Of a stretch of 64,000 bases of DNA, positions 1-64,000 are shown in pieces. This DNA is from Botryllus schlosseri. Its lineage: Eukaryota. The DNA lies in assembly GCA_051294905.1 (NCBI GenBank), contig CM119377.1:7688001-7752000 (forward strand). The letters are read 5' to 3'. The notes under the pieces are model-generated. The model searched no databases. It was given only the letters and a program-made list of their open reading frames with translations, and was not told the origin of the DNA. Position 1 is the first letter of the stretch, and each line of letters opens with the position of its first letter. A program made the translations under genes and the position numbers.

Positions 1-446
1 GTCAATCTTACTTTTATAGCTTCGACTCAAGTCGAGTCATTTTTAATTCACCACCGAGTCCAAGTGATAGTGTTCACTCATCGAATCGAGTTCAAGTTCC
101 GCTAGCTTTTTTCAAACTTTTGGGTGGTATCGAAGGCCTCGCATTGATAATATACTCATTTTCTCATCCGTACCATGTTTATTTATACCGAAAAAAGACC
201 GTTTCCGGGCCTATTTCTCAAGTATCGATCCTGATACTGATACACAAGACTTGAATGCAGTCATATAGAACAGTGGTTATCAACCTTTTTGCGTTTGCCT
301 TTTGGACCGTCACTGCATGCTATAAATTTTCATGCACAATCTCGAACAGATTTTAGTCAATACAGGATTCGGATTTGACACAAAGCAACATAAATTCGGA
401 CTCGAATTCGAGAACATCGCATCCACCCACCCACTGCGCCACTCAC

Positions 447-575
447 ATTTCTTCCACGATTCCCTCGAGAGCTTCTTTCTGCTCGAGTACGCGGTCGCGT
501 TCTTTTTCCAGTTCCTCGTACTCGGCCACGGCGTCGTTCATGGTCCGCTCTCCGAACTTACTCTCGCACGCGAGC
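447..575 (-). CDS. CENPE: CENP-E exon 19 (last in window)
   Basis: [25 protein letters not shown]; gtgag donor; phase 2-2. Confidence 0.85.
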
Positions 576-3500
576 CTACGGATTAGGACGAGTCAATTCC
601 GGAAGCGATCAAAATAGTTGGTGTAGCTACTGGAGTAGAACACACGATTCCGAGAGAATCTAATTCATGTGAAAATTTTCATCCTCTTTCCCAGAAATAT
701 GATTAGAATTAGAGCAGAGAAGCATTTAATGAATTAGAACAGGTTAGATTACCGGTATCCAGCTCTAATTATCTAGCTGTCCAAGTCTGCACGAGACAAC
801 GATTACTCGACTTACTGCAGCGTCTCATTTTCCTGCTTCAGCCCGTCCAGTTCCCTTCTCAAGGTGTTGCTTTCCGCCGCCAACGCTTCGCAAGCAGTCC
901 GGTAATCGGAGAACGTTCTATCGCCGATCGTAACCGATTCGCTTATAGCTCCGTCTCTGTGTCGAATGACAAAAATCAAAGTCACAAAACGAGGCGCAAG
1001 CGAAACGCAGTCGTACAAGGTATTACGCAGACCAAAGTAGACGGAATTCAAGGGATTCGGGGCTCCTTGGAAGTCTCACAATTCACAGCCAACCGCATTA
1101 GTGGATGTAAGCATTACTTTACAGCAGGGGTCACCAACACGCGGCCCACGAGGTCATATTTTGCGGCCCGCGACTTGATTTGAGATTTCGAAAGTAAGCT
1201 AAGAAAACCATTTTGAAATGCTGAAGTTTACAACAGTTTCAACATATTGTTGTTGTTGTTTTAAAATAAGCTATTTTCCAGTGCCCAACATCACTATTCG
1301 TCACTAGCTAAATCGGCTTTGGCGATGGAAACAGCATTCCAACGAGGGAGAATAATCAGCTGATATGAATGGGCTGGGCATATTGGCTTGACGTGCCATG
1401 GCCAAACACTGCCAAGACTGAGACGCTTAGAGAACGGCATATAGTGCAGTGGTTCTTAAAATGGCGGTGTGCCCCTCTAGTAGCGTGAAATCATCTGAAA
1501 GGGGCGTGGAGCTGCGATTAATTGAAAATTTTTCCGCGCTCGGCGCGAGTTACATGAAATTCATATTTTGTGTGTACTACGGAACTCTTATTGTAGAATT
1601 CTCTCATCAACAGTCATAACTTTCCATGCCATCAAACTATCCTTTGGGGTTGCTAGCATTCTGGTTGCATTTTTTGATATGACGATAAGGGGAGAGCGAA
1701 ATTTTTCAGTATCAGAAAGAGGGGCGTGTCTAAAAAAGTTTGAGAAACACTGGCGTAGGGCTTCCCCACAAGATCGAGCTTTACGTGGAGGTGGTCTTTC
1801 AGCTAGTAACGTATCTCGCTAGCCCTAATATCGATTCCTTAGTCGCTGAAATGCGTTTTCATGTATCGTGCACAGCTCAGAGTTCAAAATAAAATGAAAT
1901 TGATGATAATAATTTTTTGTTGTATTTGTATTCCTATAATATAATATTACTTCTTTTGTGGTCACTATGCCCATTGCCTATGTTAGGTAGCACGGCGTTG
2001 TACTGACGTAGAGTTTTAAAACGTGGTTGCCCACTTTATATCGATACTGAATTCATGCGGCCCGCGGCTGCTACGAAATGTGAAAAGTGGCCCGCGACCC
2101 GTTTTGAGTTGGCGACCCCTGCTTTACAGTGTCAAGGCATGCTAGGTCACAGCGAAGTAGCCCGCCATAAATAGGCGTACTATTACTTTATATTACGGTT
2201 TAAATTTCAAATTGCGATAGCATCAATTCAGCTGGTTATACTAATCACTAGGGCAAGTTTTTGCAAGTTTTGCAACTTTTTTTTACAGCTTCCGGCAGCT
2301 TTCTAAATGCTCAGAAGTTATGTAGTATGGTGTTTCCAGCTGTTTGGAGGAATCGTATTTTGCAACTTTTCTCGATCATACCACCCTCATAATTACAAGG
2401 AACAAATCCACAAATGCAACTTTTGAGATAAGTGCCACTTTCCACGGATTTGACTACAACAAAAACTTGTCCAACTAATTACTAGCTTGATGTACTCGAG
2501 ATTATATACGCATATTGCATTTAAACATATAAACTACGGTAATTATATTTCACAAGCACAATTTCAAAGTAGTATTTGTTGAATCAAAGTGACTTGCTGG
2601 ATGTGAAAGACCGATATGCAGGAAAGAAATTCTCGGACACAAATGGAAGCATAGGAGGTAGGAGTATAGTGAATGGAATAAACCAGTGCTCTTCAACCGG
2701 GGTTGTCGTACACCCTAGGGTGTACCAGAATTTGCAAAGGGTGTACCACTCGGATGGGGTGTACAGGGGTGTACCAGATCCGAATCACAATGAGCCGGTG
2801 GCTAGCTATCAGAAAGGCAGGTTTATGGGTCAGTACAGGTTGACGCACAGGTTGATGAGCAATATAGTACGATGTTATCTCAAGTGTATACACCGCTTGA
2901 TTGTGATGTCATAAGCAAATACTTCTCATATTCAATTAGCCGTCGGCAATAGACCAATGGTTCCGTTTGGTGTTGGAAAGTATGCAGCAAACATGTGTTC
3001 AGCTAGTCATTTGTCTTTTAGTGATTTTTGAGGAAACCGCCGTGATAGCTCAGACTTCTTGAATCGGTACTTCCTACCCGACGTTAACAAATACCGCAAT
3101 GCACATAAATGAAGTGACGTAGCCAGCCAGGGTCGAAGCAGCTTCCATGTTGAAATCGAAACCCTTTTTTTTAAAATGCCGATTTTATGTCCAATATTTC
3201 GCCATACATTTGTAATTTAGTATTTTGTTATTAGTGATGCAAATTAGCGACAATAGATTGTGCATTGTACACAGCGGCATAAGATCTGAGGTTACTGACA
3301 TCTCTTGCAGCCCATGTTTGTTGTTTGTTTTGGGGTGTTCATGGTGATTGTGGACTACTATGGTAATTTACACCAGGCTGATATTCTTCTTATTTTCCGT
3401 AACTGCCGACTTATAGCACGGCCCACCTCTAGGCTTTTGTAAGACACCGCTGACGCGGATGAGGTGGCGAGGAGGAGCCTAGGTAAACCACCAACACTTA

Positions 3501-6500
3501 GGTATCGGAATTCGGAAGTCGACCTCGTTCGGACTCGAACCCGCACCCATTGGTGTTGCAGCCGCGTATTTAACCTCTGCGCTATCTCGCCACCTTGCAG
3601 CCCATGTGCTACTATCGACTGTGTGTGGTGTGGGGCAGGCCTGATACGCAGTAGGCTGGTGCGCCTGCTATCATCGCTGATTTGAATTACCGCTTCTGCA
3701 GCAGTAGCTTTACCTACTCTCTCCCCAATACTGTTACATTTAGGTTGATTATCGTTCGTAATGTCATGCTGTTTTTGGGCTGACACGAAATAAATTCCAA
3801 TTTGCGTGGCGGGCGGCCTAACTGGCTGCGAATAGACTCTGTGACCAAATACTATTTTATTCAAATCCAAATTTTTTGACGGCAATAACTCCGCTTCTAC
3901 TGGCTGGAATTGAACCAAATTTGAAGAACATCGTTTTTATAGACAACCTAATACTTTCATGGGGTGAACAGAAAAATTTCAAATTTTTCGTTATTTATTT
4001 TTATATAATAAATAGATCCTTTCTTATCCCGTAGCAACGCGGCTACTGGTTGGAATTGAACCAAATTTGGTGTGTAGGCTTAAGTTAGGTAACCTAACAA
4101 TTTTATCAAGTAATAGCCAGTACGATTTGAGAAAAAAAGTCATTTTTTAAGACCCCTAATGAACAGGGGTGTATTGAGTTTTGAGCGAACGTTAAAAGGG
4201 TGTACCACGTCGAAAAAGGTTGAAGAGCACTGGAATAAACCACGGCAACTAAAGAAGACGCTCGACTGTAAACCTCATTGTGCCATGATCACACACAAGT
4301 AATCCGGCCATTTGATCGCGGTTCGACTGGTTCACCAGAACCCCACCTGTTGGAATGTTGATCAGCAGCTACGCCTTCGGTAAGTTGTCTCAATCTTGCG
4401 ACCTCGGATTTCAGCTGTTCGACATCTGAAGGGTAAACAAACCAGACATAAAAAACGGGCCTTTGCATATCGCACAACGCCGCAGAGGTCTGTATATTAT
4501 TAACTACGAAGCGGTTGGCAAGGTTAAATTAAGGCCTACCAGGGTTGTAACCAAGTCACGAGGCTCCGAGTCACAAGTCTGTCTCACTTTTACAGGTTCT
4601 GACTCGAGTCAAGTCGAGTTATCTTCAATTCACCACAGAGTCAAGTCCGAGCCCAAGCAAGCGAGCAGAGGGTCGAGTCCGAGTCATAGTATTGTGAGTC
4701 GAGTCCGAGTCATTGTGTTGACTGCTTAGTTTCCAGTTAAAGTCTTGTTAAACCCACTTTTTATAACTCTGTATGGTGATATCGAATACCGTAGTTCGCA
4801 TTTATAATATACTAATTTTCCTCACTTTTTGCAGTTTCTGGCCGCATTTTCAAGTACCAGTGCCAATATGCGAAATCGCAACAGTGTGGTTACTTTACTA
4901 ATCTTCGAAATTACCATGAAATATCAGTCTTGACGGTCTGAGCCTCGATTCATGTGACTTGGTGCGAGTCATGCACAACGATTCGGAGTCCCAGTCAGCA
5001 CACAGATTGACTCGGGTCAAGCCATTTCCGTATTTTGAGAAAATGACACGAGTCATTCCAACCCTGCTGACTACCATCAAATTAACTACCGTAGCTACTT
5101 CCATACACTAATAATATATAGCCTACAGGCGATATCGCGATCGCGGCATAGAAAAATCGGAGCAAAAAGTCATGAATTGACAGACATCGAAGAATAGGAA
5201 AGTCACCACATGATTGGTATTTCGTATATTAGTCTTGGAAAATAAGGCCAGAAACTGTTGAGACTGAGGAAAATAACGATATTATGAATGCGAGCCATTC
5301 TATATCATTCGAGCAGAGTTCAAAAAGTGGGTTGAACCGAATTCAACTCCAAACTGAACACTGAACGCAATGACTTGGACACGGCCCTCTACTCACGGAC
5401 TTGGGCTTGACTCGGTGTTGAATTGAAAATGACTCGAGTCACAAAACTATAAAAGTGAGATTGACTTGTGACTCGGAACTTCGCAACTAGGTTACAACCC
5501 CGACCCGAGTTACTTGCCATGGTTCTGGACGAAGACAATTCTCCTCCATTTCCTCCAATTTTCAATATTTATTTCTAGCCCAGTTCAAATCAGCTCAAAA
5601 TATACCCGTCTCTTTCTCAGTATTACCTTCAAGGTCCAGTCTCAAGCGGGACAGCTCCGTTTTCGCGTCTTTCAATTCGGCGTCCTTTATCTCGACCGAG
5701 AGTTTCAGGGCGTCGACGTCATCCTGGTTGCATTTGTTGTCGTTCGACAGCGAAGACGTTTGATTTCTGCTGTTTGCGAACGTTGCCTCCAGCTGACTTT
5801 GCAAAGCGGAAACCTGATACAAGAAATTGAATGGTATATTCAATTATTCGTATTGAAATATGCCCCATTATTTTCGACTGCAATAATTTCGCTTCGATTG
5901 GTCGGAAGTGAGCAAAAACTGTTGAGATCGTTCTTTTCGTCAACTTACGCACCTGATTTTTGAATTCTTCCACGCTGTCCTCTTTCTCTTTGAGCTCCAT
6001 CGAGACTCCGTCGAGCATGGACTGTAGCGATCTGATCTCGTCGCATTCCTCGTCGCTCTTCTGCTGAAGACGGCACCGTTGCGAGCACACCTCGCTGAGC
6101 TGCTTACGCAGGTCGGCGTTTTCGTTACGGAGAGCTGAAATCAACGCAAAACCGTTGGCTTGGAAGAGATTGGCCGCTTACGTAACATATTTTTACAGGT
6201 CCGGATTCAACCTGGCTCAATGAAAAGCAAAATCATAGTCTACAATTGCATAATACATTCACATTGAAATAAACACAAATGTTTTCAGCTGAGACTCGTC
6301 GGGGGTAAGCGTCAGCCACTCGAGTCATTCTATATTACTTGCTTCCATTCTCGTCTAACAGGACAGATATTTGAGGAATAAGCGCACAAACGCTATTTTA
6401 TCTGTTCAAATAAATGTGTTTAGAGTGAGAAAAATATTGGAGAGTTTCACAGTAGTGAGTTGAGCCCATCTTGATATCAACGATGAACAAGGAACTCTAT

Positions 6501-9500
6501 GACTTGAACTAGAGTCTCAATAGCAGTGATTCCGACCGCGGCTCCAAGATAGCCTTCTTGCGGCTCTGATTGACCTCTACATATGTCGCAAAAATATAAT
6601 GGACGACAGTTATTGTTTGTTCCTACGAATGGTTATGGACAATTTCTGTATATGAATGCTAAAATGAGAGATATTAGTTATAAATGTGAGCCTTCCAAGG
6701 CCGAATCCGAAAACAGGGAGATAGAATTTTTGCAGGCTAGCGTCAAACGCATGGATGAATCCTCGTCTCTGCGAAGAATAAATTTCTCCACCATTTTCCG
6801 TACATCAAAATAATGGCTTATAGTCGGTCCGTGGACATATGAGCATATTTCAAACATGAGACTGACCTTATTCCAAACAAATATGACCTTATTTCAAACA
6901 AATCGAACCAACCCTCCTCAATATACCAACATATCTGGTGTCGTGATTGCCGACCATCTCATACCGTCCTCATCAAGTATACAGTGCGGTAAACAATATT
7001 ACAAAGATAGGCAAAACATCGCCCAGCCAGCCAAATACGACTGCAGCACACGATGAACGACCAGCCGTCAGCGCCGATAGCGTATAAAGTTAAAAATATT
7101 TCAACTCGATACGCGTCCGTACGCTTTCGGCCAGGCTCGCGAAAAACGAGATACACTTATCCGTGCGCGACCTGTCTGTATCGCATACGATTTCGGCGTC
7201 CTGTCTGGCTAGGCCTTTAGACTTGGGGTTAGGATACATAGAAGATGAGGGTTAATTTCGGGGCTCTGTTCCAGGTTAGGGCAAGTTTTGGGGTTATAAA
7301 GTCACATGATGAAGCGATGCATGCTGAAGTGTCCCATGCTGAACTGTCGTTTTCCATTGTGTCGCATGCTCATAAGTCGGGCAACCATTATAGTCAAGTA
7401 TGGATTGCTACGAGTCCAATATTACTCAGCGTAGAGCCTCTCAATCTTGCGCATCAAGTGCCGGAATGTATGAAGAGATATCACATGACATAGTAGTTAT
7501 GTTTTAGTAATAGCATTTTCCGCTTATTTCAATGTACAGAACTCTGCAATCTGCGTCATCAATGCTAAAATAACCGTTACATAATCTATAGAAGTCTATG
7601 CGTGAATGCTTTTGAATTAGCTGGATGGTGAGATGTGAGATCCAGAGGCAGGCTAGCTACCTTTAAATTTTAGTTACAAGCAGCCTACTCGAACGTTTTC
7701 ATGCGACACCGACATCCTTAAAGGTTGGGAACCACTGCTCAAGACTGATTCAGGCTCGACCTGTACCTCTGATTTTGAATATTGAAAATGACTGGACTCG
7801 AATCGAGTCAAAAATACAAACTGAAAATTGGCTTGCGACTCGTGACCTTGCGACTTGGCCGAAACCCCGCGCTAAGACGACCCACCTGCGCAGTCCGGAT
7901 TAGACTCCAGCCACCGTTTCTCCATTCTCACATATTCCGAAATGCGCGCGTTCAGCTTCACCGCTTTTTCGCGCAGCTCCCGACACTCCGTCTCGGCTTG
8001 CTGCTTCTCCTCGCACACCTCGTCCAGAGACTCGCGATAGGTCTCGATCTCGCCACGCATCAGCCTAGCGTCGGCCTTCATCTGGGTATTCTCGGCGCGC
8101 AAGGCACGGAGGTCGGCATCGGTTTTGTCCTGCTGCTGGCGCATCGCGATCAGCTCGTCCTCCAGGAAGGGGAAAGTCTCGCTGGTTTCTTTGTCTTCGT
8201 TGCCGACGGCAGCCTGCGAGACAGATTGCAATCGCGAAAATCGCGCATTTATAGATATTGATACAAGAATAATAGGTCTCGGCCAACAGATATCATGGCG
8301 TGATTTCAAGAACAGCGGATTTTGATTAAAGAACAACAGATTTCGGCGCTAACTCAATTGATAATCACGGATTTAGAGATTTTAGCCAGATTTTAATCCG
8401 GGTTCTAAGATTTTAGCTGGGTATCGATTCGAGAACAACAGTTTCAAAGAGAGTGTCTAGATTTTAATTTGAGAATAACGGATTCAAAGATTTCAGCCGG
8501 GTCAAAGATTTTGATTCAACAACGACCCATTCGATATTTCGGCCAGGATTAAAAGATTTTAATCCAAGAATAACCGATCCTGGCCTGATTTTGATTCGAG
8601 AACAGCGTATCTCGTGGAGCGATTTCAAGAACCGTCGATCCAAAGATTTTGGTAAGATTGCGATTCAAGATTAACGGATTTTGGACAGACTTCAATTCGA
8701 GAGATTCTACGGATTCAAAGATTTTGGCCGGGTTTGGATTCGGGAACAACAGTTTCAAAGAAGAGTTCGTCCAGATGCCGATTCGACAACATGTTCAAAG
8801 ATTTTGGCCTGATTTGGATTCGAGAACAACGAATTTGATGATTTAGCGGTTTTCGGTTCGAGTACAACAGATTTCGGCCCGCTTTGGAATCGAAAACAGT
8901 AGTTTTAAAGGTTGCCGGTGAACTCGGACCTCGGAGAACCCGGCCTTACAAACTCGGCTCTCGATGAACTCGGCCCTCGGTGAATTCCGCCCTCGGGAAA
9001 TTTTGTAATCAAGTGTATTAACAAGTAATAATATGAATTATTAAACTAATAATGTTATTATCAACTGATTTGTCAATCTTGTAAGGAGGTCAGGGCATGC
9101 GTAGATCACGCAGTCACGGCGTGATCAGATCACGTGATCACGATTGCGTGGTCGGCTCAGTGTTGAATTGACTTGGCGAGGGGCGGGCGTGCGACGTTCG
9201 ACATCCTCGTATCTGTTCATGACATCGCATTGGGTCTTATCGCGTTGTACATTGTGTGTGACTTGTTCAGATGAAAAATATGTCCCAACGATTGTTATTG
9301 CTCACATATCAACCACGCGTGGTCTGCTCGTTATTGCAACTGTAGGTTGAGGTGGGGTGTTAGGGTTGGGTAGGGTAGGGGGGAAGGGAGACATTAGGGT
9401 TCGGGGAGTGGGACATTAGGGTTGGGGTAGGATATTAGGGTTGGGGTGGCATTAGGGTTGGGGGAGGTGGGATATTAGGGTTGGGGGAGGTGGGATATTA

Positions 9501-12500
9501 GGGTTGGTGGAGGGGGGATATTAGGGTTGCCGGGGGTGGGATATTAGGGTTGCCGGAGGTGGGATATTAGGGTTGGTGGAGGGGGGATATCAGGGTTGCT
9601 GGGGGTGGGATATTAGGGTTGCCGGAGGTGGGATATTAGGGTTGCCGGAGGAGGGATATAAGGGTTGGGGGAGGGGAGATATTAGGGTTGCCGGAGGTGG
9701 GATATTAGTGTTGCCGGAGGTGGGATATTAGGGTTGGTGGAGGTGGGATATTAGGGTTGCCGGTGAATACAAAATTTCCCGAGGGCGGAATTCACTGAGG
9801 GCCGAGTTCATCGAGGTCCGAGTTCACCGAGGTCCGAGTTCACCGAGGGCCGAGTTTGTAAGACCGGGTTCTCCGAGGCCCGAGTTCACTGGTAATCGTT
9901 TTAAACATATTGCTCCGATTTGGAATAGTGCGTCTCCATTTTTTATAAAAGTAAGGGATTGGGCACTAATTTCAAGATATCACGGTGTTTATGGTGAAAC
10001 GCTCTACCATGTTTCGATAGCATCTAACGAAATATTTGAGCAAAAGCGGTCACTCGTGGCTTGTTTGAAAGAAGGCATCTCTGTCGCAGTGAATAGCACG
10101 TACTTATTCGCACTAGGTATACGTTGTGGACCATATAAGGAAGTACCCGAAACTTGTCTATTTTCAAACAAGGTTATCTCGTCTTCTTGATTACCGTACC
10201 GTAGTTGGTTAGGCGTTGAAATTCTGAATCAACGATATACTACTTGTTGGTTTCGCATCCTATTAAGGTCCTGTTTTACAGTTTTGAAAAGTGAAGCAAC
10301 ATTTTTCTGAAAAACCCGTCGGTGTCAGCCCGTTAAAATCATCTCTAGTCGTATCCGAGTAGGCCTATCATCGCCGAGTAACATCGGCGAATGCTACTCC
10401 AACCATCTCCAATACATACCGACGGAAAAACTGTCGCCACAGGATCATCGGAAAATCGAGTCCGTTTAATGCAAGGTGCAAATTCCACGTCTTTTAAGTC
10501 ATGATCGAGATTCAACACTGGAAAATTCCGCGACGTTAGCGACTTTCGAAAGCAAAAACGAGAAGCCGTAAAACTTACGCGACGACTGATTAATCGCAGA
10601 CAAGTGACGCTTTGGCGAGCCCCACTGGGAAGCGCCCGCCAAGCCCGGCTTCAAGCCAGGGCACCACGTCTCTCTCCTGACGTTGCGTTGCCTCTGAACA
10701 AATAACCGGGTGATCATGGATTTGGATTCAAGAGAACCGGACAGGCCACGGATTTAGACATGGAATGTATTTCAACTTTCAAGCGACTTTTCAATAAAAT
10801 TTCGAGAGAAAGATTTTACGCAACTTTGCCAACTTTACTCAATATCCTGCCAAATTGTATTGTGAGAATTTACAAAATTTTGTTTCAAAAAGTATACTCA
10901 GTTTGACATACAAGACTTGCGGAGTTGGCATAGACGCCAAGTTCAAAGTAGACCATGAGCTCTGTATCACGACATGATGCATAGCAACACTTCCAACTTC
11001 CAAAATCAATAGAAAATTTCAGGTTTCATTTCTCAAATTAGTGTCAAACTTTGTCCGTTTCGCGATCGAGACAAAAAATTAGTGACCGGCACGAAATTTG
11101 ACACGAATAGGCACTTGACCGCTGCTCTAGGGTTCATAAATCGGCCGTAGTAGCTCAAGATAGTTTTAAAATAACGCACTGCCATACCCAGTCGAAAATT
11201 CTACAGGCTAGTACCTTCGTATCCACCGGCTGCGACGAAACGAGAAGCATTTGCTTGAGCCGCGCTATTCTCTCCTCCTGTTCATGTTGGAGCTGCTCCT
11301 TCTCAATTAGCATGCTCTCAAGCTCTTCGTTCTTCTTCTTATCGGCGTTCAACTCCAGCTGCCAAGTTCAACGGAAGATCAGAACCCCGATTCGGCAAAC
11401 GCCTTGCGACAACACGGCGCCCGCAGGTGGTCGGTAATGAAGTATGCCTACTACTTTTTCGGACTGCTCGAGCAGTTATGTTTCCCGACTACATCACTTC
11501 TACCTGAAATATTTTCTTTGTACAGTGAGATTTTGAATAGCAACTGATGAAGGTATCAAATCAACTCTCGTCAATTGGCCATGCTTTTACAAATTCGTAC
11601 TCAGATCACCTTATGCCTAGAAAAAGAGGGATTTGAATATTTTCCAAATTGTTCAAGGTAGCTTTTATACACTAGGTGTAAATACATGCGTAAATCCCGG
11701 TAATACAAGGATCCGATAAGCTTCCTGTGTTGACGAACTTACGGTATAAATAAGGCGGTACGAGCTCCACTTCCGCACACTACTACAAGAAATCGAAGAG
11801 AAACAAAGATGAAATTTAGTCAGCACGACTCCACTGCAAGTTACGATGAAATGCATTCAGAACACCGATGAGATAGTTGAAGCATAGTGTCCTCTATGGT
11901 GTCGACACAGGCAAATCTCACGGCTCAGTGAAATTGTATCACGTCACAATTTCCATATGGCTACAGGCAATTTGACGGTCATTTTTGACCGGCTTGCCGA
12001 GCATTAAATTTGGTAAAACTGGAATAAATAGAAAGCTGACTCTGCACTGATGACGAAAATATAAATTTTATTCCGCTCGCGGCCCTGGAGCCCCCACAAT
12101 TAGCCTCGAATTTTTCATTGTTATGGAGATTGGCATTGGGACGCAACAATGCTGTCTGGCGAAACGAGAGAGTAGCTCAAGAGAAAAAGAGCCAGAAAGC
12201 ATTGTTGCGTCCCAATGCCAACCTCCATAACAATGAAAAATTTGAGGCTAATTGTGGGGGTTCCAGGGTCGCGAGCGGAATAAAATTTATATTTTCGTCA
12301 TCAGTGCAGTCAGCTTTCGATTGATACCAGTTTTACCAAATTTAATGCTCGGCAAGCCGGTCAAAAATGACCGTCAACTTGCCTGCAGCCAAATGGAAAT
12401 TGTGACGTGATACAATTTCACTGAGCCGTGAGATTTGCTTGTGTCGACACCATATAGGACACTATGGTTGAAGTATTCTCGTTTGTAGGCACGAGAGAAA

Positions 12501-15500
12501 CACGTCATTGTATTTAACAGCCAAAACTATGCTACGCTACTAACTGTAAATGAGCTGAGAAATATGAGACAGAATCGCCAATTCAAAAGAGCGAGCAAAC
12601 AATTTTGAAATAGGTGGGGTTTTGACTAACAACCCCCCCCCCCCTCCCCCTTTGTGTACGGCACCGACCTCTTGTATTTTCTTCTTCAGCTGGTTGATCT
12701 CTCGCTTCTGCCTGATCAGCATCGCTTCGTCAGACAACACCTCGTTGACATGAGGTTTGTTTTTAATCATCTTTGCGTTGCTGGCGAACTGTAAGGGAAC
12801 AGCAGTTGAAACTCAAAGCGATGAAACAAAGCATTTTATGTGCATTGTATTAACTCTGCAAAGGTTACCAGTGAATTGGCATGTGGATATCGGCACTTGA
12901 TGGCCTGTGACCCTACCATAACTTAAACCCAGTGGTTCTAAACAGGTGTACCGCGGCATACTAGAGTGCTAATCGGTCTGCTCAAGGGTGCCCTGAGCAA
13001 ATGCAGTAAACAAGTATGACGTACAGCAGAGCAAAAATCAAGGAACCCAAATTCTCAATCTGGCACCCCATCAGCCTAATGTCAGTGTTTGATTTTTTTA
13101 GCTTGCCATCCTCTTCCTTGGGTTTGTCCTTGATCGGGTATTATTATCGTAAATTCGCTTTGAACAGAGCGACGCAAGTGGAGGAGAGATGAATCTCCGA
13201 CGCTTCGGAATTCGCAACTGTCATGAATCAAACTTGGGCCTCCGCGTCAATATGGTGGTGATACGCTAATTCGCCCCCACGTGGTAGCATTTGGGAGGGT
13301 CATAACTAAACAAAAGATCATCGCTCGGGCAATAGTGCTGCGATATTAAGGTGTGGTCAAAAATGTTAACCTTTCTTCTGGTCACCCCCATCAAAATCTG
13401 ATGCTGACGGTGACAGGACTCGTGTCTATGACCTTTTTCAGTCTCCTTTTTTTAGTCATGATCTTGCCAAATCTTCGAAGTCTATGGTCATTTTACGTCA
13501 CACCGATATTGTGAAGCGATTTCTAAGATGCCACCTTATAGCACGGTTCGATTTCGCCTCAGACTGTTTGTAAGTCACTGCTCATGCAGATCAGAGGACG
13601 AGGAGGAGTTTAGATGAACCGCCATCGCTTATCAAGGGATTCTGGACTCGGAAACGCGACCAATTTGTGCTGCAGTGGTGCCGTATACCACTACACTACT
13701 CGCCACCCACAATTCACGATCATTATTCAGCGACAAATTATTTTTGAATTTATTAACACAATATTGATTCATCGCTTTCATAAGAATAAATATTACAATT
13801 CTAATGCCGAAATCACCGGTAATGCTTGTAACAGACATACAGAAGCAGACATACCCGAAGCGTGCTGTCCGTGTCGACGAAAGACACAGGAGTAACAGCG
13901 CAAATAATGGCCGTCAAGGCATTCCCTCCCAGAGAAGGTTGCAGGATCCTCGTCAACTTGGAGTCCCTGTAGCTGATATGCCTGTCAAAAAAACAGTCAG
14001 AACGATAGAGAAAATCGCGCAAGTAACTCTTGCAAAATTGATGTCAGATTTCAATGACCCAAAATCACGATTCCTATCTTGTTCCAGAGTGGGGGTCGAC
14101 TGCCAATACAAATTCTGGAGACTTATGACCTAGCTCGACAACGTATTTCCTGCCTTTCATCCTCAAAAAATAGTTGTTAAAGTCAGTAAAAGTTAAGAGC
14201 CGTAAGTAACTGGATCTCATTCTCCTAGTCGACACATTAATTTTTGTTTTATCGTAAATAGCAGACATCAAATCGACGGAGAGATTACGACCCTAAAAAT
14301 CCACCAGCCGGCCACACCACTTTTAGCAATGATGGCTTTGAGCGAGCAATAACTGCGCATAGGGGCTGTTTAAAAACAATTTTTTCTTTCAAATTACACT
14401 GGCTACGTGATAAAATTATTATGTTGGCTAGAACAACGCTGCAATTTCAAACAGTAGAAGCGATCTTATTGCTGTAGAAAAATTTGTGTTCGAATAAAAT
14501 AGTATGCACTGTATCCAACTCTCAATTAATTATTAAAAATCGTGGAATTAGAAATTTTGTCACTGCAATAACTGCGCTTTAGTCGTTGGAATTGAGCACA
14601 ATTTGGTGTGCGTCATCTCTACAGACAGAGTGACAATTTTATGGGGTAGACAGAGAATTTTTCACTGCAAGAATCCCGCTTCTACCGGTTTGAATTGACC
14701 CAAATTTGGTGTGTAGTGTTGTTTTAGACAACATAATAATTTTATCACGTAACCAGTGAAATGTAAAGGAAAAAAAAATTTTTGGACAGTCCTACTGCAC
14801 CAACATCATTCAACAGAACATTCAAAACCACGACGCGAGTTTTCTAGCTGTTCCCCAACTACTATATTTTTCAAGTGTGCAGCTAGAACTAGAACTACTG
14901 AATGTTCAAAATCTGCAACTAGAACTACTCCGTTTTCAAGATTCGCAACTAGAACTACAACTACTCAATTTTCAAAATCAGCAACTAGAACGACTAAAAC
15001 AAACGGTAGTTAGTTGACCGTCGACTAAAGGCTGCTGCACACTGGCTTTGCGACACGACTAAAACAGGTAATTCCCCGATCATGTCGCGCTCACGATCGC
15101 GGCAGTTGCGTTCTGCTGCACACTGGGACACCGAGTCGTAACGTAGGCCTATCTGTTCTGTACCAGCTTAATGATTTCGTAACGGTATAGGTTCTTGGTT
15201 ATTAGTATTGAAGAACACATCAAGATACTTCCTACACATATGTGTTTTCTGTGTGTACTGACAGCATTTTGCTGATGCTCCGAATTTTGATAAAGAATAC
15301 ACCATAATGCCACTAAGATATTCTCAAATTCGAAAACTTAGTTTATTATTTCAACTCAAGACGCAGATAGGGCTGTTCAAAAATAACCTTTTTTCCTGAA
15401 TCTTGCTGATTACTTGATTAAATCGTTAGGTTGCCTTAAAAAATGACGCACACCAGATTTGAATTCATTCCAACCAATATTCGCGAATTTCGTAGAGTTT

Positions 15501-18500
15501 GAAAATTTTGATTTTGCCTATAAATGCAAAAAAAAATTTTTTCAAATTTTTCTGCCAACCCCATGAAATTGTTGCGCTGTCTTCAAAAACGATGCAGAAC
15601 AAATTTGACTCAATTCGAAGCCGTAGAAGTGGAGTTATTTCAGTTTTTCTTTGATAATTCTGGGATTATCCTTGATTGGTGGATCATCCCAGAATTATCA
15701 TCAAAAAACTTGAATAACTCCGCTTCTGCAGCTTGGAATTGAGTCAAATTTGTTTTCCATCGTTTTTGAAGACAGCGCAACAATTTCATAAGGTTGGAAG
15801 CCTGGAAGGACAATTTGAAAAAAAAATTTTTTTGCATTTTTAGGCAAATTCAAAATTTTCAAACTCTACGAAATCCGCGAATATTGGTTGGAATGAATTC
15901 AAATTTGGTGTGCGTCGTTTTTCAAGGCAACCTAACGATTTAATCAAGTAATCAGCAAGATTCAGGAAAAAAGGTTATTTTTGAACAGCCCTGCACAATA
16001 TACAGTACCCAAGATACAAAAAATATAAACAAGAAGATGTCTAATCGTTGAAACGCCCTGACATAGTCCATCAATCAGATATCTTTATAATATATAAGCC
16101 TTCTCTTCTTGGCCTACCGGTACTTTCGTAATGTCAAGCATGTCAGTGGCATTGGCGGGCTAGCGGTCATGTTCTGTTATTCATCTTGTATTGTGAACAT
16201 ATAATTATTTAATTATCAAATATATCTTCATTTCGTTCATCCATCTTCAAGTTATCAACTTGAGGTTGAATCATTCTTTTTCTGGGCTTGTTGGATATCA
16301 TACACTGAGTCAATCCCGCACAGTCTTCACCGTGTAACCCAAGATAAATTACGTATCTGGATCACGAGAACGTTAAATTAGGAAGTTGCACGATTAGAAA
16401 ATATTGCAACAGCACCGTCGAAATAAAAGCGCGTGCTTATTTTCTACTGCGACTGAGCCCGCAACTCGCGACAAAGTTGGACTTTTTCAACTTTGTCGGC
16501 GAGTTGCGCAGCCCTCTCGCCGACGCTTTGTTGCGTAGTCTGGCGACGCGGTGTGCATGGTTTTGTCACAGACAAGCGCGATTCTCTCGTTTTGTCGTGT
16601 CGCGAGAGCCAGTGTGCAGCAGCCTAAACTAAACGTTTAGTTAGTCTGGAAAACTTACGCAGAGCCCTTGCTGTTTTCAGACGCTTTGCAAATCTGATTG
16701 ATGACTTTTCCGAGCAAAGAAAGACTCGAATTGATGTGGCAGCCCTCTTTGAAGCGCTGGCCCTCGGCGCCGGTCTGGTGCGCCCGTTCCGAACCGGCCA
16801 GATCCACCAAATTCTGCAACAGGATAATCGTGGAATCAATCCATGTTTTCGATTGGGTGATAAAAAACACCTTACCAGCTGAGAGATCTTCACAGCCATT
16901 TCGCATTCCACCGAGTCCTTGGTGGAGTTGGCGTCCACACGCTCGCGGCTTTCCAAGATCTACGACACAAGAGACTTAGTTGTCAGAAAACCAAGTGAAA
17001 ATACACGATAAGACAGCACACACGCACAAATTTTCATCAACGGCTGCTACAGACTGAGATTTTTTCAAAAGACACGCAAGTAATAGAAATATTTGAAGAT
17101 AGTCTTGCAGGCACAGAACTTCAACAGGTAAAATATATTCATATTGATCCAAACGCGGATATTTTTCGGTTGACACTGGTAAAGTGCAATCGACAACAAC
17201 TAGTCGATAATTGAAATTAACACTGCATATCAACAATCTCATGAAAAATTCGAATATTTGGGGCTCAATGTACCATGTTTACTTCTACTTGAAACAATTT
17301 TTGGTGCAAAACACTTTTTATATTTGTGAGAAGTTCGCGTCTTTTTTATATGGGTAAATTCCCGTAAGAACTGAACCAAAAAAGCCCCGGTATCATGATA
17401 CGCGAATATATTTTCGAAGATAGTGTCCGCTGGCAGTGTCGTTAGTCATATTGCGTTGGTCGCAAAGACGCAATGTTTAAAGCGGCAACCTCGGAAAAAC
17501 TGGTAATAATAGACGAATCCTTGATCAAAAACTCAAACTCAGAGACAACGTACGGTACTATAGTAGATTTCTACTTCACTAGAGTAGTTTTTACAAGCCC
17601 TGGTAATTGCTACTTCTACTTGTAATGAGTGGAAATTCACAGTATTGCTTCTACATAAACAGCTACACAGAGTGCTTTCACTACCTCTGGTTGTCTGTTG
17701 CTATATTGATATAACCTTACATGGACGCATATATATAATTTTCGACTGAGGTTGGTATCTCTTAGCATAAATAACGTGTTTTTGTAAATGGGCGCTCAGA
17801 AAATGATAGTTCAAGAATGCTTGCCCACGCCAGCACGAAAAACCAAACACAGACTACTCACCATACGGAAGATAGTGTGCGACCTACTGCTCCGTTCGTT
17901 CATGTTGGTGCCGGCCGTTTGTCTCCTTTTGCCTCCTTTTTTTATCAGCTCCAAAACATCAGCTTCAGAGCTCACCAAATGTTCGCTCAAACCCTGCACT
18001 ACTACATTGCGCTGAAATGAAATATCGTAACTTGCAGCTGTCCAATCGTAGTGTCCTATATGGCATGGACACAAGCGAATCTCGCGGCTCAGTGAAATCG
18101 GTCTCCGTCACAATTTCTATTTGGCTAAAGGTAATTTGACGGTGTTTTTTGACCGGCTTGCCGAGCGCGAAATTTGGTAAACAGGTATCTATCGAAAGCT
18201 ACCGTGGTACTGATTGTAGAATCATATATTTTAATCTGCTCGTGGACCTGGAACACCCCCATAATCAGCCTCGAATCTTGCATTGTAACGGAGTTTGGTA
18301 TTGTGACGCCAACCATGCCGTCTGGGTACAGATGAGGAGCAGCGCAAACCACAAGCGTATTGAGCATTCACACTCTTACTCTCGTGCGCACTTGCTCCTG
18401 AGCTGCTCGGACGGCATGGTTGCGTCACAATACCAAACTCCATTACAATGCAACATGCAAGGCTGATTTTGGGGGGTTCCAGGACCACGAGCAGAATAAA

Positions 18501-21500
18501 ATTTCTATTTTCGCAATCAGTACCGACGGTCGCTTTCGATCGATACCTGTTTTATCAAATTTCGCGCTCAGCAAGCCGGTCAAAAATTAAAGTCAAATTG
18601 CCTTTAGCAAAATGGAAATCGTGACGTAGACCAATTTCACGAGCAGTGAGATTTGCTCGTGTCCACACCATATAGGACACTATGGTCCAATAGCCAACCA
18701 ATGTTTTACAGAGAGGGTTTCAGATATATATGATTTCATAGAGTACATCAAATCTAGGACATGGCGATTTAGGTGTTTCCAAAATTATACCCGCAGGATG
18801 CCGGTCATATACAAAACTATGTTGAGTGGGCAATGCAAGTCTGAAATACCTACCGGTACAAACTATGAACTATAACTAAAACTCACAAACTCGTCATCGC
18901 GAATTTGCAGCGGGACCGCGTCGCTGGGCTGCACCAGAAGGTCTTTCAGAACCTCGTTGTAGATTTCGACGTAGGACACGCGAAGGAGAAACTCCCTCTC
19001 CGGAGTCTGCGGTAAACAATGGCAAACGATGAGAGAATCGGTAGAGGTAGTAATTTTCAAGTAATGAAGTATTCTAGTCCTAGGCTTACCTAGAAAATTG
19101 TCAAGTAGCAACAGAAAGTGTTCTACACACGCAATAGCTTGAGCAAGTAGCACAAGTGGGCTAAAACCTATTAGAAATATATAATTAGAAATACTTTGTC
19201 ACGACCACCTCCGCATAAACCACTACCCAAGCACCAGCAGAAACCACATAAGCACTTGCGGAATTAGTGCAAGCAGGAGACACCCATTACAGGTAGAATT
19301 ACAAGCATTTATGACCAGGGTTGTATTGACTCGAGCCGCGATATTTTATTGACTCGACTTGAGTCATTTTCTAAAACGTGAGAATTGACTCGACTTGAGG
19401 CAGTTTGTGTATCGACTCCAGGCACACATAATCGCGAGTTGAAAAGGATCGAACTCGAAAATGAACAGTGAACAAAATGACTTGGACTCGGAATCTAATC
19501 TTTGGACCCTAACTCTGACTTGACTAGAGTCAAAACTATGATAGTAGAATTGACTTGTGACTTGGTTACAACCAAGCTAGTTATTGACCACTACCGTTAC
19601 CGACCTCAAGGATTCATTTCAAAGTCATACCTTTTGTATGTGGGAAAAAGTGTCCCGCACCGCCATCGGAATAATGCCTGGATTGTGCCCGTTCGGGCTG
19701 CCCATCATGGTGTAGGTTTTCCCGCTGGACGTTTGACCGTACGCGAATACCGTGCCTGAGGTGAAACACAAAGTATACAACGAGCGGCCGAGATATTTCG
19801 TACCACGCCCAGACGTTACCGTTGAATCCTTTCATGGCCTCTTCGACAATGGGCTCAACGATCTCTTCGTAGACATCTCTCGTTTCTTCGTCGCTGCCAA
19901 AGACACGGTCTGAAACATGCAAGAGGCGTTACTGTTATCGGACGCTACTAATACAGATATTGAAAGTTGCGGGAATTCAAGTGTGGTAGTAGCATTCTTC
20001 TGAAAGTTGGTCCCGACTAGGGCTGGTCAAATTTGAGTACCCAAGCATTATACTTCGTGTCACCTTTATAACGTCATATGGATGATGTGGAAAGTTCACA
20101 TATGCACGGTACCTATCACACGGCCGCCAAAAAATAATACCAGTTCAACAACAGATAAAATTAATTGGTTATTTTCACGGTGTACCCATTTAAAGGGGCA
20201 CTGCCCTGTAAAAATGATGGTGTCTGAAATTGATGGCCAAAACGAAAAAAAATTTTGGCCGCCACCGTAACGGAGCTGCAATGTATTGAAATTTCCACAA
20301 AAACATCATGCTCCAGCAGTCACCAAAGATCAAACTTTATATAGTTGTCAGCCGATGTTATGAAGGAAATACGTCGTACACGACAATGTGGCTTAGATAC
20401 CGCGTTCAACGGAAGATGTTTAGTCAGGAGATTCATGTCAAAATCGAGCCTAGTGTATTCATTTCTGTCGTGTACGACATATTTGCTTCATAACATCGGC
20501 TGACAACTATATAAAGTTCGATCTCTGCGTGACTGCTTGAGCGTGAAGTTGCTACTGAAATTTCAATAAGTTGCAGCTCCATTGCGGTGGCGTTCTGAAG
20601 AAAACGGCTGCGGCCAAAATTCTTTTTTCGTTTTGCCCTTCAATTTGAGACCACATCAATTTTAGAGTGCAGTGCCCGTTTAATTGCACTACGTGACAAT
20701 GAGGGCATATCCAGCCGAGATCAAAGAGGGGTTTCACTTCGAGTAGCATATCTTGTCTTTATGACTCCACAGAGACTGTGTGGCGGGTGTTACTACTCTT
20801 TCTTATGGCTTGTTATTTCACTGACACCTCAATTGCTAGCACACACACCAGTCAGTTACTACACACTACACAGTAAGCCTACACACCGGGATAATAACAT
20901 CAACAGAAAAAAATGTCAGGTGATATCATTAAGATAACTTAACTAGGCTACTAGTCCTGCTCAACTCTCTAGTTCAGCGTCAACACGGTACTGTATTTCA
21001 ACAAATAATGGGGTGGCAACACTAATCAAGAATCTCTTTAGTGAGCAAGCAACAATTTATCCACAGAGTGAGAGAGGTCTGCAGAACATGGCGAGGACCA
21101 AGGACCACCTTCACTGCACAACACTTAACGTGATCTTACCAAAAATGTACGGATCTCGACGGCCATCGGATTTGATTTCATGAGTGTCGTAAGTCCAATA
21201 AACTTCGGCGCCATTCTCTCTGAAAATACAAGTCTATGAATTAATATCCCGGGAGTAACGAGTTGCCATTTGAGATGTGAAGATATAGATCAAGGATGGG
21301 CGCCCCTACTACGCGCGCGAGCCGCGTGTTAAAAATTATAGTTTTCTGCAAGGAGCCGCAGCGCGAAAATTGAAAAATGCAAAATCTATTCCGTCACAAT
21401 CAAATGTAGACTATCGAATGCAGTTCATTATCGTGTGGTGAAATCAGACTGATTTGGCCAAACTCTGCAGTTATTGCGAGTCTTTACAATACAGGTAGGA

Positions 21501-22022
21501 AGAGCCGTACTCACCATTGTTAGCCCAGAAATTGTCGTGACCTGCGCCACCAGAAGATTTCGTTCAAAAATATTTAAATCTTGACATTTTGACGAAATTT
21601 TGACATGTCAAAAAAATCGCCATAATAATCAGGTTCATTGCTGAACCCAAGGATCTATCATCGATTGATGGACCATTGATGTGGCTGTAACTTTGATGTG
21701 AACTTGATTCGAGAGTTCAATTGCAAAAAGTTTCAAGCCTGCAGTGCAACCTTCCCCAAATTCTGACAAGTGTTACGTAAACCACAAGGAAAGTGACATC
21801 TCGAAAACAATGCAAATATATTTAATATGTGATAGAATGCGTCAGTTTATCATCAGGTTCAAGGTTCAACATCCGTAGCAAAATTGCAATCATTAAAGAC
21901 CCGCAATCAGAGCGTCTGCGTGATGAACTGAGAAGCAGCAAGTGTTAGAATTTCATTAAGACTTTGGTATCTTACCTGGAAATGAGTGGACGCACTCTAA
22001 TTGCTACCTTTACTGAGTTCAT
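447..22022 (-). CDS. CENPE: Centromere-associated protein E (kinesin-7) gene, 19 exons in window, 3' part off the left edge
   Basis: Exons join in frame with GT-AG sites: 22022-21976, 21219-21140, 19909-19820, 19755-19631, 19006-18887, 18011-17862, 16959-16876, 16813-16659, 13981-13855, 12788-12669, 11358-11215, 10693-10579, 10517-10420, 8213-7886, 6134-5953, 5813-5627, 4425-4347, 956-816, 575-447. Motifs: P-loop [56 protein letters not shown], neck [16 protein letters not shown], then coiled coil. Confidence 0.95.
816..956 (-). CDS. CENPE: CENP-E exon 18
   Basis: ...[20 protein letters not shown]; gtaag donor; phase 2-2. Confidence 0.85.
1125..2121. mobile_element. Non-autonomous hAT (Charlie-like) element with nested hAT-like insert at 1447-1752
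   Basis: TIRs caggggtcaccaac / gttggcgacccctg; perfect 8-bp TSD ctttacag. Confidence 0.88.
2684..4232. mobile_element. Non-autonomous hAT element carrying a nested SINE and a pogo-like MITE fragment
   Basis: TIRs cagtgctcttcaacc / ggttgaagagcactg; perfect 8-bp TSD gaataaac. Confidence 0.9.
3318..3593 (-). mobile_element. tRNA-derived SINE
   Basis: A box TAGCGCAGAGG, B box GGTTCGAGTCC, AAAC-type tail, 14-bp TSD cttgcagcccatgt (3304-3317 / 3594-3607). Confidence 0.85.
4347..4425 (-). CDS. CENPE: CENP-E exon 17
   Basis: [18 protein letters not shown]; phase 1-2. Confidence 0.85.
4540..5066. mobile_element. GACTC-repeat hAT-type MITE (family Z)
   Basis: Termini cagggttgta / ccaaccctg; many gactcgagtc units; same family as 26170-26695; partial copies at 1-260, 5325-5502, 7780-7868. 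Confidence 0.75.
5627..5813 (-). CDS. CENPE: CENP-E exon 16 (coiled coil)
   Basis: VSALQSQLE...RLDLE; phase 0-1. Confidence 0.88.
5953..6134 (-). CDS. CENPE: CENP-E exon 15 (coiled coil)
   Basis: [13 protein letters not shown]...EEFKNQ; phase 1-0. Confidence 0.88.
6826..7387. mobile_element. Unclassified TIR-like element with catgctca repeats
   Basis: Imperfect inverted termini (gacatatgagcat / atgctcataagtc); flanked by direct ttatagt(c); related copy at about 56420-56760. Confidence 0.5.
7886..8213 (-). CDS. CENPE: CENP-E exon 14 (coiled coil)
   Basis: E/K/R-rich heptads, GC-rich codons; cag / gtggg sites. Confidence 0.88.
8300..8905. repeat. Degenerate tandem repeat, ~40-bp unit
   Basis: Recurrent tttggattcgagaacaacag...ttcaaagattttggcc variants. 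Confidence 0.65.
8909..9899. mobile_element. TIR element (Kolobok-like, TTAA context) containing a G-rich TTAGGG-bearing minisatellite at about 9355-9765
   Basis: ~100-bp inverted arms built of gaactcgg/ccgagttc units; ttaa at both flanks; internal 22-23-bp unit GGGATATTAGGGTTGCCGGAGGT. Confidence 0.7.
10420..10517 (-). CDS. CENPE: CENP-E exon 13
   Basis: After a 61-nt intron; open in phase 1, ends at gtatgt phase 0. Confidence 0.75.
10579..10693 (-). CDS. CENPE: CENP-E exon 12 (RRETWCPG)
   Basis: Matches CENP-E RRVTWC motif; cag / gtaag sites. Confidence 0.9.
11215..11358 (-). CDS. CENPE: CENP-E exon 11 (coiled coil)
   Basis: [42 protein letters not shown]; phase 0-0. Confidence 0.88.
11883..12466. 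mobile_element. Palindromic P-superfamily-like MITE
   Basis: ~270-bp inverted arms, termini catagtgtcc / ggacactatg; 7-bp TSD gttgaag. Confidence 0.85.
12669..12788 (-). CDS. CENPE: CENP-E exon 10 (motor end, neck)
   Basis: [31 protein letters not shown]. Confidence 0.93.
13500..13707 (-). mobile_element. Diverged SINE related to 3318-3593
   Basis: Shared ttatagcacgg...tgtaag...gaggaggag core and degenerate A/B boxes. Confidence 0.5.
13855..13981 (-). CDS. CENPE: CENP-E exon 9
   Basis: [31 protein letters not shown]. Confidence 0.95.
15029..16625. mobile_element. Harbinger/PIF-like non-autonomous element with nested pogo-like MITE (15369-15992)
   Basis: TIR aggctgctgcacactgg / ccagtgtgcagcagcct; taa/aaa flanks. 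Confidence 0.7.
16659..16813 (-). CDS. CENPE: CENP-E exon 8 (switch II)
   Basis: [31 protein letters not shown]. Confidence 0.95.
16876..16959 (-). CDS. CENPE: CENP-E exon 7
   Basis: ILESRE...VKISQL; tag / gtaag sites, phase 0-0. Confidence 0.92.
17862..18011 (-). CDS. CENPE: CENP-E exon 6 (switch I)
   Basis: [16 protein letters not shown]; cag / gtgag sites. Confidence 0.95.
18047..18684. mobile_element. Palindromic P-superfamily-like MITE, second copy
   Basis: Same arms as 11883-12466; 7-bp TSD gtccaat. Confidence 0.85.
18887..19006 (-). CDS. CENPE: CENP-E exon 5
   Basis: [24 protein letters not shown]; cag / gtgag sites. Confidence 0.95.
19316..19580. mobile_element. Family Z MITE, shortened copy
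   Basis: cagggttgta start; gactcg units; gttacaacc end. Confidence 0.6.
19631..19755 (-). CDS. CENPE: CENP-E exon 4 (P-loop)
   Basis: [18 protein letters not shown]; follows a 64-nt intron. Confidence 0.95.
19820..19909 (-). CDS. CENPE: CENP-E exon 3 ([31 protein letters not shown])
   Basis: Kinesin DRVF...GFNG; 90 nt; splice sites fit. Confidence 0.95.
20194..20679. mobile_element. Palindromic Kolobok-like MITE
   Basis: TTAA on both sides; termini aggggcact / agtgcccgt; long inverted arms. Confidence 0.75.
21140..21219 (-). CDS. CENPE: CENP-E exon 2 ([26 protein letters not shown])
   Basis: tttcag acceptor, gtaag donor, phases 2/1 fit neighbours; VYW matches CENP-E. Confidence 0.9.
21976..22022 (-). 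CDS. CENPE: CENP-E exon 1 ([15 protein letters not shown])
   Basis: ATG at 22022; kinesin N-terminal VRVRP-type motif; donor gtaag, phase 2. Confidence 0.92.
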
Positions 22023-22099
22023 CTTGACGAACTCCTCCTCCAACGCCCTTCTTCAGGTGTTGATGGTTCCGTACCTACCTACAGATCTCCGAAAACAAA

Positions 22100-22146
22100 A
22101 TACAATACCAAATCAAACCCGCACCAAATTTCGTATCGCCGCCAAA
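22100..22146 (-). promoter_or_regulatory. Candidate E2F / CDE-CHR-like cell-cycle elements upstream of CENP-E
   Basis: Minus strand reads TTTGGCGGCG then GCGGGTTTGAT, about 80-125 nt upstream of the ATG of a mitotic gene. Confidence 0.3.
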
Positions 22147-22258
22147 TATAATGGACCTATGGAAATATAGCTCAGTGAAATATGGTGACAGTGCGACATC
22201 TCCTGGTTAGAAATCAAATACAAAAAAATCCATATCAATGAGCCATAGCAAATGAAGA

Positions 22259-22645
22259 ATCATCATCATCATTGGTGTATTAGCAATTTTATCAGTTCAA
22301 TACACCACAAAAAATGCGATAAAATGAAAAGAAAGGAAGATGTTATGAATCAGATCAATGTATGATCGTTGCGTCGTCTTCATGGGCATTTATATTTTCA
22401 TCCACTCGAATCAAAAAATGTACAATGGGATACACAATACACAATTTGATTTAATTACCAGATGTTGAAACGGACGGGTAGTTCCCACAATCAAACATTA
22501 TACTCGCGGCCGAGTGTTCAACTCCAGTACCAATTTAGTATTAATTTTATCATTTCAAAACACCACAATGCTGCGATACGATGAAACGATTGAAAGTTTT
22601 CGAAACAACTTGGAGTAGTCTTTCAAATCAGACACCCACTCAGTT
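22259..22645 (-). mobile_element. Two short 3'-UTR fragments of the L2/CR1-like LINE
   Basis: catcatcatcattgg...tattagcaattttatcagttcaatacaccac matches 59350-59420; a second diverged piece lies at about 22545-22645. Confidence 0.7.
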
Positions 22646-25600
22646 CGATTATAGATCTATAGTTCGATCTTGATCTTTTGGAAGTTATTCCTTGACCCTT
22701 TCGTCCGTTTTCGTGTACTGTACGCCAGTGTTGGGATGACTCGAGTCAAGTTTTTCGTATGACTTGACTTGACTTGAGTCACTTTGAAAAAATGACTTGA
22801 CTTGACTTGACTCGGCGCTTCAGAAATGTGGATTGACTCGTGACTCGGAGCAAAATTTACGAGTCAGTTTCAAGTCATCAAGTAAACGGTCTCGATTAAA
22901 TCTCTGTATCTTTTTTATGTTCGGACTATTCGCGATACGCATGTGTCACTTGTGAGAGCAACCACACTGTAAACGAAAATGGTGTGTTTTCGCAATTCAC
23001 ACCCTAGCGTAGGGTGTGTTTTGAGTCATCACACTTATTGGGTACTAAATTTGTCATTTACACCTAAGCTATTGGTGGAAATAAGCCGAATACACCCCTA
23101 TACACACTTACCATAAAATATACACCCCAAGCATTGGCATTTGGGGTGAATTGTTAGATATTACACCTTTTGTCAGACAATATGAAGTTTGGGATTCAAT
23201 CCGCGCTAACTGCTTCCACAAGCTTCCACAAAACTGTTGAAGATTTAAGTCTGTGTCGGTCAGAAGCCTGGTTAAGCCTGCTGTGTCTAACTGTAGGTCG
23301 TGTAGGACATATTCTCTTTGGGTTTGAATTATCCACCGAAAATGCGTGTTTTCGCCCACTTTATTGTTGTCCGTGTCCGTGTCATTAAGGCTTCTTGGGT
23401 AGGCTTAGGCAATTTTGCATTGTTCAGTTTTCATGGATTTAACCCGGTTCGATCAAGTAAATTCGCCTACGCATATAGCTTCAGCTTCAGTGACAAATTA
23501 GCATTCGTTGTATTAGTTCGTGTGCTACATCGGCATGAATGAATAATAGCTAAGTCCGCAATATCATATTGTAATTCACATTTATCGTGCACGGCGGTAC
23601 TCGTACTTTGGCTGAAATTTCACCCTGGCTACTATAGTGTGACCGATGTATCTCAAGTGTGTGGCAAAATACGACACATTATGAAGTTGCCACGATATTG
23701 GTTTATAATTTCTTTCATGCCTCGTCAAATGCACAATTGTACGAATGTACGTAGGCTATATCTATGTACAAAATATATCAGGCCTATGCCGCACGGCATT
23801 AGTGTATAACCACAGTATAATGCAGGTTACGGGTATTTAAAGCTGGGAATACTAGAAGGAGTCAAATTTTAGCCACAAACTTACGTGAGCAGTACGCAAT
23901 ATGGGCGTAGCAAGAATTCAAATTAAAATGGGACACGAGGTTACGTCACGGAACAATCATTGAAGTGGGCGAAAGAGGGACTAAATTGGGGCAAAGTTTC
24001 CTGGTTATTTTCATATCTATATTGTTGTGTTATTCACTATTTGGTAGCTTTATGAATTGCACACTAAGCCTAACCGACAACGACAATTCGCATACAGCTT
24101 TCGGATCGTATCAATGGTTCGATCTGTGAAGATGAATCTAGTACTGCAAGACTTTTTTAAGCTTATTATGATGTAATCTGCAGCTTCACAGCTATCAAAT
24201 CCACATTTCTGATAAATCAATTATAGTATACATACAAATATTCCGGAGATCCTTAACTTCAATATAGTTATTGCATCAGTTAGTCAATTGTGACATCATA
24301 ATGGAACATACAAACCGTCGTCACCAGAACAGCTGCTGCTATGTTTCGCTACAGCTATGTAAAATGTTTCGTTATATGCCGTATTTCCGCGCTTACGAGA
24401 CCAGACTGGCTATCGACTGACCGTATTAGTTGTCGTGAATCTTGGAAGAAAGCCTCATTCGAGATTGAAAATATCTGAATGGTGAGTTACATTTCGTATC
24501 GGTACTATAGTAGCAGAGAACATTTGTTCCGTAGCGTTTCCGGTACAGATCCGATTCCTGTTACTCAGTGTTGCAGCTGTACTTAACAGAATTATATGTA
24601 GCAAGCTGGAATTTTAAACGTACCGGTAGTAACGATACATTGAATTCACATACATTGTTGTATCATCAGTACCGATACCAATATCCAAGACACAGTAGCT
24701 CAATGGCTCTAATGGAGATACTGTTGACAGGTGCAGCATCAGCTTTGATTATAAACTACGGTAATTTGGGCTTGATCAACATCGTTTGTAAGTGCATTGA
24801 AAAAAAATCGATTGTCGTTATATAGGTAAGTATTATGATTACCAAGCACATCACGACCTGTTTAAGTGTAAAGGTAGCCTACCACTGACTATGCAGAGTT
24901 ATGTTATCAGCCTATCACCCTGTCATTATCACTGAGCTATATACACATTATATGTTATGTTATGTTATGACAGGAAGGTAAACATATTATCTATTCTACT
25001 TCAGACTTGCATGGGCATAGATCGCAAATTTGGGGCTCTTGAAGAATGAAATTATCGATTTCTGCTCATGAGAAAACAAGTGTAACATACAAACGGCAAA
25101 GGGCTGAAGAATATGAAGCAATGGTATCTGAGGTGAGCAATGGACATTTGACGATGAAAGCTTTCGATCCCCGTAAATTGGGGCCAGTAAATGGTAATGA
25201 TATTATGACATGGGTGAAAATATGACGATGCTATATTGCTATCACTATGAATATGAGAGACTTGACTAGGAACAGGCTTGCCTTAGTAGGCTATTGAACA
25301 TAATTTGCAGTGCCTCCCTCAGACTATCTGCTAAGAGTATGTGACCCATCAACTAGACTACTTCTTTTGAAACTACTTCTCTGAGTTCTGTTCATATATT
25401 TATTTTAATTTGAAGCAGCTTGACATGGATTTGACATAGTCACTTCTATATGCTTGTCATTGAGTAGAAATTTACATCTACTGCTTGAGTAGCAATGCGC
25501 ACTACTGCGGTCAACTGGGTGTGCAACAATGCACGGATTAGCTGGGTCTTCAATGTTTTGACCAATATGAAGAGGCAAACATAGCCTTGCCAAAGTTGAT

Positions 25601-26169
25601 CAAACTGTCCTTTTGATCAATATAAACAAATCATAATATATGCACTTCTTGACTCATGATATGACATACACAAATGACATGACATGCACAAATCTGCTTT
25701 TTGTTAGATTCAAGGACTGATTGCTATTAGTAGCAGACTCTTACTCTGTGAATGTGAAATCAAATATGTTGTTGGTGACTAATATACTATGCGTAGGAGA
25801 GTTGCAAAATTGTATTTTAACTTGCTTATTAACAAGCATTAAAGAAAGTCAAGGCTACAACATCAGTACACATTTTGGATGTCTTGGGCGTTTCGAATCC
25901 AACCCAAATTATCAACTGAATGTTTACCGTATGCCTCATGGTTATTTTTTCAATTTTAGGATGCTGCTATACAAGCAAAATATCGGGGAATTTCAACCAA
26001 ATCGACGTCGCATTTAACGGTAGAAGCGTATGATGCGAAACAGTAAAGGATCGTTATCAAACAGCTTATATTACAAGGTAATCATTATCATCCAGATAAT
26101 TTGCTAATTTCGAAGTATAAGACAAGTCAACGTTTTCAAATCAAGACACAGTTAGACATGTATCTGTGG

Positions 26170-26695
26170 CGGGGTTGTAACCAAGTCACGAGGCTCCGAG
26201 TCAGAAGTCAATCTTACTAATATAGTTTTGACTCGAGTCAGGTCGATTCATTTTTCTTTGACCACTGAGTCATGGTATTATGACTCGAATCCGAGTCCAA
26301 GTCATTGTGTTTACTGATCAGCTTCCAGTTGAAATCTTGTTCAATCCACTTTTTGTAACTCTGTTTGGTGATATCGAATGGTTCGCATTTATAAATATAC
26401 TAATTTCCCTCACTGGTCGAAATTTTAAGTACCAGTACCAATAGGCGTAATCTAAATAGTGAGGTTACTTTACTATTCTCCGAAATTTCAAAGAAATGTA
26501 GGTCTTGGCCGTCTGAATGTTGAGTCATATGACTAGGTTCGAGTCATGCGCAATGACTCAAGTCCAAGTCGAGTCAATACACTGATTGACTCAAGTCGAG
26601 TCCTTTCTATATTTTGAGAAAATGACTCGAGTCAAGTCGAGTCATCAGAAAATCGTGACTCGAGTCAATTCATGACTCGAGTCAGTACAATCCTG
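26170..26695. mobile_element. Family Z hAT MITE, full length
   Basis: 8-bp TSD atctgtgg; copy B has the empty site (single atctgtgg at about 28694). Confidence 0.92.
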
Positions 26696-27311
26696 ATCTG
26701 TGGTCCCTTTGAATCCATTCTGAAAGTCAATATTGCCTGAGGAGGAAACGTTTCAAACGTGTTTTGAATCAATATTAAATTCATATCAAAGTCCTATATC
26801 TGATTTTCTCTAAATTTTAGAGACCGCATGCAGCAAGAGCAAGATTACATTAGAGGAATTAACCAATCTTGGGACTATGCTGCGAAAACTGAAAGAATTG
26901 TTATCAAGCCAGCAGGTATTACAACTTTGTTAACGACACCTGATGTCAACTTTCGTAGTCGCATATAGGAAGTAAACCAAAGCAGAGATGGTCAAAGTTA
27001 CTAGCGTTGCTACTCAAGTCGATGTAGAAATGCTGCCGTCAATTTATACTCAATTACAAGTAGATACAACAGTTCCCAATACAAGTCAAAACTACGTCAA
27101 GTGGAATCAGAATACAAAATGTCGGAAGAATAGTTAAGTATGGTAAGCAGTTTTTCGGGAGTTTCTGTTTTGAAAATTGCGATATGAATGTTCGCGATTA
27201 TTGTAAAGTTACTAATAGCATATGACACTACTAACAGCAAGAATCTTCAAAAATATATTCAGTTATCCTGATATAGGCGGTGTTGCCAGACTTGGACAAC
27301 TAGATATTCTA

Positions 27312-27568
27312 GCGAGATAGTGAAATGGTTGTGCGTCCGGCTTCTCGATCGGTAGGTCGCGTGTTCAATCCTCGGCCGGGTCAGACCAAAGACTCAAAAA
27401 CTGGTATTCGCGGCTATCCTGGTAGGCGCTCAGCAATCAGGGATAGCATGGAGGAGAAAAAAAACGGGGGTGCAGATTAGATGACCTTACTATAAACGCC
27501 GTATCGCATGTCCGTCGTCAAAAAGCATCTCGATGGTGCAGGCGAAAAAGAATACCATATCTCTCTCT
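27312..27568 (+). mobile_element. tRNA-derived SINE
   Basis: A box TAGTGAAATGG, B box GTTCAATCC, ggtcagaccaaagact linker, CT-repeat tail; absent from copy B. Confidence 0.8.
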
Positions 27569-27743
27569 AAATATACTAATTGAGGCCATTGTAATTTGTG
27601 AAATGTTTCTATGCTCTAATTCTAATTCTAATCGAATTTATGAAATCTTTCTATGGTCTAATTTTAATTATAATCCAACGTATGATTTTCCTGATAATGC
27701 TACAGTAGTATTGTATAGTGCGAAACGTGCCAAGCTTGCTGTA

Positions 27744-28416
27744 CAGCAGGGGTGTTCAAAAATGACTTTTTATTCTCAAATTATTGTGGCTACTTGATGA
27801 AATTGTTAGGTTACCTAATTGAAGCTTGCACACTAAATTTGGTTCGGTTCCAACCAGCACCCGCATTGCTACAGGAGACGAAAGTTTTTTTATTTATTAT
27901 ATAAAAATGAGTCAAAAAAATTCAAAATTTTCTGTGCACCCATGCAACCGTTAGGTTGTCTATAAACAATGCCCACCAAATTTGCCTCAATTCAAACCAT
28001 CCGAAGCGGAGTTATTGATGTCGAAAACTTTGGATTTGAATAAAATAGTATTTACGGTGGGCACAACTGTAATAAATGATTTTAAAAATCGGTCACCGTA
28101 AATACTATTTTACTGAAATCCAAAATTTTTCGACGCCAATAACTCCGCTTCCACTGGTTGAAATTGAGCCAAATCGGTTGAGCATTGTTTCTATAGAAAA
28201 CCTAACAATATAATGGGTGAACAGAAAATTTTAAATTTTTTTTACTCATTTTCATATAGGCCTGATAAGTAAAAAACTTTGTTCTCCTGTAGCAATGCGG
28301 CTACTGGTTGGAATCGAACCAAATTTGATGTGCAGGCTTCAATTAGGTAACCTAACAATTTTATCAAGTAGCCAGTACGATTTGAGAGAAAAAGTCATTT
28401 TTGAAGACCCCTAGTG
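27744..28416. mobile_element. Tc1/pogo-like palindromic MITE
   Basis: TA then cagcaggggtgttcaaaaatgac; long inverted arms; paralogous copy at 29489-30125. Confidence 0.75.
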
Positions 28417-29488
28417 CACATATCAGATGACTTGGGAGTTTATAATCCAATCCAAATTGTCAACTAAACGTTTATACTTCGTGGTTATTTTTTCAATTTT
28501 AGGATGTTATGATACACGATCATGTCAGGGCATATCAACCAAGTCGACGTCGCATTGAACCGTAAAACCGTATGCTTCGAAACAGTGATGGACCTTTATC
28601 GAACAGCACATATTGCAAGGTAATCATTAGCTTCCAGCTAATTTGCTAATTTCCATATATGAGGCAAGTCAAGGTTTCTATAATCAGACTAGTATCTGTG
28701 GTCGCTTCGAATCCACTCTGAAAGTTAATATTGCCCAACCAGGAAACGTTTCGTGTTTTGTATTAATACCAAAGTAGTCAGATTTAAATCAAGTCCATGC
28801 ATGTCTTTCTCTGATTTTCTTCAAATTTAGGATGCTGCTTAAAGACTGCATGCTGCAAGAGCAAGATTCTATCACAGGAACTAACGGAGTTTGAGAGTAT
28901 GATGCGAAAACTGAAAGACTCGTTATCAAGCCAGCAGGTATGACAACTTTATTAGCGACACCTGATGTCAACTTTCGTAGTCGCATATATGAGGTAAACC
29001 AAAGCAGAGATGGTCAAAGTTACCAGCGTTGCTACTCAAGTCGATGTAGAAATACCGTCGTCAATTTATACTCGATTACAAGTAGATGCAACAGTCCCCA
29101 GTACAAGTCAAAGCTACGTCAAGTAGAAGTAGAATACGAAATGTCGGAAAAATAGACAAGTATGGTAAGCAGTTTTTCGGAGGTTTCTACTTTGGAAATT
29201 ACGATATGAATCTTTGCGACTAATATAAAATTACTAATGGCATATGACACTACTAACAGAAAGAATCTTCAAATTATATTCAGTTATTTCTGATACAAGC
29301 GGTGTTGCCGAACTTGGACAACTATAGATATTCTAGTTGTCTAATTATACTAAATGAAGCTCTAATTCCAATTCTGATCGAATGTATGAAATCTTTCGAT
29401 AGCCTAGTTTCATTTCTAATTTAATGTCTGGTTTTCCTGGAAATGCTACCGCAGAACTGTATAGTGCGAAACAGCCAAGCTTGCTGTA

Positions 29489-30670
29489 CAATAAGGGTGT
29501 TAAAATGATTTTATTCTCAAATTCTACTGGCTACTTGATAAAATTATTAGATTAGCGAATCGAAGGCTACACACCAAATATGGTTCAATTCCAACCAGAA
29601 GCCGCATTGCTGCAGAAGGAAGTTTTTTATTTATTATTTAAAAATGAGTGAAAAAAATTCAAAATTTTCTGTTTACCTAGGAAATTGTTAGGTTGTCTAT
29701 AGAAACGATGCCCACCAAATTTGGTTCAATTCAAACCAGCGGAAGCGAAGTTATTGATGTCGAAAAATTTGGAATTGAATAAAATAGTATTTACGGTGGC
29801 TACAATTGTAATAAATGATTAAAGAATCGGTCCCCGTAAATGCTATTTTATTCAAATCCAACCGCTTCCACTGGTTGGAATTGAGCCAAATCGGTTGAGC
29901 ATTGTTTCTATAGACAACCTAATAATTTAATGGGGTGAACAGAAAATTTCAAGTCTTTTTTTATTCATTTTCATATAATAAACAAAAAACTTTCTTCTCC
30001 TGTAGCAATGCGGCTAGTGGTTGGAATCGAACCAAATTTGGTGTGCAGGCGTCAATTAGGTAACCTAACAATTTTATCATGTAGCCGGTAGAATTTGAAA
30101 AAGTAATTTTTGAACACACCTATTCTACAGTAGAGTTGTTCAAGAAAAAACTTTTTTCCAAATCTCACTCGCTTGGTGACTAAATTATCAGGTTGTCTAA
30201 GAAAACGCTGCACACCAAATTTGACTCAATTCCGACCAGTAAAGGCAGTGCAATCTTGAATTGAAAGTAGAAGCAGAGCTATTTGAGTTTTTCGTTGATA
30301 ATCCCCAATCCAATGGGGATTCCAACTAGAAGAAGCAGAGCTATTTGAGTTTTTCGTTGATAATCCCCAATTCAATGGGAATTATCAACGAAAAACTCAA
30401 ATAGCTCTGCTTCTACTAGTTGGAATATAGTCAAATTTGTTTTGCATCGTCTTTGAAGACAACCCAACAATTTCATGAGGTTGACAGGAAAATTTGAAAT
30501 TTTTTTCTTTTTTTTCCTATTAAATTAAAAATTTCAATTCAAGATTGCACGGCCTTTACTGGTTGGAATTGAGTCAAATTTGGTGTGCATCGTCTTCTTA
30601 GACAACCTGATAATTTAAACACAAAGCGAGTGAGATTTGGAAAAAAAGTTTTTATTGAACAACCCTACTG
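29489..30670. mobile_element. Two abutting Tc1/pogo-like MITEs (29489-30125 and 30128-30670)
   Basis: They share the TA at 30126-30127; second copy has termini ta-cagtag(a/g)gttgttcaa / ttgaacaaccctactg-ta. Confidence 0.75.
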
Positions 30671-32386
30671 TACAGTGTACAGACATTTGCTATTCTCATG
30701 CTCATAAGATGAACTATGATTTGATATTAACGGAGTTTGATTCAACTTTTCGCGATTCAGTAATGCTAATTCTAATCTAATTTGTTAGCTAGAATTATAA
30801 TTTTAATCTAATTTCAAACTGTGTAGCTATAATTTTAATTCTACTTTAATTCGAAAAAAAATCTAATTTGGAAAAAGGGAACGTTTTCTAGTTGTCCAAG
30901 TCTGCCTGGTACATGCGGTTTATCCATAAATTTCCATCTTGTCGATGCCTAATTGCCCACACATCAGTGATCGTGTGTGAATATGTTTCCTATAGCGGTA
31001 AGTTCACCGTATCGGGCCACAGTCTGTACTGCAATGCCTTAGCGAGTGAAACATCTGATTTTTTGTAAGTACTCTGTGAAAATATATATACTTGGTAACG
31101 GCTTCTATTTTTGCGGACTTCGTTAAGTTATCATAGCATATGTGCCTGTTAATTGGGTTGTGAGTATGCATTTTGATTTCAGGATGATGCCACAAGTTCT
31201 TGCTGAAGATAGTGACTCAACCTTCGCTGTACAAAGAGTGTTTTGCGGAAACCTGGAGGAGGCGGCTTCCCAATATGCAATATTCTTCGAGCAGTATTTT
31301 CAGTGAATTTTTTTCTCCGTCGCTGGGATCTCTGTTTTTGTTATTTCACGAACTATGTTTCCATTTTATGTTAATATGGTTCAATTGATATCGAATATAT
31401 GCATTGCAATCAAGAATGTTTATATGCAATAGTGTGTCATTTGGCAGAAGATACAGGATTTCAAGTAGGGTGTATATATTGAAATTCCGCCCCTATCAAT
31501 TCTAGAGGCTAGGGTGGAATATGCGATATACACCGCAAGGAATGGGGTGGATTCTGGTGATATACACCCGCAGGGTTACGTAAGTTCTGTTTTCGTGTAC
31601 CACCTTTTGGGGTGAGTATACCCACTCTTTTCGCTAAGAGTGCAGTCATTCACTGATTGTACCTTTCAGTGGCCGCCCTTGTTACATCACAAATAAATTG
31701 ACCGAAAACGAGCTGATGACAGCTTACGTTTATGTGAAATCAGAAGCATAATCTAAAGCAAACGTATCTTTGTTTCTTAGACGGCTTACATCGCGCAGTG
31801 CCCACCTTAGCCGACTTCCTTGTATGAATTGAATGGAACGAATGTAGTTTATGCGTTTATATTCTCACGGATGTGTAGATGGGGACTGGGGAGTGTATTA
31901 TACCATATCAATAATGTTTCAACTTCTCGACGCTTCGTATTCGATCCTCTATTTTGCCTCAAGTATTTTATTAGCTGCTCTACGTCTGCGTGAGCGATAC
32001 AACGCCCTTTGGCATGTATATTAGACTTTATACTCGTTATTGATGCAAGATATATGACAAATACATCTGTCTTTCACAAATCTAGCAAAATGTAATGACT
32101 TTGAATCATCACTCATACTTCGAAAAACCAATTTGACTTGAATAGTGACTTGACTTGACTCGAGTCACCTCCAAAAACAAGTGACTTGACTTGACTCGAG
32201 TCACCTTCGAAAATCGATTGACTTGACTTGACTCGAGTCAAAATGTGCAATGACTCGAAATGACTCGGGACTCGAAGGTAGTGACTTGATCCCAACACTG
32301 CTGTACGCACGTCGCACACGTCCTGGTCGGGTGTTTTTTACTATGCGCTTTTTTTTTTGTCAAGACGTCATATATATACTATTCAC

Positions 32387-33739
32387 CAGGGGTCACCAAC
32401 GCGGTGCACGCGGGCACCAGGTAGCCCGCGAGGACCAGATAAGTAGCTCGCGAGCCTGTTTTAAAAATAAATCAAATAGCAGCATTTACCAATATTCGTC
32501 AGATTATTTCCATTGAGCTTTTAGATATACAGATTGATTGATTTGGCGATTCTTGTTTAAATCACACTAACATGTAACTTATAAATGACAATACTGGTAT
32601 ATCAAATATCCTCAATTACCATTAGTAATATACCATAGGCTTACCATACGTCCTCTTTTAAGAGGATTTGTCCTCTTTTTTGACTTTTTTGAAAGTGTCC
32701 TCGGAGGACGCCCTTTTGTCCTCTTTTTTGAGATTTTGTCTTCTTTTTGAAAATTTAGGTCAGATTCAGAGCAAGTTGCGAGTGATATGCCGCAAATTTG
32801 AACAGAAGTGAAGCTCCGGCGGGTATTTCGGAGTGAAAAACGGTGATTTTAGCTCTGAGCGAAAAGATGACCTTTTTTTTAGTCATCCACCTGGCAACGT
32901 GGTGAGAGAAACGGTAATTTGAGCTTTGAGCGGGAAAGATGACTTTTTTTTAGTCACCGATCACAAAGTGGGAAAAATTCACCGGTTTTTGAGAATTCTT
33001 CTCCGGTTTTGCAAGTCTGAAATTTCTGAAAAAGTGTCCTCTTTTTAGATTTCCAAAATATGGTAAGCCTAATATACCAACATATGTAATAAAATCACAA
33101 AGATATCGAAGACGACGGATACGGCGCACTGCTTAGTGCCTATACGTGCGACATGACGGACTTTCATCCATGGTCTTCTTGAAATGGTGGGGGTTCCGTT
33201 ATGGTAGCTTGACGTCCAAGACAATGCCAAAGTAGTAAACAACATTACTATTCGGTAGCAGATAGCCGTGAAGTACTAGGAGATTTTCCATATATCTATA
33301 TATATATGCCCATTACGTATTGCATTTGACACAGCTTGTTTCTCTTACACTCAACGCATAATAGTACCATGTTTCTAACTTTCTGTAATCGTACAACGCA
33401 CTAGTTGATGTCCAGTCTAAAGTGTGACATGATTTATTTTAAAATTTGAGTTGACTGTTGTTTTGTTGTATAATTTATACAAACATATGGTGCGAAGTAA
33501 TTCATGATTTCTTGAAAAATCTTAGTGGATAGCTAGTTGACATCAGATGTGTTGATTTATAAGACTATCTTAGAAGTTTTATACACACCGCAATGTGATT
33601 CCTGCCTAGTGCTATGAATATCAAAGCGGAAAATTCAGTCTGTTAGGGGTAAACGGCCTGAATAAATGGTAGCCCGTCGCTGAAATTAGTAGGCTACCCA
33701 AGAAGTAACTACTGGTTGCAGAAAGGTTGGTGACCCCTG
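32387..33739. mobile_element. hAT Charlie-like element with nested Blackjack-like MITE
   Basis: TIR caggggtcaccaac / gttggtgacccctg; TSD ctattcac / ctatacac. Confidence 0.85.
32636..33071. mobile_element. hAT Blackjack-like MITE
   Basis: TIR taggcttaccata / tatggtaagccta; gtcct/aggac repeats; perfect TSD atatacca. Confidence 0.9.
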
Positions 33740-34017
33740 CTATACACTATATCAGTGCTTTTCAAACTGTGTATCGGTTCGCACTTGTACGAATGAAAAA
33801 TGATTGCAGTGCGAATGACGAAGGTGGTGCGGATGGTGCGAATGAAAATCGTGAATAATTGTTAATTTTTCTGACGTGGAGTAATTCAAATAATCGTAAT
33901 TGGAAATTCAAGGACATTGTAACTCATGTTGAAGTTGAGACGCAATTGTAAAAATACTTACGACGCATCGTTGCTCTCGCACTAGACGTAGTGAATAAAT
34001 ATTTTCGCACTATATAG

Positions 34018-35026
34018 TAGGGATGGTGTGAACCTCTGAAAGGTTCGGGTTCGTGTGAACGCGAACCTTTTTGAAAGGTTCTGTGTGAACACGAACGTGA
34101 ACCTCGTGACGTCATATTGCTAATTCCAACCCTATCTTTCAATGAAGTGATAGCCTATATTAATGTACACGATACCTAGCGAAGACTCGGGCCACATAAT
34201 GTCGCATTGCTGTAGTAGAAACGTCGCTAAATGTATCAACCGCGGTTATCAAAGGATATAATAATCTCATCAAATCAATACATTCCGTCGCTTTGCCAAC
34301 AATTTCGACGAGGACTTACCATGAAATATAAGCTTACGCCTCATTGGTCTTAGCCAGACCGGACAATGTGTTCGGAGTCTGAGTATTGCTACATTGATGT
34401 TGAGCATAGTGTAAAACGGGTTTCTATACTCGCTACTGATACCATAAACGACAAGTTATATAGCAGTAGCCAGCACCTTAATCGCACGGATTTGGTTTTA
34501 ATGATACAGTAAAGATATGAAGTCAAAATTGACCCCGTACGCCCACTCGATATTTTACATCAGAAAACGATATCAATGTCATTGATTGGTTGAATAAGTA
34601 TCATTCGCTGACTACCAGGGATATCAGGTGTTTAGATATCCCTGGCTGACTACGTATATCGCTCATGATGTTGTGTGATTGCGGGTCAAGGTCACAGCGG
34701 AGAGTCACTAAATATTCAAAACGGAACGCTGAATATTTCGAGAAATTTTTGGTAACAAAAAAGCAAGTAAAACTTTTAAGGTTGTCATGGTGCATGCTCG
34801 TTTAGTGTTGATTTTTTTATGCTGCCAGCGCCATGCATAGAGTGACCCGCAGTTGAAATGCAATAAACTTGAACCAAAGAGATCTTATAACGAAGTGAAA
34901 ATTACAATTTACCAAAAAGGTTCACAGTGCAGAACCTACCAAGGTTCTGTTGTGAACGCGAACCTCTAAATTTCCGAGGTTCACACACAGAACACGAACG
35001 TGAACCTCACGTTCACACCATCCCTA
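34018..35026. mobile_element. hAT-Ac-like non-autonomous element
   Basis: 16-bp perfect TIR tagggatggtgtgaac; perfect TSD ctatatag; gaacc/gtgaac subterminal repeats. Confidence 0.9.
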
Positions 35027-35042
35027 CTATATAGCCTAATCA

Positions 35043-36323
35043 CAGAGGTGGTCAGTAACGAAGTACTTCTACTTTTCCGAAGTACTCAAGTAGTTTTCCT
35101 CTACTTCTGGTACTTACTCAAGTAGTTCTGATTTTTGCTACTTCTACTTCTACTTCGTAATATTTTATGATATACTTACTTACTTTTCGCTATTTTCAGT
35201 TTGTCAAGTAGAAGTAGTTTATTGCTCCGATCAGGAAGATAGCCTGAGGAATTTCGGGGCTGTTTTCACGTAGTATCAACATTTAGTTTTCATAAAAGTT
35301 TAGTAAAGACCAAATTTTTTTCGCGCTGCGCGCTCAGTGGATACGGAGTAACCAGTATGATTTCACGAAAGTATCGGTGAATATAATTAAAGTAGCTGGT
35401 TGGCGTTCACACCGCATTGTCGCCCTTCGTCCATATGAAATATTTCATCACAGTATATATGGCTCATCATAACGTTTGAAACTGATGTTCAGCATCTACT
35501 TATCATGTCGTAATCTAACAGTCCATGGCGTGTCCTAATCTGAAAAAGGGGGCTGTGAGACTTTTTTAGTTTTAGAGCTGTTTTAGCATACCACCTTTGA
35601 AACTTTCTGGACTAAAGACATGAAATACATTTCCCCTTTTAGAAGTAGTATGTATATTTCATTTCCCATTCCCATCATCATATACTTTGAGTTCTAATTG
35701 ATATCAGTTCTTTGGTCTGGATAGCATACATGTTGAAGTATAAAAGCAAGTGTAGTAATGCCTATAATTTCCAGAAATAAAGCTACACAATATGGCATTT
35801 TTACGATCCACCATATTTTTTATGAACGTTTACTAACTACTCGCAAAGTGTTTAAACCGTATCCTATAGAACTTCTCCGTATTGCTCTTCGACTAAACTA
35901 CGGGCCTTATAATATGGGGGAGTGCCCCATATACCATGATATTTTCTAAAACGTGCTGCTCGAGTAAACATAGGATTAGTATCGCATTTCCATATCAATA
36001 CTATCATTTTAATTCCATGATCCGGACGAATGCTTATGCTGTCGAAAATTGGATACCTCCAGGTATGCATCAATATGAATCAAGTTGGGCACTTTTCACA
36101 TAGTTCAATTTGCAGCTTTTGACAATCCATGCGAACGAATTACGATCGATTTCACAACTACTTACTTACTTGAGTAGATTTAAAGTCAGGAAATTTTACT
36201 TCTACTTCAAGTAGTTTTAGGTTGCTTATGGAAGAAGTACTTCTACTCGTACTTGAGTAGATTTTTTCGTCGCTACTTCTACTTCTACTTGAGTAGCCTT
36301 CTTGACTACTTTGACCACCTCTG
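35043..36323. mobile_element. hAT-like element with tacttc/gaagta subterminal repeats
   Basis: 12-bp perfect TIR cagaggtggtca; TSD not preserved; related fragment at about 17560-17689. Confidence 0.7.
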
Positions 36324-39258
36324 GATATATCATGACTCTGCGACCAGCGGTTGCCGAGATGGGCCAGTTTACCCCCCACGCGCAGAAATTGGGGTTTGCC
36401 GGCTGGAAATGGGGGTAATTCCCTAAAGTCAATTTTTATTGAAGTTTTAGGTCATTTGTCGGGATTTAAGAACCCTCTTTTTTCGATTTAAAAAAAGTCA
36501 TTTTCACTCCACCCTAGTGGGTAAGTAATATGAGCAAAGGCAAAAGATGCTTCGTTTACGGATATATTTGGTGGACTTTTCTGGGAAACGGAAGTCATGA
36601 GCGGTGAGCGTAGCCGATGTAGGCTTGAGTAGTTGAATATCCTCTGATGCTGCCGCACGCATCGTGATGCAATTCAACGCGGCAATTATACTTGGAAAAT
36701 ATGGGTGCGTACTGCCTACTGCGTAAGTTTGAGCGAAAACATATTTCATGAAGCGACTATGATGCGCCCGATATGTATTCGGTATTTGCGTAGTTGAAAT
36801 TAGAACTACCGGTGTAATACTGTATCAGGTTCGATTACCTGGACATCAATCATGTAAAAATATGACGACATGAGTTTTCAAAGTATGTAGGTAGGTAGTG
36901 TAGACGATTTTATATGACGTAGGCTTATATGAACTGCTGATGTATCACCGTGTCAATTCCATCACGCGATCGCGAAGTCTGACTTCAGGCTGCGGCGAGT
37001 CGATACGAGTTTATATTGCTCAGTGGTCGATACTGGCTTAATCCGCGATGATGCATAGGTTAATGAAGTGAGCAACATCGTGCGCGACTGTGCGTGTATG
37101 TTACGCATATGAAAGATTTAAGTGAAATGTAGAAACGTTGCAATGACACTGGGTGTAGGAAAGGCGTTGCCGCGGGGCTATATTACATCGCTACTGCATC
37201 AGCGAGACAATGCCATCGTGCGACATTTCGCATTCAAGAGAAAGAAAGAAGACGAAAGAAAGTAATGCAGCAAAAATTTTCTATCGGATTTTAAATCAAT
37301 ATAAGATAGCCATTGGGCGGGGGTGTAAATAATAATCGCTTAATACTTTCAGAGTGCTCGAAATTTACTCCTTTTTGCATGCATTCTCAGCAAGGCTGGT
37401 CATAATGCATTTCGCGGGAATAACGTCTACCTACAGACTTATCTCGGAGAGGCGCGTGTTGCCAACGCTGCGGCGACGCGACTCTTGCACTTACCCGAAC
37501 TTTGCCGTGTCAACTTTCAACGAAGCGCGGCGACAACAGCGTATGAATGGAATGACCGGTCGAGCGGGCTTCTCGGCCGCGAGATAACGATTGAAACCAG
37601 CGTCGCTCCAGCCAGCTCATTTCCCCTCGACACAAAGAAACAGCGAGTCTCGTTTGCGTCTAGAAAACACTCTCTCGGATAATGTTCGGGCTGTGACTTT
37701 TTGCAAACGGGCTTTTCAGTATTGCCGCAGACATATCTGAACCGGATACCGACCGCATTATCTTTTAACGTAACGCTAACACATTCAAAACTTGCAACCT
37801 ATCACGACAAAACTCCACGTCGGAGCTAAAAATTTGATGATTACTTGTCTACCATGTCTTGCCCAATATCATCCGTGCCGCGCGCAATCCGAACACAAAA
37901 ATAGGCCAGCACTGTAGCCAATACCTACAAACTGGCCATTTGGGAAGATGATTGCTATGAAATACGTCGGCACCTTCACTGCGGTCAAGTCGTGAACAAC
38001 TGCAGCATAACAGAGAAGCTCTGCGGCCCACTCAATAACTACGTTATATTGAACACCTCTGACCATAACAATTTCGAATTATGTAAAATGTATGTATTCT
38101 AGGCCTAGCTTTGCTGAAAAAACTGATGAGTTCAGTACTAGTCTAAAAGCATAATCTCTTCAAGTAGGCAAAACATATTTGAGCATTTAGAAAAGTAGTA
38201 CTTTCTTACTGACTACCTGTCCCTAACCCAACGTCCAACAATCAAAAGCCATACCACATACCAACACAAAGTTTGTTACATAATCTTCAACACAAAGTCT
38301 GGAGAAGCGAATGGGGTCTAAACGCGAAGTATATAAATTACGCATGAATGCAATAATAACCACTACTGTTACAATCGAAACAAGATACTCGCAAAATCTA
38401 TTTCGTGATTGAAGGACGCAAGCAGAAACGAAGGTAAACAAAACTATATCTCGAGATTTATTTTCCCGTTCTGATCCCAAACGTAAGAGTATCCAGAAAA
38501 CGACCACGAACTAGCGGGAATCTACGAGATTCATATGAAAAGCCCATGCAAATAAAAATCGTTGTTTTTCTATGATTTGCGCAGAGGTCTCGTCACGCAA
38601 AACCTCGCGATGCAATCACCTGGTTCCAGATACACAGTATAAACACAGTGCCATTCAAGCATTCCTACTCGGGCGAAGAAAACACCCCGCAGGCAAACTT
38701 CGCAAGCTGTAAGAATGCAAACTAACTAAACACTTTCAATACCTTGCAATCGAGCAAAGCCCCAACGCGGTACAGCAGCCTATAACATCCATTGCGCATG
38801 ATCAATTAAAACGACATATCACAAGTTTCAAACATAATTGGCGTCAATAAGTCTCGGTATGGCGAAACGCATGAAATACACAAATTCTTGATTTTTTTCA
38901 AAATGATCAAAATTCCAAAAATATTCGTAATTTATGCAGAGAAAAATGTCACTTTATCGACTTTTTCATGCAGTACGCACAAAATTCAAACCCTGCCGAA
39001 GAGAGACTCGACTCCGTCACGCTGAATGGGGACCGAAATCGACCAGTCATCCTATCGTGAAAAAGTGCATTATAAAAAGATTGACACAATTACCAAATAT
39101 GGCCGATACTGTAACAACAACAAAGGTCGTTGTCGCAATGAGAGAAAAGCAACCAACTCCAAAGAGTCGCGAGTCCGTCAACATAAGTTGTCCCGTTATT
39201 GAATCGAGTTCAAAAGCAGCTCCTTCACAGATCCCAACTGCGAAGTCGACATGTCCCA

Positions 39259-44206
<4,948 letters not shown>

Positions 44207-44330
44207 TCACTAGCTCCTTCAACAGAAAAACAAGTGATAACACGGACCAAAAGCTACCAGACAAACAACAGCAGCCACTCGCAACTCAAGCGAAAGATGC
44301 GAACTGATTTGTTGACTTCCTCGCACTCTC

Positions 44331-44364
44331 ATTACGTCACCGTCATTCTGACTTGTGATTGGTT
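44331..44364 (-). promoter_or_regulatory. CCAAT box and CRE/ATF-like site upstream of UBALD
   Basis: Minus strand AACCAATC (44364-44357) and GTGACGTAAT (44340-44331), 140-175 nt upstream of the ATG. Confidence 0.4.
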
Positions 44365-44873
44365 GAATTGTTACTACAAGAGAATACGAGAAAAGCTGTA
44401 AACATAATTTTTTTCGCACAAAGAAAACGAATGCACAATTTCGTTCAGTGCTTTCTCAATACCCTAATATAAAGTGAACAGACCAAAATTTAGAAAATTT
44501 TTAATTCACAAGATTCCTTGCGTTCGTTTCACCGCAGAATTTCAAGCTAGGCGTTGCTGATAAGTAGACACGCAGTTGCGCAATACAAAGAGAAGGGGCG
44601 TTCTCGAGAGGTGTGGCATATTTTACCGAAGCAGTCAAAACAATATTGTTTTAGTTTCTGAGTCAGTAGCGCCACATATCGGATTATACGAACTCGAAAA
44701 TGCATGTGTAGAGGTTAAAATTGAAAGTTGGAGTTGAGTTCATTCGTAATCATTTTACTCATTCCATAATATCACAAGATTGCGATATTATGATAATATA
44801 AGAATGTGTCGAAACGACATAAATTAGTCTTTTAAATCCTACGTTGACGTATCCAATCTCAGCATAAAAATGA

Positions 44874-45498
44874 TCATCATCATTGGTTTATTAGCATTTT
44901 TTATCAGTTCAATGCACCACAAAAATGCGATACAATGGAAAGATAGGAAGGTGTCGAAGCGACTTGGAGTAGTCTATGGAATCAGACACCCACCTCGGCC
45001 TAGGCGATGTAAAGAAGAGGCATGCACACTGAATGAAAAGTAAAGAAGATAGCATAGAAAAAAGAAAGCAACAAGAAATGGGGCGGCATGTCATGGAAAG
45101 CGAGATCGATAGGTCAGTCGTGGTCCGGTAATCTTGATAATGGTCTAGTATTTATTAAGTAGCAATTGCTTGTATTTCGACTTGAATTTGGACAACTGGA
45201 CATGTTCGTCGACTGTCGGATGGCCGGCGGGATACTGTTCCACACATCAGGCATATTTGATAGAGCGATGATCTTTTCGATCTTTTCGATATGATATTTG
45301 GACGATGTGGACGCGCGTGTGTTGTACTTGTGCGTTTTTGATTCCGAGGTAAAGAAGTCATTGAAATATTCGGATCAATGATCGCAGTGGAACTGATACA
45401 TAAACTTGGCGATTTCTAGTTTCCGTATATCTTCTATGTTTAGGACACCGAATCTCTTCAGCAGCGATTTGTTGGATGGACAACCAGGCCCCTGTGGG
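44874..45498 (-). mobile_element. 5'-truncated LINE copy between UBALD and ADAP
   Basis: High similarity to 59350-59975, including the ATG-repeat tail. Confidence 0.9.
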
Positions 45499-45880
45499 AC
45501 GCACAAGTATGGTACTATAGAAAGTCACTTTCTATAATGGTACAATCAATCAATGAATATATGCCAAGACATTTGAATTAAAGTAACATGTACTTCAAAC
45601 GTAAATGAATAATTCCAGTTGGATTGTAGGATACTTTGGTTTTTTTCATATAAATATAAATTATGAAAAATTGTGAAACCGCAAACAGATGATAATTTGT
45701 CGGTAGTGGCGAGAGAGAGTCGAAATCTCAGAACGTAAACAAACTTGGGAAATGTCCAGCGTCAGGAGCGGTTTGTTATTGGGCTGTACTCGGACGTAAT
45801 CTCTGTGGCTTTAATGCTATATTCCAAGGCGACTAGCTCCAGATACGAGATTTCTTCTATTTATTGTTCAACAACGCATC

Positions 45881-45962
45881 ATGGGAGAAAGGAATAAAAA
45901 GATATTGCTTGAGCAACTGCAACTTCTAAAAAACAAACATTGTGCTGACTGTGGCACCAAAG
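45881..45962 (+). CDS. ADAP1: ADAP exon 1 (MGERNKK...HCADCGTK)
   Basis: 82 nt, gtaag donor, phase 1. Confidence 0.92.
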
Positions 45963-48900
45963 GTAAGTCGTAAACCAATTATCATCATATATTATGCAGG
46001 AATAGGGGATCCTCGTGATATCGCGAGCCGCGATTTATCGCTAAATTTTCTTGCGAGCCAGATATTTTTATTTTTAGTTCCTGTTGGCCGTAATTCTTCT
46101 GTTCTGGCCTGTATGGAATCGGTGTCCTGTGCTCACACTTCGTTTTATTTTTTAATTATTTTTTATCAAATTACTTTAACTTGAAGAATCATCGCTGCTC
46201 ACATGATATATCAGGCAAAACGTACCGAGATTTCAGTAGGGTGTTCTGGAACGTCAAGGAAGGGAAGGAACTACCTACCTACTTTCGTTCCGTACCGATC
46301 CTTATTTTTTCCTATGAGACATGTAGAATTGTGAATGACCATGTATAGATCTTGATCAATCAATCTTTACAGCTTGCAGCTCAACCACCGCATTACGCAG
46401 ATTAATTGTAATAATGAGAGGGAATTAAGTGTCTATTTTGACACATCAAATAGTGTAGCAGACAACATGACCACTTTTATAGAAGTTTGACGTCATGAAG
46501 CAATGCTTCTCGACCTTCTCCACCTTCGTTCACTGACCAAATCTCGCACTACCTCTAGAATAGTGATTCTTAACCTTTTCTAACATGGTGAAACATTACA
46601 CTAATCTGCAAGTATTTGGCGAACCTCAAACTTTCGCCTAGCCACAGAAACAAAATCTACCACAATAGGCTAAACATCTAATGCATTGCTATAAAATACT
46701 GGTGCAAAAATGATCAGTGTGTCAACAACAATGATAAAAAACAAAACCATTAAAACATGATTTTTGCACAAAACGAAAAGAGTATAATAGTTTTCTTCTG
46801 CTTTTATTTCCTTACTTATTGTTCTACTGCTTGGCTGAGGGAGGAAATTGATTATTAATATTACTGCGAAATATGTTTGGGTGCTCCGGCATTGAAGACT
46901 TCATATCGGGTCTCCCAGCCTTTACCATGCAATATATGTTGCAGTTGTAATAATTATAACGAAATATGTCATTTTTGGACTCTAGTGGTTATGCATGTGC
47001 ATATTGCCTATTTCGTGGGTGACGAATATAAGAACCATCTTTCTCTAGGAGTATGTCATACGAACCCCTTGGACTGGGTCAGCGAACCCTTCAGATTCGT
47101 GTGAACCATGGTTAAGAACTACTGGTTTAGAATGATCTATAACCGTATTGGTCTTGTGTATATAGAAATATTTTTATGTGAAGTGGACGGGACAATCGTA
47201 TTTTGCATAGTATAGTCATGCAAGGCAAGGTAGGCCTGTCCTTGCCTTTCAACATCGGTCGTTATGCTATAGCATTTCACATCATTGCCCATCATCAATC
47301 TACTTTTATCACCCCAATTCATAAAATTATCAGTGATATTTATTCGTGGTTTGAAATAGATGCCTCTGGAGTTGCATGCATTTAAGTTATTTATGTTCAT
47401 CTCATATGATTTGTTCTATTCTTAGTTCCAGCTTTGGGATTCATCTTTTTGTTTTGCATGTGGTGAGTATCATATTACAATTTCAACTGCTCATATATTA
47501 CTATAATTATCTTCATATCACACATTTTTGTTAATTGATAGTAATTCAATGTTGTAAAATATATATCAACTGAGCCTCATTGTAAGATGCATAGAAGAGA
47601 CATACCATAGTTTATTTTGGTAGCAACAATTGTAGGCAGGAAATCTAAATAGAATTTGCATGTTTCCAATGGTGTTGTTATACTAACATTATAGCTTGAT
47701 GGATTTGAAATAATATCAATATATGCAAGGATAATATATAATATAGATTATTTTACATAGCTTCATTGTTCTCAAGGTTCTTTCATTACTTATACTGTAA
47801 TTCTCCATAATATTCAAGACCAGATATATTCCTATATGTAACATTTCAAGTGGAATAATATAGCATAAAATCTGACAGGTTAATGTAGGGGCTGAGCGCT
47901 GGAATATGCGAACGGAGATCATGTGATATTAGTAGACCTGCATCATTGTAACCTTGACTCAGTGGTCCTGTTTCAAAGCAAACATATCAAAATCAACACA
48001 AAGTTTAATAACACTACTACAATACTATGACAAAGTTGTTAGCACATAGCTCCATTGCAAAACTGTGATCACATATTCACATGTGTGGCATTGAATTAAG
48101 ACGTCATGCTAGCCATGGGCAAAATCATTCAACCACCGGTAATTGAATTGATGCAAAACGTTTCCTATTGCACAACAAAAATAAAATACCGGAAACACTG
48201 CAACTTCAAAGGCACTTGAGCCAGGCACTCAACACCCAACACACTTTTGTTCCTAAATCCTCTACTTGTTATACCAATGGAGAAGTAACTTTCGGTACTG
48301 TATTGCAATTCTTGTTATCAAAGTCGGTGTTTGTCATATGACTAGGTTACTATCTATCAGTCTAATATGGAACACTGGAACAGGCAATAAGCTTATTTAG
48401 GAATAGATATTGATGGCAAATTACATATCAAGTACCGGTATTATCAAAATAAATAGCTTTGATATCAAAATGGAGCCCTAGCGATACGATGGGACACCGA
48501 TATCCCAGAATGGTAAAAGTGTCTTTACTATTGTTTAAATTTGATTTCATGATCCACTCGTTGACTCTGACGGCTGACATGCCATGCTGGAGTCAAGGTA
48601 ATCCATGAAATAATGGATTTGGACTTTAATAATAAACTCTATTTACAACACAAATTTCTCCTCACAGCCTGTAAAAGATATCAAATGGTCAACAAGCTAG
48701 GTTATTGAAGTAGTGGGGAGGGGGGTATTCAATTGCTAGCAGCGTCATCAAAGTTTGATTAAAGCATTTTTGTAGAAAGTAAATAGAATAATATCGAAAA
48801 TTACTTATGTTTTGAAAAATTAATTTAGGTAGATACATGGTGCGATATTAGCCTGTAATATATTTACAGACATAGCCTACTAAATTACAAGATACTTTTC

Positions 48901-51900
48901 CATGACCCAGATCAGATAGCTCCAATTTTATTTCGTGGTTCTGATACATAGAGTATGTTTCCTGGTGGTTTTGTCAATTTGATTCGCTAGGCGGTGCGAT
49001 TTCGGTACTGAACATATTTCCGAGATTTGTGTATGCTCTACTTTTTCTCAGATCCAGAATGGGCCTCCAGCAATGTCGGAGTCTTCATATGTGTTCATTG
49101 CTCAGGTATCCATCGTATGTTGGGCACACATATCAGTCGCGTCAAGTCCTGCCGGCTTGATCAATGGGATGACGAATCGGTAGCTGTAAGTTTCAGAACG
49201 GGTTCGGGATGTTGATATATTTGTATCTCTGCTACTGTATGATGAACATGGCATTAACTCTCTCTCCGGGTTCATTCTGGTTGTGTGGTGATCAATATAG
49301 TCAATGATGTTTTGCTGCAACATATGTCTACTCATTCGATAGGCTGCTACAGGAACTGGTTAAAAATGTCATCAAATGTAAAAAGTAGTGAATTAATACT
49401 TGGCACAGCCCATATTCTGCATAGACCAGGGTCGCCAACTCAGAACGTGTCACGGGTCAATTTTCATATTTCTTATAGGCCGCGGGCCGCATGGCTCCAA
49501 TATCAAGATAAATAGGCCACGCAGTTTAACAACTATGTATTTAAAACACTCTAGCATGGCCGACGGGCATAGTTACCACAAAAGAAATAATATCTTAATA
49601 AAGAAATACGGTACAACAAAACCATCACTATCATCAATTTCTTTCCATTTTGAGCTATGAGCTGCACATGTTACCTGACAAAACTTTTCAGCGACTGAAG
49701 AATCGATATTGGGGTTTGCTAGACAATGTATACTTGCTGTATACTCCTCGTAAAGCTTGATCTCCTGGGGTAGCCCTAAGTCGTTTTGTATGCGTCTCGG
49801 TCTTGGCATTGTTTGGGTCATTACACGTCGAGGCAATAGACCTATTCATATCAGCCAATTTTTCCTCCATGAAATGCTGTTAGTATCGCCGAAGTAGTAT
49901 CAGCTGGTGAGGAATAGTGAAGTTGGCACAGGAGAATAACTTATCTTGAGCAAGAACAACAATATTTTTGAACTAAAATATATTTCAGCATTTCAAAATG
50001 CTTTACTAAGCATTCTTCTGAAATCTCAAATCAGGTCACAGGCCGCGTGTTGGTGACCTCTGCCATAGACCATCGAAATCGTCAGATGCAACTTGGAAAG
50101 TATTTCTATGATGGTTTTATCAGAGTTATTACATAGCTGTGTTTTGATAGCCTATTGTTGTCCAGTTCTAATGATTTCATTCATAAAAATCATAGGACTT
50201 TACTCATTAAGTAGGCCTATGCTAGTTCTGCTGATAGATTGTCACACGTTTGTAAAAATGATACTTTGAAATTGAAAACTACATTAAAATTATCGTTCAT
50301 ATTAAAGACAAACCACACAGTAGCCACCGCTTGGTAACTTTCCTAGGTATTCTACCGCAGGATACAGTAGAATTTGCAAACAAAATTCTCAGATTTTATG
50401 GAGGTTTTTTGTTTTATGATACAGCAGTCTAATATTTCTGTCTCATGGAATATAATGAAACTTAAATTTTAAGTCGTTACTAATGTATTAAAGATAGATT
50501 CCTTTCATAGTAATGACGTATCTATAACAATCATGTCATGTAATAAAGAACAATTGTGTTTCGTGGGTGAAGTACAATTTTAATGTCACTAACTTGTATA
50601 ATGTATAGCCTATATTCTGTTGCAACCAAGTGTAAGGAAAAATTGACATTGAAAAGTGAATATTAGACAGGATCACTGGCAGTTTAGTGGAGAGTTTTTC
50701 TGAAAACTGCCACCCACAAACTTTTGAATTCATTTCTGTTTATGTTTTATGTTACCGCTTGGCGCTTACCGGTCTGCATTAGGTAACTAATTGAAATATG
50801 CATCCGACAAATTTTTGAAGCTAGTAGGTGATAGCAGGCTACTGGATTTGCCAAGCCAATCCTTTGTGTGTGTACTGTGTAGTGCTGGTCTGCTTTCTGA
50901 AATACCGTTTTATGTTTTGCAGTTTATGTGTGAAAGAGGCAATGATGTTGTAAATGCCGAACTAGAAAGACATTTACCACCGTACTATCATAAAGCTGTT
51001 TCTACAGATCCACAGTAAGTATGCTTGGTGTATATTTGCTGTGCTTGATGCAAGGCAACTAATGTGACATCTACAATCGTAGAAGTTAATATGTTCAACT
51101 TTGCTTACAATCATACTTGCTCCACCGCTATACAAGATTTGAACACTTCGCAATGACAGTTATGTCATGATGTGGTGACATTTATTGTGAACACTGACTC
51201 TCGGTTATAGAAATTCAACAGGATATGACAACCTCCACCTGTTTTCACACAGATGCACTAACTGAATGACATCATCTCCGCCTTTAATGGCAAATATAGT
51301 AGTTTATAGTGCACTAAGTAGGCCTGCACACTTACACGTTTGAAAAAACATCATCTATTTCAATGTAGCCTACTTTGATATTTGATTGATGTACTGTTCG
51401 GCAACATGTAGCAATGCAATCAAATTTTGCTACCAAATAAAATTGGCTAGGCTGATGATACTTTTTAATTTGACATCTTTTTGGACAATGCCTGTTTGGA
51501 TAGCATTGAAACTAATTCTTGTTGATAAAATAACTCTCAGTGGTAGAGGCCGTATAATTTTGGTATTCAATACAACAATTATCTCTCATTACCTCGATCA
51601 AATTATTACAATTGATGCCAGATTCGCAATCGAGCATTTGAGTTGTTGTGCATGTGCATGCCTTACCCTAGTAGCCTAATTAGCAAGTTGTTGAATTTGG
51701 ACTTGAAAAAACAAACCTAAAGATTTAGAATTTGAAATCGAATTAACATTGATAGCGAATTTGCGTTACCAATACTGTGGTAATGTCGTAAATATGGATG
51801 GGCCTACAGATTCGAGTACTAGAATCCAAATCAAGAACCAATTGCATTTGCAACGATTACCGTGTACTGCGGATCGATTTTTTTGGATACCGACATTTAT

Positions 51901-54900
51901 AAAAAGCTAACACTGCAACTAAGAATTACTCTGTCCACGAGAATTATCGTTTCGGTACCTATTACCAGTTTGGGGGTCCTTTAATCGCAAGGATTTAGAT
52001 GCTCGTTGAAACCTAGTTTCTGGGAATCAATTTACTCGCAGCATTGTCACAAAAGACTGTTTTATGGTTACAAAAGAGGGAATTATAAATTATGATGAGT
52101 AACTTGCATTATTTTCTCTGTCGGGCCAAATAATATCTTTCATATTTCGTTGGTCTTGAATAAAGGGTAGGCTACATATTTCAACTGCTATACTATAAGT
52201 AACATCATAGCGATTGATACTCTTATACTCCACTTGACTCAAACATAATACTCAACTCTTGGAATAGAAGCAATCAAGTAGGCCTACTCGATCTTGCTCA
52301 GCCCTAGTTGTAGGGCAGATAATGACTTGGGATTTCGGCACAAAATAAAAATCAGTCTATGCCTGGCATAGACCAAACCGCACTTCTCCAATAACAGTTC
52401 TTTCGCTTTTCGCAGAGTCTTCAAAGAGCAATTTATACAAGCCAAATACAGCCGGAAAGAGTTCACGCAAGCCGGCGGGCCGGCGCATTACGAGAAGGGA
52501 GCAAAAACCGGAAATTTACACAAAAGAGGCAAAGACGATAAAACCTATCGGATACGAAAATTCGTATTAAACGCCACTGACGGAACGTTAAAGTATTTTA
52601 TTAAACCTGATGTAGGTTTAAGATTATCTTCTCGCCGATTGATTTTTCAAATGCGCTTCCTGTGTACAGGCCAAATCACCGAAACAGACCATTAGTATAT
52701 CGTCGCTGCATGTATCGCTATCTCCTGATATCGTTGGTCATCCAAACGGAATGCAGCTTTCTTTCCTCGTAGGCGGTGTAACTCGGCACATCTACGTTTA
52801 TGCAGAAGAAGCAAAGGTATCTCGTAGATTTTGCGATTTCACATAATATTAGCCTACTGTAGCCCCACTTCTATAGTGATAGCAACGATGGATTCTGTTA
52901 CTGTATAAAATGTTGTCCCCGGCCGTGAACAGTGAACACTGTATAAAATAAGTACCGTAATGTAAACTAATACATATAGATATAGTATTTTATTTTGGTT
53001 AGCACGCTACAGTTATTAGAGTATCGTAGAGACATTTAGAATCTCTATTTTCAGAAAAGTTTGGTGCCTGTGTCTTTGAACAGGGTCTGTAATTGAACGG
53101 CCTACTTAACTGTATTGCCTTCGTTAGTCGATTTACTATAATCCATTCAATATTGTTGCGGTTAGGTGGCCTACTTCTTGGCCGTCATTATAGACAAAGA
53201 CGGTGGTTTCATTTCTATTGATACCGCTTACACAAGGAAGTCTTGAGTCATTCTTCATGCAGCCAGCGGCATGCGCATTAACTAAATCTCCTTTGTGACA
53301 TGATCAATAACTGCAGATTCGCGTGTAAATCAGACACATTCATATCTGTTAATCATACGTGACAGACAGGTATTTTCAAAGTTGTATTTGAAAATCGAAA
53401 TAACATTGGATATAATTCGCCAATGCATTTTTCAAGGTAATCACTATAACTCGTAAATCTTAATGATCAAAACGCTTAACACCTGTGCATGGTGACACCT
53501 ACGTATCGTTATGTTGAATCATGGGAGGGGATATTATCATTTATAGAATTAATTGACTTGCATTGAGGTATAATGGTATTAGTTTCCCTGCCGTCGTATA
53601 TATCTACTAATGATTATGGCTTCTCATTTTCTATCTTTTCTTATATGTTCAAGCTCGATTCAACTTCGTGTAGAGTGATAGAATAATTAAGGACATCGTC
53701 AGTTGTACTTGCGGCTTGCGTCATTCTTTGATTTTATAACTGGGTGTCGAATTGTTGATGTGTTTGTCGAGCTCGTATTCTACAGTATAAATAGCTCCTG
53801 ATCTATTTTTGGATTGGTGCGATTCATATTGTTGTAAGTTCTTGCGAAAGAGTCTATTGTCCAGATGTGAAGGACTGAACAGATGCATTGATCTTTGCAT
53901 TTTAGGCCCCCTTTTTGCACTGTACAGGTGGACATGTACATTGCACAAGGCTCAAACGATTACAGCTTCATTGTAAATAGAGCGTAGCTACTTATATTGA
54001 GATTATGATCATAAGTGCACATCATTGCATATATTTCAATTGCTTCAACCTGAAATGCGTTCACCTATCCTGCTGAACCTTGGTACATACTTCAATGCAC
54101 AGTTTCTCTGTGCAAAACTAGACCCTGCAAATTGTGTGATTGCTATTATGCTGTAGAATTTACTACGATCATAATTATGGCAACTTGGTTTGCCGCGACT
54201 GTTGGAGTTAATTCTGCGACCAGACTTTCAAAATGACCAGTGTGAATCAAGTTGAAAAATAAACTTTTTTCCAGGATGCAATTGACTGGTACATTACGCT
54301 GCGCGCTACAATTTTCTGTAATATGAAGGAACAATTCTCGGAGCTAACGGATGCAGACGTATGTAATTTTGGATGATTTCGTCGAGAGAATAAATAACGG
54401 GAGTCCATATTCTGTTATAGGTTTTAAAGCGTATGGCAAGGTTTCAGCAGAAGCAAGGGTGGATGTCAAAAACGGGACCAAAAGTAATGTTTACCTTATT
54501 GTTCACACAATTTCATTTTTTCTATATGAAGAGCGCTCTATATCTACATTGTGATTATGAATTCTTCTCAGCCAAATTGCGAATAATTGTGTATTTAGCT
54601 CATAGAACAGAAGTTGTCAGTAACAAACCATTGAAGTACGCAGAACCGAAACAGTACTTTGTCAGCCCGTCCCCCAAAGAAAAAATGTTGGTCTAGGGCC
54701 CCCATAGGGTGATAAATTCAACTTCAACTATGGTTGCATATGCCTACAGACCATAATTATACCTCAAACTGCATTAAATTATTTAGAAAACCGAAGCTTA
54801 CAGGAAAAGGTGGTTTGTGTTGGATGACAGAAGACTGCTATATTTCGGTCATCCTTTCGTACGTATTCTATGCGTAGGTAGGCTCGGTGTGTGTGTGTAT

Positions 54901-57900
54901 ACTTTCAGCTTTTTTCCACAGGACGCTTACCCGAAAGGATCCATTTATCTGGGTAGCAGGGTGGAAGGATATATCGTTAGGGATGGTTTACCCGCGGGTC
55001 AGCAAGAGACTGGTTACGGAATTACAGTTACTACTCCAGAACGGTGAGTGATATCAATGATGCGTCCACCCCTCGTCAAGGTATAAATAATGCTGTAAAT
55101 TTCTACTCAATTTCAAGTAAAAGTAGAGATTTTCAAGATGTGTCGAACTACTCGCAGAAGAATTATACCATATTTGAAAGTTCTTTTAAAAAGTAGCGGG
55201 TTATAAGTAGTCACAGGCAGTTTTTACAATCGCGAGATGCGTCTTTGCTACAGACAATAGTGACCAATGATGAGATAAATGGTTTAATATCCGAAATTGT
55301 ATTCTTGTTACCGTGTTGCAGAGCCCGATCATAATGACAATTCCGTATATTCGTAAAAGCGATTCAAATCCACCCAAATGCTACTTTCTAGTACTCTGAA
55401 AAAGAGGATTTACTTTTTTACTGACCTCCTCGAATGTAGCAAGCATATGTAGGCCTGCGAGCAGCATTAGGATTTCAGCTTCTTACTAGTTATCTGGTAT
55501 GCCGCATCTAAAACTGCATCTTATGATGAGACTGCATCGTCGTACTGATTGCAAAATCACTCATTTCCATCCGCGAAAGAACTCTAAGTAGTGTTGGCAG
55601 GCCTTTTACAATCCAAAGTTTGCAGGCATTCATTTACCCTTAGTTCAGTTGCACTTTTCATTATTTATTCTTCCTTTTTAGTAGTTAAGCAACTACCTTG
55701 CCCATCTCCTCTCACGTGATATGCCTGTATTTGAAGCGTGTGAAGATTTCTGTTTTCGTTTTCAATCACTTCTATTTTCCCAGCGATTTTTTGTTCTTAT
55801 GCGAAAACCAAGAAGACCAGAGATCATGGATAACGGAAATCAAAGGCGTGTTAAGTCGACCGTTGACGGAACAAGATACCAAAGGTATGGTGCGCGAAAC
55901 TGATCTCTCGGCACTGTATGTAATCACCGAACAATTTGTTTCAAATGTGTTCCCGTTTATGTCAATTTATTACTACCTGACATTTCGACAACAATATACA
56001 TCTATTGACATTTAAATTCAAGTTCATTTCTGTGAGATACTGTTGACTCGATTTCGCGAAGAATTTATACTTCTGAAGTATCTCAGGTCAGCCTGCGACC
56101 ATCGACCACACATCCTTTCACAGTTTAGCATTACTCATCTCTTTTTGCCCACTGTATTCCTAACACTGTTTCTGACATTTTCACCCTTGAATCAGCATCA
56201 GGCCATGATATCCACATCTGTGATGGTTGCATCGGATTATGACGCTGAAAACATTTTTTAACAACTGACCTTGAATTTACCTGGTCTGGCCTGTATGATT
56301 TTTGTCTATCAATAAACGGTGCCAATGAAGCCTTTGTGACGTTCGAAAATCATAATTTAAGTGAATTTGGAGTACTTCATGTGGAGTAGAAACAAATTTT
56401 TGTGGTGATAATACAGCTGATAGCCCGACATATTTTGAGCATGTGACGTAATGAAAAATGGCAGTTGGGCATGCAATACTTTACCAAAAGGACACGAGAG
56501 CATTGGTTAGATTTGAGCATGTGCCACTCGATCTCGTGACCTTATAACCCTGTCCCTAATATGTCTATATTCACCCGTATCAAGTGTCTTTATTAACAGG
56601 TTCAGTTTCCAGCCCGTACCCACATGCTCAAGTGTCCCACAATGCTTATGTGTTTCAGTACTCTCTATGTGTATCCATATTCACATCTCGCCATGACCAA
56701 GAGCCGTCATGCTCAAGTGTCGCTTTCTGTTGTATCACATGCCGATTTGTCCACGGATCCCCACAGCGATCACCACAAAATCCAAGGTTACCTAAAACTT
56801 TTGATACAAGGCTGTGCTGTAAGATATTCCAAGTCGTAGATCACAAAAATGACATCCTTAGGATGCTATAACATGTAAGAGATAGCTCAAACTAGAATAG
56901 TTGTACATTTCATATTATTTGAAGGTGCGCAAATACTTTCACCCCATATCTGTTTTTCAGATATACAATCACCTTGAGTAGTCTTCCTCGATTATTTCAA
57001 TGCTATTTATTACTTCTTCTCCTTTTATTTTCACAATGTTGCTAACCCAGCAATGTTTTGATGCAGTGTTTATGCATGTTTCATATGTTGAATGCCGATT
57101 GGAACTCTTTGAGTTTTTCCCGATTAGATCAGTCATTTTATTTGTATGCCTCACTGACAGTCATTGTCCTATGTGATTGCTTGAACTTTCTCTATCTATA
57201 TGTGAACTTTGTTCAGATTTATTAAGTCATAAACATTTGAATGAGAAACGGCGGAGATCGGTAGGCAGGCTCACAAGCAGTTCGTCGTTGTTTTCGTTAT
57301 CGCCGAAGGTAAGAATAATTGCCTGGCACTGTAGCAATAACCAACCACCATGGAAATGGAACATAGATCTCTATGTTGGATTTAATCGTGGCTACGGGTG
57401 GCACCGATGTTAACAAGGGTGTTTGGTTTATGAAGTTGCGTTTAACCTAGGCTTACCATATTTTGGAAATCTAAAAAGAGGACACTTTTTCAGAAATTTG
57501 AGACTTGCAAAACCAGAGAAGAATTCTCAAAAATCGGTGAATTTTTCCCACTTTGTGATCGGTTGACTAAAAACAAAAAAAAGGTCATTCTTCCGCTCAG
57601 AGCTCAAAATACCGTTTTTCTCTCCACATTGCTAGGTGGTTACCCGCCGGACCGTCACTTCTGTGCCAATTTACGGCATATCAGTCGCATTTTGCTCTAA
57701 ATTTGACCTAAATTTTCAAAAAAGAGGACAAAATCTCAAAAAAGAGGACAAAAGGGCGTCCTCCGAGGACACTTTCAAAAAAGTCAAAAAAGAGGACAAA
57801 TCCTCTTAAAAGAGGACGTATGGTAACCCTAGTTTAACCTAATGGTGCATAGTGTAACCTGACATGACTAATAGCCAATATTTTTGATTTCGGCACGCAG

Positions 57901-58893
57901 AGAAGTTGGGTGCTGGAATATTTGTGAAAAATGGCTTGATACGCAGATCTATTGTGACTTGCTAAAGATGATGTTGTTTTGTAATACCCTAGTCCGTAAT
58001 TAAGGGGGGTCGAGGTTGTTTTCGTCCTCTTTCCTACTCCCTGTTAGTCCGTGATTGCACTCCCAAGGTAACGTTTTTTTCACCTGATTTTATCCCTAAG
58101 ATTGACTTGACTTCTTTTGAGTGAGTTCGTGGATGTGTAGTTTTACGACGACGACTCTACAACGTTGTAAAGTTAAACTCCTTTACAACGTGTAATGTAC
58201 ATTATACTTTATGTCTGTTTATCACAGATGCGATCACAATCGACTAAATCAACTAAGGTATCATATATATACAGATGTTCAGTTATTACCTGTAGTTCAC
58301 GCAAGTGAACGACATTGTCAATCGAATATTTGTTGATGGCGGTAGCTTTTTACCGCCTGTCATATTAACATCATTGGGCAAACGGATTGCATGATGCAGA
58401 CTGAATTCTTCCGTTTACCCATACTAACCGTGCGTCGTGCGAATAATTTCTTGAGCTGCTTTTGTTCATTTATATAAACACTCTGCAACATGAGCCGTCC
58501 GTTGTTCTGTTTCTACGATTCTTTAAGCATTGCCCATCGTCGAGTTGACCTTCAAGAAAATCAAGCTTTTTTGTAATTTTCATGAGTTATTCGTATATTC
58601 TAGCATCAGAACTCCGAACATCAGCAATTTTGATGAAGAAGCGTCGCTGGCCGTGGCTTTGACCGGGAGGTTGCTTATATGAACTACAGTTCGATTATAT
58701 GTAGGCCTCTGTAGGTGGTATTTGTCAATATTCTAATGTCAATTCCTTCTGTACCATTGCGAGCCTATTGTGGTCGATATGTCATATCATCATTGCCTTT
58801 TGCGGTTTAATCTAGATTGCATTAATATCGTGTAACCGTTTCCTCTCTTTATAGAACGAGTCATTTCTTATTAATAAATTCGCTGCTCTATAA
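45881..58893 (+). CDS. ADAP1: ArfGAP with dual PH domains (ADAP1/centaurin-alpha-like) gene
   Basis: Exons 45881-45962, 49052-49185, 50923-51014, 52416-52611, 52670-52816, 54275-54358, 54421-54483, 54787-54858, 54922-55043, 55784-55884; putative tail exons 57217-57308, 58228-58257, 58855-58893. ArfGAP CADC-x16-CVHC-SGIHR zinc finger with catalytic Arg; PH1 GNLHKRGK..RKFVL; PH2 KTGPK..RKRWFVLDDRRLLYF. Confidence 0.93.
49052..49185 (+). CDS. ADAP1: ADAP exon 2 (ArfGAP core)
   Basis: [38 protein letters not shown]. Confidence 0.95.
49427..50062. mobile_element. hAT Charlie-like MITE in ADAP intron 2
   Basis: Termini cagggtcgccaac / gttggtgacctctg; TSD gcatagac / ccatagac. Confidence 0.8.
50923..51014 (+). 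CDS. ADAP1: ADAP exon 3
   Basis: FMCERGNDVVNAELERHLPPYY; 92 nt. Confidence 0.93.
52416..52611 (+). CDS. ADAP1: ADAP exon 4 (ArfGAP end, PH1 start)
   Basis: VFKEQFIQAKYSRKEF...HKRGKDDKTYRIRKFVL...LKYF. Confidence 0.93.
52670..52816 (+). CDS. ADAP1: ADAP exon 5 (PH1)
   Basis: AKSPKQ...GHPNGMQLSF...RHIYVY; follows a 58-nt intron. Confidence 0.93.
54275..54358 (+). CDS. ADAP1: ADAP exon 6
   Basis: DAIDWYITLRA...TDAD; 84 nt. Confidence 0.9.
54421..54483 (+). CDS. ADAP1: ADAP exon 7
   Basis: QGWMSKTGPK; 63 nt. Confidence 0.92.
54787..54858 (+). CDS. ADAP1: ADAP exon 8 (PH2)
   Basis: KTEAYRKRWFVLDDRRLLYFGHPF; 72 nt. Confidence 0.93.
54922..55043 (+). CDS. ADAP1: ADAP exon 9 (PH2)
   Basis: DAYPKGSIYLGS...GITVTTPER; gtgag donor. 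Confidence 0.92.
55784..55884 (+). CDS. ADAP1: ADAP exon 10 (PH2 end)
   Basis: DFLFLCENQEDQRSWITEIKGVLSRPL; phase 2-1. Confidence 0.9.
57217..57308 (+). CDS. ADAP1: ADAP putative exon 11 (DLLSHKHLNEKRRRSVGRLTSSSSLFSLSPK)
   Basis: ttcag acceptor, gtaag donor, phase 1-0, open frame; HKH resembles vertebrate C-terminal HFKHKP. Confidence 0.65.
57448..57831. mobile_element. hAT Blackjack-like MITE, inverted relative to 32636-33071
   Basis: TIR taggcttaccata / tatggtaacccta; perfect TSD gtttaacc. Confidence 0.9.
58228..58257 (+). CDS. ADAP1: ADAP putative 30-nt micro-exon (MRSQSTKSTK)
   Basis: atcacag acceptor, AAG/gtatc donor, phase 0-0. Confidence 0.45.
58855..58893 (+). CDS. ADAP1: ADAP putative terminal exon (NESFLINKFAAL*)
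   Basis: Strong pyrimidine tract tttcctctctttatag; TAA stop; AATAAA at 58914-58919. Confidence 0.45.
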   Translation, partial: NESFLINKFAAL

Positions 58894-59349
58894 TTTTGTA
58901 GCACAGTAGTGGCAATAAATGGACATTTTGATGATTGCTACACGCGCCAAGGAGTGAGAATTTTCGTATTATACAGACGTTAAAAACATTCGTAATTGAC
59001 CAGGGACAGAAAACTTGAAACTTATAGTCGCTACAGGAACGGTAATATACTGGCTGGGCGGTTTATTGCCGAAGCCCAGACTTAGTGACAGTGGATTGCA
59101 GTGCCTAGTCAAGAGACAAGGCGCGGGATATAGCCTAGTACATGTGACGAGGTGACACCAATGCATGGTCCCCGAAATGAGAGTGAGGCGCCTAATCGAT
59201 CTGACACGTTTCGATGCGTGGGGTCTTGGGAGGGGTATTTTGGCACAGCCTTCATCTCTGTTCCTCTACGAGGAGTCCAAAAAGTAGTTATGAAATTATA
59301 GTTTGCTGATTAAAATGACTTTCCAGTTCCCACAACGTATCAGTCAAGA

Positions 59350-60687
59350 CATCATCATCATCATTGGTTTATTAGCAATTTTATCAGTTCAATACACCAC
59401 AAAAAATGCGATACAATGAATAGACAGGAAGATGTCGAAGCGACTTGGATTTGTCAATGGAATCGGACACCCACCTTGGCCTAGGCGTAGTAAAGAGGAG
59501 GCATGCACACTGAATGAAAGTAAAGAATACAGTGTAGAAAAAGAAAGCGACATGAAATAGGGCGGCATGTCATGGGAAGCGAGATCGATAGGTCAGTCGT
59601 GGTCCGGTAATCTTGAGGATGGACTGTATTTATTTAGTAGTAATTGCTAGTATTTCGACTTGAATGTGGACATGCTCGTCGACTGTCGGATGGCCGGCGG
59701 GATACTGTTCCACACATCAGGTCCGGCATATTTGATGGAGCGATGATCTTTTCGGTCGATCATATGATATTTGGACGACGTGGACGCGCGTGTGTTGTAC
59801 TTGTGCGCTTTTGATTCAGAGGTAAAGAAGTCATTGAAATATTCGGGGCAACGACCGCAGTGAAACTGATACATAAACTTGGCGATTTCTAGTTTCCGCA
59901 TATCTTCTATGTTTAGGACGCCGAATCTCTTCAGCAGCGACTTATTGGATGGGCAGCCAGGCCCCTTTGGGGCCCTAGCTATGATTCGGAGCACTTTATG
60001 CTGTAGTTTCTGCAGTGGCTTGAGTGCAGTTTTACTGGCAGCCCCCCAACAGAGGATGCCATAATGTAACTTCGATTGTATTAAGGATTTAAAGAGTATC
60101 AGGAGAACCCATGCTGGCATGAAGCGCCCAAGGCTGTAGAACAGGCCGCACTTCGGTGATAATTTAGTTTCTAGGGACTGAATATGACTCTTCCAGGACA
60201 TGTTCGAGTCCAGTAAAACTCCGAGATATTTGGCATTATCTGTGTTGGAAACGGGCTGACCAGCGATATTAACGGTTAGGTTATTTTTTGAATTGACTGT
60301 CAGCAATTGCGATTTCGAGGCGTTTATGCAAAGGTTGTTCTGGGCCGTCCACTCATGGACTTTGGACATTTGGTCACCAGTCAGGGCATCCAGCTCTGCC
60401 GTCGAAGATGCGGAAGAGAGGAGGTGAGTATCATCAGCGAACAGTGTGGTGTTCAATGAGGAGGTTTCAAAAATGTCGTTGACATATAAGGTGAAAAGGA
60501 CCGGTCCAAGTACTGAGCCCTTGGGCACACCACAGGTCACCGGGTGAGGAGAGGACAAGGTGTCTGAGATCGCAACCATTTGTTGGCGATCAGTGAGGTA
60601 ACTTTTCATGAGTTCAAGTTGTGGGCCCCGAAGTCCGTAACGCGCCAATTTCGAGATGAGAATTTTATGATCTACGCAGTCAAACGC
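59350..60687 (-). mobile_element. 5'-truncated non-LTR retrotransposon (L2/CR1-like) with open RT frame
   Basis: Open frame from AFDCVDH (60687) to stop at 59647; motifs GVPKGSVLGPVLFTLYVND, LFADDT, KYLGVLLD; 3' UTR ends AATAAACCA(ATG)n. Confidence 0.93.
59647..60687 (-). CDS. Reverse transcriptase domain and C-terminus of LINE ORF2 (partial)
   Basis: About 347 uninterrupted codons with the RT motifs. Confidence 0.88.
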   Translation of the reverse strand, partial: AFDCVDHKILISKLARYGLRGPQLELMKSYLTDRQQMVAISDTLSSPHPVTCGVPKGSVLGPVLFTLYVNDIFETSSLNTTLFADDTHLLSSASSTAELDALTGDQMSKVHEWTAQNNLCINASKSQLLTVNSKNNLTVNIAGQPVSNTDNAKYLGVLLDSNMSWKSHIQSLETKLSPKCGLFYSLGRFMPAWVLLILFKSLIQSKLHYGILCWGAASKTALKPLQKLQHKVLRIIARAPKGPGCPSNKSLLKRFGVLNIEDMRKLEIAKFMYQFHCGRCPEYFNDFFTSESKAHKYNTRASTSSKYHMIDRKDHRSIKYAGPDVWNSIPPAIRQSTSMSTFKSKY

Positions 60688-60917
60688 CTACTGCGGCATC
60701 ACTCCACCGCTGCGAAGGAGGCTCTAAGGCGGCTTGTCATTCGATCGGGCAGGGGGCAGAAGTTTTTGGTTCTAATATGGCGTGTTCTGACATGTGATCG
60801 CTGTCCTGTAGACCTGTTGAAGGGCCAAATCGAGGAAGCGAAGAAAGGCGTCGGGGGAGATAGCGGGACAAACTGACGATAAGCGCCTACCGATTCCGCG
60901 TAAAGGTTATTCTAGAC

Positions 60918-62355
60918 CAGTGGTTCTCAACCTTTTTGGCTTCGCGGACCCCTTTTGACCGTCACGGACCCTCGTGGACCCCCTCAAGTTTTTGTTCAAT
61001 TTTAGCTCTATTATGGTGCAACCTTCATCTGTCTTGTGCAAATATGAACTGTAGGCTTGTGATAAACAGCATAGTATTGATTTTTTTTGATTATAACATC
61101 ATAGTAATTATGTAGAAATTGGTGGACTTTTATTATTTCTATGCTAATTTTGCTGCTGTATTTCTTGAAGTACGTGGTCGTGACTTGAAAATCCGCGTCT
61201 TTGTTTGGATATGAACGAGGAGCGCCGAAAACCATTTCCGCAAAGATAGATGGAGGCTAATGCAATATTAACACATACCGCTTCCGACGATACTTTTGGT
61301 GTGATCGCAACATTTATGGCACCAAAATGAAGAAACACATATTTTATTAACATATCACTTCCAGCATCTAGCGCAGGGACGGGGAACATACGGACCGCTG
61401 GCCGGATTCGGCCCGCGTCGGCATTTTGATCGGCTTGCTGAGAGTTTCTACCGTCAAAGTGAAATCTTAATCTGAAAGTAGAGACAAATTTTATGCTCCA
61501 AAGAACGGATCTAAGTTTTCCAACCAGAGAAAGACTGTCAGGAAACGACTTGTTCCGTTCTGGTTTACATATATATTTACGAACAAAAATTTTCGACCAT
61601 GAACATGAACAATTGAACATTAACAAGACAAGGCTGCATACCAATATAACTGGTGATATGAATTTTAGGGTTGCAGGGTAATGCTTTGATAGCAACGAAA
61701 CACTCCTAGTTCATCAAAAAATCAGCCTTGTCGATAGGGCATCCGCAATAAGAATGCACAAAATCTGATAGCTGAACTTTAACAGCAGGTATATCATTGT
61801 CCGATTTATGACGAGTGTCAGCCGAAAATATGCGAGTTCATTTCAACATGAATATACTATTCAATTGTATATTAAAGTTCTGTTCATCCAAGAAGCTGTT
61901 CCCTGCATTGGGACAAATTATGGAAATACTTCGGAAATTTTTATTTCAAACGACTGTTCACTAATTTAATGAGACTGGCAACTTCAAATCGAGAAGGTTT
62001 CGCAGACATTACGAAGTCACCCTGATTGCCGTTACTATCCCCATATTTTTAGTTTTTCCACAAACCCCAACAAAACGTCTCTAAACAGCAATATGTTTGT
62101 ATCAGCAGGTTATTGGAAAACTGGCAATGAAAATGAGTTTCCCCGCTACGATAGGTCATGTCAGACGATTATGATGATGATATGAGTCATGAGGTTTTAG
62201 CAGTTGTGGTGCGAAACTGGCTCATGCTTTCTCAAATAAAAAATATCATAAAAATTAGTTTATCAACCGTTTTAAAAATTTAGAGGTCTCGCGGACCCCC
62301 TGAAATTGCTTCGCGGACCCCTAGGGGTCCGCGGACCCCCGGTTGAGAACCGCTG
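60918..62355. mobile_element. hAT Charlie/Buster-like non-autonomous element
   Basis: TIR cagtggttctcaacc / ggttgagaaccgctg; perfect TSD ttctagac (NTCTAGAN type); gcggacccc subterminal repeats. Confidence 0.92.
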
Positions 62356-63065
62356 TTCTAGACTCCTCTTCCCTCGAGTCGCTGTTCTTACTGCGACAAA
62401 AAAGCCTTGATAAAGACCCGATGATAGAGCGCACTCACAATGAATGGAAAGGGCAAGAGCCACTGAATAGAGACTAACGTCGAAAAAAGGAATTAGGCCG
62501 AGGTGGGTGCCAGTTTGAAAGACCGCAACTGGTCGTTCAATACCCTCCTATATGTCCATAACCTCGCATGTCTTTTGCATCGTACATGTACATTGTGTGT
62601 GTCTTGTTGGAATGAAAATATAATCTGACGATTATTGATATTATTATTATTGAGAAAGGCGGTTAAAATATCAAAGACCGAGCACTGCTACGTCGGTAAT
62701 TATAGGCCGAGCTGGATATTGGATATACCGTACATGTTCATTTCGACATCCTTCAACCTGCTTATTGCATCACATTGTGCCTCGTGTAATTGCATCGCAC
62801 ATCTTGAGCTGATGGATTTCTACAGACCAACAATACACAGGAACTATATGAACTACGGCCAACTGACTGTGAGCTAACTGTGCGTACACCGTACATGTGC
62901 AGTTGTGCACTGTGGTGTGCACTGTGCAGTGCGCAGCCACTGAATGCCGATGTGGAGCTGAGTTGAGCACTAATTTGGATCTGAAAAATAGGATTTTGAT
63001 ATGCATTTATGATTATGTCGAAGCTGGATTTCATTAGATCGGTTAATTATTATCGTTCGTCAGTC

Positions 63066-63816
63066 CAATCGAAGTTACAATATGGCATCCTCTGTTGCTC
63101 TGTTGGGGGCTGCCAGTAAAACTGCACTCGAGCCACTGTAAAAACTACAACATAACGTACTCCGTATCGTAGCTGACCCAAAGGGGCCTGATTGTCAATC
63201 CAACAAGCCGCTGCTGATGAGATTCGATGTCCTAAACATAGAAGATATGCGGAGCCTATGAAATCGCAAAGTTTATGTATCAGTCATCGCCATTGCGGTC
63301 ATTGCCCCGAATATTTCAATGACTTCTTTACCTCAAAATAAAAAGCGCACAAGTACAACATACGCGCGTCCACGCCGTCCAAATATCATATGATCGACCG
63401 AAAAGATCATCACTTCATCAAATATGCCGGACCTGACGTGTGGAACAGTATCCCGCCAACAGTCGACGAGAATGTCCACATTCAAGTCAAAAACACAAGC
63501 AATTCATACTATATAAATTCTAGTCCGCCCTCAAGATTACCGGACCAGGACCTGACCCATCGATTTCGCCTTCCGTGACATGTCAACCTATTTTGTCGCT
63601 TGCTTTGTATACCATCTTCTTTTACTTTTCATTCAGTGCACATTGCACTGTACAATGTGCATGCCTCCTCTTTACATCGCCTAGGCCCTAGGCCAAGGTG
63701 GGTGTCTGATTCCAGAGACTACTCCAAGTCGTTTCGACATCTTCCTATCTTTCCATTGTATCACAATTTTTTGTGGTGTATTGAACTGATGAAAATTGCT
63801 AATAAAGAAATAAACC
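63066..63816 (+). mobile_element. Degraded 5'-truncated copy of the same LINE, opposite orientation
   Basis: Matches the reverse complement of about 59370-60078, with indels and frameshifts. Confidence 0.9.
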
Positions 63817-64000
63817 GAACTGAACACTAGTGAACCTTAGATTACGAAACCTCCGGTGGAGGACGCTATATACCCTTTGTCATGATAACATGAATAAGCA
63901 TATTATGCTACGAAATGCTTCACCCAGATTCTCGACTAAATCGTAGGGCCAAGGCAGTGCTGTAGCTGGACGAATTGTAGGCTGATTGAAAATACTTGGC

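What the first reader, a model, noticed from the sequence alone, without database searches (positions are those of the whole stretch)
22726..32300. 9.6-kb nested transposon: hAT MITE split by an 8.7-kb CACTA/EnSpm-like cargo element
Seen directly: the outer ends are a perfect 12-bp TIR (cagtgttgggat) with a perfect 8-bp TSD (ctgtacgc) 9.6 kb apart. Inside, at 22965 and 31642, sits a second pair of imperfect CACT-starting termini with a CA 2-bp duplication and tacacc subterminal repeats. Established: 8-bp TSDs mark hAT elements; CACT termini with 2-3-bp TSDs mark CMC/EnSpm. Inference: a large EnSpm-like element inserted into a ~0.9-kb hAT MITE. Because the outer TIRs are intact, the whole block could in principle move as one cargo-carrying unit. 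It begins 0.7 kb upstream of the CENP-E start codon.
Basis: partly seen in the sequence, partly recalled or inferred. Interest (0 to 1): 0.72.

Follow-up and report, generated by a model that had tools for sequence, protein, structure and literature searches.

The report
Jumping gene nested inside another
An 8.7-kb defective cut-and-paste transposon landed inside a 0.9-kb copy of a very abundant small transposon, 0.7 kb upstream of a kinesin gene in a sea-squirt genome; this is real but ordinary, and nothing shows the pair moving together.

Summary
The block 22726-32300 has a perfect 12-bp inverted end and a perfect 8-bp duplication. Its two arms (22726-22964 and 31645-32300) lie joined as an uninterrupted ~0.9-kb element at 18 other distinct sites examined. 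About 9,900 exact ends of this family occur genome-wide, so roughly 5,000 copies.

Those intact copies carry CA once at the break point. The window carries CA on both sides of an 8,678-bp insert (22965-31642). That insert belongs to a family with 283 exact termini (~140 copies). In 14 of 15 paired copies the two flanking dinucleotides match (mostly TA, also TG, CA and AA).

The nesting and its order are therefore shown. The superfamily labels rest on structure only. The outer element is hAT-like (8-bp duplication, CAGTG start). The inner one is CACTA/EnSpm-Mirage-like (CACT...AGTG ends, 2-bp duplication, TACACC repeats only in its terminal 200 bp).

No transposase or any protein domain was found in this copy. 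Its "cargo" is a 1.7-kb tandem duplication plus passenger repeats, and two sister copies share all of it.

The MITE/insert junction is unique among the 40 best-scoring of 853 candidate matches, so there is no sign that the 9.6-kb block has moved as a unit.

Other notes of this scan describe CACTG-ended elements elsewhere in this genome.

The parts
22718..22725 (.). Left copy of the outer 8-bp target-site duplication CTGTACGC
   Evidence: Read directly; identical to 32301-32308.
22726..22964 (+). Left arm of the outer non-autonomous hAT-like element. Includes the 12-bp TIR at 22726-22737 and GACTTGAC/GACTCGAGTC subterminal repeats.
   Evidence: 92-97% identical to 40 scored genomic copies. In intact copies it continues directly into the right arm.
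22963..22964 (.). Left copy of the 2-bp CA duplication made by the inner insertion
   Evidence: CA is present once at this point in all but one (a truncated copy, L018) of 27 intact sequences aligned here.
22965..31642 (+). Inner 8,678-bp non-autonomous CACTG-ended element (subfamily A). Imperfect TIRs lie at 22965-22986 and 31621-31642.
   Evidence: The ends are paired at 14 subfamily-A and about 11 subfamily-B loci. There are 283 exact termini in the genome. The interior is collinear at 97% with two sister copies.
23059..23167 (+). Left subterminal TACACC repeats (4 copies)
   Evidence: the motif is confined to the terminal 200 bp of the element.
31469..31568 (+). Right subterminal TACACC repeats (2 forward, 1 reverse)
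25865..28413 (+). Unit 1 of an internal ~1.7-kb tandem duplication, enlarged by two later insertions
   Evidence: Self-comparison: 80-88% identity to 28413-30122.
28413..30122 (+). Unit 2 of the internal tandem duplication
26170..26695 (+). Passenger: a second hAT-like MITE with an 8-bp duplication ATCTGTGG (26162-26169 and 26696-26703), inserted in unit 1
   Evidence: Filled versus empty comparison of unit 1 and unit 2. It is a high-copy repeat (depth peak; other copies in the window). It is present in sister copies.
27313..27568 (+). Passenger: a SINE-like high-copy repeat ending in a CT run, absent from unit 2
   Evidence: depth peak and read boundaries at 27522-27568. ARAGORN finds no tRNA.
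27748..28412 (.). Foldback (palindromic) repeat, repeated at 29485-30121 and at window 3847-4165
31643..31644 (.). Right copy of the 2-bp CA duplication
31645..32300 (+). Right arm of the outer hAT-like element, with the TIR at 32289-32300
   Evidence: 80-95% identical to about 40 scored genomic copies.
32301..32308 (.). Right copy of the outer 8-bp duplication CTGTACGC
22020..22022 (-). Likely start codon of the neighbouring kinesin-motor gene, 704 bp from the outer element
   Evidence: The ORF reads [13 protein letters not shown]. Downstream exons hit Pfam Kinesin PF00225.

Best explanation
Two successive cut-and-paste insertions produced this block, and both elements are now passive.

First, a ~0.9-kb non-autonomous hAT-type element of a family with roughly 5,000 copies inserted 0.7 kb upstream of a kinesin gene and duplicated 8 bp (CTGTACGC). 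Later, an 8.7-kb non-autonomous member of a ~140-copy family inserted at a CA dinucleotide 239 bp into that element and duplicated the CA. That family has CACTG ends, a 2-bp mostly-TA duplication and TACACC subterminal repeats.

The inner element encodes no recognisable transposase, so it must have been moved in trans by an autonomous relative (inferred, not seen). It arrived already carrying its internal 1.7-kb tandem duplication, a second hAT-like MITE and a SINE-like repeat as passengers, because sister copies at other loci have the same interior.

Structurally the inner family fits the CACTA/EnSpm-Mirage-Chapaev (CMC/CMCT) group best. The 9.6-kb block is a nested insertion, not a demonstrated composite transposon.
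For: Shown:
- The outer TIR and duplication are exact.
- The arms lie joined in 18 distinct intact copies, of which 12 have perfect and 15 near-perfect 8-bp duplications.
- The empty site reads ...GAGAGCAAC CA GTCATTCA... with CA once.
- The inner ends are paired at about 25 other loci, with matching 2-bp flanks in 14 of 15 pairs.
- The termini pattern gives 283 hits against 0 for the control; the outer terminus gives 9,939 against 10.
- The interior 24800-29800 is collinear at 97% with the copies at C2:6211049-6219854 and C8:21986866-21996715.
- Intact outer-family copies are 89-95% identical to the window's joined arms (median 92.5%). Inner subfamily-A sisters are 95-98% identical. This fits the older-host, younger-guest order.
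- No Pfam domain was found in 30 ORFs of at least 55 aa in the insert or in 6 ORFs of the arms.
- TACACC is confined to the terminal 200 bp.

Literature: CMCT lineages share 5'-CA..TG-3' termini and make 2-5-bp duplications, and include TA-duplicating EnSpm-like lineages; hAT elements usually make 8-bp duplications (PMC12730594).
Against: - No transposase was seen for either family, so both superfamily labels are structural.
- Pfam Transposase_21 (PF02992) finds nothing in the 495-Mb genome. That search is exon by exon and its control rang nowhere, so it is weak evidence.
- The TA preference would also fit the PIF/Harbinger-ISL2EU group.
- Most TACACC repeats have the same orientation at both ends, which is not the classic symmetric CACTA layout.
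Confidence: 0.85

Rival explanations
1. The 9.6-kb block is a functional composite: a hAT transposase recognises the intact outer ends and moves the whole block, inner element included, as cargo.
For: The outer TIRs and duplication are perfect. In this genome nested repeats are demonstrably co-mobilised in the other direction: the hAT-like MITE at 26170-26695 travels inside the inner family. One outer-family copy with the same duplication, GAAGATAT, sits in a unit of at least 1.45 kb present on two chromosomes. Some outer-TIR pairs lie 1.7-4.5 kb apart; these were not examined.
Against: The 100-bp left junction matches in full only the window itself among 40 scored of 853 candidates. The next best hit (L082) has no MITE sequence. 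The 19 left and 19 right flanks of sister copies read all differ from the window's MITE junction sequence. A tenfold increase in length is expected to lower transposition efficiency (general knowledge of cut-and-paste elements).
Confidence: 0.04
2. The nesting is as described, but the inner family is not CMC/EnSpm-like. It would belong to a superfamily that duplicates TA, either PIF/Harbinger-ISL2EU (PHIS) or Tc1/mariner-pogo.
For: About 60% of flanks are TA. Harbinger-type transposases are very abundant in this genome (891 candidates). Harbinger relatives with 2-bp and TA duplications are described (PMC12730594). No CMC-type transposase was detected.
Against: 6 of 16 insertions have TG, CA or AA duplications, which does not fit the strict TA of Tc1/mariner. 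None of 150 scored DDE_Tnp_4 hits lies inside any family interval I could define. CAC...GTG termini, large size and clustered subterminal repeats are CMC hallmarks (PMC12730594; general knowledge of En/Spm).
Confidence: 0.15
3. The structure is an assembly artefact: a repeat-induced misjoin placed an 8.7-kb repeat copy inside a MITE.
For: Both partners are multi-copy repeats. Short-read contigs break exactly at 22964/22965 (table 8), so I have no read-level proof across the junctions.
Against: A misjoin would not create a precise 2-bp duplication of the very dinucleotide that is single in 26 of 27 intact sequences aligned. Nor would it leave both arms collinear to the base with those copies. 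The window has no N.
Confidence: 0.02

Closest known systems
Non-autonomous hAT elements (Ds-like elements and hAT MITEs)
   Same: 8-bp target-site duplication; short (12-bp) TIR beginning CAGTG, which fits the hAT 5'-YARNG start; high copy number; no coding capacity. Among 15 duplications, position 2 is T in 9 and position 7 is A in 9, the direction of the hAT nTnnnnAn target preference (the consensus is from my own knowledge).
   Different: At 870-950 bp it is longer than a textbook MITE. No transposase remnant is present and no autonomous partner was identified here, so membership is structural only.
CACTA/EnSpm-Mirage-Chapaev (CMC/CMCT) DNA transposons, in particular the 2-bp-duplicating Mirage type and the TA-duplicating 'ESTA' lineage of fungi (PMC12730594)
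   Same: 5'-CAC...GTG-3' termini, a 2-bp duplication within the 2-5-bp range of the group, a TA bias, large size (7-12 kb), clustered subterminal repeats, and deletion derivatives (L056, about 1.5 kb).
   Different: Plant CACTA elements make 3-bp duplications and end in CACTA, whereas this family ends in CACTG and makes 2-bp duplications. Most of the TACACC repeats have one orientation at both ends. No transposase or accessory protein is recognisable in this copy. Pfam Transposase_21 is not detected in the genome.
Nested transposon insertions in general (for example the layered retrotransposons of maize intergenic DNA)
   Same: A younger element interrupts an older one; empty-site paralogues give the order of events.
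   Different: Here both layers, and a third layer inside the guest, are DNA transposons and other small repeats.

Membership tests
hAT superfamily (outer element) | 8-bp target-site duplication | tested here: met
   CTGTACGC lies on both sides. Of 18 other copies, 12 have a perfect and 15 a near-perfect (at most one mismatch) 8-bp duplication. hAT usually makes 8 bp (PMC12730594).
hAT superfamily (outer element) | Short TIRs starting 5'-YARNG | tested here: met
   The 12-bp perfect TIR starts CAGTG. The consensus itself is from my own knowledge.
hAT superfamily (outer element) | Derivation from, or mobilisation by, a transposase with the hAT dimerisation domain | tested here: inconclusive
   No Pfam hit in the 6 ORFs of the arms.
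CMC/CMCT (CACTA/EnSpm-Mirage-Chapaev) (inner element) | 5'-CA(C)...(G)TG-3' termini | tested here: met
   CACTG... and ...AGAGTG are conserved in 283 exact termini. The feature is described in PMC12730594.
CMC/CMCT (inner element) | 2-5-bp target-site duplication | tested here: met
   The 2-bp flanks match in 14 of 15 pairs, and the empty site in intact host-element copies shows CA once.
CMC/CMCT (inner element) | Clustered subterminal repeats (binding sites of an accessory protein in En/Spm) | tested here: met
   TACACC occurs 7 times, all in the terminal 200 bp. Binding was not tested.
CMC/CMCT (inner element) | DDE transposase with C2C and H3-4H motifs in an autonomous family member | tested here: inconclusive
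   There is none in this copy. PF02992 finds nothing in the genome, but its control also rang nowhere. The longer family members could not be fetched.
Tc1/mariner-pogo (inner element) | Strict TA target-site duplication | tested here: not met
   TG, CA and AA duplications occur in 6 of 16 insertions, including this one.
PIF/Harbinger-ISL2EU (inner element) | DDE_Tnp_4 transposase inside family members | tested here: inconclusive
   None of 150 scored hits (of 891 candidates) lies in a known family interval. Only part of the intervals and of the candidates was covered.

The most novel reading that the evidence does not exclude
The CACTG family would be an animal lineage of EnSpm-like (CMCT) transposons that duplicates a pyrimidine-purine dinucleotide (mostly TA). 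It would be comparable to nematode Mirage or the fungal 'ESTA' lineage, and its autonomous partner would sit among the 10-12-kb copies. It also routinely ferries other transposons as passengers, so layered blocks like this one could occasionally be re-mobilised whole.
Probability: 0.2. Interest if true: 0.35.

Novelty: new member of a known kind. Interest (0 to 1): 0.15.

Why it matters
It matters mostly as annotation. The block gives a clean, dated example of layered DNA-transposon insertions 0.7 kb upstream of a kinesin gene. It also gives exact ends, duplication length and copy numbers for two repeat families of this genome: roughly 5,000 copies (about 0.9% of the genome) and about 140 copies.

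With that much target DNA, roughly one insertion of the inner family into the outer family is expected by chance (140 x 0.009 is about 1.3; my inference). The nesting therefore needs no special explanation.

The only wider point is that large non-autonomous elements here carry smaller transposons with them when they move.

Tried and rejected
The 8.7-kb and 10-12-kb copies were therefore never read.
2. Pfam on 30 ORFs of at least 55 aa in the insert and 6 ORFs of the arms gave only sub-threshold noise.
3. Pfam PF02992 against the genome gave no match. PF00536 (SAM_1, to test earlier notes of a SAMD3-like gene in CACTG elements) gave 29 hits, none inside a known family interval. PF13359 gave 151 hits, none inside.
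4. RNA and DNA runs were laid on 22500-28499. Only 508 RNA reads mapped, and 99% of them ran on into unlike sequence (repeat fragments in other transcripts). There were no canonical splice joints. Contigs break at repeat boundaries. So there is no verdict on expression, splicing or presence/absence in other individuals. A loose end at 25283 turned out to be an 8-bp indel variant of a sister copy, not a splice.
5. The big protein search with the 86-aa ORF 28895-29152 gave one hit, a repetitive 554-aa protein without Pfam domains that matches a short Cys/Asn-rich motif. I judge it spurious.
6. The word search with the 60-aa ORF 25043-25222 gave only a 58-aa ORF on a 3.1-kb ENA contig, presumably a sister copy.
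7. Rfam gave only sub-threshold miRNA-like hits on the foldbacks. ARAGORN found no tRNA.
8. The idea that the two arms are two separate MITEs was rejected: they are collinear to the base with single intact copies.
Full report
**Observation.**
- CAGTGTTGGGAT at 22726-22737 is exactly complementary to 32289-32300; the 13th base mismatches.
- CTGTACGC flanks both sides (22718-22725 and 32301-32308).
- Inside, CACTGTAAACGAAAA... begins at 22965 and ...TTTTCGCTAAGAGTG ends at 31642, with CA on either side.
- The two inner termini match at 16 of 22 positions.
- TACACC occurs seven times (one on the opposite strand) in the 8,678-bp insert: four within its first 200 bp, three within its last 175 bp, and none in the 7.9 kb between. 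Background in the window is 0.48 per kb.

**The outer element is one interrupted copy of a very abundant family.**
- Searched separately against the window's own genome (G000, 495.5 Mb; the window is C7:7688001-7752000), the left arm (22726-22964) and the right arm (31645-32300) each find dozens of copies at 80-97% identity. At many loci the two hits abut to the base, for example C13:23354003-23354241 followed by 23354242-23354915.
- I joined the arms in a script and compared them with the fetched loci. This gave 25 junction-spanning alignments at 89-95% identity.
- Eighteen distinct copies with both ends are 867-1,162 bp long. Twelve have a perfect 8-bp duplication and fifteen have at most one mismatch.
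- The 14-nt terminus CAGTGTTGGGATSA occurs 9,939 times against 10 for the reversed control. That is about 5,000 elements, or roughly 0.9% of the genome.
- An 8-bp duplication is the usual hAT signature (PMC12730594). The CAGTG start fits the hAT YARNG consensus, and the duplications lean towards nTnnnnAn (T at position 2 and A at position 7 in 9 of 15 each). Both consensus patterns are from my own knowledge.
- No transposase remnant is present in the arms.

**The insertion and its order.** In 26 of 27 sequences from intact outer-family copies aligned at the break point, the sequence reads ...GAGAGCAAC CA GTCATTCA..., with CA once; the exception (L018) is truncated there. In the window, CA stands on both sides of 22965-31642. 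The inner element therefore arrived after the outer one and duplicated 2 bp. No 3-bp reading fits: the neighbouring bases differ.

**The inner element is a member of a real family.**
- Its first and last 400 bp each find about 40 scored matches. These pair up on the same contig and strand into 14 copies at 95-97% identity (subfamily A, 7.3-17 kb) and about 11 at 91-93% (subfamily B, 6.1-11.7 kb).
- The two nucleotides outside the termini are identical on both sides in 14 of 15 pairs: TA in ten, TG in two, CA in two and AA in one. Over 40 single flanks, TA makes up 60% and nearly all are pyrimidine-purine.
- A degenerate 20-nt pattern covering both termini has 283 exact hits against 0 for the control. 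That is about 140 copies.
- Lengths cluster at 8.70-8.77 kb, with others at 7.1-7.6 kb and 10-12 kb. L056 is a deletion derivative of about 1.5 kb.

**What the insert contains.**
- No ORF of 55 aa or more hits any Pfam family.
- Self-comparison shows a tandem duplication of a ~1.7-kb unit (25865-28413 and 28413-30122, 80-88% identity).
- Unit 1 was later enlarged by a second hAT-like MITE at 26170-26695, with its own 8-bp duplication ATCTGTGG, and by a SINE-like repeat at 27313-27568. Both stand out as high-copy peaks in read depth.
- Each unit ends in a 0.66-kb foldback, and another foldback lies at 30126-30672.
- The whole interior 24800-29800 is collinear at 97% with the copies at C2:6211049-6219854 and C8:21986866-21996715. 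Seven other copies lack only 26805-27627.
- The architecture, passengers included, therefore existed before this copy was made and was moved as part of the element. I found no host-gene cargo.
- A possible first coding exon (ATG at 25047, GTGAGC donor at 25133) is matched only by a 58-aa ORF on a short ENA contig.
- An exon-like 86-aa ORF, kept open in unit 2 only, has no credible homologue among 1.84 billion representative proteins.

**Superfamily of the inner family.**
- CAC...GTG ends, a 2-bp duplication, large size and clustered subterminal repeats fit the CACTA/EnSpm-Mirage-Chapaev(-Transib) group. That group is described as sharing 5'-CA..TG-3' termini and making 2-5-bp duplications, and it includes EnSpm-like lineages with TA duplications (PMC12730594).
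- Strict-TA Tc1/mariner is excluded by the TG, CA and AA duplications.
- A Harbinger/ISL2EU relative is not excluded. However, none of 150 scored DDE_Tnp_4 hits falls in a family interval.
- Pfam Transposase_21 finds nothing in the genome. This is weak negative evidence.
- Earlier notes of this scan report CACTG-ended elements in this genome with a spliced SAMD3-like gene and an apparently intact ~10-kb element of the CMC kind. I could not link them to this family. A SAM_1 search gave no hit inside the intervals I know.

**Does the block move as a unit?**
- A 100-bp probe across the left junction matches in full only the window. The runner-up (L082) owes its extra 14 bases to chance and has no MITE sequence.
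- None of the sister copies' flanks read (19 left, 19 right) shows the MITE's junction sequence.
- Only 40 of 853 candidates were scored, so this is good but not exhaustive evidence.
- With the outer family covering about 0.9% of the genome and about 140 inner copies, about one such nesting is expected at random (inference).

**Context.** Exons of a kinesin motor lie on the minus strand at 18.9-19.9 kb (PF00225). An ORF reading [13 protein letters not shown] puts the likely ATG at 22022-22020, 704 bp from the outer element. The block therefore sits in the gene's 5' flank. Any effect on the gene is untested.

**Limits.**
- Reads laid on 22500-28499 were uninformative for splicing, expression and polymorphism.
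- The right junction was not probed separately.

Noticed in passing
window 26162-26703: A 526-bp hAT-like MITE (ends CGGGGTTGTAAC... and ...GTACAATCCTG, GACTCGAGTC subterminal repeats) with a perfect 8-bp duplication ATCTGTGG sits inside the inner element. Sister copies on other chromosomes share it, so it has been carried along as a passenger.
   Followed up: partly
window 27313-27568: A SINE-like high-copy repeat with a B-box-like GTGTTCAATCC motif and a CT-run tail, absent from the duplicated unit 2. ARAGORN and Rfam do not recognise it.
   Followed up: partly
window 27748-28412, 29485-30121, 30126-30672; also 3847-4165: Foldback (palindromic) repeats of a dispersed family. They give sub-threshold miRNA-precursor-like Rfam hits (for example mir-3913, 76.6 bits against a cut-off of 100), which I read as hairpin mimicry.
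   Followed up: partly
window 25047-25132: A possible first coding exon on the + strand (ATG, 28 codons, then a consensus GTGAGC donor). It lies in the stretch with the highest non-repeat RNA read depth. A 58-aa ORF on an ENA contig is 92% identical (P0001). No function is known.
   Followed up: partly
L005 (G000:C12:12270616-12274258) and L010 (G000:C3:17303293-17306958): Two copies of the outer MITE on different chromosomes have the same duplication GAAGATAT and share 1,451 bp at 96%, including several hundred bp outside the MITE. That copy therefore lies inside a larger repeated unit.
   Followed up: partly
G000:C10:4715906-4749506: Two inner-family copies in opposite orientation (4717450-4726324 and 4740436-4747962) are each flanked at exactly 1,053 bp by a DDE_Tnp_4 hit, mirror-wise. 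This looks like an inverted segmental duplication.
   Followed up: no
G000:C1:16584433-16601730: Two inner-family copies lie 7 bp apart, head to tail. Family copies also cluster in a few Mb-scale regions (C8 21.9-23.2 Mb, C10 4.6-4.75 Mb, C13 13.7-15.8 Mb).
   Followed up: no
window 18863-22022 (minus strand): Kinesin-motor gene with the P-loop exon GQTSSGKT.
   Followed up: partly
run X19 (organism B), laid on window 22500-28499: A run labelled with a different organism holds both repeat families at 95% identity or more. It is either a close relative or the same species under another label.
   Followed up: no
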